A stretch of DNA of 63,895 nucleotides, the filler included, from Cladosporium halotolerans (lineage: Eukaryota): assembly GCF_011745625.1 (NCBI RefSeq). It is 26 parts of 26 records of this genome, joined end to end, with 100 filler letters (N's around TTAATTAATTAA, not from the genome) between each part and the next. Parts side by side here need not be neighbours in the genome. Positions count along the whole stretch, not along the records: positions 5,445 to 8,028 come from NW_027191761.1; positions 8,129 to 10,678 come from NW_027191762.1; 24 more parts are not named here. One strand, given 5' to 3'. The translations under genes were made by a program, and so were the position numbers. Below, in pieces: positions 1-63,895 of this stretch. Each line of letters starts with the position of its first letter. The stretch's first letter is position 1. Under the pieces are notes generated by a model. That model had not been told where the DNA came from. It searched no databases and worked only from the letters and a program-made list of their open reading frames with translations.

Positions 1-97
1 ATACTTACACTGGGCTATAATAATTTAATGGTAGATATTAAAGACAATTACTTAATGCTTTAGCTAGCAAAGCAAAATATATTGTTATGTAAAGAAA

Positions 98-168
98 TGC
101 GGATTGGTGTAATAGTAACATAATTGGCTCATGTCCAATAGATAGAAGTGCAAATCTTTTGTCCGCAT
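98..168 (+). tRNA. trnM: tRNA-Met(CAT), mitochondrial
   Basis: Acceptor TGCGGAT/GTCCGCA; anticodon arm ATTGG-CTCATGT-CCAAT; T arm AGAAG-TGCAAAT-CTTTT. Confidence 0.85.
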
Positions 169-178
169 ATAATTTAGT

Positions 179-232
179 CTCGCAAAGTGCTCGCAAACAC
201 GCTTTACGAGTGATGCGCTCGCTTCGCGCTAT
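179..232. repeat. GC-rich dispersed mitochondrial repeat (related copies at ~641-665, ~779-810, ~1890-1915)
   Basis: Recurrent motifs CACGCTTT(A/G)CGAGTGATGCG and GCGCTCGCTTCG in AT-rich spacers. Confidence 0.6.
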
Positions 233-257
233 AAACATATAAATTTAATATATTAAA

Positions 258-330
258 AAGGCTATAGCTTAATTGGTAGAGCAAGCTGCTCATGATAGCT
301 CAGATGAGTGTTCAAGTCACTCTGGCCTTA
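258..330 (+). tRNA. trnM: tRNA-Met(CAT), mitochondrial
   Basis: Acceptor AAGGCTA/TGGCCTT; anticodon arm AGCTG-CTCATGA-TAGCT; GTTCAAGT T loop. Confidence 0.9.
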
Positions 331-392
331 TGGACTATATAATGTATTTTTCCCTCACACATTTTGTGTAGTGTGTACTATAAGTAATTAAA

Positions 393-475
393 ATCCGAGT
401 GCTGGAATTGGTAGACAGGGAAAATTTAAGCTTTTCTGATATAATATCGTAAACGTTCAAGTCGTTTTTCGGATA
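393..475 (+). tRNA. trnL: tRNA-Leu(TAA), mitochondrial
   Basis: Acceptor ATCCGAG/TTCGGAT; D arm GCTGGAATTGGTAGAC; anticodon arm GAAAA-TTTAAGC-TTTTC; long variable arm. Confidence 0.9.
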
Positions 476-537
476 AAATACCTTTTTTTTACTAACACAC
501 ATTTTTCTTATGCAAAAAAAGGTAGATTATTGTTTAA

Positions 538-609
538 GACCCACTAGTCAAGTGGTTAAGACATAGCGCTTTCACCGTTACATCTCGGGTTCGAACCCCG
601 AGTGGGTTA
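538..609 (+). tRNA. trnE: tRNA-Glu(TTC), mitochondrial
   Basis: Acceptor GACCCAC/GTGGGTT; anticodon arm TAGCG-CTTTCAC-CGTTA; GGTTCGAACC T arm. Confidence 0.9.
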
Positions 610-692
610 AAATAAAAATATTATATAGCTCTATATTTGTCTCGCTTTGCGCTCGCTTCGTGCTAAAAAGTGTTAGCGACATTATAAAAAAG

Positions 693-764
693 GGGGATAT
701 AGTTTAATTGGTAAAACTGCGATTTTGCATATCGTTATTTTAGGATCGAGTCCTAATATCTCCA
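693..764 (+). tRNA. trnA: tRNA-Ala(TGC), mitochondrial
   Basis: Acceptor GGGGATA/TATCTCC; anticodon arm GCGAT-TTTGCAT-ATCGT. Confidence 0.9.
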
Positions 765-1149
765 CATATTTATTATAACGCACACACGCTTTGCGAGTGA
801 TGCGTTTGTTTGTGTTAAATATAAGGCTCGACAAGCTCAACAAATATAAAGTTTAAACTAGTGAAATTAAAATTTGAGTTTGATTGTAAATAAAGTGCAA
901 CCCTTTATTAAACTTATGGAAATAATATACAATATATACGAAACAAGGTTTAGTCTTTTTGTCCTTTAAAAAGATCTTACTATCCAACTTCCATATTTTA
1001 CTGTCTTCAACGTTATCTATGGAGGGTTGGCGTAAGTTAGGTTTTTGTCTCTTAGTAATATTAGGTAGTTTACTAACTATTTTAATATAGATATAATTTA
1101 TTGATGTTTTTCTTTACTATTTCAACAGGGTAAGTAATAGGCATATGTA

Positions 1150-1780
1150 CTAAATACAGTACGAGTTATAATTTATTTGTATGTGATTTATGATAAGTAT
1201 AAAATTTTAAATGAAAATAAAGGAAAATCAGGATTATATAGGTGAACTAATGTAAATAATAAAAAAAAATATTATGTGGGAAGCTCAAGCGATTTAACTA
1301 GAAGACTTCAATGTTATCTTAGTACTAATTATATGCTTAGTTACAAAAGTAAATCTAAAAAATATTATTCTTTATTAAAATACAGGTATAGTACTTTTAC
1401 ATAGACATATTATAGTATTGTGAAAAATAGGAGCTTATTCTTATATAGCACTATTGTATTGATAAACTAAATCCTATCTATAATACACTAAAAATAGCTG
1501 GTACCTACTTAGGATTTACACATACAGATTAAACAAAAAGTATTATAAGTGTGAATAACACCAATAAACCCTTTATTGGTAAAAAAAAACATAGTGAGAT
1601 TTAAAGAGCAAGTATGATACTTAATAGAAAAGCTGTTTCAGCTGTGTATAATATAGATACTACAAACGTAAAAGTAAAAAGGTTTAGATATAATTCTGAA
1701 GCAGCTAGGTTTTTTTACATAAGTGAGTGATGAATACGTAGTTACAAGAAAAGTGAAAAGTTATATTTAAACAGACATAA
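1150..1780 (+). pseudogene. Degenerate GIY-YIG homing endonuclease
   Basis: From 1201 (code 4): KILNENKGKSGLYRWTNVNNKKKYYVGSSSDLTRRL, then DIL*YCE and NPIYNTLKIAG, with stops and frameshifts; boundaries approximate. Confidence 0.8.
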
Positions 1781-1784
1781 AAAA

Positions 1785-1857
1785 GCCTGAGAAGCTCAAT
1801 TGGCTGAGCGGAGCTCTGAAGATGCTTAGGTTATAAGTTCGAATCTTATCTCAGGCA
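1785..1857 (+). tRNA. trnF: tRNA-Phe(GAA), mitochondrial
   Basis: Acceptor GCCTGAG/CTCAGGC; anticodon loop CTGAAGA; GTTCGAATC T arm. Confidence 0.9.
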
Positions 1858-2022
1858 AAAGATAAAATTATTTTTTTTTCTATCTAATTTTTCTTTCGCA
1901 AAGCGCGAAGAGAGGACTAAAAAAGTAACAATATGGACTATTTTTATTGAGTTGATAGAAGTCTAAGTAATTAGTTTTCAATAATTATGCATAGTAAACA
2001 AAAACCATAAAAAACAAAAAAA

Positions 2023-2106
2023 ATAGGTATGCTGGAATTGGTAGACAGGTTCCGCTTAGGACGGAATGGTTTTATAACCGTGCGAGTTCAAATCTTGCTA
2101 CCTATA
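2023..2106 (+). tRNA. trnL: tRNA-Leu(TAG), mitochondrial
   Basis: Acceptor ATAGGTA/TACCTAT; anticodon arm TTCCG-CTTAGGA-CGGAA; long variable arm. Confidence 0.9.
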
Positions 2107-2107
2107 C

Positions 2108-2560
2108 ATGGAGAAAATAACATTATATTATTTAAATGAAAAAGTATTTATTACAAAAGGGGATTATAAATGTTCGCTACAAGGGTCTGGTGTATATATA
2201 TACAGGTTAAAATTACATGAAAATAAGGTGTATACATGTTCAGGTATAAATATTGCGCAACGATTTAGGCAACATAGGTACAGATGTTTAATATAAAAAG
2301 GTAATAATAGAAATTTTTATAATTTAGTTATTAAACATGGATGAAATAATATATAATTTGGTATAATTGAGTAGGTGAGTATTTCAAAAGATAATACCTA
2401 TATTGTAATGAATAAAAAGATATTGTTAAATAAAGACCAATATTATTTAGGTAACTTTTTACCCAGCCTTAACAAAGTAGGAGTATCTATGTTGGGTTAC
2501 AAGCATATCATGGAAAGTATACTTAATTTTTATTAAAACCGTAGGGGTAAGTATTATGGT
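2108..2560 (+). pseudogene. Second degenerate GIY-YIG endonuclease
   Basis: SGVYIYRLKLHENKVYTCSGINIAQRFRQH, followed by FYNLVIKHGWNN with in-frame stops; 3' limit approximate. Confidence 0.75.
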
Positions 2561-2625
2561 AAGCGTAATATTTCTACACCTAACCCCCCCCGTAAGTAAA
2601 TAAACTATCCCTAAATTGAAAGTAA

Positions 2626-2725
2626 NNNNNNNNNNNNNNNNNNNNNNNNNNNNNNNNNNNNNNNNNNNNTTAATTAATTAANNNNNNNNNNNNNNNNNNN
2701 NNNNNNNNNNNNNNNNNNNNNNNNN
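2626..2725. other. Artificial contig linker (first of 25)
   Basis: N44-TTAATTAATTAA-N44, with stops in all six frames, repeated between size-sorted contigs. Confidence 0.98.
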
Positions 2726-5344
2726 CAGAGAGTACACCGACAGTCCATTATGTTCATTATGTTCATTACGTCATGTCATGTTCATCATTCCGACATGATA
2801 TGAACATGGATGTCTGGGAATGAACATGTTCATTATGTCCAAATGCATTGAGTATGATCTGCGTCGCAAGTTGTCTCCCGTCTCATCAACGTGCACCGCT
2901 CCAGCTAGAACGCTTCTAGAAGCATGGGGTAGACAAGCGAGCCAATCGGAGCTTTCCCTACCTCCGCCTCCTGACCTTGTCACAACCGAGACACCTTCGG
3001 ACCCTGGTGCCAGACGCTCAGCCACTGCGATGGCAGCATCAAGCTTGTCTGACGATGAGGCCAGCGGCACCAGCTCACGCAAGAGAAAACTCGGTCGGAA
3101 CCTCAACCCGCTTCTTTGGGAGCACTCGCGCAAGCCCGTGCAGGGCATCGAGCCGACGAGGAATGCGGCTGGAAGGAGGATTTGGTACTGCTCGCGTGTA
3201 GGTTGCGAGGATTATTCTGTAGTCAGCGCTGCAGGCATCCGTTGGCACTTGGAACGGCATCATGGCCTCGTACTCGGTGAAGTCGAGCCAGGCGCCATCA
3301 AGAAGGCCAAGCAGCAAGACCTGACGACTATGTTTGGAGAACAGAAACTTGTCAAAGATCAGCAAGCAGAGTCCGAACTTCGTGATCTCTTGAGGAGCAT
3401 CGCAGACAAGGATCGCATTCAGCAGGCCGTCCTACGACTGATCGTTCGTCGAGACCTTCCTCTCCGGCTACCCTGCTGGCCAGAGATGAACACACTTCTA
3501 CATGCCGCGAACTACATGGCCACGTCGTCTCTGTGGGACTCTCCGACAACAACGGCCAATCATGTCAAACGAACGTTCGAGGCGAGGCGTATAGAGCTTG
3601 CGGAACATCTCCGCCGAAGCAGGAGTAAAATTCACCTGACCACCGATACCTGGCACTCGCCGAACCGCAAGCAATTGCAGGCTATCACTGCGCACTGGTT
3701 GCGTGACGATGGATCAGCTTGCAAAGCGTTACTTTCGCTCACAGAGATGCCGGACGGGCACGCTGGGCTCCTTGTCGCCGCAGAAGTGATCCGTGTGCTG
3801 GATCTTTATGGTATCAGGAAAATGCTCGGATACACAACGACTGATAATGCTACATGCAACGATACCATGTGCCGCGCCCTTTCGGATTCCCTTGGCTCAG
3901 ATTGGGATGCTACGGAAGGGAGACTGCGCTGCGCTGGTCATATCATCAACCTGCCGATGCAAGCATTTCTGTTTGCGAAAGACAAAGAGGCTGTCGAGGA
4001 AGCATTGCGACAGGCTGACCTGCGTGGAAGCGAGGTCGACGAAGAGATTGCAGTGTTGTCACGCCGTGGCACAGAGGGCGGCTGGATTACTGTGAGTCCA
4101 CATCAGAAAGTGCATGCTTTCGGAGTCTACCTACGCAAGTCGGATAGGCTGTTCCAAGACTTCAAGCGTCTTGCTGGACGATCCTTGCACCAGCCAAACG
4201 ACACAAGGTGGCACAGTTGGTTCGACGAGTTCGAAGGTGCTTATCGACTACGTGACTCTTACAGCCAGCTCATCCACAATAACCCGAACGATTTGGCCGA
4301 CTTCGAGCTCTCCACAAGAGAATGGGACCTCGTCAAGATCACGATCGACATCCTCGTACCGTTCAAGATCGCTTGTAAGAAGTTGGAGGGTGATGAAGTG
4401 ACGTTAGACGCCGTCCAGGAAACCATGGACTTTCTTGCCACGCACCTGGGCGAATGCAAGGACAAATACCGCAGCAATCCGGAGCTTCTCCAGAGTCTGA
4501 TGACATGCTGGTACGCCTTCGACAAGTACTACAAGCTCATCGATCAGTCCGCGGCCTACGTAACCGCGATCCTGTTGCACCCTAACAAGCGGAAAAATTA
4601 TCTCACCGCGGCATGGAAGCAGAGGTGGGTCCAGGAGGGCATACAACGTGCTAAAGCACTGTGGTACAGACGCCTCGACCATCATAATGCCGAAGTGATG
4701 GCCGTGAACGACGAGCTAAGGCCTGAAGCCCTGGATCTGGACCCTTTCGCTCGTTGGCAATTGTCGATCCAAAGAAAGCAACAGAGTAAAGGTGCAGGTC
4801 TTTTGGACGAATTCGAGCGCTTCATTGCAGCAGCGCCTGACACTTTGGACTTTACAGCAAAGTCGGTGGTCCAGTGGTGGATCCAGCCTTCGCAGCAGGA
4901 AGCTTATCCGCTGCTTTCACAGCACGCTCTCGACGTGCTCAGTGCACCCTCGATGAGCGCAGAGTCGGAACGTGTGTTTAGTGGCGCAAGACGTACTATC
5001 TCGTGGTCTCGGACGCAGCTAAGTTCGCCGATTATCGAGGCTTTAGAATGCCTCAAGCATTGGCAGGTCACCGGTGTGGTCGAGGACGACTTCGTGATCC
5101 GAATTCCTGAAACTGAAGAATCCCAGTTGGCAGAGAAGGACTCCAGTACTTAGATCTCAGTTTTAGTACCAGGGAAACACAGAATAGCATTGGAATCAGG
5201 CGTCCTCCGATCACACCAACATAATGCCAAGACTTTCTCCTTTCACTGCACATGACGCGACATGAATATGAACATAGATTTTTCCCACTGCACATGACAT
5301 GAACATGGCAAAATTATTGGACATGACTGTCGGTGTACTCTCTG
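2726..5344 (+). mobile_element. Complete hAT DNA transposon
   Basis: Perfect 20-bp TIRs CAGAGAGTACACCGACAGTC (2726-2745, 5325-5344); CATGTTCAT-type subterminal repeats; the contig is exactly the element. Confidence 0.95.
2820..5153 (+). CDS. hAT transposase (intact; true start may be downstream)
   Basis: BED-like finger WYCSRVGC...HLERHH; TTDTW, TTDNA, RCAGH, TRW; C-terminal SAESERVFS. Confidence 0.95.
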   Translation: MNMFIMSKCIEYDLRRKLSPVSSTCTAPARTLLEAWGRQASQSELSLPPPPDLVTTETPSDPGARRSATAMAASSLSDDEASGTSSRKRKLGRNLNPLLWEHSRKPVQGIEPTRNAAGRRIWYCSRVGCEDYSVVSAAGIRWHLERHHGLVLGEVEPGAIKKAKQQDLTTMFGEQKLVKDQQAESELRDLLRSIADKDRIQQAVLRLIVRRDLPLRLPCWPEMNTLLHAANYMATSSLWDSPTTTANHVKRTFEARRIELAEHLRRSRSKIHLTTDTWHSPNRKQLQAITAHWLRDDGSACKALLSLTEMPDGHAGLLVAAEVIRVLDLYGIRKMLGYTTTDNATCNDTMCRALSDSLGSDWDATEGRLRCAGHIINLPMQAFLFAKDKEAVEEALRQADLRGSEVDEEIAVLSRRGTEGGWITVSPHQKVHAFGVYLRKSDRLFQDFKRLAGRSLHQPNDTRWHSWFDEFEGAYRLRDSYSQLIHNNPNDLADFELSTREWDLVKITIDILVPFKIACKKLEGDEVTLDAVQETMDFLATHLGECKDKYRSNPELLQSLMTCWYAFDKYYKLIDQSAAYVTAILLHPNKRKNYLTAAWKQRWVQEGIQRAKALWYRRLDHHNAEVMAVNDELRPEALDLDPFARWQLSIQRKQQSKGAGLLDEFERFIAAAPDTLDFTAKSVVQWWIQPSQQEAYPLLSQHALDVLSAPSMSAESERVFSGARRTISWSRTQLSSPIIEALECLKHWQVTGVVEDDFVIRIPETEESQLAEKDSST

Positions 5345-5444
5345 NNNNNNNNNNNNNNNNNNNNNNNNNNNNNNNNNNNNNNNNNNNNTTAATTAATTAA
5401 NNNNNNNNNNNNNNNNNNNNNNNNNNNNNNNNNNNNNNNNNNNN

Positions 5445-7537
5445 AGGTAGCGATGGATGATCTTCGTGTTTCCAGTGGTACTGTAACCCTTATGATAAGT
5501 CGTCACTGTGCTGACCATACCGCCCTCGATGAAGACGTTTCGATGATGGCCGTTCACAGTGTTGATATGTCGTAGACTCAATATCTCGCTGCCACGCGCT
5601 GGTTGGCCTGCAGTCAGATGTATGAGCAGAAGTAGTCGCTCGAGAAATGCATCCACTAAGACGAGGTAGTCTTGACAGACTTTCTGGTTCCATGTGGGTT
5701 CTGTTACTATGCTTTCTGGGCGTATGAATTCTTCTTGAAGCCATGGACTCTCGAGTATCCTCTTGAGTAGCCACATCTCCCGGTCTGGCAGCGCACTTTG
5801 GAGGTTCTGAGGATGCCGTAGGAAGCTCCATCCCTTTTGGTTTTCGGTTGGGTCGTCGACGACACGATGGATCCAGAACCGAATGTCTAAGTCTTCGCGC
5901 GTCTCCTGAGGATGAAGCAGTAGAAGCTTCTCGAGCTGAGCCTGTGCCTTCTCTAGCTGATCGCGAACAAAGTCTCGCAGTGCACTCATGTCTAGGTGAC
6001 GTACACCTTTGTAAGAGACTGAGAGACCATCATCTGACCAGGAAATGTACCCTAGACATGTCGTTGAATCGCGCACTTTCTTCCCATACACCCGTAGCTG
6101 ACTAGCCCAGCTAAATGGCGACCGCACTCCGTTGATTAAGAATCGCATTCGCATTTCGTCAAGAAGGTCGGCAGGCTGTATGCTTTCCACGTCTCTTGCG
6201 CCTACTACAGCTTTCTGGATCACCAGCATCTGTGCTATCTTTATGAAGCCAGATAGAGTAGGTGTGAAGTGGTAAGCTTCCTTGAGGATCCCCTTTACAG
6301 GATCGATAGCAATTGCCGCTAGAAACCCAACAACGGCGCTCTCGAAGAGGTCGCCTTTCAAGTCGTGATCTAGCAAAGAGACACAAAGCTCGAGGCAGTC
6401 CGTGTCCAGAGCGTCGCACGATTGTTCCATAGCGGATGTAGTTTCTTCTCCGAATGTTTCATCGCATGAAGACAGTTGAGCTAACTCTTCGCCTTTAGCA
6501 ACTATCTTGTACAGATTGGCTGTTTGTCTGCTTGTAAGCTGATGTCGTAGTAAGACCTTCTGGTCTGGCTGTGCCGTTCGATAAACAAAACAAAGAAGTG
6601 CCTTCCAGATCCTTGTGTAATGGCGCCATGTCGACTTTTGTAGCTTTACCAACAGCGGGCGATCAGTAGCACTCGGTCGCTGTAGAAAGCTGTTGATCCG
6701 GACTTGATCAAAGACGTTGATGCTGTCGTTGCAGACAGATTGGTATGCATCTTCGACCACACGCTCGAGGCTGTTGCATATAGAAAGCAGCACTGGCTCA
6801 GTAGCTGCATCTGGCTGTCTCACTAACGCAGCGACATCGAGCAGACAATGGCCGTGTAGGTATGAAAGCCATCGGGTCAGTTGCAACCAAGGAGAAGTCT
6901 CCTTTTCACTTGTTTCCTCGCTTGCTATGTTGCCTCGCTTTTCCTGGTCTTGCTCAATAGTAGCAAGGTCCTGTAACACCGAGGCAGCTATCGAGTCCGG
7001 ATGCGCGACTTGCCGTCGAGGGTCACTATCCTCGGGTCGCCTCTCCGAAAGCACTGTGAAGTAGCTTGTGTGGCGTCCTGTGTGGAAAAAGCGCTGACAA
7101 CGAACAGGCTTCCATGCATCCGCCTGCTTCTGGAGAAAAACATGAAGTGACGCCGCTGCCCTGGACCCGCCCCTTCTCCCAGTCGCGGTCCACTTGTGTA
7201 CTGTTCGCCAATGCTTCTTCAGACTGTCCATCGAGCGGCAGACAAAGGTGCATTGCTCCGGGTCCAGTTCACATTGCTTCCCGTCCTGGAACAAGCGTAA
7301 GCCCTGTACGGGCTGATCGACAGCCTGTGGGATTTCGAAGTGTTCGTGCGAGTGAGAAACTCCCTGCCAGGCTTGCAGTTCCTCGCATATAAGTGCCCTC
7401 TCCGCTTTTGGCAGCCTGCTATGCTTTTCTCTGAGGTGGGTACGAGCGTTGTCTGGCCAAACACAATAGTGACAGATCTTGCATAGTACGACACGATACT
7501 TTGGTAAGCATGTGAAGTAGTCTGAAGCGCTAGACAT
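5445..7537 (-). CDS. DUF3505/OrsD + C2H2 zinc-finger protein, N-terminal part of a telomere-linked RecQ-helicase-like family; 3' truncated by contig end
   Basis: N-terminal YRVVLCKICHYCV..HLREKH; C2H2 with HWRTVH; VRCQRFF; SPWLQLTRW; GQPARGSEILSLRHIN. Confidence 0.75.
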
Positions 7538-10068
7538 CTCTCGGAAAGTCGTATCAGGACACTCGTCAGAACCGGTGGAAATGAATCGTGGAAGGCGAGA
7601 TATAACAAAGATCTAAGGTGAAGACGCAGGAAACGTACATCCCTTGTACTCACTGTCTGCATCTTCTCTACGCGTAGATGGCGCGTACTTCGCGCATTGC
7701 TCACGCGCTCCTAATATATCTGTTACAGCCTTTATATGAAAGACTATAACTCAAGCAGGGCTGGAAATACATAGCGAGCGGGAACAGCGGACAGCGCCGG
7801 GCGGGAGGCCAGGGGAGGAGAGAACTTCAAAACATAGAGGCACGGTACAGAACGACATTGACGAAGAGACAGATAGCGGACGTGTTTCAAGAGAGATAGG
7901 CACATAGTGCATACAAAAGACGAGGAGGAGGACTGATAGAAGCGTTTGGTACGTGTTTCGGGCGGAGAGGCGCAGAAAGTGGAGTCGAGTCGTTTGAAGA
8001 GTCGAGTTGTTTGGTTATACTACTTAGGNNNNNNNNNNNNNNNNNNNNNNNNNNNNNNNNNNNNNNNNNNNNTTAATTAATTAANNNNNNNNNNNNNNNN
8101 NNNNNNNNNNNNNNNNNNNNNNNNNNNNTTGAGAAGTGGCTGGATCGTGCGCTTTGCAATGCACGTGGAGATCAATCGTACGCCGTAGCTGCCATTGCCC
8201 TCGATCTTGGTGTCTCGTCGGCTCTCGATCGACATGCCTGTTGGCCTCCCGGAGGAATCGCTGGGAGAACAGAAGAGACTGTAGGTGGGTGTGAACGATC
8301 ATCGAATGGTCTCTACATTACATACTCGTTGTCTAAGACTGACGTTCCCATGCAGGTGGCTTTCAGTTGCAGAAAACACAAGTCATGCTCAAAGCTGTTG
8401 CAGCTCTCCGGAATTACTCCCTAGATGGGTATTACATTTCCCCCGAGTGTAGTGAAGGCCACCTAAGGCTTTGGAAGGCGGAATTTGAGCGTCGCGGGTT
8501 GTGGCCAATGGAATGGGCAGTTCAGAATTACACCTTGAGCGGCCTTCTGGAGGTCCTGGAGAATCTCAGCACACCTTCGTCGATACACGAGTGTGGCTGC
8601 AGAGGTTTAACCCCGAGCTTCCTCAGAATCTTCGTGATGCCGTTTGCAAGACGCTCGACCAATTTTAGGCCGCTTGAACACATGTTGCTGGACCCTTAAG
8701 CAGCAGCAACTGGATTCGGTGTCTCGGCGGGGCATACTTCGTCCGCATACTTCGTCCGCATAGTGTAGGAACATCTTTTACCGACAGGTCTTGGTCGCAA
8801 GTTTAGAGCATACCACGTAAATACCCGGGAAGTCGTCGTTCAGGCGCGGGATGCAGCGGTTGCAGATGGGAACGGTAGCGCGAGGATCTCGCGCCACCAT
8901 GGCGGCGAGCAGGTGAGTCGCAGGTTGAAAGGTGTTGGTGACGATAGGTGGTGATTTCGGCTGAGGCAGCGATGTAAATCATGTGTGTTGGGCGAAGGTC
9001 GAAGGTGACGAGCAAGAGCGCAGGTTGACAAAAGAGCTGCTTCCACTTAAATTACATGCTCCTCGCACTTCGAGCGCATGTGATACGCATGTTACGCTCA
9101 CGGCAACCGCCGCATGCACCTGATTGGGCAAGTGGTGCAGGCGCGGTGCTTGGCGGCCATGTGCGTGTAACCTGCGGAGCGCAGGCGTGTCGCATGGATA
9201 TCACAATATCAGCTGGTCTTGACATGGCCCGCGGTACAACTGGCTAACGCTGCGAAATCGGCATCCTCCCGCACGTCTACTGTAGCTCTCGTGATATCAG
9301 ATAACGTTTCTGTACGGGACTTCAAGCTCGTTTACTGCTGCTTTCCAGCTCTGTCCCCAGGGACAAAACTTTCCTAAATTTATGTCCCCAAGAACAGAAG
9401 TTTTGCGCTGTCCACCGATCTGCCAGCGAGCCAGCTATCTCTTGCAGCGCCGAAAGCCCCTCTGGATGTCCGCGCTCCGAGGTCGAGATGTCGCCATTGT
9501 CCCAGGACTCGGCCGCGGCGGACTTGTAAAGCAAGGTGCTGACTTGGGGGTCTTGTTGTCTGGCAAGAACGTCCTTCCTTCTCCCGGTAGCTCCCGCGGA
9601 TGATCTTTTCTGACCCAAGCACCTCCGACAGATCGACTCAATCAGAGCGATCAGACGGCAATCTAGGATGGTAACGTTTACGGGCGCTGCGGGTAACAAG
9701 CCGAGCGACCTCTTCCCCTCGTCGAAAGCGGCGCACAAGTCCCGCCGCACAGCTTCGTCAGACGATTTGTGCAGATGGAAGTGAAGGGCGGCTGGCGCGC
9801 CGCCAATGCAAGAAGAGGGTGAGTGCTGGACATCTAGATGCTGCCAGAGAGTGTAGGCATGATCGGTGAGCAGACCCGTCGGTCCATTGTCCATCAGGGA
9901 GAGCCTCGTGTCGGTGACTCGCCCAGACTTGACGAAGCAATGATCCACGGTGAGAAAGCTTCCTGAACACGGCCTTGGTAGAGAGACGGATTGCAGTGAA
10001 TCGAACTCGGAAGCTCAAGGGTGGCGAATCCATGCGAGCGGGCAAAGTGGAAGGAACCGTCAAATGCG

Positions 10069-10255
10069 AGGCTTCGGCATGCCCTGGGGCAACAGCATGC
10101 CCTGGAGCATGATGGCCTTGCAAAAGTGACGGTCATACTGTATGGTCAACATGTGGAAGGGACCGTTTAAGGTTCCTGTTTGCCCTGAGGCAACAGGGCA
10201 TGCCGAAGCCTCAGGGCATACCGAAGCCTCAGGGCATATCGAAGCCTCAGGGCAT
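10069..10255. repeat. 18-bp tandem repeat CAGGGCAT(G/A)CCGAAGCCT (about 3.5 copies at 10194-10255) with an inverted copy at ~10069-10086
   Basis: Read directly from sequence. Confidence 0.75.
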
Positions 10256-10299
10256 GCGGCCAGCCCTAAGAGCCTGTCAAGCCATTCACTCCTCCCTGT

Positions 10300-10678
10300 G
10301 GACGGGGAGATAGTCGACAGGGCTGTCGACAGGAGGGAACCCTCGACGGGGAAATACTGTCGACAGGAAGATGCCATCGACGGGGAGATACTGTCGACAG
10401 GAAGATGCCATCGACGGGGAGATGCCGTCGACGGGGAAATACTGTCGACAGGAAGATGCCATCCACGGGGAGATACTGTCGACAGGAAGATGCCGTCGAC
10501 GGGGAGATACTGTCGACAGGAAGATGCCGTCGACGGGGAGATACTGTCGACAGGAAGATGCCGTCGACGGGGAGATACTGTCGACAGGAAGGAATCGTCG
10601 ATGGGGAGGAACCGTCGACAGGAGGGAACCGTCGACGGGGAAATACTGTCGACAGGGAGGATGCCGTCGACGGGGTAA
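10300..10678. repeat. 17-bp minisatellite with a 34-bp higher-order unit built on GTCGAC palindromes
   Basis: Alternating CTGTCGACAGGAAGATG and CCGTCGACGGGGAGATA units running to the contig end. Confidence 0.95.
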
Positions 10679-10937
10679 NNNNNNNNNNNNNNNNNNNNNN
10701 NNNNNNNNNNNNNNNNNNNNNNTTAATTAATTAANNNNNNNNNNNNNNNNNNNNNNNNNNNNNNNNNNNNNNNNNNNNAAAGTCGATGTAAGCGGAAGTT
10801 CTGTAACCTTTTACGGTTAGCGCCGCCTTAGGGTTAGTAGGAGATCAGTGTTCTCCTCCGTTGCCTTTTGGCGAGGGACAAGACGGCCAGGCTCTAGCGT
10901 ACACCCTTGGGGCCCTCCTGCGTTTGAAGTCCGCCAG

Positions 10938-11035
10938 CTCCGCTCCGATAACTCCGCTCCATCATCTCCGCTCCATCATCTCCGCTCCGACGCGTCTCCG
11001 CTCCAACGTCTCCGCTCCATGATTGCTGCTCCGTT
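10938..11035. repeat. CTCCGCTCC short tandem repeat (about 6 copies) upstream of the TIM-barrel gene
   Basis: Read directly from sequence. Confidence 0.7.
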
Positions 11036-11158
11036 ATCTCCTCCCCTTTCAACCTGCGGCGTGGCTACAAACTAGATTCTCCGCAGCATGGTGTTAAAGT
11101 ATTTATTTGGATCGCATTTCTACGACTTATCTTTCGTACGAAGCAGATAGCTCCAAAC

Positions 11159-12073
11159 ATGCATTTCACTACAGACAAAAGCAAGATTCTCGCTTCTTTC
11201 CAAGCGCGCATCGATGCTGGACAAGCGATCATTGGCGCTGGCGCGGGTGGGTTGCAAAAGCTGATGACTCTTCGACTGCAGAAGAAGGAAGGCTTACTCA
11301 TGACGTCCACACCAGGTATCGGCCTATCAGCTAAATCGATTGAGGCTGGCGGCGGTGATTTGATCATAGTCTACAACAGCGGCCGATTTCGCATGGCGGG
11401 CCATGGCAGTCTTGCCGGTCTTATGCCGTACAGCAATGCAAACAACGTTGTTGTCGAGATGGCTCCGGAGATCTTGTCAGTCGTCAAGAATACGCCGGTC
11501 ATTGCCGGTGTCTGCGGCACCGACCCTTTCATCTCGGATCCAACCAGGTTCTTCGAGAAGCTACAGAACCTGGGATTTGATGGCATTCAGAACTTTCCGA
11601 CCGTAGGTCTTATCGATGGTCAGTTCCGTGCCAGCCTCGAAGAGACAGGTATGGGCTATGGCAAAGAGGTCGAGATGATTCGTCAAGCAGCACGCCTGGG
11701 CTTGTTGACGACGCCATACGTTTTCAACGCAGACGAATCGAGACAGATGACTGAGGCTGGGGCGGATATCATCGTTGCTCACATGGGCCTGACAACTTCC
11801 GGCACGATTGGGGCCAAATCGGCAAAGACACTGGACGATTGCGTTACGACTATCGCGGAGATTCGCGATGCTGCCACCACGATCAGGAAAGACATCATCA
11901 TACTGTTTCATGGTGGACCCATTGTTAGCCCAGCTGATGCAGCTAGTATATTAAGGCGCGTTCCCGGCGTACACGGATTCTATGGCGCAAGTTCTATTGA
12001 ACGATTACCGGTAGAGCGCGCTATCACAGATATTACTCAGGAATTTAAGCGAACCTATATAGGATGTAATTAA
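11159..12073 (+). CDS. TIM-barrel signal transduction protein (PEP-hydrolase-like / Tm-1 C-terminal family); probable intron 11247-11315
   Basis: After splicing [54 protein letters not shown]. Confidence 0.9.
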
Positions 12074-12149
12074 ATGTATAGTATGTATTCGCACAACACT
12101 AAGCAGTGACCTTATTTATAGTCTAAATAAATCTGACTGGTAGGGTCAC

Positions 12150-13182
12150 TTAGCGCCACGAACAAGAAAACGTCGTGTGGCTACGTCGCACACGCTCAGC
12201 CAGGTTTCCAGCGAAACCATGCTTTTTTGCCCTGATTTTTCGGTCAATTGGCATATAGGTGGCACGCTCCTGTATCGGCTTGCGGACGATCTATCGTTCT
12301 AGTCTCAGGATGAATGTAAAGCTGTCACGACATGGGAGCACATCCATAATTTTGCTCGAATAAAGTGCTCGTCTACCAATAAGACAGAAAACGGCTCGAT
12401 CACGGTCTTCAACGACAAGACGGAGCAGCCATCTCCCTGTAGCGCACTCTCAAGAGGCTGCATCAGGTGGAGCATGATGTTCTTCGACCACGACAAGCTT
12501 CATTTCAAGATTGATCAAAGCATGGTCAATGAATATATCAGCGAGCTGAGGAAACAGCTGGCAGCCAAAGAAAGCGTATTCGATCGAGTCCAAGTCTCAC
12601 GCAAATACCTTTTCCGATGCCCACTTCGGAAAAGCCGCGAATTGCTTCGGTTGCGAGCACGTCGAACAACATCCTTACCACGCATTAGAGGATCCAAGAG
12701 ACGATTTTCGACGGCAAACCCATTGCACAGTACATCAAGTCAATATTGCAAACTCGCTTTGGGGTCATAAATCTAGCCGACGGCTTTCTCTACTCTCCAA
12801 TCGAACTAGGTGGTCTCGAGCTCAGGATCCCTTTCATAGCACCTCTACAAATTCGAGACGACGTCGCAGAACTACCCTCCAAAGTCCTAGACGAGTTCGA
12901 AGAGTTCGAGAGGCAGAATCACGAAGGGCGAAAGGAATAATATTGAAAGGAGAAATGATCCAGAAGGCTGCGAAGATGTCGACGAGCCCAACTGGAAGCC
13001 TTCAGAAGGAGCGGACGAGTTTATGCCGTTCGAGGAGTATGCTAAGTACCATAAAGAATTCACCGCCCTCGAAAGAGAAGACGGTTTGCTAGCGGCCTGT
13101 AATGAGCTGATGGAAACGCCCGCCGAGAGTTGCATAGAAGCCAGTCCCTCACCCAGGGAGGCAATTTAGAATTTGGGTTAGC
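12150..13182 (+). pseudogene. rvt: rvt-family (cellular reverse-transcriptase-related) pseudogene, C-terminal half
   Basis: RKRRVATSHTLSQ..LFCPDFSVN..GGTLLYRLADDLSF*; IRW; FKIDQSMVNEYISELRKQL; FGK/ANCFG; DGFLYSPIELGGLEL; stops, frameshifts and a TE at the 3' end. Confidence 0.8.
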
Positions 13183-13279
13183 CAGTGCTGTTATTGGTTC
13201 GGTTGGTGCTGGTTCTGTGGTCAAACCGACACCAACCGGCAACTCGACATGTAAGAACCATTTGACCAGATGGTGAACC
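13183..13279. mobile_element. Terminus of hAT-like family CAGTGCTGTTATTGG
   Basis: Identical reverse-complement copy at 30986-31081 with a different flank. Confidence 0.8.
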
Positions 13280-13379
13280 NNNNNNNNNNNNNNNNNNNNN
13301 NNNNNNNNNNNNNNNNNNNNNNNTTAATTAATTAANNNNNNNNNNNNNNNNNNNNNNNNNNNNNNNNNNNNNNNNNNNN

Positions 13380-14474
13380 GGTATTCGACCAGGCAGACGA
13401 TATATTCTTCTTCGTAAGCGCCTTCTCAAAGGCTGGCCAGAAAAGCGAGAAGAAGTCTCGTTTGCTGATGGCTGTGCGTCCTTCTGACTTCCTGACTGAC
13501 TCGTCGAGCGCTTGGCTGTAATAACTCGCCAGAGGAGCAAAGACGCCCACATCCAGAGGCTGCAACCTATGCGTAGAGTGAGGCGGGTATACCGCAAGCA
13601 GGATCTTATGCTGCTCGCACCATTCGAGGAACTTCATATTGAGGTGTGAGCCGTGACCGTCAACAAATAATAGCCTGTAAGATCGCCTCGCTTTGGGAGC
13701 CGTCTCCTTCTCGAACAAGCCAGTCAACCAGCTGTAACCAAGCTCGTCGCTTGTCCATCCGTTAGGTGATGAGGCAAAGTGGCAGTCGTGTTCATCCGGC
13801 TCGAAATCGTCGAGCCACGTGTCTTGCAAGTTACCAGAAATCGCCTTGTAGATCAGGGCCGGCGATAACTTGGTGCCGTCTGCGCAGATCGTAGCTACTA
13901 CCGTTATCCACTCTCTACTACCGTCTTGGCCGGCTCCTGTAAGAGTGCCTTGTTCGTAGAGGTCTCGTGTGAAGATCCTTCGCGTCTTTTGTAGCTTGCC
14001 GATGAGGAAGCCCTTCTCGTCCATGTTGTAGATATTGTCAGCACTGATATTGTATTCTTCTACTTTTTGGCCGATAACGGCGAAGTAGGCCTCGTAGTTA
14101 CTTCTGGAATCAGCTTTGTGGCGTGCGAGGTCGATGGTGTTGAGATATCTAGCATCAAGCCTGTGCTTGTGTCTCGCAACGAAACGTGAGGACCAGTTCC
14201 TTGAAAGCTTTCTCCCACATAGCTCTTGGGCAATATTGGCGACGATCTTGGGTGTAGGTGGGAGGCAACGCTCGCAGAGATGATGTATATAGTTTATGAG
14301 CTCCTCTTCTTGCTTGTCGTTGAGCATCCTCCGGGATTCGGCGCCTTGAGCCAACGAGGAGGTCTTCGCGTGAAACCGTTTGCTGAGCGCCGATCTAGTG
14401 ACACCATGCTTTCTCGCGGCATCAGATATATTTACAGACCTAGAAGACCTCAGATCTGAAAGCGCCGCTTCCAT
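13380..14474 (-). CDS. pogo/Fot1 (DDE_1) transposase, 3' truncated by contig end
   Basis: N-terminal HTH; YNMDEKGF; LFVDGHGSH; PPHSTHRLQPLDVG. Confidence 0.93.
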
Positions 14475-14862
14475 TGAGCTAGTAATTGTCGAATTGGGAT
14501 GCGAAGACTCTCACCTGTACGCGGTGCATCCTACGAACCTGAAGCGCTCTCGAGCGTCTTCAGAGCCTAGAAGAGTCACGGTGGAGCTGAGTTGGGCGCG
14601 GTAGTCGCATCAAGGGGCGGCCTGGAGGGCGGCTGCAGCGAGCTGCCAACTCAGAACAGAGGACTACCACCAAAACGCTTTTAAAAACCATCCGACAACC
14701 GCTAATCTGTGTCGGAAGCAGATCCCCTGTACGTTGTACAGCGTACAGGCCGAAGAGCCCAGGCTTTGGCGGTTGAAAGGACACCTCTGGGGTGTTGCAG
14801 AGTTTTCACGACGCAGCCACGGTCGCAACACGCGATGCGGCCGACGCCGCTGAGAAACCATC

Positions 14863-14996
14863 GAAGCTCTTGTTAACCACACCACTCGAAGCTCCTGTTA
14901 ACCGGATATTTCGAAGCTCTTGTTAACCGAAATTCCGAAGCTCTTGTTAATCGGATCTCTCCCCCTCCGAAAATTCGACCCGAAGCTCTCGTTAAG
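14863..14996. repeat. CGAAGCTCTTGTTAA repeat (5 copies); a GGCATAGCAGG repeat cluster follows at ~15176-15300
   Basis: Read directly from sequence. Confidence 0.75.
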
Positions 14997-15958
14997 ACCT
15001 TGTATGACTAGGCAGGGCGTTCGCCGTCAGGTACAAAGCCTTCCCGCCACTCCGCACCGAGCGTACACCGGGTCTAAGGACCGTCCGAATAGGCGCGAAG
15101 ATGTTACCACGTACCACGCCGGGAGGTGGTAGGGCGCCTCGTACGACAGTTCATCCGAACTCGTAGAAGGACACGGGCATAGCAGGGCAGGACAGGAAGA
15201 GAGAGAAGAGTGAAGAACAGGCATAGCAGGAAGGAAGGACAGGCATAGCAGGAAGAGATGGACAGGCATAGCAGGGAGGGATGGACAGGCACAGCAGGTG
15301 GGAGAACAGACGGACATTTTGGTTAGTGGCTGGAAAAGCAAGAATACTGTCGTACGGCTGTAGACAGTGCTCGAGCAAGGCTGCAAGACACGGTCGGCCT
15401 TGATGAGAGGGGAGACCCGGCAAGGTATCGCGAAGGAAGGTCACTTCTGGGGCGAGGCACCTAATGGTAGCGACAGAGACACTATCTAGGTGGCCCGAGA
15501 GGACAGGATGCGCGTGTCGGTCAGATTGAGCGCCCAACTCGGCACGAGCGAGGGTGGGACAGGTCTGGCTTAAGGAGTAAACTGCGAGTAGGATATGGGG
15601 AAAGGTTTGGCCTGGCCTGGAACCCGAGTCAAAAAGTCCGGCGTCCTTGTGACTAATGGTGATGATGGGAAGTTATTGTGGTGGGTATGTACATGCCCTG
15701 TCGAAGCCACTATACATTTAATACACTGCACTATGTAGACAATGTATACTGTTCGCCGGCTGAACAGCCAGGCAAGGGCCATCACAGGGCTGTTGAGATC
15801 AACCCCTCGAGCCTTCCTTCGGGCTGAGTCCTGCTTACCCACCGCCCAAGACCTCCTNNNNNNNNNNNNNNNNNNNNNNNNNNNNNNNNNNNNNNNNNNN
15901 NTTAATTAATTAANNNNNNNNNNNNNNNNNNNNNNNNNNNNNNNNNNNNNNNNNNNNA

Positions 15959-17761
15959 AGAGCAATTACACGAGTTTGGAGCCACATCCTCGGACAAGAC
16001 GTTCTCCCACAGCAACTTGATGAATCGACTGTTCTGGCACTGCAGATGCTATGTCCGTCGTACTCGTCGCATGACTGCGACACCATAACTAAGCTATTCG
16101 CCGACAACAAGGTTTTTCCCTTCATTCGAGATGTTAGTCAACGGAACATGATCTGCAGACGGGTCATCAGTTGCAAGCGGATCCTGACGTTGGATACATT
16201 TTTCAGCGACTTCATCTACCTTCGAGCCTGTTTTGACGGCCTGAAGATACTTACGCCCTCTGACTGGAGGACCTGCAAATTGAGCTTTGAGCAAGTCTGT
16301 AGACAAAGCTGGGGATCGAAAGCGATAGGGAACGGCGATGCGTATTCGTCGACCAGCGATTCTAGGATGCCCAGCGGTAACTTTAGAGACTGCTACATCG
16401 ACTTATGGCTCTTTGCCATGAGAGAATTTCCGTATCTCTCGGAAGGTAAAGCAAGTAGGCCTTTACAAGACGGCACACCAGCCGACGTCGAATGTTGGTA
16501 TAAAGGCACTGTATCAGCGAAACAAGTCCAGCTGGCCTCGACAGCTTTTGCGCTCGGATTTGAGACCGACAAGATCAAGAGGACCAAAGCCGGTCATGCG
16601 ACAAGCATAATCGAACCAGGACGAATATCGCAGGCGCCAGAGCTCAGTTGCCACGATCGCCCTTTGAAACGGAAAGCCAGAAGGAACAGGCCCTTGAGCT
16701 CGAATTATGCTAGGGACAAAGACTTCCTGCACAGACGGTATATCTTTGATACGTCAAGTTTTGAGCGGAAGTCTCAAGCAACGTCCTTCGCCATTGCAAA
16801 AGATTTGGTCCATTGTTGCTGGGGATCTGGTCTAGAACAACAGGAACGCGATCCAAAATCAAGCCATCAAACACAACGCCAGAAGAAGCGTCCGGGCAAA
16901 GCTCCGTTCAGGGCAGGCCAAAAAAACAGATGGAATCCTCACGGGCGACCGGAAACGCGAAAGCTAGACTCGCCAAGCTATAACAGCTTAGTTCCTCCTA
17001 ATCCCTTCTCGACCGTGGATGGAGATATTGACGAGCCAAGTGAGGCAGCGTTGTTGCCGGAAAAAGCTGTGCAAGAAGAGGACTTCTCTATCAAGGCAGA
17101 ACACGACTCACCGTCCAATGTTCTCAAAACTATTAGGGATTTAATGGACACGAAAGGGTCACCATCGGCATATTCTGCCGATGGAGTGGTCTCCGTCAAG
17201 GCAGAATCCGACACACGGTCCAATATCTCGGAAAGCATCAGGGACATAAGAAGCTTACCCTCGAGACATTCTGCGAATAAGATGGAAGAAAAGTTACCCT
17301 CTGGACGAACATCGACGAAAGACTTGTCTATGCACTCCCGTCCCGCCCCATCCGGTACAACTTCTCGATCGAGCTCCATGGGCTGGATGAGAGAAGGAGG
17401 AGATAGTGATTCCAGAGAAGTTGATGATGCTGCTAGAAGGTCTGACTTGATACATCCAGCGGTCGAGAGCAGCCTTTTGAATGATGCGAGAAGATCTCCT
17501 GTCCGCCAGATTGGTGAAGGCGCCGTTGTACGAAAGAGGAAAAGGTCGATTCAAGATGGCACGGCGCAAGTAGCAAACATGGCGGTCCGTGGTGTCGAAG
17601 ACATAAGACGTGCCTCAGTTTGGCCACCGAACCCTCCGCGCACGCACTCTTCGCCGCAGAAACAGAGCAGAGTGCGGAAGCTTGACATCTTGCGAATGAG
17701 AAAAGAAAAAGAGAAAGCAAGAAAGAGAGAGACTAACAGGCAGGCGACAGCTTCAGTCTGA
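15959..17761 (+). CDS. DUF3723 protein (Starship-associated), 5' truncated, with a low-complexity tail
   Basis: Frame open from the contig start: VWSHILG..LDESTVLALQMLCP; ILTLDTFFSDFIYL; YIDLWLFAMREFP; LASTAFALGFET. Confidence 0.75.
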   Translation, partial: RAITRVWSHILGQDVLPQQLDESTVLALQMLCPSYSSHDCDTITKLFADNKVFPFIRDVSQRNMICRRVISCKRILTLDTFFSDFIYLRACFDGLKILTPSDWRTCKLSFEQVCRQSWGSKAIGNGDAYSSTSDSRMPSGNFRDCYIDLWLFAMREFPYLSEGKASRPLQDGTPADVECWYKGTVSAKQVQLASTAFALGFETDKIKRTKAGHATSIIEPGRISQAPELSCHDRPLKRKARRNRPLSSNYARDKDFLHRRYIFDTSSFERKSQATSFAIAKDLVHCCWGSGLEQQERDPKSSHQTQRQKKRPGKAPFRAGQKNRWNPHGRPETRKLDSPSYNSLVPPNPFSTVDGDIDEPSEAALLPEKAVQEEDFSIKAEHDSPSNVLKTIRDLMDTKGSPSAYSADGVVSVKAESDTRSNISESIRDIRSLPSRHSANKMEEKLPSGRTSTKDLSMHSRPAPSGTTSRSSSMGWMREGGDSDSREVDDAARRSDLIHPAVESSLLNDARRSPVRQIGEGAVVRKRKRSIQDGTAQVANMAVRGVEDIRRASVWPPNPPRTHSSPQKQSRVRKLDILRMRKEKEKARKRETNRQATASV

Positions 17762-18328
17762 ACGTCACAGAATTGGCGTAACGTTAGCATTTTGAGATTG
17801 TGCAATCGTTCTTCGTTTTGAGGTATTCTCGGACAACGGAAGGGCGATGGCAAAGTCCAAGGAGAGAGACAATGCCATTGGCTTTTTGTAAGTTTGCAAT
17901 AGTATCCATGTTGTCGTGTGTATTCGATTGCGAAACGGTATATCTTACAGTCAATAAACTGATCGTACGGAGACACGGCCATCCCAATGTTGGGTTCAAT
18001 TGCGCTCTTTGGGGGTGTAATAAAATGCAATGAGATTTCCTAGTAGATTGAGGAGACACGTGTTCGCAATTGGTTGTAACACTCAAGATATAAAGTATGA
18101 TGTACATTGCTGACCGTTGGAACGCTCACCCATTTGGGGTTGCTTCCCGTCCGTGCGGGACACAATCTTCTCCAGATATCGATCCGTCTAACCAACCCAA
18201 AGCCGATTCAAGTGTTCTTATTATCAAGCGGCTGGAAATCGTGTTCGTAGAGCTCCAGGTCGTACGAGTCCTTTTCACATGCGACTGGCGATTCATCTTG
18301 AGGTCGGTATCCCAAGCTTGGTTTGGAA

Positions 18329-18427
18329 CAGAGGTGTGCACAATCAATTTTTTACTTGATAACTTGATTGATTGATTGTTGACTAAGCAATCAATCAAGT
18401 TGCGCCTCATGACCAATCAATCAATTC
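18329..18427. mobile_element. Terminus of hAT family CA(G/T)AGGTGTGCACAATC
   Basis: Near-identical to 28336-28432 and to the 5' end (56921-57019) of the hAT on contig 54935-57118. Confidence 0.9.
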
Positions 18428-19959
18428 NNNNNNNNNNNNNNNNNNNNNNNNNNNNNNNNNNNNNNNNNNNNTTAATTAATTAANNNNNNNNNNNNNNNNN
18501 NNNNNNNNNNNNNNNNNNNNNNNNNNNCGGCCGCCATGTCATCCTTACTACGGACGTCGGGCGAGCTTTCAGCTGAGGTCCTCATCGTCACGTGCGAGCG
18601 ATCCATCTGGTCACCTAATTTCTTCTTTAAAGGAGGGACGGGGCCGGGGTTGGGAGGTCTGACAAGGAGTTGATTGATCGCCACGTCGACCGCAGGCCCC
18701 TGCCATTCCCTTACCACCACGAACTAGTGACGCTGGGACGGAGGCCTTTGGGTGAACCCCGTCAGCAGCTTCGGGGTAATGCAGCAATCGCCGAGGACTT
18801 CCACACAGCGTCCTGTCCACGCGGGCGCGTGGAAAATTGTTTCTGCTCCGAGCTTGTCCATAGGGGCAATGCAAAGATGGTAGAAGAAATCCACGAACAT
18901 CTCGGCTGCACCGTTGACCTTTTGACATGTGGCTCCAGGAAGCAAGGACAGCGCGCCCGCGGGCACCGATCAAAGCCCTCCAGGCGATGCAGACAGACGT
19001 GCGGACGGCAGTGCTACAGTAAAATCCGCACCGGAGAGCCATGTGCTATGATGGTGGGGCAAGGTCAAGCAGAATTCTTACGGAGGCTCTGCAGCCGCGA
19101 GGTCGGACGGCGTTATTGGCCACAATAGAGGGAGGCCTTGCAGTCGCAAAGGACCATCGCTCCTGGCTCTGAGCAGCCCTCGAAATCAGCGCATGCAACC
19201 TCGAATGTCGTCGCACATTAACTCTTTCGCGATCACGTCGATAGTCTGAGAGGTTCGTTAGCATTCAGTCCTTGACCGAGGTATTTTCAACCCCAGAAAT
19301 GTCAAAAGGGGCAAGGGGTGAACACGCCGCGACAGCTGTCGATCTTCCTGCCTGCCTCGGGTCATTGGTGGTGTCTTGGACGGCTTTCACTGAGGAGCTT
19401 CACAGGCTGCTGTTTTGCATATGCGGGCAGGGCAGCAAGAGTGGTCCTGCTGACCCGGGGTTTGGACGTCTGTGGATCAACTGCCATAGCTGACAGCGTG
19501 ATCCGCCGTTCGCTCGCGGGCAGCGTCCGTCCATCCCCACGGCGGTTTGGAAAGGTGAGGGAAAAGATGAAGCACCAGACTGGCGATTTCAATTTCGTTG
19601 CACGTCGACTCGATGTGCCATACGGTGCCGTGACAGGGCGTATTTTATGGTGTCGTGGCATGCTCGACGACGCTTTCGGTGCTGCTTTGCTCCTGCTCAT
19701 GACTTGTTATCTTGTGTCATGCTGTACGGCACGGGGTATGCTTCTGTGCCGTGCTACGATGGTCTTGACTCGCCGTTCGTTTATGCGTACTCCAGACGAC
19801 ACGAATGCGCGAAAGTGAAATGCCGACCTTGATCTCAAGCTCTTTTTCTGCTTCAGCTCACGGCATTCCGCGGTAGTGCGCTGCGTAGGAAGCAGTGTCA
19901 TCGCGCCGTGACGTAGAGGCAGACCGCTGACTGGTTTTTCTCGAGGTGGTTGGGTGATT

Positions 19960-20975
19960 GGGTGGAAGGGAGGAAGGGAAGATGGAAGGAAAGCCAAAGG
20001 CAGGAAGGAAGGAAGAAGAGTTTAAGAAAAGAAAGGCAGGAAGGAGCGAAGGAGCGAAGGATGGAAGGAGAGATAAAGAAAAGAAAGGCAGGAAGGAGGA
20101 GTAGTGAGCGACGGCAAGAGGAGGCCAAGACGGAAGCAAGAGAGGAAAAGGCTGGACTGGAAGGTAGGGAAGGAGGCAGGAAAGATGGAGGGAAGAAGGG
20201 AAACAGAAGGCAAGGGAGCAGTGTAGGAAAAGGACAAGTCAGAATGAGGAGGGAGAGGAAGAGAAGTGAAAAGAAAGAGAAATGAAAAGGAAGAGAAGAG
20301 TGCAGAAAGGAAGAAGGCAATGAAGGGAAGAGAAATAGAAGGAAGAAAATGGAAAGGGGGGCAAGCAAAGGGCTGCGAAGGGGCCAAGAAAGGTAGCTGA
20401 CGCGAAACAAGAGGAGGAGGCAGATCAGCCGGCAGGGCAGACGCAGGGGGAAGGCTAGGAAAGAGATCGGAGTGGAAGGCAGGGAATGAGGCAGGAAACG
20501 AAGGAAAAGAGGAGGCAGAGGAGCAGTCAGAGTGGAAGGCGGGAGGAAAGGCATGGAAGCGGACGGAAAGAAAAGAAAGGAAAGGGAAGGGAAAAGGAAA
20601 AGTGCAGGGGGGCAAGAAAAGGGTAAGAAAGGGGCCAAGAAAGGGATAGGGCACGGAGGAAGAGGAGGCAAGGCAGGAGAAAAAGAAGCTGGCAACAAGA
20701 AGGCGCGAAAGACGACCGCGACAAAGCAGGAAAAGGGTAGGAAGGACGTCAGTTCGGAAGGCAGGAGGAAGGCGGGGGGACACATGATGGTCATGCTGGA
20801 CTGTACTGTGCAGTACGATGTCATGTCAGAACCGCAAAAGACCGTACGCGTGCCACTGTCCGTTCAAGGATCCCGCCTGGACTCGCCAAGACTCATTCCG
20901 GTCAGCAAAGGCTGGTGATGACTCCGTCCGTGGCACAACCTCGAAACCTGGCCTCCAACACCATACCTCCATCCC
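19960..20975. repeat. Long purine-skewed low-complexity tract plus flank; member of a dispersed family
   Basis: About 800 nt of mostly G/A; 20450-20975 aligns by eye to the reverse complement of 42480-43081. Confidence 0.8.
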
Positions 20976-23239
20976 NNNNNNNNNNNNNNNNNNNNNNNNN
21001 NNNNNNNNNNNNNNNNNNNTTAATTAATTAANNNNNNNNNNNNNNNNNNNNNNNNNNNNNNNNNNNNNNNNNNNNAGCAGCATACGTGGTCAACTCCACT
21101 GGTACTCTGCCTGTAAAGCCTTCTGCGCACTTCTGGCATGTAGCTAAGATCAGAATTTCCATCACGCAAAAGCTTCCATCTTCGAAGTGTATCAACACAT
21201 CTTCTTGATTTGTTCTGGCAGCGGTAAATGGTTCGCGATGGGCGACTGAGTCGCGAAAGCAGGCCAGAAGCGCCCCGGACGTTCTTGGGGCGGGCATAGT
21301 TACTAATTTAGTGCAACATGGCTTGGCGCTGTTTCAGGTGCAGCGCTTAAACAATGGAGCGGCGCCCCCAGCCACCCTGTGATGATCAAAGCAGGTAAGG
21401 GCAAAGAGTAGCACATTGTTCTGGCTTCTTGGAAGCTAATCAAAATGGTTTATGGCTTGCATGGACAGCGTTTCAGCTCCGTCGCTTAACGCCTGCGGCG
21501 GCGCAGGCAGAGGTGAGCAGCTTGTACAGTATATGAGCTACTGTATCCTTCTCACCTCTCATTCATTCTCTGTTCCCCCTCAAACACAGCGATCGAACTT
21601 CGCAGCCCAAAGATCAAAGCAGTCTGATCCATTCGACTATTACCGGCAATCCACTTCACGTGAGGATTCCATGAGCACAATTCTTATCGAGCTGATCTAA
21701 GAATAGAGACAGCATGTGCGGCTTCGAAACCTTCCACTATCTTGGATGCGGCCACGACAGACCAATGGCATGGAAGCATTGTCCAGCTTCTGGAACCACT
21801 GGCAGACATACCCATCTTGGATTCACAACCAACGTGGCAGGCAAATGCCCTGATTGCGGGAAGGCTCAGAAGAAATGATGTGGAAATGCATATTTAGGAT
21901 TGACTAGCTGGCTAGCCAGTCTCAGAATTGTGAGTGTGGAAGTGCAAGCAGACCGGAGTCCACTCGCTAACACATCCACACAGCGGGTACTGTCTTGTGA
22001 TGGACTGGTCGAATATGGCCTTTCATAAACGTAAATATTATGCTGGCTTGCTTTTACTTCTCTCGGCTACCACAATATGTATCATCCAACAAACCCTTTC
22101 TATCCACCGTCCCATCCTTTATAGAACTGTCTGCCGGCTTGAAGCTGGCCTCGCGAAAAAGGTCGTGAAGGCCCAGCAAGCTTGCTCCGCCTGCCCCGCG
22201 CGGCTAGTAAGGTCGACATGTCATAAAATGAGAAAAGCATCAAAAGCTTACAGTCGTTCCAAAGTCTCTTCGGGAGTCGCAGGACACCCTGTGTGAGAGA
22301 TATCTGGCACAAGTTCATTGTGTAACGCCCATCTCTGTCCCGGGACACCCTGTGTGACGGGACACTTCTCTCAAGATTTGCTCTGTATCCTTTTTCCGCC
22401 TCGTGCTTAACTTGTAATCTAACATTATTCCTTGCGTTTCTCCGCACACAGACGAAGATTGAGATGCTTGCGATTCGCCACACGCAGGATGCCATCCTGA
22501 CGCACTGGATACCGTATGCAGCTACTCCTTTTGATTCGACGGCCAGCTCACCGGCCGATGCAAGGTGACGCAGCGACGCTTTAGCATATCAACGCGCAGA
22601 TGAACGGCGAATGAGGATCCGCCTAGGCGCATTACCCCACATCTGAAGATGCCCGTCATGCTCAAGATGCAGCTTTTGGTCCTCAAAGAACCGTCGCGCG
22701 GTGTCAATGCCTTCATGTGTTGCTTTTCAAGTTCACTGACTATGGCTCATGTCCTAAGCGCCGATTTCACGTACAGTGGCAGCTTGGAATGGCACCGCTA
22801 TTCACCAAAGGTCGCAACATGCGAAGGGCAAATCATGTATGATGTCATGTGAGTTGCACACAGCCTTGCAGTCTCGGAGGCAAACGGCGGTTCTGCGACG
22901 ATTTTCCCGAAATCTGCACGAGGGCATTCTTTCTTGCGTGTTCGCTTGATGTACTTCTTGCATAGCGCCAAAGAAGCACATATCAGCTTCGCTTGCGCGG
23001 TCAGAGCTCATCATAGGACGACGATCAAGTCACATGTGCGGGCAAGGACGCAACAGCTTCAACAAAAAGCGCAGACTGGAAGATATAAAGGACTAGCACC
23101 TTCGCGTCCGTTGCAGTATGGCTACCAATCGCAATATGAGTATTCTGGTATCGACATCGGGTGTCCATTGAGACTTTGAAATGGAGATTGTAACGCTAGT
23201 AATATCCTCCGGGGAGAGGTGTTGCTTACCCTGGGAAAG

Positions 23240-23500
23240 ATGCATATCCTGGCAGGTAAGCAGGTATTCGGTCAAATGGGCTCGGAGACGATTGTTAAAA
23301 GCATTCACAAGGTCGTTGAACCATTGATTGCAGCCTACATACGAAATAAAGGACATCAGCAACAGTTCAAGGACGGAAAGTTCATGCTGACCAATTCCGC
23401 CGGCCTTACCATTTCCCCTTTGGTGTGGCCAGCAGGCGTTCTTCCTGGATCAGAGGCGGTTTTACGCATCACATCCGATCTCGATGACAATTTCAATGGG
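23240..23500 (+). CDS. Possible fungal ubiquitin-like domain fragment
   Basis: GKFMLTNSAGLTISPLVWPAGVLPGSEAVL resembles the G.Y.L....I.P..W...V.PG pattern; runs off the contig. Confidence 0.35.
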
Positions 23501-23600
23501 NNNNNNNNNNNNNNNNNNNNNNNNNNNNNNNNNNNNNNNNNNNNTTAATTAATTAANNNNNNNNNNNNNNNNNNNNNNNNNNNNNNNNNNNNNNNNNNNN

Positions 23601-23798
23601 CAGATCGCCCGCGCGTTGACGATCATTGGTGTAATTGTTGGAGACCGCAAAGATGCTGTCGAGATGATGGAACTTGCCAAACGAGGCATCGTCAAGACAT
23701 ATTTCCGCACGGCCAAGACGCAAGACTTGACGGCTGTCTTTCGGGAAATAGAGGCTGGACGCATGACAGGAAGAGTCGTTCTCGACCTGAGAAATTAG
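23601..23798 (+). CDS. Zinc-type alcohol dehydrogenase, C-terminal fragment
   Basis: IIGVIVGDRKDAVEMMELAKRGIVK...GRMTGRVVLDL*. Confidence 0.85.
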   Translation, partial: QIARALTIIGVIVGDRKDAVEMMELAKRGIVKTYFRTAKTQDLTAVFREIEAGRMTGRVVLDLRN

Positions 23799-24198
23799 CC
23801 ATGCAATAAGCCATTGTGAAAGAGCATGTTGACACAGTAGCAACAGTCTTCTCTCCACCATGACATGTGGGACAAGGAGGTATGGAAATACCGCGCAAAT
23901 TTCGTCTGCTATCAAGATAGATACTCCCGTTGGAAAGGCTCGACGGCAATACGAGTAAGTGTACTGATCTCTGGCAGATGACGAGACGAGTGAAACGACA
24001 TGAAGCGATGGATAGACACTGTTTGCAACACAGACACGCCGTTGAACGATTTGATTCGGAGAAGATGGACTTGCTCTCACGTTTTGCGCACGGGTAACTT
24101 TAGTTGATTAGACTGATCAGATATCCAATCGGCTTTCCCTTTGTAGGCAAATTCTACTTTCCCTGGAGTTTCCATGCACTGGCTCGTGTCTGGAAGTA

Positions 24199-24996
24199 TC
24201 ACTTCCAAAAGTCGTCCATGTTTACTTGGGGAGCTGGTGCTCCCGGCATCTCTTGCTCTAATTTTTCGCAGCCTTTGATGACTTGCTCGCCCAAGATCCA
24301 CGCATTCCCGCGTTCGAATGCATAATCTCCGTTGCATGCAATATCTGTTGCACCAAGGCCAATGATCTTATTGAAAACAAGCGGACCATCGTATCGGAAG
24401 TGTTCCGGATAGCAAACGATGCGTCGATCTCCGCGCCTGATGCAGAAAAGCGGTGCAACTCCTTTCGGCTGAGGGTACGTCCGATCATTGTTCGTGACCG
24501 AATATCGCAATTCTTGAAGATCGGTGAGCCGTGAGTTGTTGTGATTGGAAGATGTGCCTGCCGGAAGATTGGGCATCTGGATGCCATGTCCAAAAAGAGC
24601 TCCCTGACGTACAATGCATTCTTTTCCAACGTCGATATCTCCCCCCTGCATGATGACATGCTTGTAGCCGGGAGTCGAGGTTCGGAATGGCGAGTCCCAT
24701 TTCATGGGCGCGCTTATGCCCGGTCCCTCCACTTCGATCACATCTTTCCCTGGTCTTCGAATGAATGTATAGCCGCCGTGGGCTGCAGCGAAGCACAGAG
24801 CTCGACCTTTCTGTACCACAAGTGTGCCACCTAACCACACATTGCCACTGTCGACACGAACATCTCTTGACTCGTATATCCCGTCTGTGACCGGTAGGTT
24901 CTTGGTTGCATCGCTTCCATCGAGGATTGTGAATCGAGCTGCTTCGCGATTGACGCGGTAGCCAGCATGAGTGATTGTGTACGATGTTTCATTCAT
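24199..24996 (-). CDS. Hypothetical intronless 265-aa beta-rich protein
   Basis: ATG-to-stop ORF; TATA-like ATAAATA about 80 nt upstream; no family recognised. Confidence 0.6.
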   Translation of the reverse strand: MNETSYTITHAGYRVNREAARFTILDGSDATKNLPVTDGIYESRDVRVDSGNVWLGGTLVVQKGRALCFAAAHGGYTFIRRPGKDVIEVEGPGISAPMKWDSPFRTSTPGYKHVIMQGGDIDVGKECIVRQGALFGHGIQMPNLPAGTSSNHNNSRLTDLQELRYSVTNNDRTYPQPKGVAPLFCIRRGDRRIVCYPEHFRYDGPLVFNKIIGLGATDIACNGDYAFERGNAWILGEQVIKGCEKLEQEMPGAPAPQVNMDDFWK

Positions 24997-25881
24997 GATG
25001 CTGAAGATTCTGGAAGATGAGCCGAACTCGTTGTGTAGTGAAAAGGAAAGGAATCAGGGGCCCAGTCTTGAGGTATTTATGATGGAAGAAGCGACCCCTA
25101 GAAGATAGGGCTCTGTGCAGGAAGCTCATGGAATGCAACCGACCTGTCCATCCGGAAGCATCCTTGCACAGCCGCAATCATCGACTTGGGGACGCTGATT
25201 AGGCTCATTTCGACCGTCCGCTCATCCCTGCGAATGATCTCAGCGCTGGCCATCCTGATCACCCACAGGTCGATCCGTACAGTCAGTCCCGACCCACCGG
25301 ACGTCCCTACCTGACGCACACGCTACGAGTTGCCTTCATTTGAACCAGGTGCACTTCCACGGCCACGTATGCTATTTATCCACAACCCGTAGCATGCTTG
25401 TCTTGACGCGTTTGCGCATCTATAGAATCTAATAAAGGCATATTTCGGGCCTCATTTGACTACACCACGAAGTCTTGAACAGATAGCTTCGTTCAACCCG
25501 CAAGATTGGCTTTTCAGAACCTCTTGCCTTGAGCTTGCACTTCGAGCCGTGCGCCTTTCAAACAGGGTCATGCCATTTCACGGCTTCGAGCGTATGTCAG
25601 TGGGATGGCGGTAGCACAAAGAGCAGGGGCTTCTGCAGGGGTCTTTGAAGCATGGTTCGGTCTTTCGCAACGCGTGAAGCCAGGGTTCGGCCAGCCAGCA
25701 CCCAGCCATTTGGGCTGATCCGGTCACACGGCTCTCTCAGCTCCGCCAACTGAAGATACCAGTGAGAACGATTACAACCCCTGCAACGCGCTTACGCCAC
25801 GCTATGGCCGAGACTATCGCTGGTGCACATCGGTTGTTGAGGTATGGAGAGTAGATCAAGGCTTGTTTGAATGGTGCATCT

Positions 25882-25978
25882 CAGGGTGTTCATCAGACAG
25901 ACAGACAAGATTTTCGGGAGTGTCTGGTCTGCTTACCTAAGGAGCGGTGGCTTGTCTGTCTGTCTGAGAAATGGCAAT
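25882..25978. mobile_element. Terminus (likely 3') of hAT family CAGGGTGTTCATCAGAC
   Basis: Identical to 59299-59394; TIR matches the end at 38042 upstream of a hAT transposase. Confidence 0.9.
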
Positions 25979-26078
25979 NNNNNNNNNNNNNNNNNNNNNN
26001 NNNNNNNNNNNNNNNNNNNNNNTTAATTAATTAANNNNNNNNNNNNNNNNNNNNNNNNNNNNNNNNNNNNNNNNNNNN

Positions 26079-26174
26079 GATTGCTGATTGATTTCTGATT
26101 GAGCGCCCACCTGACTGATTTGATTCCTGATTGAGCTTCACCTGATTCTGAATATTCAAGATTCAAGATCTATG
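26079..26174. mobile_element. End A of hAT-like family CATAGATCTTGAATCTTGA
   Basis: Identical to 33435-33530; TGATT subterminal repeats. Confidence 0.85.
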
Positions 26175-26192
26175 GTGCTGAGAGATGTGAAA

Positions 26193-28334
26193 TCAAACTT
26201 GATACTTTTTCTCAGCACCCGTAGTCACACCGCTATCGCTCGCAGTCTCTTTCGGTTCCACGGCGTCGATAGTCTCAAAATCAGCAGAGTCATGATTTTC
26301 AGTGGTCTGGTTGGTAGACAGAACGTATTCCTCCTTGTCGATGTGTCGGAAGCAGAAGTACTACAGATCTGTCAGCAGAAGTCTTGGAAGGATATCAAAC
26401 GATAGACCTACGAAGAAGACAGTTACGACACCACCGAGGATGGCTGGCCCTCCAAAGTCCCATACGAGATGCGGGTCAGTGATGACGGAGGAAAGGGCCA
26501 GGTTGATGACATAGGCGAATCCAGTGTTGAGTAGATTGATGGCGGACACCAGACCTCTCATGTTCACGGGCGCGCGTGAGTATGCAATGCCGTAAGCGGG
26601 CACGTTGATGAACAGCTCGGAGAAACCACCTAACGCGTACGGAATGGCTGCCCACCAGAGCGAGATAGGCGAGACCAGGCCATTGTCAACGCAAAGAGGG
26701 TCGGTACTTCCGTGCCAACCACAGGGGTTGGATTGGTATGCTTTGTAGCAAAGTACCGTGTAACCGATGCCGGCCAGAGTGCTGATGAAAAAGCCCGTGG
26801 TGATACGAGCAACAGGTCCATAATGGATGCGAGCACTGCGAAGTGCCGGATACAGTCCGTACTGTGGATGCAACGGTTAGGAACGAGTTTCGAAAGGGTG
26901 GATTGTGGGAGACTCACGTTCAAGCATGGGCCAAGCAAGATGATGCTTAGCGAGTTAAAGTTGCTGATAACATCGTTGGGAACACCGTTTCCCGTGAGCA
27001 TGGTGGTCAGGAAATTGGCCGAACTTCCGATTCTAGTAGCTAAAGTCAGCATACATCTACCGCCTAACATTTTTGGTGAGGATTGCTTTACCCATTATCA
27101 TTCCAATATTGTACAGGAAAAAAACAGAACATGCCAGTGGCTTGCATAGTCCTCTTGACGTCCTCGACAAACTCGTCGTTGTAGTGAGTCTCGGGCTTGA
27201 GCCCTTTTGCGGCGATAACGGACGGTTTCGCAGCATCCCACCACCCGTGGCGCCCAATCCTGAAGACACCGCCGCGAGCAAGACAGTGCCCCAGAACCCT
27301 GAAAGAGTTTGGCAAATCGGATCCACCCGGCTTGTGCAGAACCAGGCGAGGCTTGAGCCACATTAGCATAAACGGCAGAGGGATATAGAGGATCAAAGGC
27401 AGCAGGAACGCAAGCCACCAGCCAACATCTCTTGCGCAGTAGGAAGTCGCAGTTGACATGAAGGCGCCGATGTTGATCAGTAGGTAGAACCAGAGCATGA
27501 CACGCTCAGTGCTGTGTTCGGGATCCTCAATGACACGCTCGCCAGACTTCAGAGTGATGATTTTGGGCACGTGAGATTTCATCTGATCCAGCAGCAGTGG
27601 TGTGACGTTGGGTTTAAACATAGCTAGAAAAATAGGGTTAGGGTCATGCTTTCGTGCCACTGCAGTCGACCTATACGTACCAGCACCGACAGCAAGGATG
27701 TAAACGCCAATGAAGAAAGGAATCTTGGCTGTCTCGTTCTCGATGAGGGTCTTTGCGCCACCAGCGACGATGAGCACGTGCCCTACACCGCAAAGAATGA
27801 TGCCCCAGAAAATCATTGGGTAGCGCCCAAATTTGGAGTCAGCGAGGTATCCAACTACCAAAGGCAGGCAGTAAGCGATAAGACTGAAGGACTGGGTGGT
27901 TGCATTCGCAATCTGTTCTCCAAGGCCTAAAGCACCTTGGGTGGCCTGGCTACCAGCGGGTACAGCGCCATATCCATTTCCGCCTTGGGGCAAGGGGCGG
28001 TTGATGTAGTTCGTCCAGATCTGAGCGCAGCCTTTCGAGCTCGTCAGCCGCAAAGTCATCGTAGTCTTTTTTCAGATGACACACCATAGTAGGACGCTCT
28101 TTCGCAGAATTCGACAGCGCATAGAAGATATGCAACAGTTGGGAGAGACCCTGGGACACGGCGGAGGGTGTTCAGCTCCTCGAGGGTAGGTTTGCCTTCG
28201 TAGTCCGCGTTCAAGATTGCGACATCGTACTGCGGTTGCGGAGAGTTGTCTTGTGTGGCCGTGACATCGTAAGAGAGCCCATCGGCGCTCTTACCAGCAA
28301 TCTTCTCTGCTGTAAAGTGTGAGCGAAACGACAT
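26193..28334 (-). CDS. POT/PTR2-family peptide transporter (multi-exon)
   Basis: VEFCERASYYG; GYLADSKFGRY; FKPNVTPLLLDQ; FYLLINIGA; AYSRAPVNMRG; last exon YFCFRHIDKEEY...KKYQV*. Confidence 0.92.
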
Positions 28335-28335
28335 C

Positions 28336-28432
28336 CAGAGGTGTGCACAATCAATTTTTTACTTGACAACTTGATTGATTGATTGTTGACTAAGCAATCA
28401 ATCAAGTTGCACCTCATGACCAATCAATCAAT
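28336..28432. mobile_element. Terminus of hAT family CAGAGGTGTGCAC
   Basis: Matches 18329-18427. Confidence 0.9.
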
Positions 28433-29590
28433 NNNNNNNNNNNNNNNNNNNNNNNNNNNNNNNNNNNNNNNNNNNNTTAATTAATTAANNNNNNNNNNNN
28501 NNNNNNNNNNNNNNNNNNNNNNNNNNNNNNNNAATGGTGGAACACTGCGCCGTGGAGCTTTGACGGGGCAAGACGAGGATGGCCAACGCTCCAGATCGCC
28601 GTCTTTTGGTGGCTGCCCTGGTCATGCCGACTAGGGCCAACAATCACATGCAGGTGCCGCGCGTCCACGCTCCATTGCTCTACCGGGGTTTCTCCACCAC
28701 TACAAGTCTTTCAGGTAGGCGGGCCTGACTTCCCTAAATCACACTCCGGCGTCGAGCTGTGTCGGGGCAGACGGCCCGGAAGCTTCAGGGCGGGCAACTC
28801 CGCCTTTGTCTGGCGGATTTGCTGCACTTTGGCGAGAATGATCCATTTCACGTGATTGGTGTTGCAAATTTACCTTCGTCTCTCTGACGGCGACCGTGGT
28901 TGAGTACACATCACGCAATCCAAGGGCACTGTCGGCGTGGGCGGTTTCTCGTCTTGCTGCGCCTGCAACCTGGACGCTGACCACCTAACGCAACGCAGGA
29001 TGTTTAGGAGCATTTAAATACTGAAATCCTGTTTAGTACTGTACTTTGGATCTCCACACACCGATTGCGGAACCTCGGTCCAGCGACGGCAACGAATATT
29101 GAGAGGATACCATGAGCAGCCGTCCGATACAGTAAGTAGGGTCTGAGAAGAGAATCAACTCATTTAGCAGCCTTGTCCGGGGACCAAAACTTTAGAAATG
29201 ATTTTCCAACCTCGAGACATCTCAATCGCTCAGCAAGTATAGCGGTATGTCTACGACCACAGGTAACGCTACAAATTCTCTGTTGTCTCCACCAATTGAT
29301 ATTATCCTGCCACTGGCGCGACATCTTCAAGCGGACAGACTTATCGTGCTGTATCCGCACCGGTTCATGGGACGCAGGCATTGCGGAGTACTCAGGCTAT
29401 TGACTTGTTTGTAGGCTTCAGGTCGAGACAAAGAGATGGATCGAGTTGGAGCAATGGTCCGTCAAGGTGGAGGATTCAATGACCAAGCGACTCTTCGGAG
29501 TAGGCTTGGGCAAACTTCTTTGTCTTCAGTGGCCTACGCAAGGATGAAATTCAGCGCGGAGTCCTGCGTCATGCGGAGGTTCAACGTGAC

Positions 29591-29980
29591 TTACGGATCG
29601 CGTACGCATTGAGTACACCACTTGTGCTCGCATTCGGGGCATAATTGGTTTTGCACAAGACTCGCCCTGCACCGTTCGCACGCCCAACGCACTCTTTGGC
29701 GCGTCTGCTTCTCGACTCTCTGCAAGGTTGGGCACTCCTGGAGGCTCTGTTCGTTTCTGGGATGAACCAAGGATAACAGCAGGTGCGTTCTCTCGTTAGG
29801 ATTTGTTGCACTGCCAGTATGATCGCTTCGTTCCATTCGGGCCGGGGCGGATTTTCGACGTGGAGGGTTCGTAATTGTGGCCATAGCAGTAAGAATTGAA
29901 GATGCCGATGCCTTGCTGTTACAGAAGGAGAGGGAGGAGACTGATAAATATATTCTCCGTGGGACAGCATGGTAGGGCAA
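29591..29980 (-). pseudogene. Cys-rich zinc-ribbon protein remnant
   Basis: RVRWACERCRASLVQNQLCPECEHKWCTQCVRDP; upstream part looks degraded. Confidence 0.35.
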
Positions 29981-30457
29981 ATCGAAAGTTGATCAATATC
30001 CGTCTTTGGGAGGTCGAAGCACGAGAACTCTACTGTCGACGGATTTGGACCCGCTTGAACCTGAGTCTAATGTAAACTGGACACCACGCACCTATCATGC
30101 ACTGTAACGTACTCGAATCACGACACGATGCTGATCCTCCGCACTCAGCAAAGTCACATCTTCGTCTTGTACAGCAAGGTCATTCGGAGCAAACGATTGC
30201 CGCGAATCAAGCAGTGCGGCGACGGGGAAGCGAGCGCTAACGTTACTATTGTTGCATAACGCCGTCGACGCTGAAGGCAGAGTAGTGGAGTTCCTCCGGC
30301 AACACCTTGCTACAAATCTGCGACAAGTTGAGACTGAGACATTCATCGATAAGTTGTTCAGGTCAGGACTTTTGCTCGATGTTCGGAACCTTTGTCGCTA
30401 CCGTTGTGATGGACTACGTTCGTATCAAATGCTAGCCAACGATTTGGATTTCCACAC

Positions 30458-30885
30458 CTAGATTTGTAGTTCCGCATTGTCTAAAGGCCAGTCTTGTCGA
30501 ATTTGGGAAACCGCCACTTCCTCAAACGCAATACCTCTCAACCTCTTCTTCACTTGTAAGTTGCCAGTCAGATTCACTTTGACGTACTCATACAGGTTGG
30601 GTCTGACCGCCACCTCGCTCCAGCTTCTCATCAGTCGACGCCAATAGCACGCCTCGGCTGCAAGGGTCAGGTATCGATCACGAAAATTTGCGACCGCATT
30701 GTCCGCGATGCGCTGGGCCGCCTCCCTGTCTCCAAACAAGTACCGTATATTTGTTTCGATGTCGGAGAAGTCTCGTCTCACAGATACAAAGTTCTGGTCG
30801 GGCCCATCAGGATTCAAGAGGTGATAGTAATGCGTCGTCCACTCGAGCTCATGGACAAAGGTCACGCTCCTGCAATTCAGCAGGT
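30458..30885 (-). CDS. CAP10 / glycosyltransferase family 90 protein, C-terminal fragment
   Basis: LLNCRSVTFVHELEW; NFVSVRRDFSDI; AQRIADNAVANFRDRYLTLAAEACYWRRL. Confidence 0.85.
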
Positions 30886-30985
30886 NNNNNNNNNNNNNNN
30901 NNNNNNNNNNNNNNNNNNNNNNNNNNNNNTTAATTAATTAANNNNNNNNNNNNNNNNNNNNNNNNNNNNNNNNNNNNNNNNNNNN

Positions 30986-31081
30986 GTTCACCATCTGGTC
31001 AAATGGTTCTTACATGTCGAGTTGCCGGTTGGTGTCGGTTTGACCACAGAACCAGCACCAACCGAACCAATAACAGCACTG
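30986..31081. mobile_element. Terminus of hAT-like family CAGTGCTGTTATTGG
   Basis: Reverse complement of 13183-13278. Confidence 0.8.
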
Positions 31082-33235
31082 ATCCCTTCCACCGTTTCAG
31101 GGGAATTTCACCTGCTAACCACTTCATTCTACCCTAGTGACACTGTCCCGGCGCGAAAGCGCCGGGCCATCCACCGCAGTCCATCCCAGACGCGCAAGTC
31201 CTCCACCGAAGTCAACAACGCAACTCCTCTGTCCAGCTGGGCACCGCCAGGTCTGTCCCCCACAACATCGCATCAGCACTCCGTGAGTGATGATACCCCA
31301 TGCTAATTAGAGCCCCATTGCGGAGAGTCCGCAGCCGGTGAATTTTTTTTAAGTAATCGGCTGCCATGACCTCGGGCTATGAGAATAACAAAACGCTTCT
31401 GCCGTATTGTTTGAAGGTTGACCAATTCCTGTCTGACACGCCACTTCTCTGCTTTTCGGACGATTCCCCGTCTAGGACGTTGATCCTGCTAATAAATTGC
31501 TTTCCCCCAGGTTTGCCCGGTCAAGCGCAAGCTTCCGCAGGCCCTTCCATCGAAGCGAAGCACTCAAGGTCAGTACCAGACAAGCACCGCCCCCGTCGCG
31601 AACAAGGCATCCCCGCCGTCATTATAAACATAACAAACGTTTGAGCGAAGGCTATGATACTTTCACCTTAAGAGTCTGATTGAAAAATCTTCACTGCCTC
31701 CCCACACGCTCCCCTTTAGAATGATCACACGCGCTGACCATCGTTGGCCAGAACACCCCAGAACAATCGCCATTTCAAGACCCTCCGCCGCCATTGGAGA
31801 CAACGTATGTTCTCAACGTCCTCCACAACAACCCTTCCTTCACGATGACCTCACGTCATTCCTCATCCGATGCTCCCTGACGATCCGACCTATCTGAGAC
31901 AACTCTCATAAACGCTTGCACCTTCGAATCTATAACCGCCTCTGAGCACTTTCGCTGACTATCGATCATTCAGTCCGAGTCCCTCCACGAGAGAAACCGC
32001 GTCTCATTCACCGACCGCCAAACCCGGGAGCATTCAGGTCAGTCTAATCTACCCTCCGCGCACCGCCTCCCTCCCCAACCCAATCTAGCAAGATGATATC
32101 AAGGACTTGTTGACCCCTAGGAGGCTGAGAACATCAATGTGTCAAAAGCGACACATTCTGAGTCTAGCTGCACTCTCCTGCACTTCCCGCTCGATCTTTC
32201 AGCCCGAAGGCCTTTGCTGACGGTCGATCCTCTAGGATCAGCCACCCGATCGAGCGATACCAAGACTTCGAACCTCGTCAAACGACGCACTGACAAGGCA
32301 AGCAACCCACCCTTCCCACTCAGCAAATTCTCCCCCTACACGCACGATGATCAACACACAAGTAGATTTGTCACTACCTTCCGAGCTTCGCCCTGCGGAT
32401 CCCATTGGAGTCTGACGCGGAAGCAATCTCTCGTCGCACAAGCTTTTCTCACGCCGGACTTTCACTGACAAGTCTCAGCAGCCAAAAACCAGAACCAGGA
32501 CTGCCTCCCCTCCCATTGCAGTCCGCCACTAACCCCCACGCGCAATGATGACACATCCCTCCACCAATCCTCAACGCTGCGCTGCACTGCGGCATGGCGC
32601 TACGGAAATAAGGTGGAGACTTCTGAGCGCGCCCTTCTAAATATTGCTTTCACTCCGCTCAATTTTAAAGACACTGACGCGCTCGCGAAACAGTCTCAGC
32701 ACAAGCTTCCTTCATCCAAAGCGCTCAGTGCGTCAGACAACACAGCAAGCAAGGTACGCTACCCACCCACCGCGTCCTCCTCACAACAGCACCCTATCTT
32801 ACTCTTCCCCTCACGCGCAATGATGGCCAGCCGGTGAATATTATTGATCCTCCAACCATTAGCGAAAGCGTGGCAATGGGTTGAAGAGAACTTCGTAAAA
32901 GACACCCATCTTGCCGCGCCCCGTTCTTGCTGTCGTGTTCGCTTGCTTGCATACTTGATCGGCGCTGACATGCTTTTCAGGGGAAACAGACTCGCGGCAG
33001 CTTCGCGGAAGGCCATCAACGCGTCGACTCTCCTCGACTCCCAGTCGCTCGACGCTCCACCGCGATCGGAGCGTCGAACCACATGGAACGTGGTCGGAGG
33101 AAAAGCGTGGACTACAGAAGAGCAAGGACCAGTACAAACAAGGCTGGCAATCCATTCAGTACACCAGCGTCACCCATTTGCAATGTGCACTTCAATGCTC
33201 ATCACAGCGCAGCGAGCGGGAGAGAGCAAGGGAAG

Positions 33236-33333
33236 CAGAGAGTACACCGACAGTCATGTCCAATAATTTTGCCATGTTCATGTCATGTGCAGTGGGAAAA
33301 ATCTATGTTCATATTCATGTCGCGTCATGTGCA
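33236..33333. mobile_element. 3' terminus of another copy of the hAT at 2726-5344
   Basis: Reverse complement of 5247-5344. Confidence 0.92.
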
Positions 33334-33433
33334 NNNNNNNNNNNNNNNNNNNNNNNNNNNNNNNNNNNNNNNNNNNNTTAATTAATTAANNNNNNNNNNN
33401 NNNNNNNNNNNNNNNNNNNNNNNNNNNNNNNNN

Positions 33434-33530
33434 TGATTGCTGATTGATTTCTGATTGAGCGCCCACCTGACTGATTTGATTCCTGATTGAGCTTCACCTG
33501 ATTCTGAATATTCAAGATTCAAGATCTATG
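33434..33530. mobile_element. End A of CATAGATC family
   Basis: Matches 26079-26174. Confidence 0.85.
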
Positions 33531-33944
33531 GACCAGACATAACGTGCGATACAATGTTTCAGGTCTGGCACGCTTTAATGAAGCTCAATTGTTTAGTAGT
33601 AACGTTCCAGCAGATGTTTCGACGAAACAATAATCTGAAGGAAGCGAAGTAGTTTTCGATCGTGGATCTAAAGCAGCTAATGAAGCCTTCCAGAGCTCGT
33701 TCCCCGCAATATGCAAGAGTGGCCTGTCTTCCCTTGCTACCCAATAATAACAATACACCATTAATACCAACCCGCTCGCCGGAAGCGCTTTTTGATCAGG
33801 TGAGCATCAGGTGACAACTCTTGAACCTTCAATAAGTACGATTCGACTCGAAGCTCGCTCGATGAATGTGCTGTGATTCTGAGTTGCGATCCACTCATGA
33901 GACGAAATGCACTATCTACACACCCAGCCTAGCAGAAAGATCTG

Positions 33945-35684
33945 ATGAATGTAAACGCAAGCTCCGGATCACAGTATGTCGCAGGGCAGTATGGCTCTTT
34001 CAATACTCAGAACAATTACTACGCTGTGAGCAAAGCATCATGTGAGCTTAAGAATTACTCACTCCGTATGCAAATCGCTGACTGCGTGATGGTAAAACAG
34101 CGCACGGTAAACGTCGCGAGGCTTTGTTTCACAGTGATCCTCTGATTGATCGAACCAATCTCCTAGAAGAGAAAGGTGGTATCACAGCCGGCACATGCGT
34201 TTGGATGAAGGAGCATGCGGCTTATTTGTCATGGCTACACGGAAATGACAAGACATTGTGGATATGTGGTGGCCCTGGGAAAGGAAAGACAATGCTCTCA
34301 ATCTACCTTACCATGGAGCTCGAACGACACTCTCGAGTCATATTCTACTTCTTCAGCCACAAGACAGGGGGCAGGAATACTGCCACTGTTGCCCTTCGAG
34401 GCTTGATTTGGCAACTTCTCCGACGGTACCCTGACCTGGAAAGTCTTTTGGAGGAATACCTGGATCCTGTCCTGCAATCTTCACGCAATAATTCTACTCT
34501 GGCCTCAAAAGGCACTCTATGGCGTCTGACTCGAGAGCTTCTGGAGCGTCTTCCTAATGCCACGGAGCCTATTTACTGTGTACTCGATGGTCTTGATGAA
34601 TGCAACGATGCCGATGCGTCGTGGCTTGTCAAAAAAATCACTACAAGGGAGGGCTTGCAAGTTCCACCACCAAATCTGAGACTGGCTGTCGTGAGCCGTC
34701 CCTCCTCCAAGCTCGGCTTGCGAAATTGCATCAAGATCCAACTGGATCCTGACAATGACAACAAAGTTCATACAGACATCCAAAGGATGATATCAGATAA
34801 GATGTCTGATCTTGGTAGCAGAGGCATTGCGGGATTCGACGGAGAGACGCGCGAAATGGTCAAACGCAAGCTTCTCGAGCGGGCCCAAGGTACCTTCCTC
34901 TGGGTGGGGTTTGCCGTCCACGAACTTCTGAAGTGCACGACAACGACGGAACTACTTGAGCAGATTGAGATTGTGCCATCGGGATTGGATTCTATGTACG
35001 CTCATATAGTCGATAACATCAACCCGAAGCATCGAAACACTGTGGCGCGAGTCATTCGCTGGGTTGCATTGGCGGAGCGCTCGCTGAGGATATCTGAAAT
35101 TCGAGGGCTCGTCGCGCCTTCAGAAAACGCCACTGATCCCATATCACAAACGACTAGCGATGTCATTCGAGCTTGCAAACCAATGGTCATTGATCAAAAG
35201 GAGCACTTAATGCTGGTACACCAGTCCGCTAGAGACTGGCTGCTGCTCAAGGACCGAAGAACTTATTGTCCAGACGACGAAAGTGATCAGTTTCGATTTC
35301 ATGCAAAGAAAGTGCACTTGGAGATGGCAGATTTGTGTCTCCATCATCTATCATCGAAGGGTTCTCTCGCTGGATACGCAAAAGAGCACTGGGCTACGCA
35401 CGCAAGAGGTGCGCCCGAGCAAGGGAGATGGTTGTTTGAGCATCATGCCGAAATCTTTGGAGAGCCATCCGAGAAGTCGAAAGAATGTTGGAGGAATATG
35501 TTACCCTGGAAAGACACAAGGGCGATCAATCACGTTGCTCATCCTGTGCAGTTGCCCCTACACCTTGCCTGCCAACAAAACCTTTCTACCTGGGCTTGGC
35601 TAATCACGACTGAAAACTGGTGGAAATTCGACTCTCGTAGGCTATACTCCGTCCGAGATTGCTTCGGTTGCACAGCTCTGTGGC
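33945..35684 (+). pseudogene. NACHT-ankyrin NLR-like (HET-E-like) gene truncated by a TE; probable intron 34042-34100
   Basis: GTCVW; Walker A GGPGKGKT; Walker B VLDGLDEC; GTFLWV; VHQSARDWL; ankyrin start PLHLAC..RDCFGCTAL cut at 35685. Confidence 0.88.
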
Positions 35685-35780
35685 CATAGATCTTGAATCT
35701 TGATTTTCTCAATCAGATAATCAATCAGGTAATCAATCAATCAGGTCCCTGATTGAGCTCGGACCTGAATAATCAGATTC
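35685..35780. mobile_element. End B of CATAGATC family
   Basis: Shares the 19-bp TIR CATAGATCTTGAATCTTGA with end A; reverse complement of 35881-35976. Confidence 0.85.
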
Positions 35781-35880
35781 NNNNNNNNNNNNNNNNNNNN
35801 NNNNNNNNNNNNNNNNNNNNNNNNTTAATTAATTAANNNNNNNNNNNNNNNNNNNNNNNNNNNNNNNNNNNNNNNNNNNN

Positions 35881-35976
35881 GAATCTGATTATTCAGGTCC
35901 GAGCTCAATCAGGGACCTGATTGATTGATTACCTGATTGATTATCTGATTGAGAAAATCAAGATTCAAGATCTATG
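35881..35976. mobile_element. End B of CATAGATC family, inserted in a hAT transposase
   Basis: Matches 35685-35780. Confidence 0.85.
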
Positions 35977-38042
35977 TTCGCAGCATCGATCCATGCCGGC
36001 CGACATCCCCAGTGCCTTTCGAACCAGGCCATCTTCAGGTGAGGATGGAGGAAGATGGCCAGCCTGTATGCGGAGGTCTTGTCCGACAACCCATAATACT
36101 TGTCGAGCTTCTTCCATCCGAGGTTGATACATGCCTTGATGTGACTACTTGGCTCGTACCTGTACCTTTCCCTGAGCTGTTCAAACTCCCCTAGTAGGCC
36201 GTCGAAGGTCGCCAGTTGTTCCCATAATGCATGCTTCGTATCGTTGTCTGCTTGCAACCTTAAAGAGGCATGCTTCAAGGGTGATAGTACCTCAAGCAGT
36301 CGCTCCAACTCCGACCAGTCGGCAGCATCAAGGCAGTCTGAAGAGGAAAGTCGATCGGAATCGCTCAGTGATCGGAAGTGTGTTTGGTACAGCTCAAGGG
36401 CGTCCCGGAGCTTCATGGCGCGCTCGATCATGTCGCAGCTGCTGTTCCACCTGATGCCGCCGTTGACAATCACTCGATAGATGCGGCCGTCGTCGGCGTC
36501 GGCGTCGACGTTTTGCTTCATCTCAAAGAAACGTCGACGTTTTGGTGTCTTCTGGATGTGGGTGACTAGGTTGTGGAGTTTCCCGACAGGGCCTTTGCGA
36601 CGCCACGTCTGAAGAGCCTCTTCTAAAGGCTCAGACCGCACAACTGCCTCGAGAGCGGCTACATGGCGGCTGTCCGAAAGGCAGTCTTCGCGCTCTTCCT
36701 GATCGATTGCATCGTTATCTGTGCCGTAAAGCACCGCCTTGGCCACGAGATTGATCACATGGGCACCGCAGCGCAGACGGTCGTGTTCTGGATCAATGTC
36801 TAGACTACCGCTCAAAACCCTGATCGCTCGGTCGTTTGCAGTCGCGTTGTCTGCCATGAAATACTCCACTTTTTCGGCAATGTCGAAGTCGTTGATCACC
36901 CGTAAGACCTCCTCCGCGATGCTTTCGCCGCTGTGCGATCCCCTCGTGTCGCGCAGACCGAGAAGTATGGCGCGCGGACAGAGAGAAGCATCGAGGTAAT
37001 GGGCAGTCACTCCGAGAAAATCCAGGCCGTTGTCAGCGGTCCAGTTGTCGAAGGAAATCGTTATGCTACTCGCTGCCCGACTTAAGGATTTTTCGATTTT
37101 CTCCTTGGCACCAGATGCTGCTTGCATGATCCAATCTCGGATCGTATTTGCGCTGGTCGGGACCAAGTTTTCTAGTCGGGGGTTTTGGAAGGTTAGCAGG
37201 AATAGATGTGATTGCGAGCTCGCCTGTCGTAACGATTGGTTGGTCGTCACTGCCCATCGGACGAAAGCATCAATCCATCCTTTCTCGTTGAAAGTCGAGT
37301 GATCGGCCGTGTGCTGACGATCGACGTAGTCAAGCAAAGAGCCTGCTCGACGCTTCAAACCTCGGTGCATCTGTTGTCCTTTGAGATCGAAACCATGTCG
37401 CTCCATGTGACGTCGTGCCGGTGTGGTCGAGGCAGCTGCGAGGATGTAGTCCTTATGCGGATGATGCACGGAGTCGGCATGACATATCGTACAGAGCCAA
37501 ACGAGGCTGTAGTCGCTGTCTCGTATCAACGCCTCTCCGTGTTTCCATATCCAGCTTTCCCGCGGCTTCTTCGAGGGCGGTGCGGGCGCGTAGCCACTCA
37601 GGTCCGTGCCAGTAATTAGCAGACTGCCCTCATTTTGCCGTCTGCGCTGCGAGAGTGCAGTGCATGGTTCCGTTGTACTCAATGATGTGTCTGCCATCGT
37701 GGCGTAATTCGCAGTGAGTGGTTGGCTTGTTCGGCGGCGCTTTGTCGAGTCGGGCACAAAACTGCGGGACTCGCGTGTCGCCGCGTCGCGTGCGTTGCGC
37801 GACAACCAATCAGAGGAGCACGGGTCCCGGCTGAGTCTTAATAGGGTCAGGGTTGGGGTTAGGGGACGAGATTTGGAATTGATTACATTCAATGCCAAGA
37901 AAGGTACAATGTCTGCAGACTGTCTGCAGACAACAAGAAAATGTCTGGTCTGCTTATGTGATAGTATTGCCGTTGTCTGTTCGTCTGATTACGTGATCAG
38001 ACAGACAGACTGTCTGTCTGTGTCTGTCTGATGAACACCCTG
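35977..38042 (-). mobile_element. 5' part of a hAT element (TIR CAGGGTGTTCATCAGAC at 38042); transposase from ATG ~37697, interrupted at 35976
   Basis: SWIWKHG, WLCTIC..HMERH, SFDNWT, ADNA, RCGAH, IRWNS; AGAC subterminal repeats; dimerisation domain missing. Confidence 0.92.
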
Positions 38043-41000
38043 AATTGGTGAAGCACGGGATCGGTCTGACTTCCCTCTCGGAGTTTCTCGAGCAGATCAC
38101 CCTGCCGCGGCGGTGACAAAGAGTGACAGGCAGAGTCCGGCCGACGGTGTAGTGCGGTCAGAACAACATCTGCCTCGTTATCGCAAAAGTTCCTGAGGTC
38201 TTTCAAGAAACTCCAGTCCAATCNNNNNNNNNNNNNNNNNNNNNNNNNNNNNNNNNNNNNNNNNNNNTTAATTAATTAANNNNNNNNNNNNNNNNNNNNN
38301 NNNNNNNNNNNNNNNNNNNNNNNCACCTCTGCAATGCGACAGGCCGCAAAACATGTCCGTCGGGGCATCCGGCGTCCATGGCCGTCAAGCGGAGCTGAGC
38401 GAAAGTACCAGTAAAGCCGCGGTTTGGTATTGGGGAAAGCGTGCGTGGTGGCACGATCGGCTGTGTGGTGGCAAAGTTCGATGGCGCCGCCGTGCTTTCT
38501 GACCGGACGCCTCGTCGAAAGTACCGGCCCGATCACTGGCAGTTGATGATTTGTCAGGCCGTGACAGCCATTTTTCTTTTCCAACGCCGTTACCAGCAGG
38601 TGAGTGAATGGGCGCGCCGGTCTGCCGCTGCAAAAAGGCCCAGGCGTGTGTACAGATACCCCGGCGAACTACCAATCAAACTGCGAAACACGAGATCAGT
38701 CGAAGCGCCTTTATGGAGTAGCCGGCTGTCGCGTAGGATCTGGGTCTTGACAAATGTACCGTCAACCTTGGTCGCAAGCTTCAACGTGGCGCAGCACGAT
38801 ATCCACAAGCAACATCCACATGCAGGCGCCCGTCGAGCTCGCTTCGCGAAGCGCCGCTAACTTCGCCTAGACTCTGATCAAGATCCCATCGAGCAAATAT
38901 CAGCTGCCTCGACGGACTCGGGTCCAGGCCAACCGGCGTTATGGGAACAAATACCAGCGAGACTCCTAGCAAGACGTCCAACGAATTGACAACGAGAACA
39001 GAAGGGATGACTACGTGTAGGTTCAAGATGGCTTCCCTCCAGTTGCATGAAGATACAAAGCCACTGGTCTGCCTTGGAGGCATCCACAGGCGGCAAGTGG
39101 GTCGTCGAAATGAAACTTCCCATAAGCCGCCAGGGCGCAAAAACAACCAAGACGACTCACTCTGGAGCCATGCAATTGTTTGGACACGGTCGACGCTGGC
39201 AAACCCGCCAGCCCGCCGCGAGGCGATTTCAGATCCGGTGGGCAACTTCGGAACCCTTTACGCTTCCCCGATCGCATCCGCACCATGCGCTACAACAGCA
39301 CTACGCACTATGCCCTGGCCCAATGACCCAGTTTAGCAATCGGCGGTCCCGCATCCTTCGCATTGACCTGAGCCAGGCTAGCCGCGTTGAGTGAAACCTC
39401 CGAAATTCGGCACGTGCGACGCATTTCGCCCGCTCAGGCAAGCGCAACCCTCGTCACCGTGAAGCTTCCGGCCAGTCTGCCCTGAGAGCGGCGCAGCATT
39501 GGTGCATCACTGGCATGACGACAGCAAGCCGGGCTTCATCAACCTTTCGAGCTCGTGGAAACCGGGTCTGGCAGCGGACAGACTTCTGTGCTCGCATGTT
39601 ACCATAGCCCTAGCCGGTAAGTCTAGAGTGGTGCTGCCAGATGGCGAAGCTCCAGGGCGCTGGACATGGTAGCTTTCGTGCCAAGTCTGAACAAAGAAGT
39701 CGGTTCGCCGACCAGTGGTGAGCGAGGCCGAAGCCTGCCGAAAATGCGCTCGGTGCGTCGCCAGTGAGGCCAACGGCGTTGCCAACCAGCGATGGCCAGC
39801 TCCACCTTCGAAAAGATCAAAAGCTGCTCTTCCCAAAGACCGAAGACCTTTTCCTAGCGCCAGGCGGCCACAGTCATCAAGGTGATGGTTTGGACGGGAC
39901 AGAGGGGCCGCGTGTGCGGCAGGCTGCGGCACCCTCGGTGTGGACATACTAATCTTCCTTCACATGCCCTGTTCGTGGCACCCGCGCTGAAAGTGAAGCC
40001 GCCCGAAACTGACGCTCCGTCTCTTGGCGCTCGTTCGCCCCATCGCCGGCGCATCGGTAGACTCGGTAGGCGTTGGAATGCCGTTCCAGTATCAAGCCCG
40101 ACCGGCTCCATGCTTGAGCGACCCTGTCAGCCAAAGGCCAAGAAGCCCCTGCGTGGTTGTGTAGCTACCCGACAGACGCGTCGACGACGGCGTGCGCTGC
40201 AGGCCTTGGTCTGGACAATCATGATCGTGGCCAGTGAGATTAGCATCTGGGACGTTCAGCCGCGTGAGCCGCTCGACTTTGGACGCGAAGGTCAACATGG
40301 AAGACGAGAGAGGAAGTGGTATGAGAAGAAACATGATGTTGCCAGCGATACCAGAGGGTGTGCCGCCCGAGTTGGTCCACGTTGGAAGTCGAAGTTCAAC
40401 AGGGAAAAGGAAGAAATAGAAAGTGGGATGAGAAGAAACAAAAGATGTGGCCAGCGACACTCAAGGGTGCGCTCACATGGCTTGCTTGACTTACTGTCCT
40501 AGCCGCAGCGGTAGCGTCGCGCACGGGTGCCCATCCGTTCTCTGGAGAAAACGGATCGGTATCCGTGCGCAGCAGCGCCCGATCGCAGACCATTGCCCTG
40601 AGGCAGCTCAGTCAATCTCGACGAACGCTGAGGCAAGCGATATGTCGGAGGCGGTCGCACGCNNNNNNNNNNNNNNNNNNNNNNNNNNNNNNNNNNNNNN
40701 NNNNNNTTAATTAATTAANNNNNNNNNNNNNNNNNNNNNNNNNNNNNNNNNNNNNNNNNNNNAGTCATGCTTCCGCCAGGGACGTGTGCCAGTCAGTCTG
40801 TTAGTCAGCGATAAGATCGCATTTGAACTCCAAGCGGGCGTCGAAGGTTTAGACGTGCGTCCTCGGCGGCACCAGGCCACCTGACCAAATCGGAGAGCCC
40901 GAGGCCGACTTTTCCAAGGGAGTCTGCAAGAGGCCTGACAAGGTTGCCTTCGGTTTACACCCTTGACATCGGGCGCTTCCGGGCCTGTGGAAGGAGTACG

Positions 41001-42479
41001 GCCGCGGCGTGACTTTCGGGAATAGTAGACCTGTCCTTGCAGCGTCGCCAGAAAGCAGCAGGTCGCGATGCCATCGGCCTGACCCTACCTTGCGGACGTT
41101 GATCGCTGGCGTCGCATCGACCGAGGTGATGAGAATCGCGCGATTCGTGGCTGAATGCCATCCACCACGATGGCAGGCCTCCCCTTGGGGCACCAGCTCG
41201 GCCAACACGGCGGGGCCGCGCGTTCCGTGACGCAGCATTGGCTTCAACGATGGCAGGCCTGTCTGTCAGACGTCATATTTGCCATCGCTAAGCGCAGTGA
41301 AAGATACACCTGGCGCTGTTCATCATCTGCGCTGCCTGATACATATGCCGAGGCGCTAGGCATTAATTCCCGTTTGTCCTGACTCACGCTCGGCAGTGGT
41401 GGACCTGACGACTGATCGGCACATGAATCAAGACCTGACAGTCAATTGCCGGACTGAGTGTGAGCTTACCTGCACTCGGCTTAGAGCCAAGGTGCGGAAG
41501 CTGCCGTGCGGTGAGCTTACAACAACGACATCGCAATTCTGAACACCGATTTCGCATTCGAGTGTACGTGCGCAAAGATGTTTCTGCTACAGTAAACCAC
41601 CTACGCTTGATGCTTCTGCTATTTCGGAGAACATGACTTCACGCAAGCCCACGAGCTCTGGCATATGGCCGTGATGTGAACGTGCGGCTTGGATTCTGCG
41701 CGTCATGTGATGCGCGGCACAGACAACGATACTTGAAGAAGGGAAAAGACGACTGGTGTACTGCAAGCGGACGCTGGTCCTACCTACTAATCGTGTCTTG
41801 TGTCGTGGCAGGTTGAAAACGCCAACCCCCCATTGAAGCACTACCTCTTGGAGCGCCGGTTCCTGACTTGAGTCGACGTGCGGCGAACTTGACAGCTTGC
41901 TCCGACAATTGAAGCTCCTGAGTCCTGGTTAGCTATACACAATGCCACCAGCACCTTTGACTTGGTCCGCAACCCACATGCTCCCACCGCGGTGCACTTC
42001 ATAGCAGTACCTAGCGGTCGTGAGGGGTCTTCGATGACCTGTCACACGGCGCGGTCCAGTGAAGACGCTGGCGAGGGACGGAAGGAAGAAATGAGAAAGT
42101 GGAGGAAAAGGAAATGAACCAAAAGGTGGAGGGGAAAAGGTGGTGGTTGCAAGGCGCTTGGCCTCCGCTCTAGGTCGCTCAGGTAGCGTCGCACGGATGC
42201 CCATCCGTTCTCTGGAGAATACGGCTCTTGCTCCGTGCGTATTAGGCTCGAGACTGCAGACAGTGCGAAAGCTGCCAAAACACGCTTCACGGAGCTTCGT
42301 GACAGAGTGAGGTCGAAGAAAACGCAGCTCCCGCTGTTTACGAACTGGTGTCGGTGGAGCTTGCGCTGCAGCGGTCAAAGATGAGAACAACGACAGCGGC
42401 GGCGAGACTGACGGCCGTTGACGGTGTCGAGGTCGATGTCGCGGAGCTCTGGAAGCATGGAATCCAAAAGGTATGGCAT

Positions 42480-43081
42480 GGGAGGATGGAGTTAGAAACC
42501 TACTTTCGAGGCTGGGCCGCGAGGGAAGTCTTGACCAGCCCTGGCTGGCTGCAATGAGTCTCGGCGAGTCCAATCGGGATCCTTGAACGGATGGTGGTAC
42601 GCGTACGCCCTCCGACGATGCTGACATGACATGGTACTGCACAGTATGACCATCATGTGTGTCCCTCCTGCCTTCCTCCTGCCTTCCTCCCTGCCTTGCT
42701 CCCTGCCTTCCTCCCTGCCTTGCTCCCTGCCTTGCTCCCTGCCTTGCTCCCTGCCTTCCTCCCTGCCTTCCTCCCTGCCTTCCGAACTGACGTCCTTCCT
42801 ACCCTTTCCCTGCCTCCACGTGGTCGTCTTTCGCGCCTTCTTGTTGCCAACTTCTTTGTCTCCTGCCCCGCCTCCTCTTCCTCCGTGCCCTATCCCTTTC
42901 TTGGCCCGTTCCTCACCCTTTTCTTGCCTCCCTGCACTCTTCCCTTTCCTTTTCCTTTCCTTTCTTTCCGTCCACTTCCATGCCTTTCCTCCCGCCTTCC
43001 ACTTTGACCGCTTCTCTGCCTCCTCTTCTGCTTCGTTCCCTGCCATATTCCCTGCCTTCCACTCCGATCTCTTTCCCAGCC
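42480..43081. repeat. Paralog of the 19960-20975 tract (pyrimidine strand) with a 12-bp CTCCCTGCCTT(G/C) expansion
   Basis: Alignment by eye; tandem run at ~42675-42782. Confidence 0.8.
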
Positions 43082-43182
43082 NNNNNNNNNNNNNNNNNNN
43101 NNNNNNNNNNNNNNNNNNNNNNNNNTTAATTAATTAANNNNNNNNNNNNNNNNNNNNNNNNNNNNNNNNNNNNNNNNNNNNC

Positions 43183-45330
43183 AATATATTTTATGTGTAT
43201 CTGCCCGTGCGCCACAAAGTTGTGCGCACGAGTAATGTGGTCTTCGACGAGACTCGGTTTGACGCCAACGACGACGATACCCTCGTCAACGAGGATGAAG
43301 ATACCAATGGCTATATCGATCCAGAGGAAGAACTCTATGATGCTGCACCAATTGCCTCTTCAGGGGGTGGTGTAGGCATGGAAGAGCCACTGGTGCCGAT
43401 TAGACCTGCGTCGTACTCCGGACCGCAAGATGTTACTGAACCCGAGTTCATTGACACCGGTATGCCGGATCCTGGTCACCGATCGTCTGCTCCGCGAAAT
43501 GAAGATGCAACTGAGCATCTCACGGTTGATGATGATTCGCCGTCAACCGCACCACGCCGCAGCACCCGTCATGCACATCTATCACAGAAGGCTCAAGAAA
43601 ACTTGGACCAGGGCAAGACGTCCTTTGGTCGAAGGAGCAATGTGAATCTGGTGAGGCGACTACATCAAGTCTACATGACCTCTGTCGTAGGCAATGTTGG
43701 CTCGCAACCATCGAGCCTGTCAGCCAAGGATATCGTTAACCCGAAGACATATGCTGAGGCAATTGCTTCGCCTCAATCTGAGGAATGGCTGGCAGCGATG
43801 GAGGAAGAGGTGCAGAATCTCAGGTCGAAAAGTACCTGGAAATCTGTTCACCCGATGCTGACACCGCACAATGCCAACATCATCGCAGACCGCTGGGTGT
43901 ATACCATAAAAGCTGATGCTGACGGCAATCCCACACGCTTCAAGGCACGGTGGGTTGCTCGTGGCTTCACTCAAAAGCACGGTGTCGACTACGAAGACAC
44001 CTATGCATCTGTCACCAAACCAGCTACGGTGAAAATCATGCTAGCGCTCGCTGCCAAGCTTGATCTTGAATGCAAGCAGTTTGACCTCGTCACTGCCTTT
44101 CTTAATGCTCTCATCAAGAAATATGAAATCTATGTTGAGATGCCACATGGGTTTGAGGAGTACGGCACAGACGGCACGCAACTCGTTTGCCTGCTGCAAC
44201 GTGCGCTCTACGGCCTCAAACAGTCGCCTCTACTCTGGTATGAGGAGTTGACAACATTTCTGCGTTCCTTTGGCTGTCGGCCATTACGGAGCGACCCCTG
44301 CCTGTTTGTGCATTCCGCCACAGGCGCCTTCATCTTGATATACGTCGATGATCTCTTGGTCTTTGCCAAGTCATACGCGACAGATGATCAAATTGCTGGG
44401 CTTCTTGCCAAGAAGTTTCCGATGAAGGAACTCGGGGATGTCACATGGTTTCTAGGATGCAGGATCATTCGTGACCGGTCGCAGCGCAAAGTCTGGATAG
44501 TCCAGGATGCCTACATTGGACGTATGGCAGAACGCTTTGGTGTCGTACTCAAGAAGCGCTTGACACCGATGAAAAGCGGGGCTGAATTGCGCAAGGCGCC
44601 GCCCGACTACACCGCTACGAAGAAGCTGCGCCATCACTATCAGGAGCTCGTTGGCTCGATGATGTGGCCAGCGACGATCACACGCGGTGATGTCGCCACA
44701 ACAGTGAGCAAGCTCGCAATGTACCTGGCCAATCCTACGCAAGACCATTTTGATGCCGCTGTCTGGTGTGCCGAGTATCTACTCCACACAAAGACAGAAG
44801 GGCTATGCCTTGGAGGCAATGATGGACATCCCACATTGCAGCTCGAAAGCTATGTCGATGCCTCATGGGCCGACAATGCAGACGACCGCCGATCCACGTG
44901 CGGTATTCTGTTCAAGTTTGGAGGTGGTCCAGTCTTTTGGAAGTCTGGGCGTCAATCCATTGTTGCTCTCTCGACCACAGGGTCCGAGTACATTGCAATG
45001 AGCGTTGCCGCAAAGGAGGCAGCGTCTCTACGCCGTCTTGTGTCCGAGATCTTGGACGAGGAGCAAGGAGCTATCGTCGTCCACGAGGACAATCAGCCGG
45101 CCATCGACCTTCTCCGCAAGCCACCCGGAGCCGATACCAGGACTAAGCACATGGATGTGCGACACCACTACATTCGCCAGGAAGTAGATCGTGGTGCAAT
45201 CAAAGTCGTCAAAATCCCCACGGAGCACCAAGCGGCCGATGGTTTGACGAAACCGCTCGACCGAATGAAGCATGCCAACTTCAAGAGGTTGTTCGGGATT
45301 GTTGATTGTCAAGAGCTCATCGGATCTTGA
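43183..45330 (+). CDS. Ty1/Copia pol, 3' part (RT + RNase H)
   Basis: VVFDE; FKARWVARGFTQ; QFDLVTAFLN; ALYGLKQS; YVDDL; YVDASWA; HEDNQ; TKHMDVRHH; ADGLTK. Confidence 0.97.
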   Translation, partial: NIFYVYLPVRHKVVRTSNVVFDETRFDANDDDTLVNEDEDTNGYIDPEEELYDAAPIASSGGGVGMEEPLVPIRPASYSGPQDVTEPEFIDTGMPDPGHRSSAPRNEDATEHLTVDDDSPSTAPRRSTRHAHLSQKAQENLDQGKTSFGRRSNVNLVRRLHQVYMTSVVGNVGSQPSSLSAKDIVNPKTYAEAIASPQSEEWLAAMEEEVQNLRSKSTWKSVHPMLTPHNANIIADRWVYTIKADADGNPTRFKARWVARGFTQKHGVDYEDTYASVTKPATVKIMLALAAKLDLECKQFDLVTAFLNALIKKYEIYVEMPHGFEEYGTDGTQLVCLLQRALYGLKQSPLLWYEELTTFLRSFGCRPLRSDPCLFVHSATGAFILIYVDDLLVFAKSYATDDQIAGLLAKKFPMKELGDVTWFLGCRIIRDRSQRKVWIVQDAYIGRMAERFGVVLKKRLTPMKSGAELRKAPPDYTATKKLRHHYQELVGSMMWPATITRGDVATTVSKLAMYLANPTQDHFDAAVWCAEYLLHTKTEGLCLGGNDGHPTLQLESYVDASWADNADDRRSTCGILFKFGGGPVFWKSGRQSIVALSTTGSEYIAMSVAAKEAASLRRLVSEILDEEQGAIVVHEDNQPAIDLLRKPPGADTRTKHMDVRHHYIRQEVDRGAIKVVKIPTEHQAADGLTKPLDRMKHANFKRLFGIVDCQELIGS

Positions 45331-45372
45331 ATGTCATAGAATGTGTATTTCCGCTGCACCGTTTCGGACAGC

Positions 45373-45480
45373 AAGGGGGTGTGTTGTGAAAGAGGGTCCT
45401 GCCCCTAAACACTGCAGCTGTTATCAGCTTATCTCGCGCTAATGTTTCAGGTTGGCTACATATATACAGTCCTTACCTCC
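45373..45480 (+). mobile_element. Copia PPT and start of 3' LTR
   Basis: AAGGGGG-TG followed by TGTTG at 45382, about 50 nt after the pol stop. Confidence 0.8.
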
Positions 45481-45581
45481 NNNNNNNNNNNNNNNNNNNN
45501 NNNNNNNNNNNNNNNNNNNNNNNNTTAATTAATTAANNNNNNNNNNNNNNNNNNNNNNNNNNNNNNNNNNNNNNNNNNNNG

Positions 45582-46160
45582 CTGACGGAGTACGTCGCAA
45601 CGCGCTGGTACCGGGCCCCGGAAGTCATGCTCTCCAGGTACGGCAAAGCCGCAGACGTCTGGTCGAGCGGATGTGTGCTTGCCGAGATGTTGGGAAAGAG
45701 AGTCTTGTTCCCAGGGCAAGGCTACGTGCACCAACTGGATTGCATTTTCGCCATACTGGGCTCTCCGACAGACGAAGAGTTGGCGTCTGGATACTCCGTC
45801 AAAAGCATTGACTACATACGGAAGGTGCTTCCAGTGAGGCAAAAACTGCCGTGGCGCGAGGTGTATCCCCACGCCTCCCAAGCCTCCCTGGACCTCCTTG
45901 ATCGACTCTTGACTTTCAGCACAGATAGACGAATATCAACCGGCGACGCCGCACGGCACGCTTACGTGCGAGGATGGGCAGATGAAAATCCGCAGTCGTG
46001 GGAACAGGCTTCCTCCCAGCGCGTTTTTGTCGAAAGCGAAGGCGATGGATCCGATGCAACGGCGAGGTGTGAGTATCACTGAATTCTAAAAGCATGTGGG
46101 GCTTACTTGCTGACTATTGCAAGGCGATCTTTTCAATGAGCTCATTCGAGTGTCAGACCG
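45582..46160 (+). CDS. Divergent TEY-type MAP kinase, C-terminal fragment (probable intron 46069-46123; 3' limit uncertain)
   Basis: LTEYVATRWYRAPEVML; DVWSSGCVLAEML; LGSP; LDLLDRLLTF..RRIS. Confidence 0.85.
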
Positions 46161-46640
46161 GTCCATGTGCTCCAGGTTAGTTTTGCAGCTCAGCGCAGGT
46201 CTCGAGGCCAGGGCTGCGTGCGACGCGGCTGGTTCGACAGAGCCTCTTGGCTCTGAGAAAGCAGCAAACACCACAATTTGAATTTGCCCTTAGGGTCTGT
46301 CCATAATCGCGATGCGAAGACGGCGGGTGCCACTTGGCAGCTGGCGTCGACACATCTTCGCCTGATCAATCGGAAGCTTCCTCGGAAGCATACAGTACAA
46401 GGCACGGGAGGATGTTTAAAACCACGCGTGACATTGCGGGGTGCTATACTGCAGTTTACGTTATCATGATCTGCTGTACAGCATCCAATTGTCCCCTTCT
46501 CGCGTCTTTTGACCCCCTTCTCGTTCCGCAAAAGTTCGTTTTCACTCCATCCGGCGACGAGCCTCGCGTCTGCCGTTCACGCATCTACTGTATACCAGCC
46601 GTCTACCAACGTGGCCAACTCGCAAGCAATTGAGTCATGC

Positions 46641-47102
46641 TTAACTCTCCTTTCCAGCAGCAACGAAAATTGTCCAGATGAGGCCTTGACCGGACAGCGA
46701 CAGAATAGACCTGACAAAGATACCGCCAGTGGTCTCGCAGGCTACGTATGCAACCACATACATCGTCCGAGTAACAAGATAAGCCAGGCTGAACAAGTTC
46801 AGCGATGCTGGCGAAAGTCCAACAAGATTTCCAGCCAGAATTGCAACCGCAAACATTGGTGCGCCGTGACCAACATCTTTCGCTGCCGCCTCAGCACGAA
46901 GTATTCGACCTCGGGTATAGGACGTGAGTGCAGGGTCCGAGTCGGCGACTTGGGCGAGGTTCCGGGGCTGACCGCACCCGACGGTCTTGCCCGTCGAGAG
47001 GATGTACGTGCACAGTGCGAATAGGTGCAGCAGCGAGCACATCATCCAGACAAGTGGCAGTATGTAAAGGGAGACATTGATATTTCCCAGCGAGACCGCC
47101 AT
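46641..47102 (-). CDS. MAPEG-family membrane protein (divergent)
   Basis: NVSLY.LP..W; PR; RILRAEAA; AILAGN; YLVTR.MY; hydrophobic segments. Confidence 0.7.
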   Translation of the reverse strand: MAVSLGNINVSLYILPLVWMMCSLLHLFALCTYILSTGKTVGCGQPRNLAQVADSDPALTSYTRGRILRAEAAAKDVGHGAPMFAVAILAGNLVGLSPASLNLFSLAYLVTRTMYVVAYVACETTGGIFVRSILSLSGQGLIWTIFVAAGKES

Positions 47103-47613
47103 GACGCAGTGGCGCAAGGTGTCAAACATACTTCCCGAGTCTTGCTAGAGGTCGAACGGAGATCGGAAGTAGGTTGAGTGGACGAGTAGCTGTAACGTCG
47201 ATGGCAATGGGCGAGTGGCTGCAGCGGCGATGACGATGGGAGAGTAGACAACGTGAGGCCCTTGCGCTTTGCAAGACGGGGAGTGGTGCGCGTGAAGAAA
47301 GTGAAAGCTGAGCCATGGGCGAGTGCGATGGTATTTAAGCACGCAGGTGGCTAGGATATCTGCCGGCGCCGAAAAAGGTGGAGACTTCTAGATCAGGTCA
47401 TTCGATCATGCCTAGCCCTAAAGAGGGGCCTGGTTTTTGAGCCTGGACCGTCATTCTCGTGTTGAGTTTGCATTATCACCACTGTACGAGCAGGACTGTA
47501 ACAGAATAGCATGCCTCAGATTTAGATACTAGGATGCTACAGTACATGACTCCAGCGTCCGTAGCCGCATATAGGCTTTCGTCTCTTCAGAATGCGAGTA
47601 ATTGGACGCTCAT

Positions 47614-47868
47614 TTAAGGTCTATCGACCTCAAGAACAGCCTTACCGAAGCTTCTGCCCTCGAACAGACTGACAAGACGCTGGGCGGCGTTGTCAATGCC
47701 CTTGGTGACGTCCACAGTGGCCTTGAAGATGCCACCGCCGAGCCATTCCTGGACCTTCTGCTGGTGCTCGACGGCGTAGCGCGGGCCCATGTTGGCGTCG
47801 TCTACGATGAAGCCGCGCATGGTCAGGCGTTTGGAAATGATCTGCATGAGGTTGCGGATCGGGTATTG
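47614..47868 (-). CDS. NADP-dependent MDR oxidoreductase (PTGR/LTB4DH-like), C-terminal fragment
   Basis: KRLTMRGFIV..GIDNAA....LFEGRSFGKAVLEV. Confidence 0.8.
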   Translation of the reverse strand, partial: QYPIRNLMQIISKRLTMRGFIVDDANMGPRYAVEHQQKVQEWLGGGIFKATVDVTKGIDNAAQRLVSLFEGRSFGKAVLEVDRP

Positions 47869-47968
47869 NNNNNNNNNNNNNNNNNNNNNNNNNNNNNNNN
47901 NNNNNNNNNNNNTTAATTAATTAANNNNNNNNNNNNNNNNNNNNNNNNNNNNNNNNNNNNNNNNNNNN

Positions 47969-48065
47969 CCACTACCAACCACTTACAGATCAAGTCGAAC
48001 CAGCACCAGCCAGCACCAACCAAACCAGCACCGCACCAATAAGAACCGACCCAACAACATCACTG
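47969..48065. mobile_element. Probable opposite end, or a relative, of the CAGTG hAT-like family
   Basis: Reverse complement CAGTGATGTTGTTGGGTCGGTT vs CAGTGCTGTTATTGGTTCGGTT (3 of 22 mismatches); shared ACCAGCACC repeats. Confidence 0.65.
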
Positions 48066-48228
48066 TAACTCACCACAGATCCTGAGCTTCTTTTCTCCCG
48101 ACAGCGACTGATGTTTATGACCTTGCTACCCTTATATCCCAGCAATGGCTTTGGCTGCTGCTGCCTGGATATAGCCGAATCCTGCTCACAACGCTAGAGA
48201 TCTAGGGCTGCTTCTGGCTAGTGCTTCT

Positions 48229-48741
48229 ATGTACGGACTACCAGAAGCGTTCTATAAGACATCGGCATCGCTTGTACTAGGCCATAGAGGCACTTACAAT
48301 TTGCTTGGGGATGCATTAGATATCGTGGAATGTCTGAGATGGGAGATCATTCGTAAGTCAACATTCGCGAGGTGTGACGCTCGCGAGCTAAAGGTGCGAC
48401 TAGTACAATTGAAGGAGAAGCGCAAAGCCTTTCGTGTCCAGATCGACAAAGAGGTACAAACTCTGAAAGCGGTGTCTTGCTATTGGAATTGTGAATGGTG
48501 CGCTCAACAGAAAAAAAGGGATCTGAATTTCTGCAAGAATTTGACACCTTATCTCCGGGCCTTTAAAGATACTCTCGGAGGTAATATCAAAAGCGACCTG
48601 CTCAGCCGTAGTGGATGCGAGTATACCTTCTTGAATGCCAGAGTGCACGCTGGCATCGGGGATTGGACACAAACATGCGTAAACTCAGCTTGGAGAGAAT
48701 CATGGAGACAAGTGGCATATCTTGGAATGGTTAGAACTTAG
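48229..48741 (+). CDS. Hypothetical protein (coiled coil + CxxC)
   Basis: 170-aa ATG ORF; no family recognised. Confidence 0.35.
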   Translation: MYGLPEAFYKTSASLVLGHRGTYNLLGDALDIVECLRWEIIRKSTFARCDARELKVRLVQLKEKRKAFRVQIDKEVQTLKAVSCYWNCEWCAQQKKRDLNFCKNLTPYLRAFKDTLGGNIKSDLLSRSGCEYTFLNARVHAGIGDWTQTCVNSAWRESWRQVAYLGMVRT

Positions 48742-49520
48742 TTCGGAAGATCACGATATCAGGGAATCTTGACGATATTGTAAGCCTACATCTGCCCTGC
48801 TATCTGGTCTGCATAACACCAACTCGCATTTCCCTGGCTGAAGCCTGTCAGGTCTCAACAATGGTACTGAAGCGTAATAATGACTAACACGCATCTTAGG
48901 CTGGAAATGTCGTCGTCGCATTCAGAATACCACTCTTCATTGCGAGCTTGCCACCTGGAAGTGCCTCTGCGCCTTGCATTAAGGATGCTACTCACGTCAG
49001 TTCGACCGGACATGCTGGGTACCGTTGCTACGACAAGCTTCAATAGATTATTTTTAGCGATGTAGGAAGACCGTGGATCTGGTCAGACAGGAATATCTAG
49101 CGCTTACTCGCAGCCAGCCAGCCAAGTTATATAATGTTAACCTGATCGACGATCTTATCAAATGCTACAAGTTCTCTACTGCAATTGGAAAGCCATTCTC
49201 AGGTGTAAACCACTGAGCATATCTCTTTCCGAGATTCGCGCTAGGCGCTAATTTCATAATTTCCAGAAGCTCAAACCTACCCAAATTCATGTTTGAATAC
49301 GCGCAATCTTGTTACGCAATCAGTGTTGCCTGAACTCCATCTTACCCTGTCGACTGGTAGTATATGAGGACGGCCATGGTATGATGGCTAGTATGATGGC
49401 TAGCATGCACTCTTCTCCTTTCCAAGGTTATGGGCACGACTTGATATCCGGACGATTTCGAAGACATCAAGCAAAGATCAGTCAACTTCTATTTGCGGAT
49501 TGACCATCCTATCAAGCAAG

Positions 49521-49925
49521 ATGACCCGGGTCAAGCACGAAAATACCTCGCAGCCGGTTTACCCGCCTGAACCGAGGAAGCCTCGCTGCCCAGTATGCAA
49601 TCAAAGTGGGAAGAACCTCATTAGGCTCACAGCGAGGACGAGTAACAGGAACGGGAACGTCAATCGCCCTTACCTCAAATGCTTGCCGTGTGACAAATTT
49701 ATCACTTTCCTGGACGAACGAGGCAGCCATTTGGTCAACCCGAGATGCGAATGTCACGTGCCGAGCCGTCTTCAGGTTGCCAGCTCCAACAAAGGGCGAA
49801 AGCTTCACTTCGTGTGCAGCACCGGTCACTGCACCTTCTACGAGGTCGCTTATGACAATAACAATGAAACAATCAACCTGACCGAAAGTTTGGTAATCAA
49901 GCTAGCGAGTCTCAGGTTGATTTGA
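49521..49925 (+). CDS. Small GRF-like zinc-ribbon protein
   Basis: PRCPVC..SNRNGNVNRPYLKCLPCDKFITFLDERG..NPRCEC..SRLQ..HFVCSTGHCTFY. Confidence 0.75.
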   Translation: MTRVKHENTSQPVYPPEPRKPRCPVCNQSGKNLIRLTARTSNRNGNVNRPYLKCLPCDKFITFLDERGSHLVNPRCECHVPSRLQVASSNKGRKLHFVCSTGHCTFYEVAYDNNNETINLTESLVIKLASLRLI

Positions 49926-50058
49926 TGGATTCCAAAGGACGGGTATGGTCGTTTCACGAAGCTCCGCGAGATCAATACTGACCAGCATGTGCTAGATAGC
50001 AGGTCTCGACGATTCAACATTCGTTGCTGGACTAATAATGTTCTTTCCTTCTGAGTCG

Positions 50059-50197
50059 AGTTCAGAGATTTGGTTCAACCCCATAATGTATTCTCAGGTA
50101 TATAAGTACCCAGGTGAAGAAATTGAATGGATGTGATTTTTCGTCAAGACATCTCTACCCTCTTGGCTTGTCTTACCACTCACATCTGAGCTGAACT
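50059..50197 (+). mobile_element. Candidate LTR with AGTTCAG...CTGAACT termini
   Basis: 7-bp terminal inverted repeat; internal TATATAAG; contig ends exactly at the terminus. Confidence 0.5.
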
Positions 50198-50297
50198 NNN
50201 NNNNNNNNNNNNNNNNNNNNNNNNNNNNNNNNNNNNNNNNNTTAATTAATTAANNNNNNNNNNNNNNNNNNNNNNNNNNNNNNNNNNNNNNNNNNNN

Positions 50298-50507
50298 CGC
50301 GTGAAACCGTTTGCTGAGCGCCGATCTAGTGACACCATGCTTTCTCGCGGCATCAGATATATTTACAGACCTAGAAGACCTCAGATCTGAAAGCGCTGCT
50401 TCCATTGAGCTAGTAATTGTCGAGTTATCGCGCGAGCAAGAGAGCGCGTCGGGGTCGCGTCGAGCGTGCTTGAAGTGTGTCCGTGCTTGAAGTGGGGAAG
50501 ACTTCTA
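50298..50507 (-). mobile_element. 5' end, with TIR, of the pogo family seen at 13380-14492
   Basis: One SNP relative to 14367-14492; ends GGGGAAGACTTCTA, like the TIR at 63895; internal CGTGCTTGAAGTG direct repeats. Confidence 0.85.
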
Positions 50508-50820
50508 CCAGAATGGCTTAGGCCAAAGGCTTGGCAACATCCACTGGACATTCTACATCCATCCAAGCGCAGCACTGCGCGCATCTTCAGTACTGGATGT
50601 GACCAGCCTGTGAGATGTGAAGTGAGAGGAGAGGGGAGAGGAGGAAAGAGGAGAGAGTAGGAGGGTCTGCAGTTGTGGCCACACGCAAGAGCCAGAATGA
50701 GGGCTTGCAGTGCTTGGCATTTTGCAGGGTCGGCCGATTCCCCAGCTGCTCGTCCTCTCAGACCCCCACCGGGCATACTAGTGTACCGCTGTACCTTGAC
50801 GGCGCGGCCACATCTCGAGA

Positions 50821-52110
50821 ATGGACAGAGCAGGCCTGGCTCTGGCGCAGGGTCTTACAGAAGGCGTTCCAAGATCATTGCGTGCTATTGCAGGTCACGG
50901 GGATGTTCCCCTTTCTACCCTCCACGCTCGTGCGCGCGGCCGCAGGTTCATCGAAGCGAAAGCCCAGAGCCAGCAATATCTCACGCCATTCGAGGAGAAG
51001 GCCGTGATTGAGGTATCCTAGAGATGTCCGACTTTGGAACACCTGTACGGAACAAGTTCATACCATCAATAGCCTTCAGTGTCACCCGCCATAGGCTGGA
51101 AGCAGACAGGCCAGTCAGAGAACCAAACAAGAATTGGACCAAAGCTTTCGAGAGAAGGCACCCAGAGCTACAAAGGAGACGAGCAAAAGCAATGAATTGG
51201 AAGCGCCATGACAAGAACATATACTCGGGGGTAGGACACTGGTTTGACGTGATCGGTAAAGTATTAGGTGACGACGCAATCGTGGCAGAGAATGTCCACA
51301 ACATGGACGAGACCGGAGTCATGCTCTCTATGCTCGGGTCTGTCAAAGTGCTCGTAGGAAAGAACGACCAACGGGATTATCGAGGTGCACGAGTAGATCG
51401 AAAGATGGTCACTGCGATCGAGTGCATCAGTGCAGATGGTAGATTTCTGGACCCTATGATCATTTGGCCCGCGGCTACCCATAGGAGCAACTGGACGACG
51501 CACCCCACACCCGGATGGCATTATGTATGTTCCAAGTCTGGCTACACTGACTCCAACATTAGCCTCGAGTGACTCAAAAAAGTGTTCGACCCGCAGACCA
51601 AGGAACGAGCAAGAGGTAAGAAACGGCTGCTGATCTGTGACGGTTTCAGTTGAAGCTTAGAACTAGGAACAAGTGTGTTGATTCCCTCTGTCTTACAGTA
51701 CGAGCAGAATATCATCTACTTATAGTTGCGAGTTGCCTCCACCTGCCTGGCGCCACCAGATGGCTGCCTAATTAGGCAGCCACTGTGGCGCTTCTGCCAC
51801 CAGGCAGACTCACGTGATCATGGGATTCAACTGTTTCGGCACGCACGAGACGCTCGGGATCCTAGAGCACTGCTTCGCCAATGACATCCGTCTATGCCGG
51901 CTACCTTCCCACACATCTCATAAGTTGCAGCCGTGTGACATTGCTGTCTTCGCTCCCGTGAAAGCAGCGTATCGCGATGCCGTGGAGCGCCTGGAACGGG
52001 GTGGGGTTAATGCTATTGGGAAGCAATCCTTTACATTTCTGTACAACTCTGCAAGAAAGAAAGCGTTTACGAAGAGTAATATCCTCGCAGGCTGGAGCAA
52101 AGGCGGGCGC
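50821..52110 (+). pseudogene. pogo/Fot1 transposase pseudogene
   Basis: STLHARARG..QQYLTP; HNMDETG; LICDGF^GTHE; PSHTSHKLQPCD; frameshift ~51015, TGA at 51570, 185-bp insertion. Confidence 0.9.
51648..51832 (-). mobile_element. 185-bp solo-LTR-like insertion with AGTTGAA...TTCAACT ends and a 5-bp TSD
   Basis: GTTTC at 51643-51647 and 51833-51837; removal restores CDGFGTHE; TATAAAG on the minus strand. Confidence 0.85.
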
Positions 52111-52627
52111 GACAGTCACTGTGCGCCACGCTTCGGGCGACGCTAATGCAATTTTGATGGTCGCGCATACTGTAAATGCGCGGGAATTCTTTCCACACGC
52201 GACACACTTGATGATCAAGCTTTGCAAAGCCAGCGCTTTATGTCACCCAATCGTGACATTTGCTCGCAGCTGGAACATTGACCGAGATGTCTAGCGTCCT
52301 CACATTTATCCGGGGTGTGTGCTGGCCGGATTCAATGTTTTCTGGTACATTACGTTGCCCGATGCAAATGACAAGAATGCTTTGAGTGTAGTTCTAACAC
52401 GCGCCACGCCTCTTGCCGCCGTCGAGGAAAAGAGGATATTGAACTTGTTATTGTTTTTGAGAAAAAGGACGCTTTTCAAGTAAATACTGTGCCTAGTTGG
52501 CAGATCTAACCAATGGCCGCCACTGTNNNNNNNNNNNNNNNNNNNNNNNNNNNNNNNNNNNNNNNNNNNNTTAATTAATTAANNNNNNNNNNNNNNNNNN
52601 NNNNNNNNNNNNNNNNNNNNNNNNNNC

Positions 52628-54064
52628 CGTGGCTCGCACGATCGTCCATGTCTCCAAGATCGTGCTAGTGACGGCCGTCTGGCACCTTCAAGTAGCGTTG
52701 CTGGCCCATCATCGTGTCGCAATGCTCGCGTTGCCCTCACCTTTCTCTTTGTGGACCGCCAGACTGCCGCTGCACTGCTCCCTCGCGGGATCTGGGTGAT
52801 GCAGCAGTTTTTCCTGGCAAACAACATGCGTGTCCAACCGCCATTGATCCCCGTCCCGTCAATATCGGGGAGTACGATGTCCTCACGCTCATCTGTCGTC
52901 GACCCGGCGCGGTCGCAAACAATGCTTTCGGAACGTCACGTTCACACGACGCCGCTGCCTAAGCGCAAGCGCGAGCGCGAGCGCGAGCGCGATAAGCCAG
53001 ACAATGGACAAGAGCCGATCATCATCCACGGCCAGAGTGCAACGTCGGAGCAGCTGTACTTCATCGACGATGATTCAATGGACAAAGCGTTTTCTTTACT
53101 CGTACAAAATAAATGGATCAACGACGACTGTGTGAACTCGCTGCTGGAGATTTTCAACCCCGATCCGTCTGTCTGGCTCGTCTTCTCAACCCTCACAAAC
53201 ACGCAGAGTGGACCAAGTGACAGTAGGTCTTTCAACAAAAACCCGTCCGATTCGCCGCAAAAGCTCATGATTCCTCTCCACCTGTCGAATATGCATCACT
53301 GGGTGTTGGCGGCCTACGACAAGACGCGCCATCACTGCATGGTGTACGACCCCAAGGGAGACGGCAAATGCGTTGAGCGCACGATCGAGATCGTCAAGGA
53401 TATCCTGAGGAAGCATAATTCTTGGCAGGAAGACTGTACAACAGGAGTCGATTGCTTCCCCCCCTCGATGCGCCAGACCGACAGCAACAACTGCGGCATT
53501 TTTGTGATAGCTGCGGCACTGCTTCTGTTCAACGATCTCTCAATCAAATCCTTCACCCCGGACCTCTGGCGTGATCTCCTGGCCGCTTACTTCTGCATCA
53601 GAGACAAACCGCCGCATGATCTCATATCGAAACGACTCACCAGCGTCTTGAAGTCGGCAGACCTCGATCGGGATGATCGTAATTTGACAGACAACTCGGC
53701 ACGAAAAGCCAAAGTCATCACCGACGCCAGTCTGCGCGCCAGTGATTATGCTGATGAGGCACGACTTCTGCTAAAGATGGCTGACGACCCCCTCCAAAGG
53801 CTGAGGAAGCAAGAAGAGGATCGTGAGAGGCTGCTCAATTTGGCCTCCTGGTACGCGCAGAAGCCCGATGGCGCGAGTCACTTAACCGAGGCCATAATCG
53901 CCGCCAGTCGAGAGCAAGAAGCGAAAGAACTCAAAGCAATGCCGAAGTTGATAAAGGGTGCTGTGGGACAACTGACGGCGCTGCGCAATCATTGCTCCAG
54001 CGTGATTGATGAATGCAAGATTGTGGCTACCAAGTACCAGCAGGAGAGGGATGATGTCTTGTAG
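52628..54064 (+). CDS. Ulp1/C48 ubiquitin-like protease domain protein with coiled-coil tail (frame open from contig start)
   Basis: WINDDCVN; IPLH..HHWVLA; VYDP; QTDSNNCGIFV. Confidence 0.88.
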   Translation, partial: RGSHDRPCLQDRASDGRLAPSSSVAGPSSCRNARVALTFLFVDRQTAAALLPRGIWVMQQFFLANNMRVQPPLIPVPSISGSTMSSRSSVVDPARSQTMLSERHVHTTPLPKRKRERERERDKPDNGQEPIIIHGQSATSEQLYFIDDDSMDKAFSLLVQNKWINDDCVNSLLEIFNPDPSVWLVFSTLTNTQSGPSDSRSFNKNPSDSPQKLMIPLHLSNMHHWVLAAYDKTRHHCMVYDPKGDGKCVERTIEIVKDILRKHNSWQEDCTTGVDCFPPSMRQTDSNNCGIFVIAAALLLFNDLSIKSFTPDLWRDLLAAYFCIRDKPPHDLISKRLTSVLKSADLDRDDRNLTDNSARKAKVITDASLRASDYADEARLLLKMADDPLQRLRKQEEDRERLLNLASWYAQKPDGASHLTEAIIAASREQEAKELKAMPKLIKGAVGQLTALRNHCSSVIDECKIVATKYQQERDDVL

Positions 54065-54934
54065 AAGGCGATGAGCGCATACCTCGACATCGGATCGAAG
54101 CTGGCAGTATCGTAAGTCGCACGTGACGTGTTGAATTCAGGCGCCCGCCGCGCACATAAATTCAGGTTGTGACAGCTGCAGCTCAAGTTCCCTAACGCTC
54201 GAATTCAGCATCAACGGCGTGGGTGTTCGAAAATTCCGGCCATGCTGTACTTGCCATGGCTCGAGATGGACACGTCAGAGCAAAATGCGTACCGTAGAGA
54301 CGTCAGCGTGGTAATTGTATTGCAGAATTCTCCTAAATATACGTTATGCATGGTCAGAGATTCGAAGAGGCCGAATTGGGTGGAAACAGGTGAGAAGTGG
54401 CGTGCTTGCCTAATCGACGTTACTCTTAACTTAGTGTTGCTTCTTCCTTACTGCTCTTTTATCTTAGACACAGGGGTTGTACGTGCATTGAATGAACGAT
54501 GCGAGAAGTATGGACGACCGGCCTTCGTGAGCGACAGCAGTTCACCCTACGTGATGATGACTCCACGAAGCTTGAGCTGCTGGTCACGTAGTGACCTTGC
54601 TCTGTCTGCCACACCATACTAAATCGTACCGTTGTCCACCCTTCTGGCTTGCTCTAAAGCTTGAATCGGTACTGACCCTGACCTTAGATCTTCATCTTCA
54701 ATCTCTGATAAATAACGCTCAAGCATCACACATAAGGGTACTCCCACGAGTCGCTCCAGTTGAAGTCCAGCTCGAGGAAGCTCCAACTGGTCCTTCGACG
54801 TTCGATCGCGCGCAGGCAAAATGACAACAAACGTNNNNNNNNNNNNNNNNNNNNNNNNNNNNNNNNNNNNNNNNNNNNTTAATTAATTAANNNNNNNNNN
54901 NNNNNNNNNNNNNNNNNNNNNNNNNNNNNNNNNN

Positions 54935-57019
54935 AACCACAGCAGCACAAAATATGGGCGACTGATCAAGTCGGGCGTAGTATTCGTCCAACTTTTGCCA
55001 GCCGAGATTAATGTTGGTACTAAAGTGGTGCTCTGTGGCAAGATACTCGGGGTTTAGCGATCCCTTTTCCTTCCGATCGTTCAAGCTGTTCGATCTCATC
55101 TTCAGAGATTCTAGTGGTCGGTGGATGTATCGTTGATCCTCCAGGTGAGTGAGCAGGCGTTCGAATACCGGCAGGACCTGCCATATGGCGCCAGTGCAAC
55201 CTCCGATCTGGCCTTGGAGGTGTAGGGTCGCGCTCTTGAACGGCTGAAGTATTTCGTGGTACTGCACCACTACACTCCAGTCGTCAGACGAAAGCTGATC
55301 TTGCAGGATCGAGGGTTCCTTGCCCCTCGCGTATCGCTTCTCGTGACGCTTCTGGTCTGGGCGTCTTTGGTAATTGATCCAACTGTCGCGCTCCTCCTCG
55401 ATAAAGTCATCGATAGACGCACGCAGTCTTATGGCACGCCCTGCACAGTCGTCGAAGGAGTTCCACCTGGTGAAGTTGTCTTTGACGAGCTTCAGGACAG
55501 CGCCATCGTTCTCGTCTGCCGTATTCTTGCGCTGGATGTCTTCGAAAGCTTCAATACGTTGCGGGGATGCTGTTATATACTTGACGATATTGTGCAGCCT
55601 TCCTGCGGGCCCTTTCTTTCGCCACCTGCCGAGCTCTTGTTCCTCAACGTTGAGATCTTCAAGCTCGGACTCGAAGGCGTCGACATCGCTTCCGAAGAGA
55701 ATAGCTTTCGCGACAAGGTTCAAGACAAGGCCGGCGCAGCGCACATGGCGCTCAGGAGCGCTGAAGTTGAACTCTTCGCCGAGAAATTGGAGGCATGTTG
55801 CGTTGTTCGACGCATTGTCCGTGATGAAGTAGCCGAGCTTTATTGCCAACGTCAAATTCGCGAATGACTTCGGCGATTGTCCCGGATATCTCTTGCCCGC
55901 AATGTCTGCCTTTCTGGCGAGGCAGGCTGAGCAGAGCTGTTCTTGGCACTCCCGAGTGGTCGAGGAAATGTGCAACCAGACCCAATAACGCAAGTTGGTT
56001 ATGCGACGTCCACAGGTCAAAGGACAAATTGATCCGTGTCGCGGCCGACTGGACCACTTCCTTGACAGCGACGAACTGCTGGTCGTACGCTTTGCCGACC
56101 CATCTCGAAAGCGTCGTGCGACTTGGGAGATGATCTTCCAAACGCAAGTTGCAGCCGGTGAAAGTCAATAGCCGACGGAAGTGCTCGGACTCTATCTTTC
56201 GGAAAGGGATACTGTCGGCAATGATCCACTCGAGCAGCAGGGCGCGAAATCGGTTGCGGTCGAAGGATGAGACGCTCCGTTGTTGCGCCGTATTTTCGCC
56301 AAAGTCACAGTCTTCCAGCTTTCTCCTCTTCGACGGCGGTCGTGAAGGTGTCACTTTCCCATTCTCGCTGATCGAATGCTGTTTTGTCATGTGTTGCGCT
56401 GCGGTAGAAGTTGCGCGCGTTGTCTGGAATATGTGGCCCTTGGGAAACGGGCGTTCCACCGGCCCATGGTGGCATCGCTTGCAAAGCCAGAACTCCAGCT
56501 CATCTTCGTTCCAAAGCCGGTAGCCATGCTGCCAAATCCAAGACGGATTCTTCTTGATGTTGCAGGCCGCCTTGTAACCTTTCAGACGCCGCCAGTCTAA
56601 GTCATGAGGACCAGGGATCTGTGGCTCTTCAAGATCCAAGTCGCTGGATCGCTTTTGGCTGTTGACATTCTCTGCGATCTCCAAGCAGCTTGACTGTGAC
56701 ATTGTCTCAGCCTTGTTTCTGGGCGATAGCCGACATGCTCGGGGCGCAAGGAAACGCGCGCGACGCGACTTCGGTACTAGCGCGTACCTGCGCGCGTTCA
56801 TTGGCTGGAGATGAAGCCTTGTAGGACTAGGCGCGTTTTGAAACTTTACCCCAACCCTAACCCTACTGTATCATTGGCCATCTTTTGAATTGCAATTCAT
56901 CAATCAATCTTGACTCTCGTGAATTGATTGATTGGTTATGAGGTGCAACTTGATTGATTGCTTAGTCAACAATCAATCAATCAAGTTGTCAAGTAAAAAA
57001 TTGATTGTGCACACCTATG
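54935..57019 (-). mobile_element. 5' part of a hAT element (TIR CATAGGTGTGCAC at 57019); transposase from ATG ~56702 with one frameshift at ~55840
   Basis: SWIWQHG, WLCKRC..HMTKQH, SFDLWTS, ITDNASNN, RCAG, TRWNS. Confidence 0.92.
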
Positions 57020-57219
57020 CGCGTCGCTCGTGGGCTTCCTTTCGACGAAGCTCTCGCCTACGCTCAACGTCCGCACGTGCTTTATCTTCTGGGGTGGCAT
57101 ACTTTGCCGGCCTCCCTCNNNNNNNNNNNNNNNNNNNNNNNNNNNNNNNNNNNNNNNNNNNNTTAATTAATTAANNNNNNNNNNNNNNNNNNNNNNNNNN
57201 NNNNNNNNNNNNNNNNNNG

Positions 57220-58287
57220 GCGACCCAGCCCTACATCTCGGCCCCGTGGGACGCGCGACTCGACATAGCCAACAGTGTAGACGACGGTGAGCAAGCAGCC
57301 GGGTGCGCCCAAGGCATGCAGGGCATCCGTGTCGCCACGAGCGCGTCGGTCAGAAATCGGTTGGTTGGCATCGGCGGCGCCATCGATGGCATTGACTGGA
57401 TACGCAACAACTCTGAGCGATGCGAGTACGACAAGACGGTTGGCACCGATGCGCAAAGCGATGCCCACACAGCCGCACTGGCTTCGATCGAAGTGGGACT
57501 TGGTTTGGTCGTCAGTGCGGTGTACGACAATACACTTTCGGCGCGCGTGCGAGGCCAAGTCACGCACGTGTTCACCAACAACCGCACCGTTCTGGCCACG
57601 TTGCGGAATGGCACCCGAAGGTCCGGACAATGGATCATCAGCGGCATTTTGAAACATGTGAGACGTCTGAAAGAGTCCCACAACCGCGTAGTTTTCACGT
57701 GGGCCCCGGTGAGCCCGATCTTTGAGTTGGGACAAAAGGCAAAGCGATTGGCGCAGCGATCTACGGACGAGGGACGAGTGATCAGAGACCGGCCCAGGTT
57801 GACCAGGAGTATGGTTCAAAGGACACAAGAACGCCTGAGGCGAGCGACTGAGCAGGTGCCGGCGACTGTCGGGGAATCCGTACGCAGAATCGACACTGCC
57901 TGGCCTGGAAATCACACTCGGCGCATGTACGACGACCTCAGCAAGAGACAGGCGAGTATTCTCGCGCAGCTTCGTACGGGCATGACCCCACTGAATGGAT
58001 ACCTGCGCAATATCAAGGCAGCGGAAACGAACCTTTGCGAGTGTGGCGAGGCAGTTGAGTCGAGAGAGCACTTTGTCTTGCGTTGTGCCAGGTGGACTGA
58101 GCAGCGGAAAATCTTGGGCGTGTACACGGACGAGGAGAGTTTTTCTCGTCTGCTCGGGGGCAGATCTACAATGGATACTGACGACTGGACACCGGACATG
58201 GATGCAGTGCGAGCTGTGATCCACTTCACTCTGGCCACCAAACGATTCGAACATGACAGCAACGAGCGAGTTCGAGTGACACGTTAG
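57220..58287 (+). CDS. Tad1-like LINE ORF2, 3' part (RNase H-like domain + CCHC)
   Basis: PYISAPW; FTWAP; ILAQLRTG..LNGYL; CECGEAVESREHFVLRC; FTLATKRF. Confidence 0.88.
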   Translation, partial: ATQPYISAPWDARLDIANSVDDGEQAAGCAQGMQGIRVATSASVRNRLVGIGGAIDGIDWIRNNSERCEYDKTVGTDAQSDAHTAALASIEVGLGLVVSAVYDNTLSARVRGQVTHVFTNNRTVLATLRNGTRRSGQWIISGILKHVRRLKESHNRVVFTWAPVSPIFELGQKAKRLAQRSTDEGRVIRDRPRLTRSMVQRTQERLRRATEQVPATVGESVRRIDTAWPGNHTRRMYDDLSKRQASILAQLRTGMTPLNGYLRNIKAAETNLCECGEAVESREHFVLRCARWTEQRKILGVYTDEESFSRLLGGRSTMDTDDWTPDMDAVRAVIHFTLATKRFEHDSNERVRVTR

Positions 58288-58636
58288 CTTAGACCGCGAA
58301 CGTCGACCAGAAACCCTTACCCTACTAACCATCGACGCCGAACCACCCCACGCACCCTCGGACACACGGCTGGTCCCCGCTTCATCCGCTGAAGATAGGA
58401 CGATGAACACTTGGAAACATAGCTTCAAGAGCACCCGCCAACTAGCAATCACGAGCACACGAGGATTAGGAGCGACACGCATTGTTCGGAGTGGCTTTCA
58501 ATGAGGAAGAACAACGGGCACGGAATTCTGTTTTGTTTAATCTCATTGGGGTGCATGTATACTTTGTGACGTAAATAGTGCAGTGCCCTTTAGGTGCTTA
58601 GCGCCGGGCGGAATAAATTACTCTCTCTCTCTCTCT
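58288..58636 (+). mobile_element. Probable LINE 3' UTR and tail
   Basis: GCTTAGCGCCGGGCGG-AATAAA-TTA-(CT)8. Confidence 0.6.
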
Positions 58637-58701
58637 CCCGCTCTCTCCCTCTTTACCGTCATTTATACACAGCCCTCGCCATCGACGACGTCCCAATCAT
58701 A

Positions 58702-59298
58702 ATGCTGTCTCAATTCGCGTCCAGGATCGCCGCCGCACCCAGAGCTCTCAGGTTTGCCCCGGTTGGCAGACGCAATGTCACCACCAACGCCGCCAGCAGC
58801 CAAGTCGATAAGAGCGACGTCCCCTCGGTATGTCTGCTCTGGGAGGAAGAAGGGGATACACATAATTTTGCGTGAGGATTGGAATCCGGATACTGATTCG
58901 ATGTCTTCTGCAGGAGGAGGATAGGCTCTTCACCGTGCGCCTCTCGGATGAGGCCTTCGAGACCTACGAGCTCGACCCGCCTTCATACGAACTCCAGACT
59001 ACCAAGAAGGAGCTGAAGCAAATGTTCTACGACATGGTTGCCTCGCGGTGTGTGATCGCCACTCCGGAGGAAGAGAGCGCTTGGAGTTGGATTGTCAATG
59101 AATGCGACGGGGTATGGGCCGGGATAATTCCAGAAAGACTATGAGCTAACGCAACTCACTCTGCAGCCGTATGGAGATGGCCGCTGACCGCTTGTACAAG
59201 GAGAAGAAGATCCGTGGTTTCTGCCATCTGTCTACGGGCCAGGAGGCCGTTGCTTGCGGTATCGAGCACGCTATCACCAAGGAGGACCAGGTCATCAC
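58702..59298 (+). pseudogene. PDA1: Pyruvate dehydrogenase E1 alpha, 5' part, interrupted by a hAT (exons 58702-58827, 58914-59047, 59167-59298)
   Basis: Mitochondrial presequence; [46 protein letters not shown]; cut before AYRCH. Confidence 0.93.
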
Positions 59299-59394
59299 CA
59301 GGGTGTTCATCAGACAGACAGACAAGATTTTCGGGAGTGTCTGGTCTGCTTACCTAAGGAGCGGTGGCTTGTCTGTCTGTCTGAGAAATGGCAA
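59299..59394. mobile_element. Terminus of hAT family CAGGGTGTTCATCAGAC
   Basis: Identical to 25882-25977. Confidence 0.92.
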
Positions 59395-59494
59395 NNNNNN
59401 NNNNNNNNNNNNNNNNNNNNNNNNNNNNNNNNNNNNNNTTAATTAATTAANNNNNNNNNNNNNNNNNNNNNNNNNNNNNNNNNNNNNNNNNNNN

Positions 59495-61004
59495 TGTGCT
59501 TTCGGGCTCGCTGCATCCTTTCGGGGCATCGACGAGAGGTGGCCATATGCTGGCCTCCACAGTTCGCGCACCTTGCTACTTCGTGATCGCATGGTTCTGA
59601 TTTCTTTCCGCAGCCCGTTGTGGCACATAAGTGTTTCGCTCCCTCGTGCTCGCCTGCGCAGACGAAGCATTTGGCTTGTTCGCCGCATTTGCCAAAGTGG
59701 TCAGGGCCACAACAGTGCGTGCAGATGCCGCCTTCACCTGGCAGCCAGAATCTCTCGACTTCATGGCGTTTGCCACCGAAGAGAAGTCCCTTAGCGAGTA
59801 TGGCATCGCTCGCCTGCTTGCTCTTCACAGTCACCACCAAGGTGGATTGTTTGATCGCTCCGCTGTTGAATCGCTCGACAATTGTGTCGTTCTTGATCCA
59901 GTGCGGTTCGTACGCCAGTGGAATACCTGTCAGCTCAATCTCTTCTCTTGCCAGTCCGAGCCCGCCTTCCTTCAAGTAGCGGTCAAGCATGACTCCGTGT
60001 ACTCGCATTTTGCGCCATCTCTCTGTCTTTTCGACATCTATGATCGTTGGGTCCACTTCATGTGCTGCTGCCAGAACTAATGGCATATATCCAAGCAGGT
60101 CGTCTGCACATGCATTCTCATTCATCAGTCCGGAGAGATGGCCTTTCTTGGAGTATCTCAAGTTGGTCAGTCGCACTGTCACATCAGCCTTGGCATGCGC
60201 GAGGGCCTTGTTAACCTCGAACATGACGTCTCTTGGGTCACTCTCGGGGGCCGAGTTGCTTCTAAAGAACAAGATTCGCCTTTGCTCCAGCGGATGCTTT
60301 TTGGTCTTTCTGTTTCTGTTTACCACTGTGGTCCATGCGTTCGCAGATTTTGCGGCTGTTTGGACTATCTTGCTCCATGTCTGCTGCGTTGTTTGCTTCG
60401 ATTGTACCTGACCTTGTGCTCTGCCGTTTGGCACTACACTCTGCGTGCCAGGTTCCAGCTGTCTGCCGTTAGTGTTGCTGGTTGTGGTGCAAGTACAAGT
60501 GACTTGCGGCGCGTTCTTGAGGGACTGCACGACGCGCTGAAGCATTGCCTCAGCGCGCCTTTCGGCCTCTGCCTGTACTTTGGCTACAGCATCACCGAAC
60601 AGCTGAGTGAAGTGCGTCTGTGCCTCTTTGATGCTTTTCTGCACCTCCTCTCGAAGCCGATGTGCTTCGTCTGCCGGTGCGTTCGTGGCCTTTTGAAAAC
60701 CAAGCTTTGTCCAGATCTTTTCCGCAATCTTCTCAAAAGCATCGGCGAATTCTTCGTCGGAGAGGTAAAGAACAACATCATTGTCGGCCTTCCGCTTCTT
60801 GGGGCTGCTTTGGTGCAGCGGGCGCAGTGTTACCGTGTGCTTCTCTATCCCGGTTGCTTTGTCGTTCTGTCTGTCTCGCCCCCCGATTGGGGACAGGTGG
60901 TATTCGGCGGTGCTTCCGATTGGCTCGGTGGTTTCCGCGCTGTTGCTGGTCGAGAAGACATCACCTTCTGCGGGGTCTGCGACATGCCTTCGGCGTGGTG
61001 GCAT
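59495..61004 (-). CDS. Tad1-like LINE ORF1 (gag-like, zinc knuckles), 3' truncated
   Basis: Coiled coil; VHGV; CTHCCGPDH, CFVCAGEH, CANCGGQHMATSRRC. Confidence 0.88.
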
Positions 61005-61749
61005 GGCCGCCAGCGAAGCGCCGGTGGTGACAAGTACGTGCTTTTATTCAGCTCGTTTTGCGCTACAATATGATGCTAACAATGACCCTGTCTGTCACAA
61101 AGTCGAAAAGAAGTCTTGGCATTGTTTGCAGCAGCAGACTGAGCACGTGAGGCGAAACCAGAGTTCCCCCCTGATCCAGACTGAAGACGTCAGTTTCGTG
61201 GTTGTCAACGATGGAGTCCCTGACCTACGTTTGCGGACTGGATACGGGATGCTGCACTGCCTGACATGGGCGTTGCGGTCTTGTTGCTGTCACTCGGCAT
61301 GATTTCGACTGCTTTTCGGATGGTTGGCGGGTATTGTGCTAGGAGGATAAGGGATATCTATTCGAAAGTATGACTTGAGGCGACCTTTATATATCTCAAA
61401 GCATTCTCATGGTCTCAGCAACAGCAAATAGCTAGTAGATCGTCAGAGCAATACCAACAGGCGTGACTCTATACCGCCGCCGCTATTCCATAAGTTACTG
61501 TCGCACTTCTGTGAATCTGGGCAGATTGGGTACACACAGAAGTCAGTCTGGGATGCATGATGCAGTGTATGTGGAGACAGGGTCGTCGCCTCAATATCAG
61601 AACCCACGCTAAAACACCGCGTGTCGATTTAGCGCAGCGCTTCAAATGCNNNNNNNNNNNNNNNNNNNNNNNNNNNNNNNNNNNNNNNNNNNNTTAATTA
61701 ATTAANNNNNNNNNNNNNNNNNNNNNNNNNNNNNNNNNNNNNNNNNNNN

Positions 61750-63895
61750 TAGACGTCTTCCCTGGCTCGTGCACATCCCTGACTCGTGCACACTTTGGAA
61801 GCTCGACAACAACGCGCTTCAACACGCGATATCTTCCTAACCATGGCTTCCATCGATAAGGCAGTCGCGTTTTTGAAATCCTCTGAATCTGAAAATATAT
61901 CTGAAGCAGCGAGAAAATACAATGTCAATAGGAGTACCCTTAGCAAGCGGTTTCGCGGCAAGACGCGCTCTACAACCCATGGATACCAAACACAGCAATT
62001 ACTTACGCGCAAACAAGAACTTATGCTCGTTAAACAGATTAACAAACTATCCGAGTGGTGCCTTCCACCTACACCATCAATGGTAAGGGCATGGGCTGCT
62101 GCTTTATGTGGTACAGAGCCCGGCAAGAACTGGGCTGGCGCTTTCAGAGTCCGACACAAGGATGAACTTGACTGCAAATATCTCAGCACCATAGACCTCG
62201 AGAGGCATAAATCCGACTCGGAGCATTCCTATAGGCAGTACTTTGCTGTTCTGAGGGGAAAAATCGTCCAATACAATATACAGCCTCACAATTGCTACAA
62301 CATGGACGAGAAGGGCTTTCTCATCGGCCATTTGCAAAAGGTCAAGAGGATCTTCCCGAAAGCTCTTATGAAAACCCAGAAGCTTCTAGGCACTGGCCAA
62401 GATGGAGCTCGACACTGGATTACCCTTATAGCAACCATATGTGCCGATGGCAGCTCACTGCCGCCTGCTCTGATCTACAAGGCTGTTAGTGGTAATCTTC
62501 AAGACACTTGGCTGCAAGACTACAGGCCGGAAGAGCACCCTTGTTGGTTTGCAAGCTCGCCCAATGGATGGACAAGCAACGAGCTTGCTTTGAGCTGGTT
62601 ACAGAGCCTCTTCGATCCTCAGACCTCAGACAAGGCTAAACGAGACTGGAGGCTGCTCATGCTCGATGGTCATGGCTCGCATTGCACTCTGGACTTCCTT
62701 GAGTGGTGTCACAAGCTCAGGATCTTGGTTGCCATCTACCCTCCTCACTCGACTCATAGGTTGCAGCCCTTGGATGTCAGTCTGTTCAACCCACTCGCCA
62801 CCTATTACAGCCAAGCTCTAGATGCTCATACCAGACAGTCTCTAGGCCTATCGAGCGTAAGTAAGCGAGACTTCTTCACCATCTTCTACCCAGCGTTTGA
62901 CAAGGCCTTCACGGAGGAGAACATCCGGTCGGCATGGCGCAAGACCGGCATTGAGCCATGGGAGCCAGCTCAGGTGCTAAAGATCTTCGACAAGGGGGCA
63001 GGCGAAGCATTGGACGATTCATCAGCGTCCGCGCCCTCCGAGAGCCTCAGAAGTAGTTGCCTCGATTCGCCGAGAGCCAGTAGAAGCGTAAGGAGGATTG
63101 TGGATCGAAGTGTGGCTGCTGATGGTGCTAGGAAGGACCGGACGATCAGACTGCTCGGCGATGCCTATTTAGGGGCTTCTGCTCGAGCAGAACTGGCAGA
63201 AGCGCGTGAGAAAGGCCTTCTTAAGTCCATCGACACTGAGAAGAAGAAGAGGAAACGTGGTAGCGCATTCACCGAGCAGCTCAGGGCAGACGAAGGTCTT
63301 GGTGTGCTGTTCTTTAGCTCTTCTAAGGTAGCCCAAGCTAGAGAGCTTGCAGCAGCTCAGGAGTTCGCTAAAGATGACGAAGCACTTGATCGATTGCTCC
63401 AAGCTCAAGACAGAGCTCAGCTCAAGGCTCACAGGGAGCTAGAGGCTCAGCAGAAGCGTGAGGACCGAGCTATCAAAGCTGCCGCAAGGAAGACCAAGAA
63501 GGCTCTTGAGAAGGCCCAAAGGGAGCGTGAAAAGCTTGCCAGGAAAGCTCAAAAACAGCTTCAGACAAAGTCCTCAGCCTTTAGTAAACGGCCAAGAGGA
63601 AGGCCGCCGAAGCAGAAACAGTCCAAAGAACCTGTTGCAGTCACTACCGAGCCAGAAGCTGAAGTAGTGCCAGAACAGCCGAGGTCAAGAACTGGCAGGG
63701 CTGTCAAGCGAACAAAGTTTTTTGATGATATCTAAGTATATAGAATTATAGAGATAGCTATCACGGCTGCAATGAGCTATTTTGTACTTCGAACGGATGT
63801 GTTTACGTCAAGATGTAATAGTGCGAAGGTGATGGTCACGACGCGAAAGCAGTGTGCACGAGCCAGGGATGTGCACGAGTCAGGGAAGACTTCTA
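61750..63895 (+). mobile_element. Complete pogo/Fot1 DNA transposon
   Basis: 43-bp imperfect TIRs (61752-61794, 63851-63893) bounded by TA; the contig is exactly the element. Confidence 0.95.
61843..63735 (+). CDS. pogo/Fot1 DDE_1 transposase (intact)
   Basis: HTH; YNMDEKGF; LDGHGSH; LQPLDVS; basic tail with AT-hook-like RPRGRPPK. Confidence 0.95.
   Translation: MASIDKAVAFLKSSESENISEAARKYNVNRSTLSKRFRGKTRSTTHGYQTQQLLTRKQELMLVKQINKLSEWCLPPTPSMVRAWAAALCGTEPGKNWAGAFRVRHKDELDCKYLSTIDLERHKSDSEHSYRQYFAVLRGKIVQYNIQPHNCYNMDEKGFLIGHLQKVKRIFPKALMKTQKLLGTGQDGARHWITLIATICADGSSLPPALIYKAVSGNLQDTWLQDYRPEEHPCWFASSPNGWTSNELALSWLQSLFDPQTSDKAKRDWRLLMLDGHGSHCTLDFLEWCHKLRILVAIYPPHSTHRLQPLDVSLFNPLATYYSQALDAHTRQSLGLSSVSKRDFFTIFYPAFDKAFTEENIRSAWRKTGIEPWEPAQVLKIFDKGAGEALDDSSASAPSESLRSSCLDSPRASRSVRRIVDRSVAADGARKDRTIRLLGDAYLGASARAELAEAREKGLLKSIDTEKKKRKRGSAFTEQLRADEGLGVLFFSSSKVAQARELAAAQEFAKDDEALDRLLQAQDRAQLKAHRELEAQQKREDRAIKAAARKTKKALEKAQREREKLARKAQKQLQTKSSAFSKRPRGRPPKQKQSKEPVAVTTEPEAEVVPEQPRSRTGRAVKRTKFFDDI

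Follow-up and report, generated by a model that had tools for sequence, protein, structure and literature searches.

The third contig of the window appears to carry the 5′ part of a single mobile-element copy that looks intact; the element is dispersed and multicopy in the Pezizomycotina and encodes a protein predicted to have a tyrosine-recombinase-type fold. The window, a stretch of 63,895 nucleotides from Cladosporium halotolerans, comprises 26 small contigs (2146–2625 bp) joined through N...TTAATTAATTAA...N spacers; contig 3 contains a terminus, a leader and the first 697 of ~881 codons of a single gene (Table 1).

Table 1. Features of the element copy on contig 3, in positions of the window.
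Feature	Position	Strand	Remarks
Contig 3	5445-8028	(-)	5′ 2.58 kb of one element copy
Conserved 5′ terminal 57 nt	7972..8028	(-)	gene orientation nCTAAGTAGTATAACCAAA...CACTTTCTGC
Direct repeat 2, GAGTCGAGTTGTTTG	7999..8013	(+)	GAGTCGA core 7999-8005 invariant in 14 copies; rest varies
Direct repeat 1, GAGTCGAGTCGTTTG	7982..7996	(+)	GAGTCGA core 7982-7988 invariant in 14 copies
Leader and presumed promoter	7538..7971	(-)	between terminal region and ATG
Open reading frame, 697 codons, no stop	5446..7537	(-)	cut by contig end
OrsD (PF12013) region, two C2H2-type motifs	7193..7519	(-)	residues 7-115, E 1.4e-24
Predicted recombinase-fold domain, first third	5447..5680	(-)	residues 620-697; R648 5594-5596; K683 5489-5491

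The uninterrupted ORF of about 700 codons described in an earlier, sequence-only reading of this DNA is present as 697 codons on the minus strand; it begins at an ATG at 7537 and exits the contig at 5446/5447 still open, its C-terminal part reading ...LLIHLTAGQPARGSEILSLRHIN...TTYHKGYSTTGNTKIIHRY. The window protein is 93% identical, gap-free and across all 697 residues, to an 881-residue form, of which 184 codons (the C-terminal part) are absent from contig 3. From the N-terminus onward the protein comprises an OrsD region, an extended conserved central part and, at the C-terminus, a domain of ~240 residues; the OrsD region, whose two C2H2 motifs are visible in the window protein itself, is a putative DNA-binding region. 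The leader is alignable among copies, with conservation below that of the terminus.

Homology among copies starts at the 57-nt end, beyond which the flanks differ. Columns 10–57 have a mean identity of 0.93, compared with 0.835 for columns 58–151, and the direct repeats sit within these best-conserved 48 nt of the element end. That two 15-nt direct repeats lie here, as had been pointed out, is well beyond chance (two matches against 0.01 expected, with none of 100 shuffles reaching two); they are candidate binding sites, as the earlier reading proposed. Contig 3 finishes ...GGTTATACTACTTAGG (...CTTAGG), 491 nt upstream of the ATG. Because its final G is variously C, G, T or A (gene orientation) in 14 copies, only CTTAG counts as the conserved end, and the ‘TTAGG’ end proposed earlier fails at its last base. 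The terminal DNA has no hairpin (z 0.28).

The upstream flanks are mutually unrelated right up to window position 8028 in 13 distinct metagenome loci; the contig end is therefore a true element terminus. In 13 of 31 loci (11 distinct places, as two pairs each represent one place twice) and in the window, the terminus was seen in a single orientation, always at the 5′ end, and the boundary shared by the homologs is sharp to a single nucleotide, which bears out the proposal that 8028 is a real end common to a multicopy element. The flanks contain unrelated fungal genes and other transposons, and copies sit inside or beside other transposons.

Overlaps between contigs of the window are frequent (96–98 nt, 96–100% identity; five pairs exact), and the assembly was presumably of the de Bruijn-graph type, from which repeats emerge as separate contigs. 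Contigs 2 and 26 had likewise been said to stop at element ends, and both have inverted ends around a transposase: contig 2 starts CAGAGAGTACACCGACAGTC and finishes with its exact reverse complement, with a hAT transposase between, and contig 26 has inverted ends of 45 nt (93%) flanking a DDE_1 transposase. In the probable source run, a k=31 contig likewise stops at 8028, and diverged short gene pieces are also present.

The C-terminal domain is predicted to have the fold of tyrosine recombinases and type IB topoisomerases. An AF2 model was made of the domain of a relative (P0305, 91% identical to P0005); it has a mean pLDDT of 77.7 and a pTM of 0.74, with helices and a three-stranded sheet predicted after the first Arg. 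In a Foldseek search of the PDB, all rows listed belong to the DNA breaking-rejoining superfamily (best E 3.1e-3, prob 1.00; no match reaching E ≤ 1e-3), and all named BFVD matches are integrases, Tyr-recombinase-domain proteins or topoisomerases. The named ESM Atlas neighbours, which serve as leads only, all belong to the recombinase superfamily (scores 0.81–0.86), with DUF3435 a weak language-model neighbour (0.85). The structural check by AlphaFold and Foldseek suggested with the sequence-only reading thus came out in favour of a tyrosine-recombinase fold.

Attempts to establish the recombinase link by sequence methods alone were negative throughout. Pfam at E ≤ 10 gave no recombinase match (PF00589 and related) for 10 family proteins, PDB profiles gave none, and integrase matches numbered 0/49 in PHROGs and 0/25 in NCBIfam. 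The hhalign targets were a single Cre, a single lambda Int, the lambda-Int family (120 fetched), the XerD family (81) and a merged profile; against the lambda-Int and Xer families the probability was <1% (a lambda versus Xer control gave 89%), the score of 16.5 equalled the shuffled mean (16.1 ± 3.3), and the lambda profile mapped 0/6 catalytic residues.

The greedy hhalign alignment to XerD places its R148, K172, R247, H270 and Y279 on R410, K445, R534, H567 and Y576 (P0005 numbering), each conserved at 0.99 or above and colinear with XerD. None of 150 column shuffles reached three such catalytic-column matches, and the eight conserved identical pairs observed were reached by 1 of 140 shuffles. 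The R-K-R-H-Y pentad is intact in 150 of the 153 family domains, and the two residues picked out earlier (R of GQPARGSE and K of YHKG) are members of it. Of the five, the window includes only R648 and K683 (R772, H805 and Y814 lie past the contig end); the contig portion of the domain also holds E651, R666 and R696. The stretch of the model with H218 and Y227 has a pLDDT below 50, so their placement is taken from the sequence alignment only. The H-x-x-R motif looked for at the earlier reading's suggestion lacks its H, the column being S/Q/A/R/P/L and never mainly H, and the second histidine (His II) of the recombinase hexad is accordingly absent from the family domains. This five-residue set distinguishes the window domain from Xer and Cre, as do insertions of ~10 residues in the R–K and R–H intervals; to Xer/Cre and to type IB topoisomerases alike it has no detectable sequence-profile similarity. 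Such a set, lacking the HxxR histidine, is characteristic of type IB topoisomerases.

The fungal family to which the protein belongs is very large, with 12,587 representatives when the cut-off is E ≤ 1e-3 and 2,184 when it is 1e-30; those records bearing a name are mostly called ‘hypothetical protein’, and about half of the family carries a RecQ helicase, the layout of telomere-linked helicases (TLHs). The suggestion of a ‘YR-plus-helicase’ element does not apply to the window lineage: the full-length protein, of 881–893 residues, has no helicase and belongs to a helicase-less clade (64 rows, of which 62 lack a long C-terminal tail; SH-aLRT 86), and no helicase match was obtained on any of the window's contigs. 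A helicase-bearing relative, P0002 (1567 residues; OrsD, DEAD and Helicase_C), covers 99% of the query with an E of 7.7e-81, and the C-terminal domain is homologous to one directly before DEAD/Helicase_C in P0002, P0003 and P0004. By its sequence, the element's protein looks like a relative of the TLHs that has no helicase of its own.

In the literature consulted, which includes 10.1101/2024.02.27.582403, TLH genes are described at chromosome ends in several fungi and in one choanoflagellate, as subtelomeric families of undetermined function with a TLH domain of unknown function; examples are M. oryzae TLH1, S. pombe tlh1/2, F. oxysporum TLH and U. maydis UTASa. From the architecture described for TLHs, we infer that the predicted recombinase-fold domain probably corresponds to this ‘TLH domain’. 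The window protein and TLHs have in common two C2H2 motifs at the N-terminus (OrsD) and, probably, a conserved domain of ~250 residues, which is followed immediately by the RecQ helicase in those relatives that carry one, and P0002 and the window protein fall in one HMMER family. The window clade differs from TLHs in having no RecQ helicase, and 12/13 of its loci have no telomere nearby. TLH names were found for none of the cluster records looked up, and no paper calling the TLH domain a recombinase was found in the literature searched.

The copies bear the marks of a transposon lineage. Four loci show strong RIP-type change, namely L017 (173 versus 34), L007 (39 versus 5), L011 and L021; in-frame stops occur in 19/28 copies, with none in the 697 codons of the window copy, and dN/dS between the window copy and 12 others is 0.08–0.31. 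Purifying selection between dispersed copies, many of them now dead, is the pattern of a transposon lineage.

Searches of L005, L010 and L011 did not reveal the 3′ end of the element. An inverted candidate, TACTTAGG at L010 3759, lies inside a hAT insertion (3632-6287, with 22-nt inverted repeats) and was discarded, and an inverted match of 11 nt in L005 is no better than chance (E 1.6). The departure of L011 from L005 and L010, 270 nt past the stop, is followed by unrelated sequence opening with a short inverted repeat and was read as an insertion. The copies examined yielded neither a 3′ end nor a target-site pattern, and likewise no empty site, no circle junction and no new insertion; self-mobility and catalysis are accordingly inferred.

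The failure to find a 3′ end, target-site pattern or empty site, together with the description of TLH genes as subtelomeric families of undetermined function, would fit a non-mobile host or domesticated family of the TLH kind, which spreads through ectopic recombination and through segmental duplication and in which the recombinase-fold domain has another role (for example in chromosome-end repair) or is inactive. We regard this as unlikely, given a boundary sharp to a single nucleotide between unrelated flanks in 13 loci, a conserved 57-nt end, copies lodged among unrelated genes and inside or beside other transposons, and selection acting between dispersed copies of which many are dead. The assembler, moreover, isolated the element in the same way as the adjacent hAT and pogo elements, and the catalytic set is kept in 150/153 domains, unlike in DUF3504, which the part of PMC3212892 consulted reports to be without most catalytic residues.

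The sequence-only reading had the element recombine at TTAGGG, with the terminal TTAGG as crossover core or telomere start. In gene orientation the terminus indeed reads nCTAAG, CCTAA being five-sixths of the C-strand telomere unit, and CTAA is kept in 10/14 copies; a nested helicase-type relative in L002 also has CCTAACC at its left junction, and CCCTAA repeats stand at the contig start of L002/L029, 7.5 kb from the element. Related systems are associated with telomere repeats, TLH-containing regions of F. oxysporum having them on both sides and in arrays (as excerpted from bioRxiv 10.1101/2024.02.27.582403) and subtelomeric repeat families of C. higginsianum combining helicase, DUF3505 and TTAGGG motifs (PMC5576322, in part). 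We nevertheless judge this mode of insertion improbable for the window element: a match of 4–5 nt to the telomere unit is weak evidence, the base preceding CTAA varies, such that the full TTAGG is not conserved, and a telomere repeat adjoins the terminus in 0/13 distinct flanks. Nor does TTAGGG follow 8028 in the probable source run, where the k=31 contig ends without a TTAGGG run (a contig entering a telomere tract would presumably carry up to k-1 bases of it), and metagenome contigs past 8027 continue into differing, non-telomeric sequence (3 contigs, agreement 0.51). Telomere targeting by the window element is not supported.

The preferred reading, of a mobile element with a recombinase-fold protein, invites comparison with two known groups, from both of which the element had been held to be distinct; this agrees with the Pfam searches, in which 10 family proteins at E ≤ 10 gave no match to DUF3435 (Starship captain) or GCR1_C (fungal CryptonF). 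Cryptons are tyrosine-recombinase-only DNA transposons (Goodwin 2003; Kojima and Jurka 2011, PMC3212892), with 5–6 bp terminal direct repeats or a matching target and, in fungal CryptonF, a GCR1_C domain. Like them, the window element is compact in the part seen: its 5′ 3.6 kb hold a single gene of recombinase type and no reverse transcriptase, and its 5′ end, the one seen, bears neither an inverted nor a long terminal repeat; a circular intermediate is proposed for both. It differs in having an N-terminal OrsD zinc-finger region in place of GCR1_C, a C-terminal recombinase domain too divergent for any profile, and no second histidine. With Starships it shares a fungal host, RIP, ends defined by termini rather than by target duplications, and a 5′ recombinase gene reading inward, the position that PMC10104507, as far as excerpted, gives for captains; it differs in showing no cargo and copies that look small, besides the missing DUF3435 match.

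A DUF3723 ORF is present on contig 7 of the window. We take DUF3723 to be a Starship accessory family. It is very doubtful that the gene serves as ‘captain’ to a Starship-like element that carries cargo and far exceeds the ~4 kb assumed here, for although this ORF, the inward 5′ position (as described for captains in PMC10104507), a relic second recombinase-like fragment after the gene and the failure to find a 3′ end within at least 1 kb past the window contig's end (~0.5 kb past the stop) would all suit it, there is no DUF3435 match, and the observed copies, short and interrupted by other insertions, showed no shared cargo downstream.

The architecture suggests how a mobile element of this kind might move. 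Its 57-nt terminus, with two TCGACTC-core repeats, is followed by ~490 nt and then by a single inward gene of ~881 codons, the product of which would bind the element end via its zinc fingers and/or the recombinase domain, and would cut and rejoin DNA via a 3′-phosphotyrosine link at Y814. Movement would be by conservative site-specific recombination, probably via an excised circle, as proposed for Cryptons (PMC3212892) and reported for Starships (PMC10104507) in the excerpts of these sources consulted. Such movement would leave neither long terminal repeats nor a target-site duplication.

The recombinase fold predicted for the C-terminal domain hints at how a large family spreads. If the TLH domain is a breaking-rejoining enzyme, as the predicted fold and the conserved R-K-R-H-Y set indicate, how TLH genes and their relatives without a helicase spread becomes a matter of site-specific recombination. 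More than 12,000 sequence clusters would then form another fungal lineage of DNA elements driven by a recombinase, the third after Cryptons and Starships, a status that would bear on repeat annotation and on subtelomere dynamics. More tentatively, it is possible that the ‘TLH domain’ which thousands of fungal OrsD proteins share acts as an enzyme of recombinase or topoisomerase-IB type, and that the whole family, including the classical TLHs of S. pombe, Magnaporthe, Fusarium and Ustilago, forms one large, unrecognised superfamily of recombinase-driven mobile elements. Were this so, members with a helicase would lodge at chromosome ends via site-specific recombination with telomere repeats, which would account for their telomere-repeat-flanked units and tandem arrays, and helicase-less lineages such as that of the window would have become ordinary interstitial transposons.

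The minus-strand gene on contig 3 holds to the description of the sequence-only reading, which had an uninterrupted frame of about 700 codons: it is free of stops from its ATG to the contig edge (Table). The sole Pfam domain of the predicted protein is OrsD (PF12013, formerly DUF3505; residues 7–115, E 1.4e-24). An 881-aa cluster-mate, P0343, matches all 697 residues without gaps at 93% identity, and the last 184 codons are therefore missing from the window; a k=31 contig of the probable source run extends 688 nt beyond 5445. Relatives of similar length (73 proteins at E ≤ 1e-3) include 840–920 aa forms from Hortaea, Cladosporium, Aspergillus, Penicillium, Talaromyces and other Pezizomycotina, which again carry OrsD as their only Pfam domain. 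Three longer relatives (1369–1605 aa) passed, all with DEAD and Helicase_C and two also with OrsD; one of them is named a RecQ-type helicase / C2H2 zinc-finger protein by one source. Searched with a profile, 1.84 billion representatives yielded 12,587 proteins at E ≤ 1e-3, 7,187 at 1e-10 and 2,184 at 1e-30, some of the weaker matches possibly resting on the zinc-finger part or the helicase start alone. A tree built from 153 C-terminal domains places the window lineage within a 64-row group (SH-aLRT 86), 62 rows of which stop no more than 110 residues past the domain, and all 69 long-tailed rows fall outside it; a PHROGs scan, run separately on 49 diverse family members, matched a DNA-helicase family in 24. 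The proposal of a combined recombinase-plus-helicase element does not fit this placement among short-tailed rows, nor the OrsD-only architecture of the 840–920 aa forms.

One scan of JGI metagenome contigs gave 31 loci with relatives of the gene (64–96% identical at the protein level over their best-aligned segment). In the 15 with upstream DNA, representing 13 distinct loci (L002 is the same as L029, and L013 as L024), the alignment to the window starts no more than 10 nt from 8028, and no more than 2 nt from it in 8 of the 13. Since the query itself ends at 8028, the flanks are the real test of a boundary, and the upstream 1.5 kb of the loci has nothing in common except in the two duplicate pairs and in a small repeat. 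Because these flanks are unrelated, we take 8028 to be the true terminus of a multicopy element, as had been proposed from the window. The small repeat (~90–210 nt, 76–90% identical over most matches), itself unrelated, lies upstream of the element in L002, L012, L015 and L023, at differing distances in these four distinct flanks (five loci, as L029 repeats L002).

Contig 3 ends in ...ACTACTTAGG, just as first noted, and both of the direct repeats described close to this end were recovered. Read in gene orientation the terminus is nCTAAGTAGTATAACCAAA..., with a variable first base; its columns 10–57 are conserved at 0.93 vs 0.835 in the following 94 columns, and its two TCGACTC cores lie 17 nt apart and do not vary among 14 copies. 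Thirteen loci, besides the window, carry the terminus at the 5′ end and always the same way round; inverted copies are absent from every locus. Summed contig depth, a weak measure, reached 4462 in the last bin (window 7968–8028) vs 273–776 in one metagenome, 91 vs 0–28 in another run and 90.7 vs 72.4 in the probable source; some contigs match the window rightwards only, from 7976/7980. The terminal 50 nt may be common to other, possibly non-autonomous, elements.

Recombination at TTAGGG had also been proposed. The terminus starts with CTAA, the left junction of a helicase-type relative nested in L002 (...CATCC / TAACCAAT) likewise reads CCTAACC, and published regions containing telomere-linked helicase (TLH) genes have, in the available text of bioRxiv 10.1101/2024.02.27.582403, telomere repeats on both sides. 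Telomere-repeat targeting by the element is nevertheless unlikely: no TTAGGG/CCCTAA adjoins the terminus in any of the 13 distinct flanks upstream, and only L002/L029 has CCCTAA repeats, 7.5 kb upstream, where its contig begins. The k=31 contig of the probable source run stops at 8028, just as the window contig does, without a telomeric run; such an end would fit a repeat with flanking sequences that differ beyond 8028 and would not fit entry into a telomere tract.

A tyrosine-recombinase-like C-terminal domain was the remaining proposal, and structure prediction supports it. The 290-aa domain of P0305 (91% identical to P0005, which is 96% identical to the window protein) was modelled with AlphaFold2 (mean pLDDT 77.7, pTM 0.74) as helices, a three-stranded sheet directly after the first Arg helix, and further helices. 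Foldseek against the PDB gave a best E of 3.1e-3 and no match at E ≤ 1e-3; among the matches listed, all belong to the tyrosine-recombinase/topoisomerase superfamily. Named matches listed from BFVD were integrases, Tyr-recombinase-domain proteins and topoisomerases, the exceptions being three uncharacterised virus proteins. Cre 151–316 aligns on model residues 37–206, which brings R173 and R292 of Cre close to R61 and R185 of the model, respectively, and the structure-aligned ranges and the sequence mapping are concordant for both arginines. The R-K-R-H-Y set is complete in 150/153 domains (long-tailed 68/69, short-tailed 75/77, intermediate 7/7). The column for the first His of HxxR holds S/Q/A/R/P/L in the family; a five-residue set lacking that His is typical of type IB topoisomerases.

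No recombinase family was found by Pfam at E ≤ 10 in 10 family proteins or by PDB profile searches, and integrase matches numbered 0/49 in PHROGs and 0/25 in NCBIfam. Alignment of the 153-sequence domain alignment by hhalign with the lambda-Int family, the XerD family (81 sequences) and a merged profile gave Prob <1%, the score against Xer being 16.5 and that of 150 column shuffles 16.1 ± 3.3 (mean); in the control, the lambda and Xer profiles recovered each other (Prob 89%, E 2e-6). We consider such methods uninformative, either way, on the identity of the domain. In a greedy hhalign alignment with Xer, XerD R148, K172, R247, H270 and Y279 fall, colinearly, on the same residue in family columns conserved at 0.99–1.00; three or more such matches arose in 0/150 shuffles. 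Conserved identical pairs total eight with E151, R177 and P180, a number reached in 1/140 shuffles; the lambda profile did not reproduce the catalytic mapping (0/6 residues). The nearest named clusters among language-model neighbours, all superfamily members, are Phage_integrase, DUF3435, NDC10_II, ResT/TelK and DUF3504, at scores of 0.81–0.86, and therefore serve as leads only. With the predicted structure as the decisive line, beside the colinear residues and these neighbours, we assign the domain a tyrosine-recombinase fold.

Table. Features of the window and of related metagenome loci (L002, L005, L010); residues are numbered on the 881-aa form
Feature	Position	Details
Open frame, 697 codons	ATG at 7537 (contig 3)	minus strand; no stop, runs off contig
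Two 15-nt direct repeats	7982–7996 and 7999–8013	2 matches vs 0.01 expected; 2 in 0/100 shuffles
Recombinase-domain residues within window	R648, E651, R666, K683, R696	
Recombinase-domain residues past contig end	R772, H805, Y814	
Complete hAT element, 2619 bp	2726–5344 (contig 2)	20-nt perfect terminal inverted repeats CAGAGAGTACACCGACAGTC; contig limits are exactly the repeats
pogo/Tc5-type DDE_1 transposon	61750–63895 (contig 26)	45-nt inverted ends, 93%; 650-aa ORF
pogo/Tc5-type DDE_1 copy related to contig 26	13380–15857 (contig 6)	68% identity over 794 nt
Helicase-type family member nested in copy of window element	L002 9717–14511	OrsD, recombinase-fold domain and RecQ helicase; 27% identity with window protein
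327-codon open frame with distant-family fragment	L010 2654–3490 (also L005 from ~2530)	GGQPVRESE ... YHNG ... WRQITVAIV

The genes surrounding copies of the element are unrelated (HET, NACHT-WD40, Zn-cluster factor, kinases), and hAT and pogo elements interrupt or adjoin these copies. C>T/G>A changes exceed the reverse, mostly at CpA, in L017 (173 vs 34), L007 (39 vs 5), L011 (16 vs 2) and L021 (7 vs 2), and are balanced in the window copy (27 vs 26). In-frame stops occur in 19/28 copies (three duplicate loci left out) and in none of the 697 window codons; dN/dS between the window and 12 copies is 0.08–0.31. In a leaf-litter metagenome, 674 contigs match contig 3 at ≥90% identity, with C>T/G>A again in excess, and short, diverged pieces of the gene are present in the probable source run. 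The 3′ end of the element was not found in L005, L010 or L011, where similarity continues for at least 0.8–1.0 kb beyond the window's cut. Past the stop codon, these three loci hold part of another, distantly related family member (28–33% identity), reaching from the first Arg as far as the second; the copy in L010, present also in L005 (Table), is co-amplified with the element, has Asn for the hairpin Lys and lacks the His/Tyr part. Beyond this fragment, a hAT element breaks L010 and another insertion breaks L011.

The window's 26 contigs (2146–2625 bp) are sorted by length and do not form one genome stretch; the spacers read N...TTAATTAATTAA...N. End overlaps of 96–98 nt (identity 96–100%) recur in many contigs and are exact in five pairs, from which we infer that the contigs are unitigs of a short-read assembly graph; no other window contig overlaps contig 3. 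Several contigs are complete transposons ending exactly at their own inverted repeats, including contigs 2 and 26, for which this had been observed; the contig 2 transposase is an intact 777-aa ORF with a Dimer_Tnp_hAT domain. Contig 7 holds, at 15959–17758, an open frame of 600 aa that matches DUF3723 (E 1.2e-35), a Starship accessory gene family; the window contains no captain gene. The first 2 kb of contig 1 (1–2625) has ~30% G+C vs 43–55% in the rest of the window, and may be a RIP-degraded repeat or organellar.

The available text of bioRxiv 10.1101/2024.02.27.582403 describes TLH proteins as carrying two C2H2 motifs at the N terminus, followed by a conserved ~250-aa region and a RecQ helicase, the function of the ‘TLH domain’ being not known. 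From architecture, with TLH proteins compared by description only, we infer that the C-terminal recombinase-fold domain corresponds to this ‘TLH domain’. The window element belongs with TLH proteins by family, but is without their helicase and their telomeric position. It would work like a Crypton, or like a very small Starship; it is assigned to neither because GCR1_C and DUF3435 are both absent (Pfam at E ≤ 10, 10 family proteins), in agreement with its earlier separation from Crypton and Starship captains.

The element has a discrete, conserved 5′ end, many dispersed and partly RIP-mutated copies and a gene under purifying selection, and its protein, as modelled, adopts a recombinase fold whose catalytic set is conserved. 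The protein would recognise the element end, the invariant TCGACTC pair standing out as a candidate target of its zinc fingers or its recombinase domain, and would move the element by conservative recombination via a phosphotyrosine intermediate, probably involving a circle. Conservative recombination via a circle has been proposed for Cryptons (in the available text of PMC3212892) and, in accounts available in part, reported for Starships. In the openly available literature searched, no paper joined ‘telomere-linked helicase’ with ‘tyrosine recombinase’, and the titles, abstracts and passages covered nowhere present the TLH domain, or proteins with OrsD, as recombinases. Should the recombinase finding hold for classical TLH genes as well, its interest would be wide.
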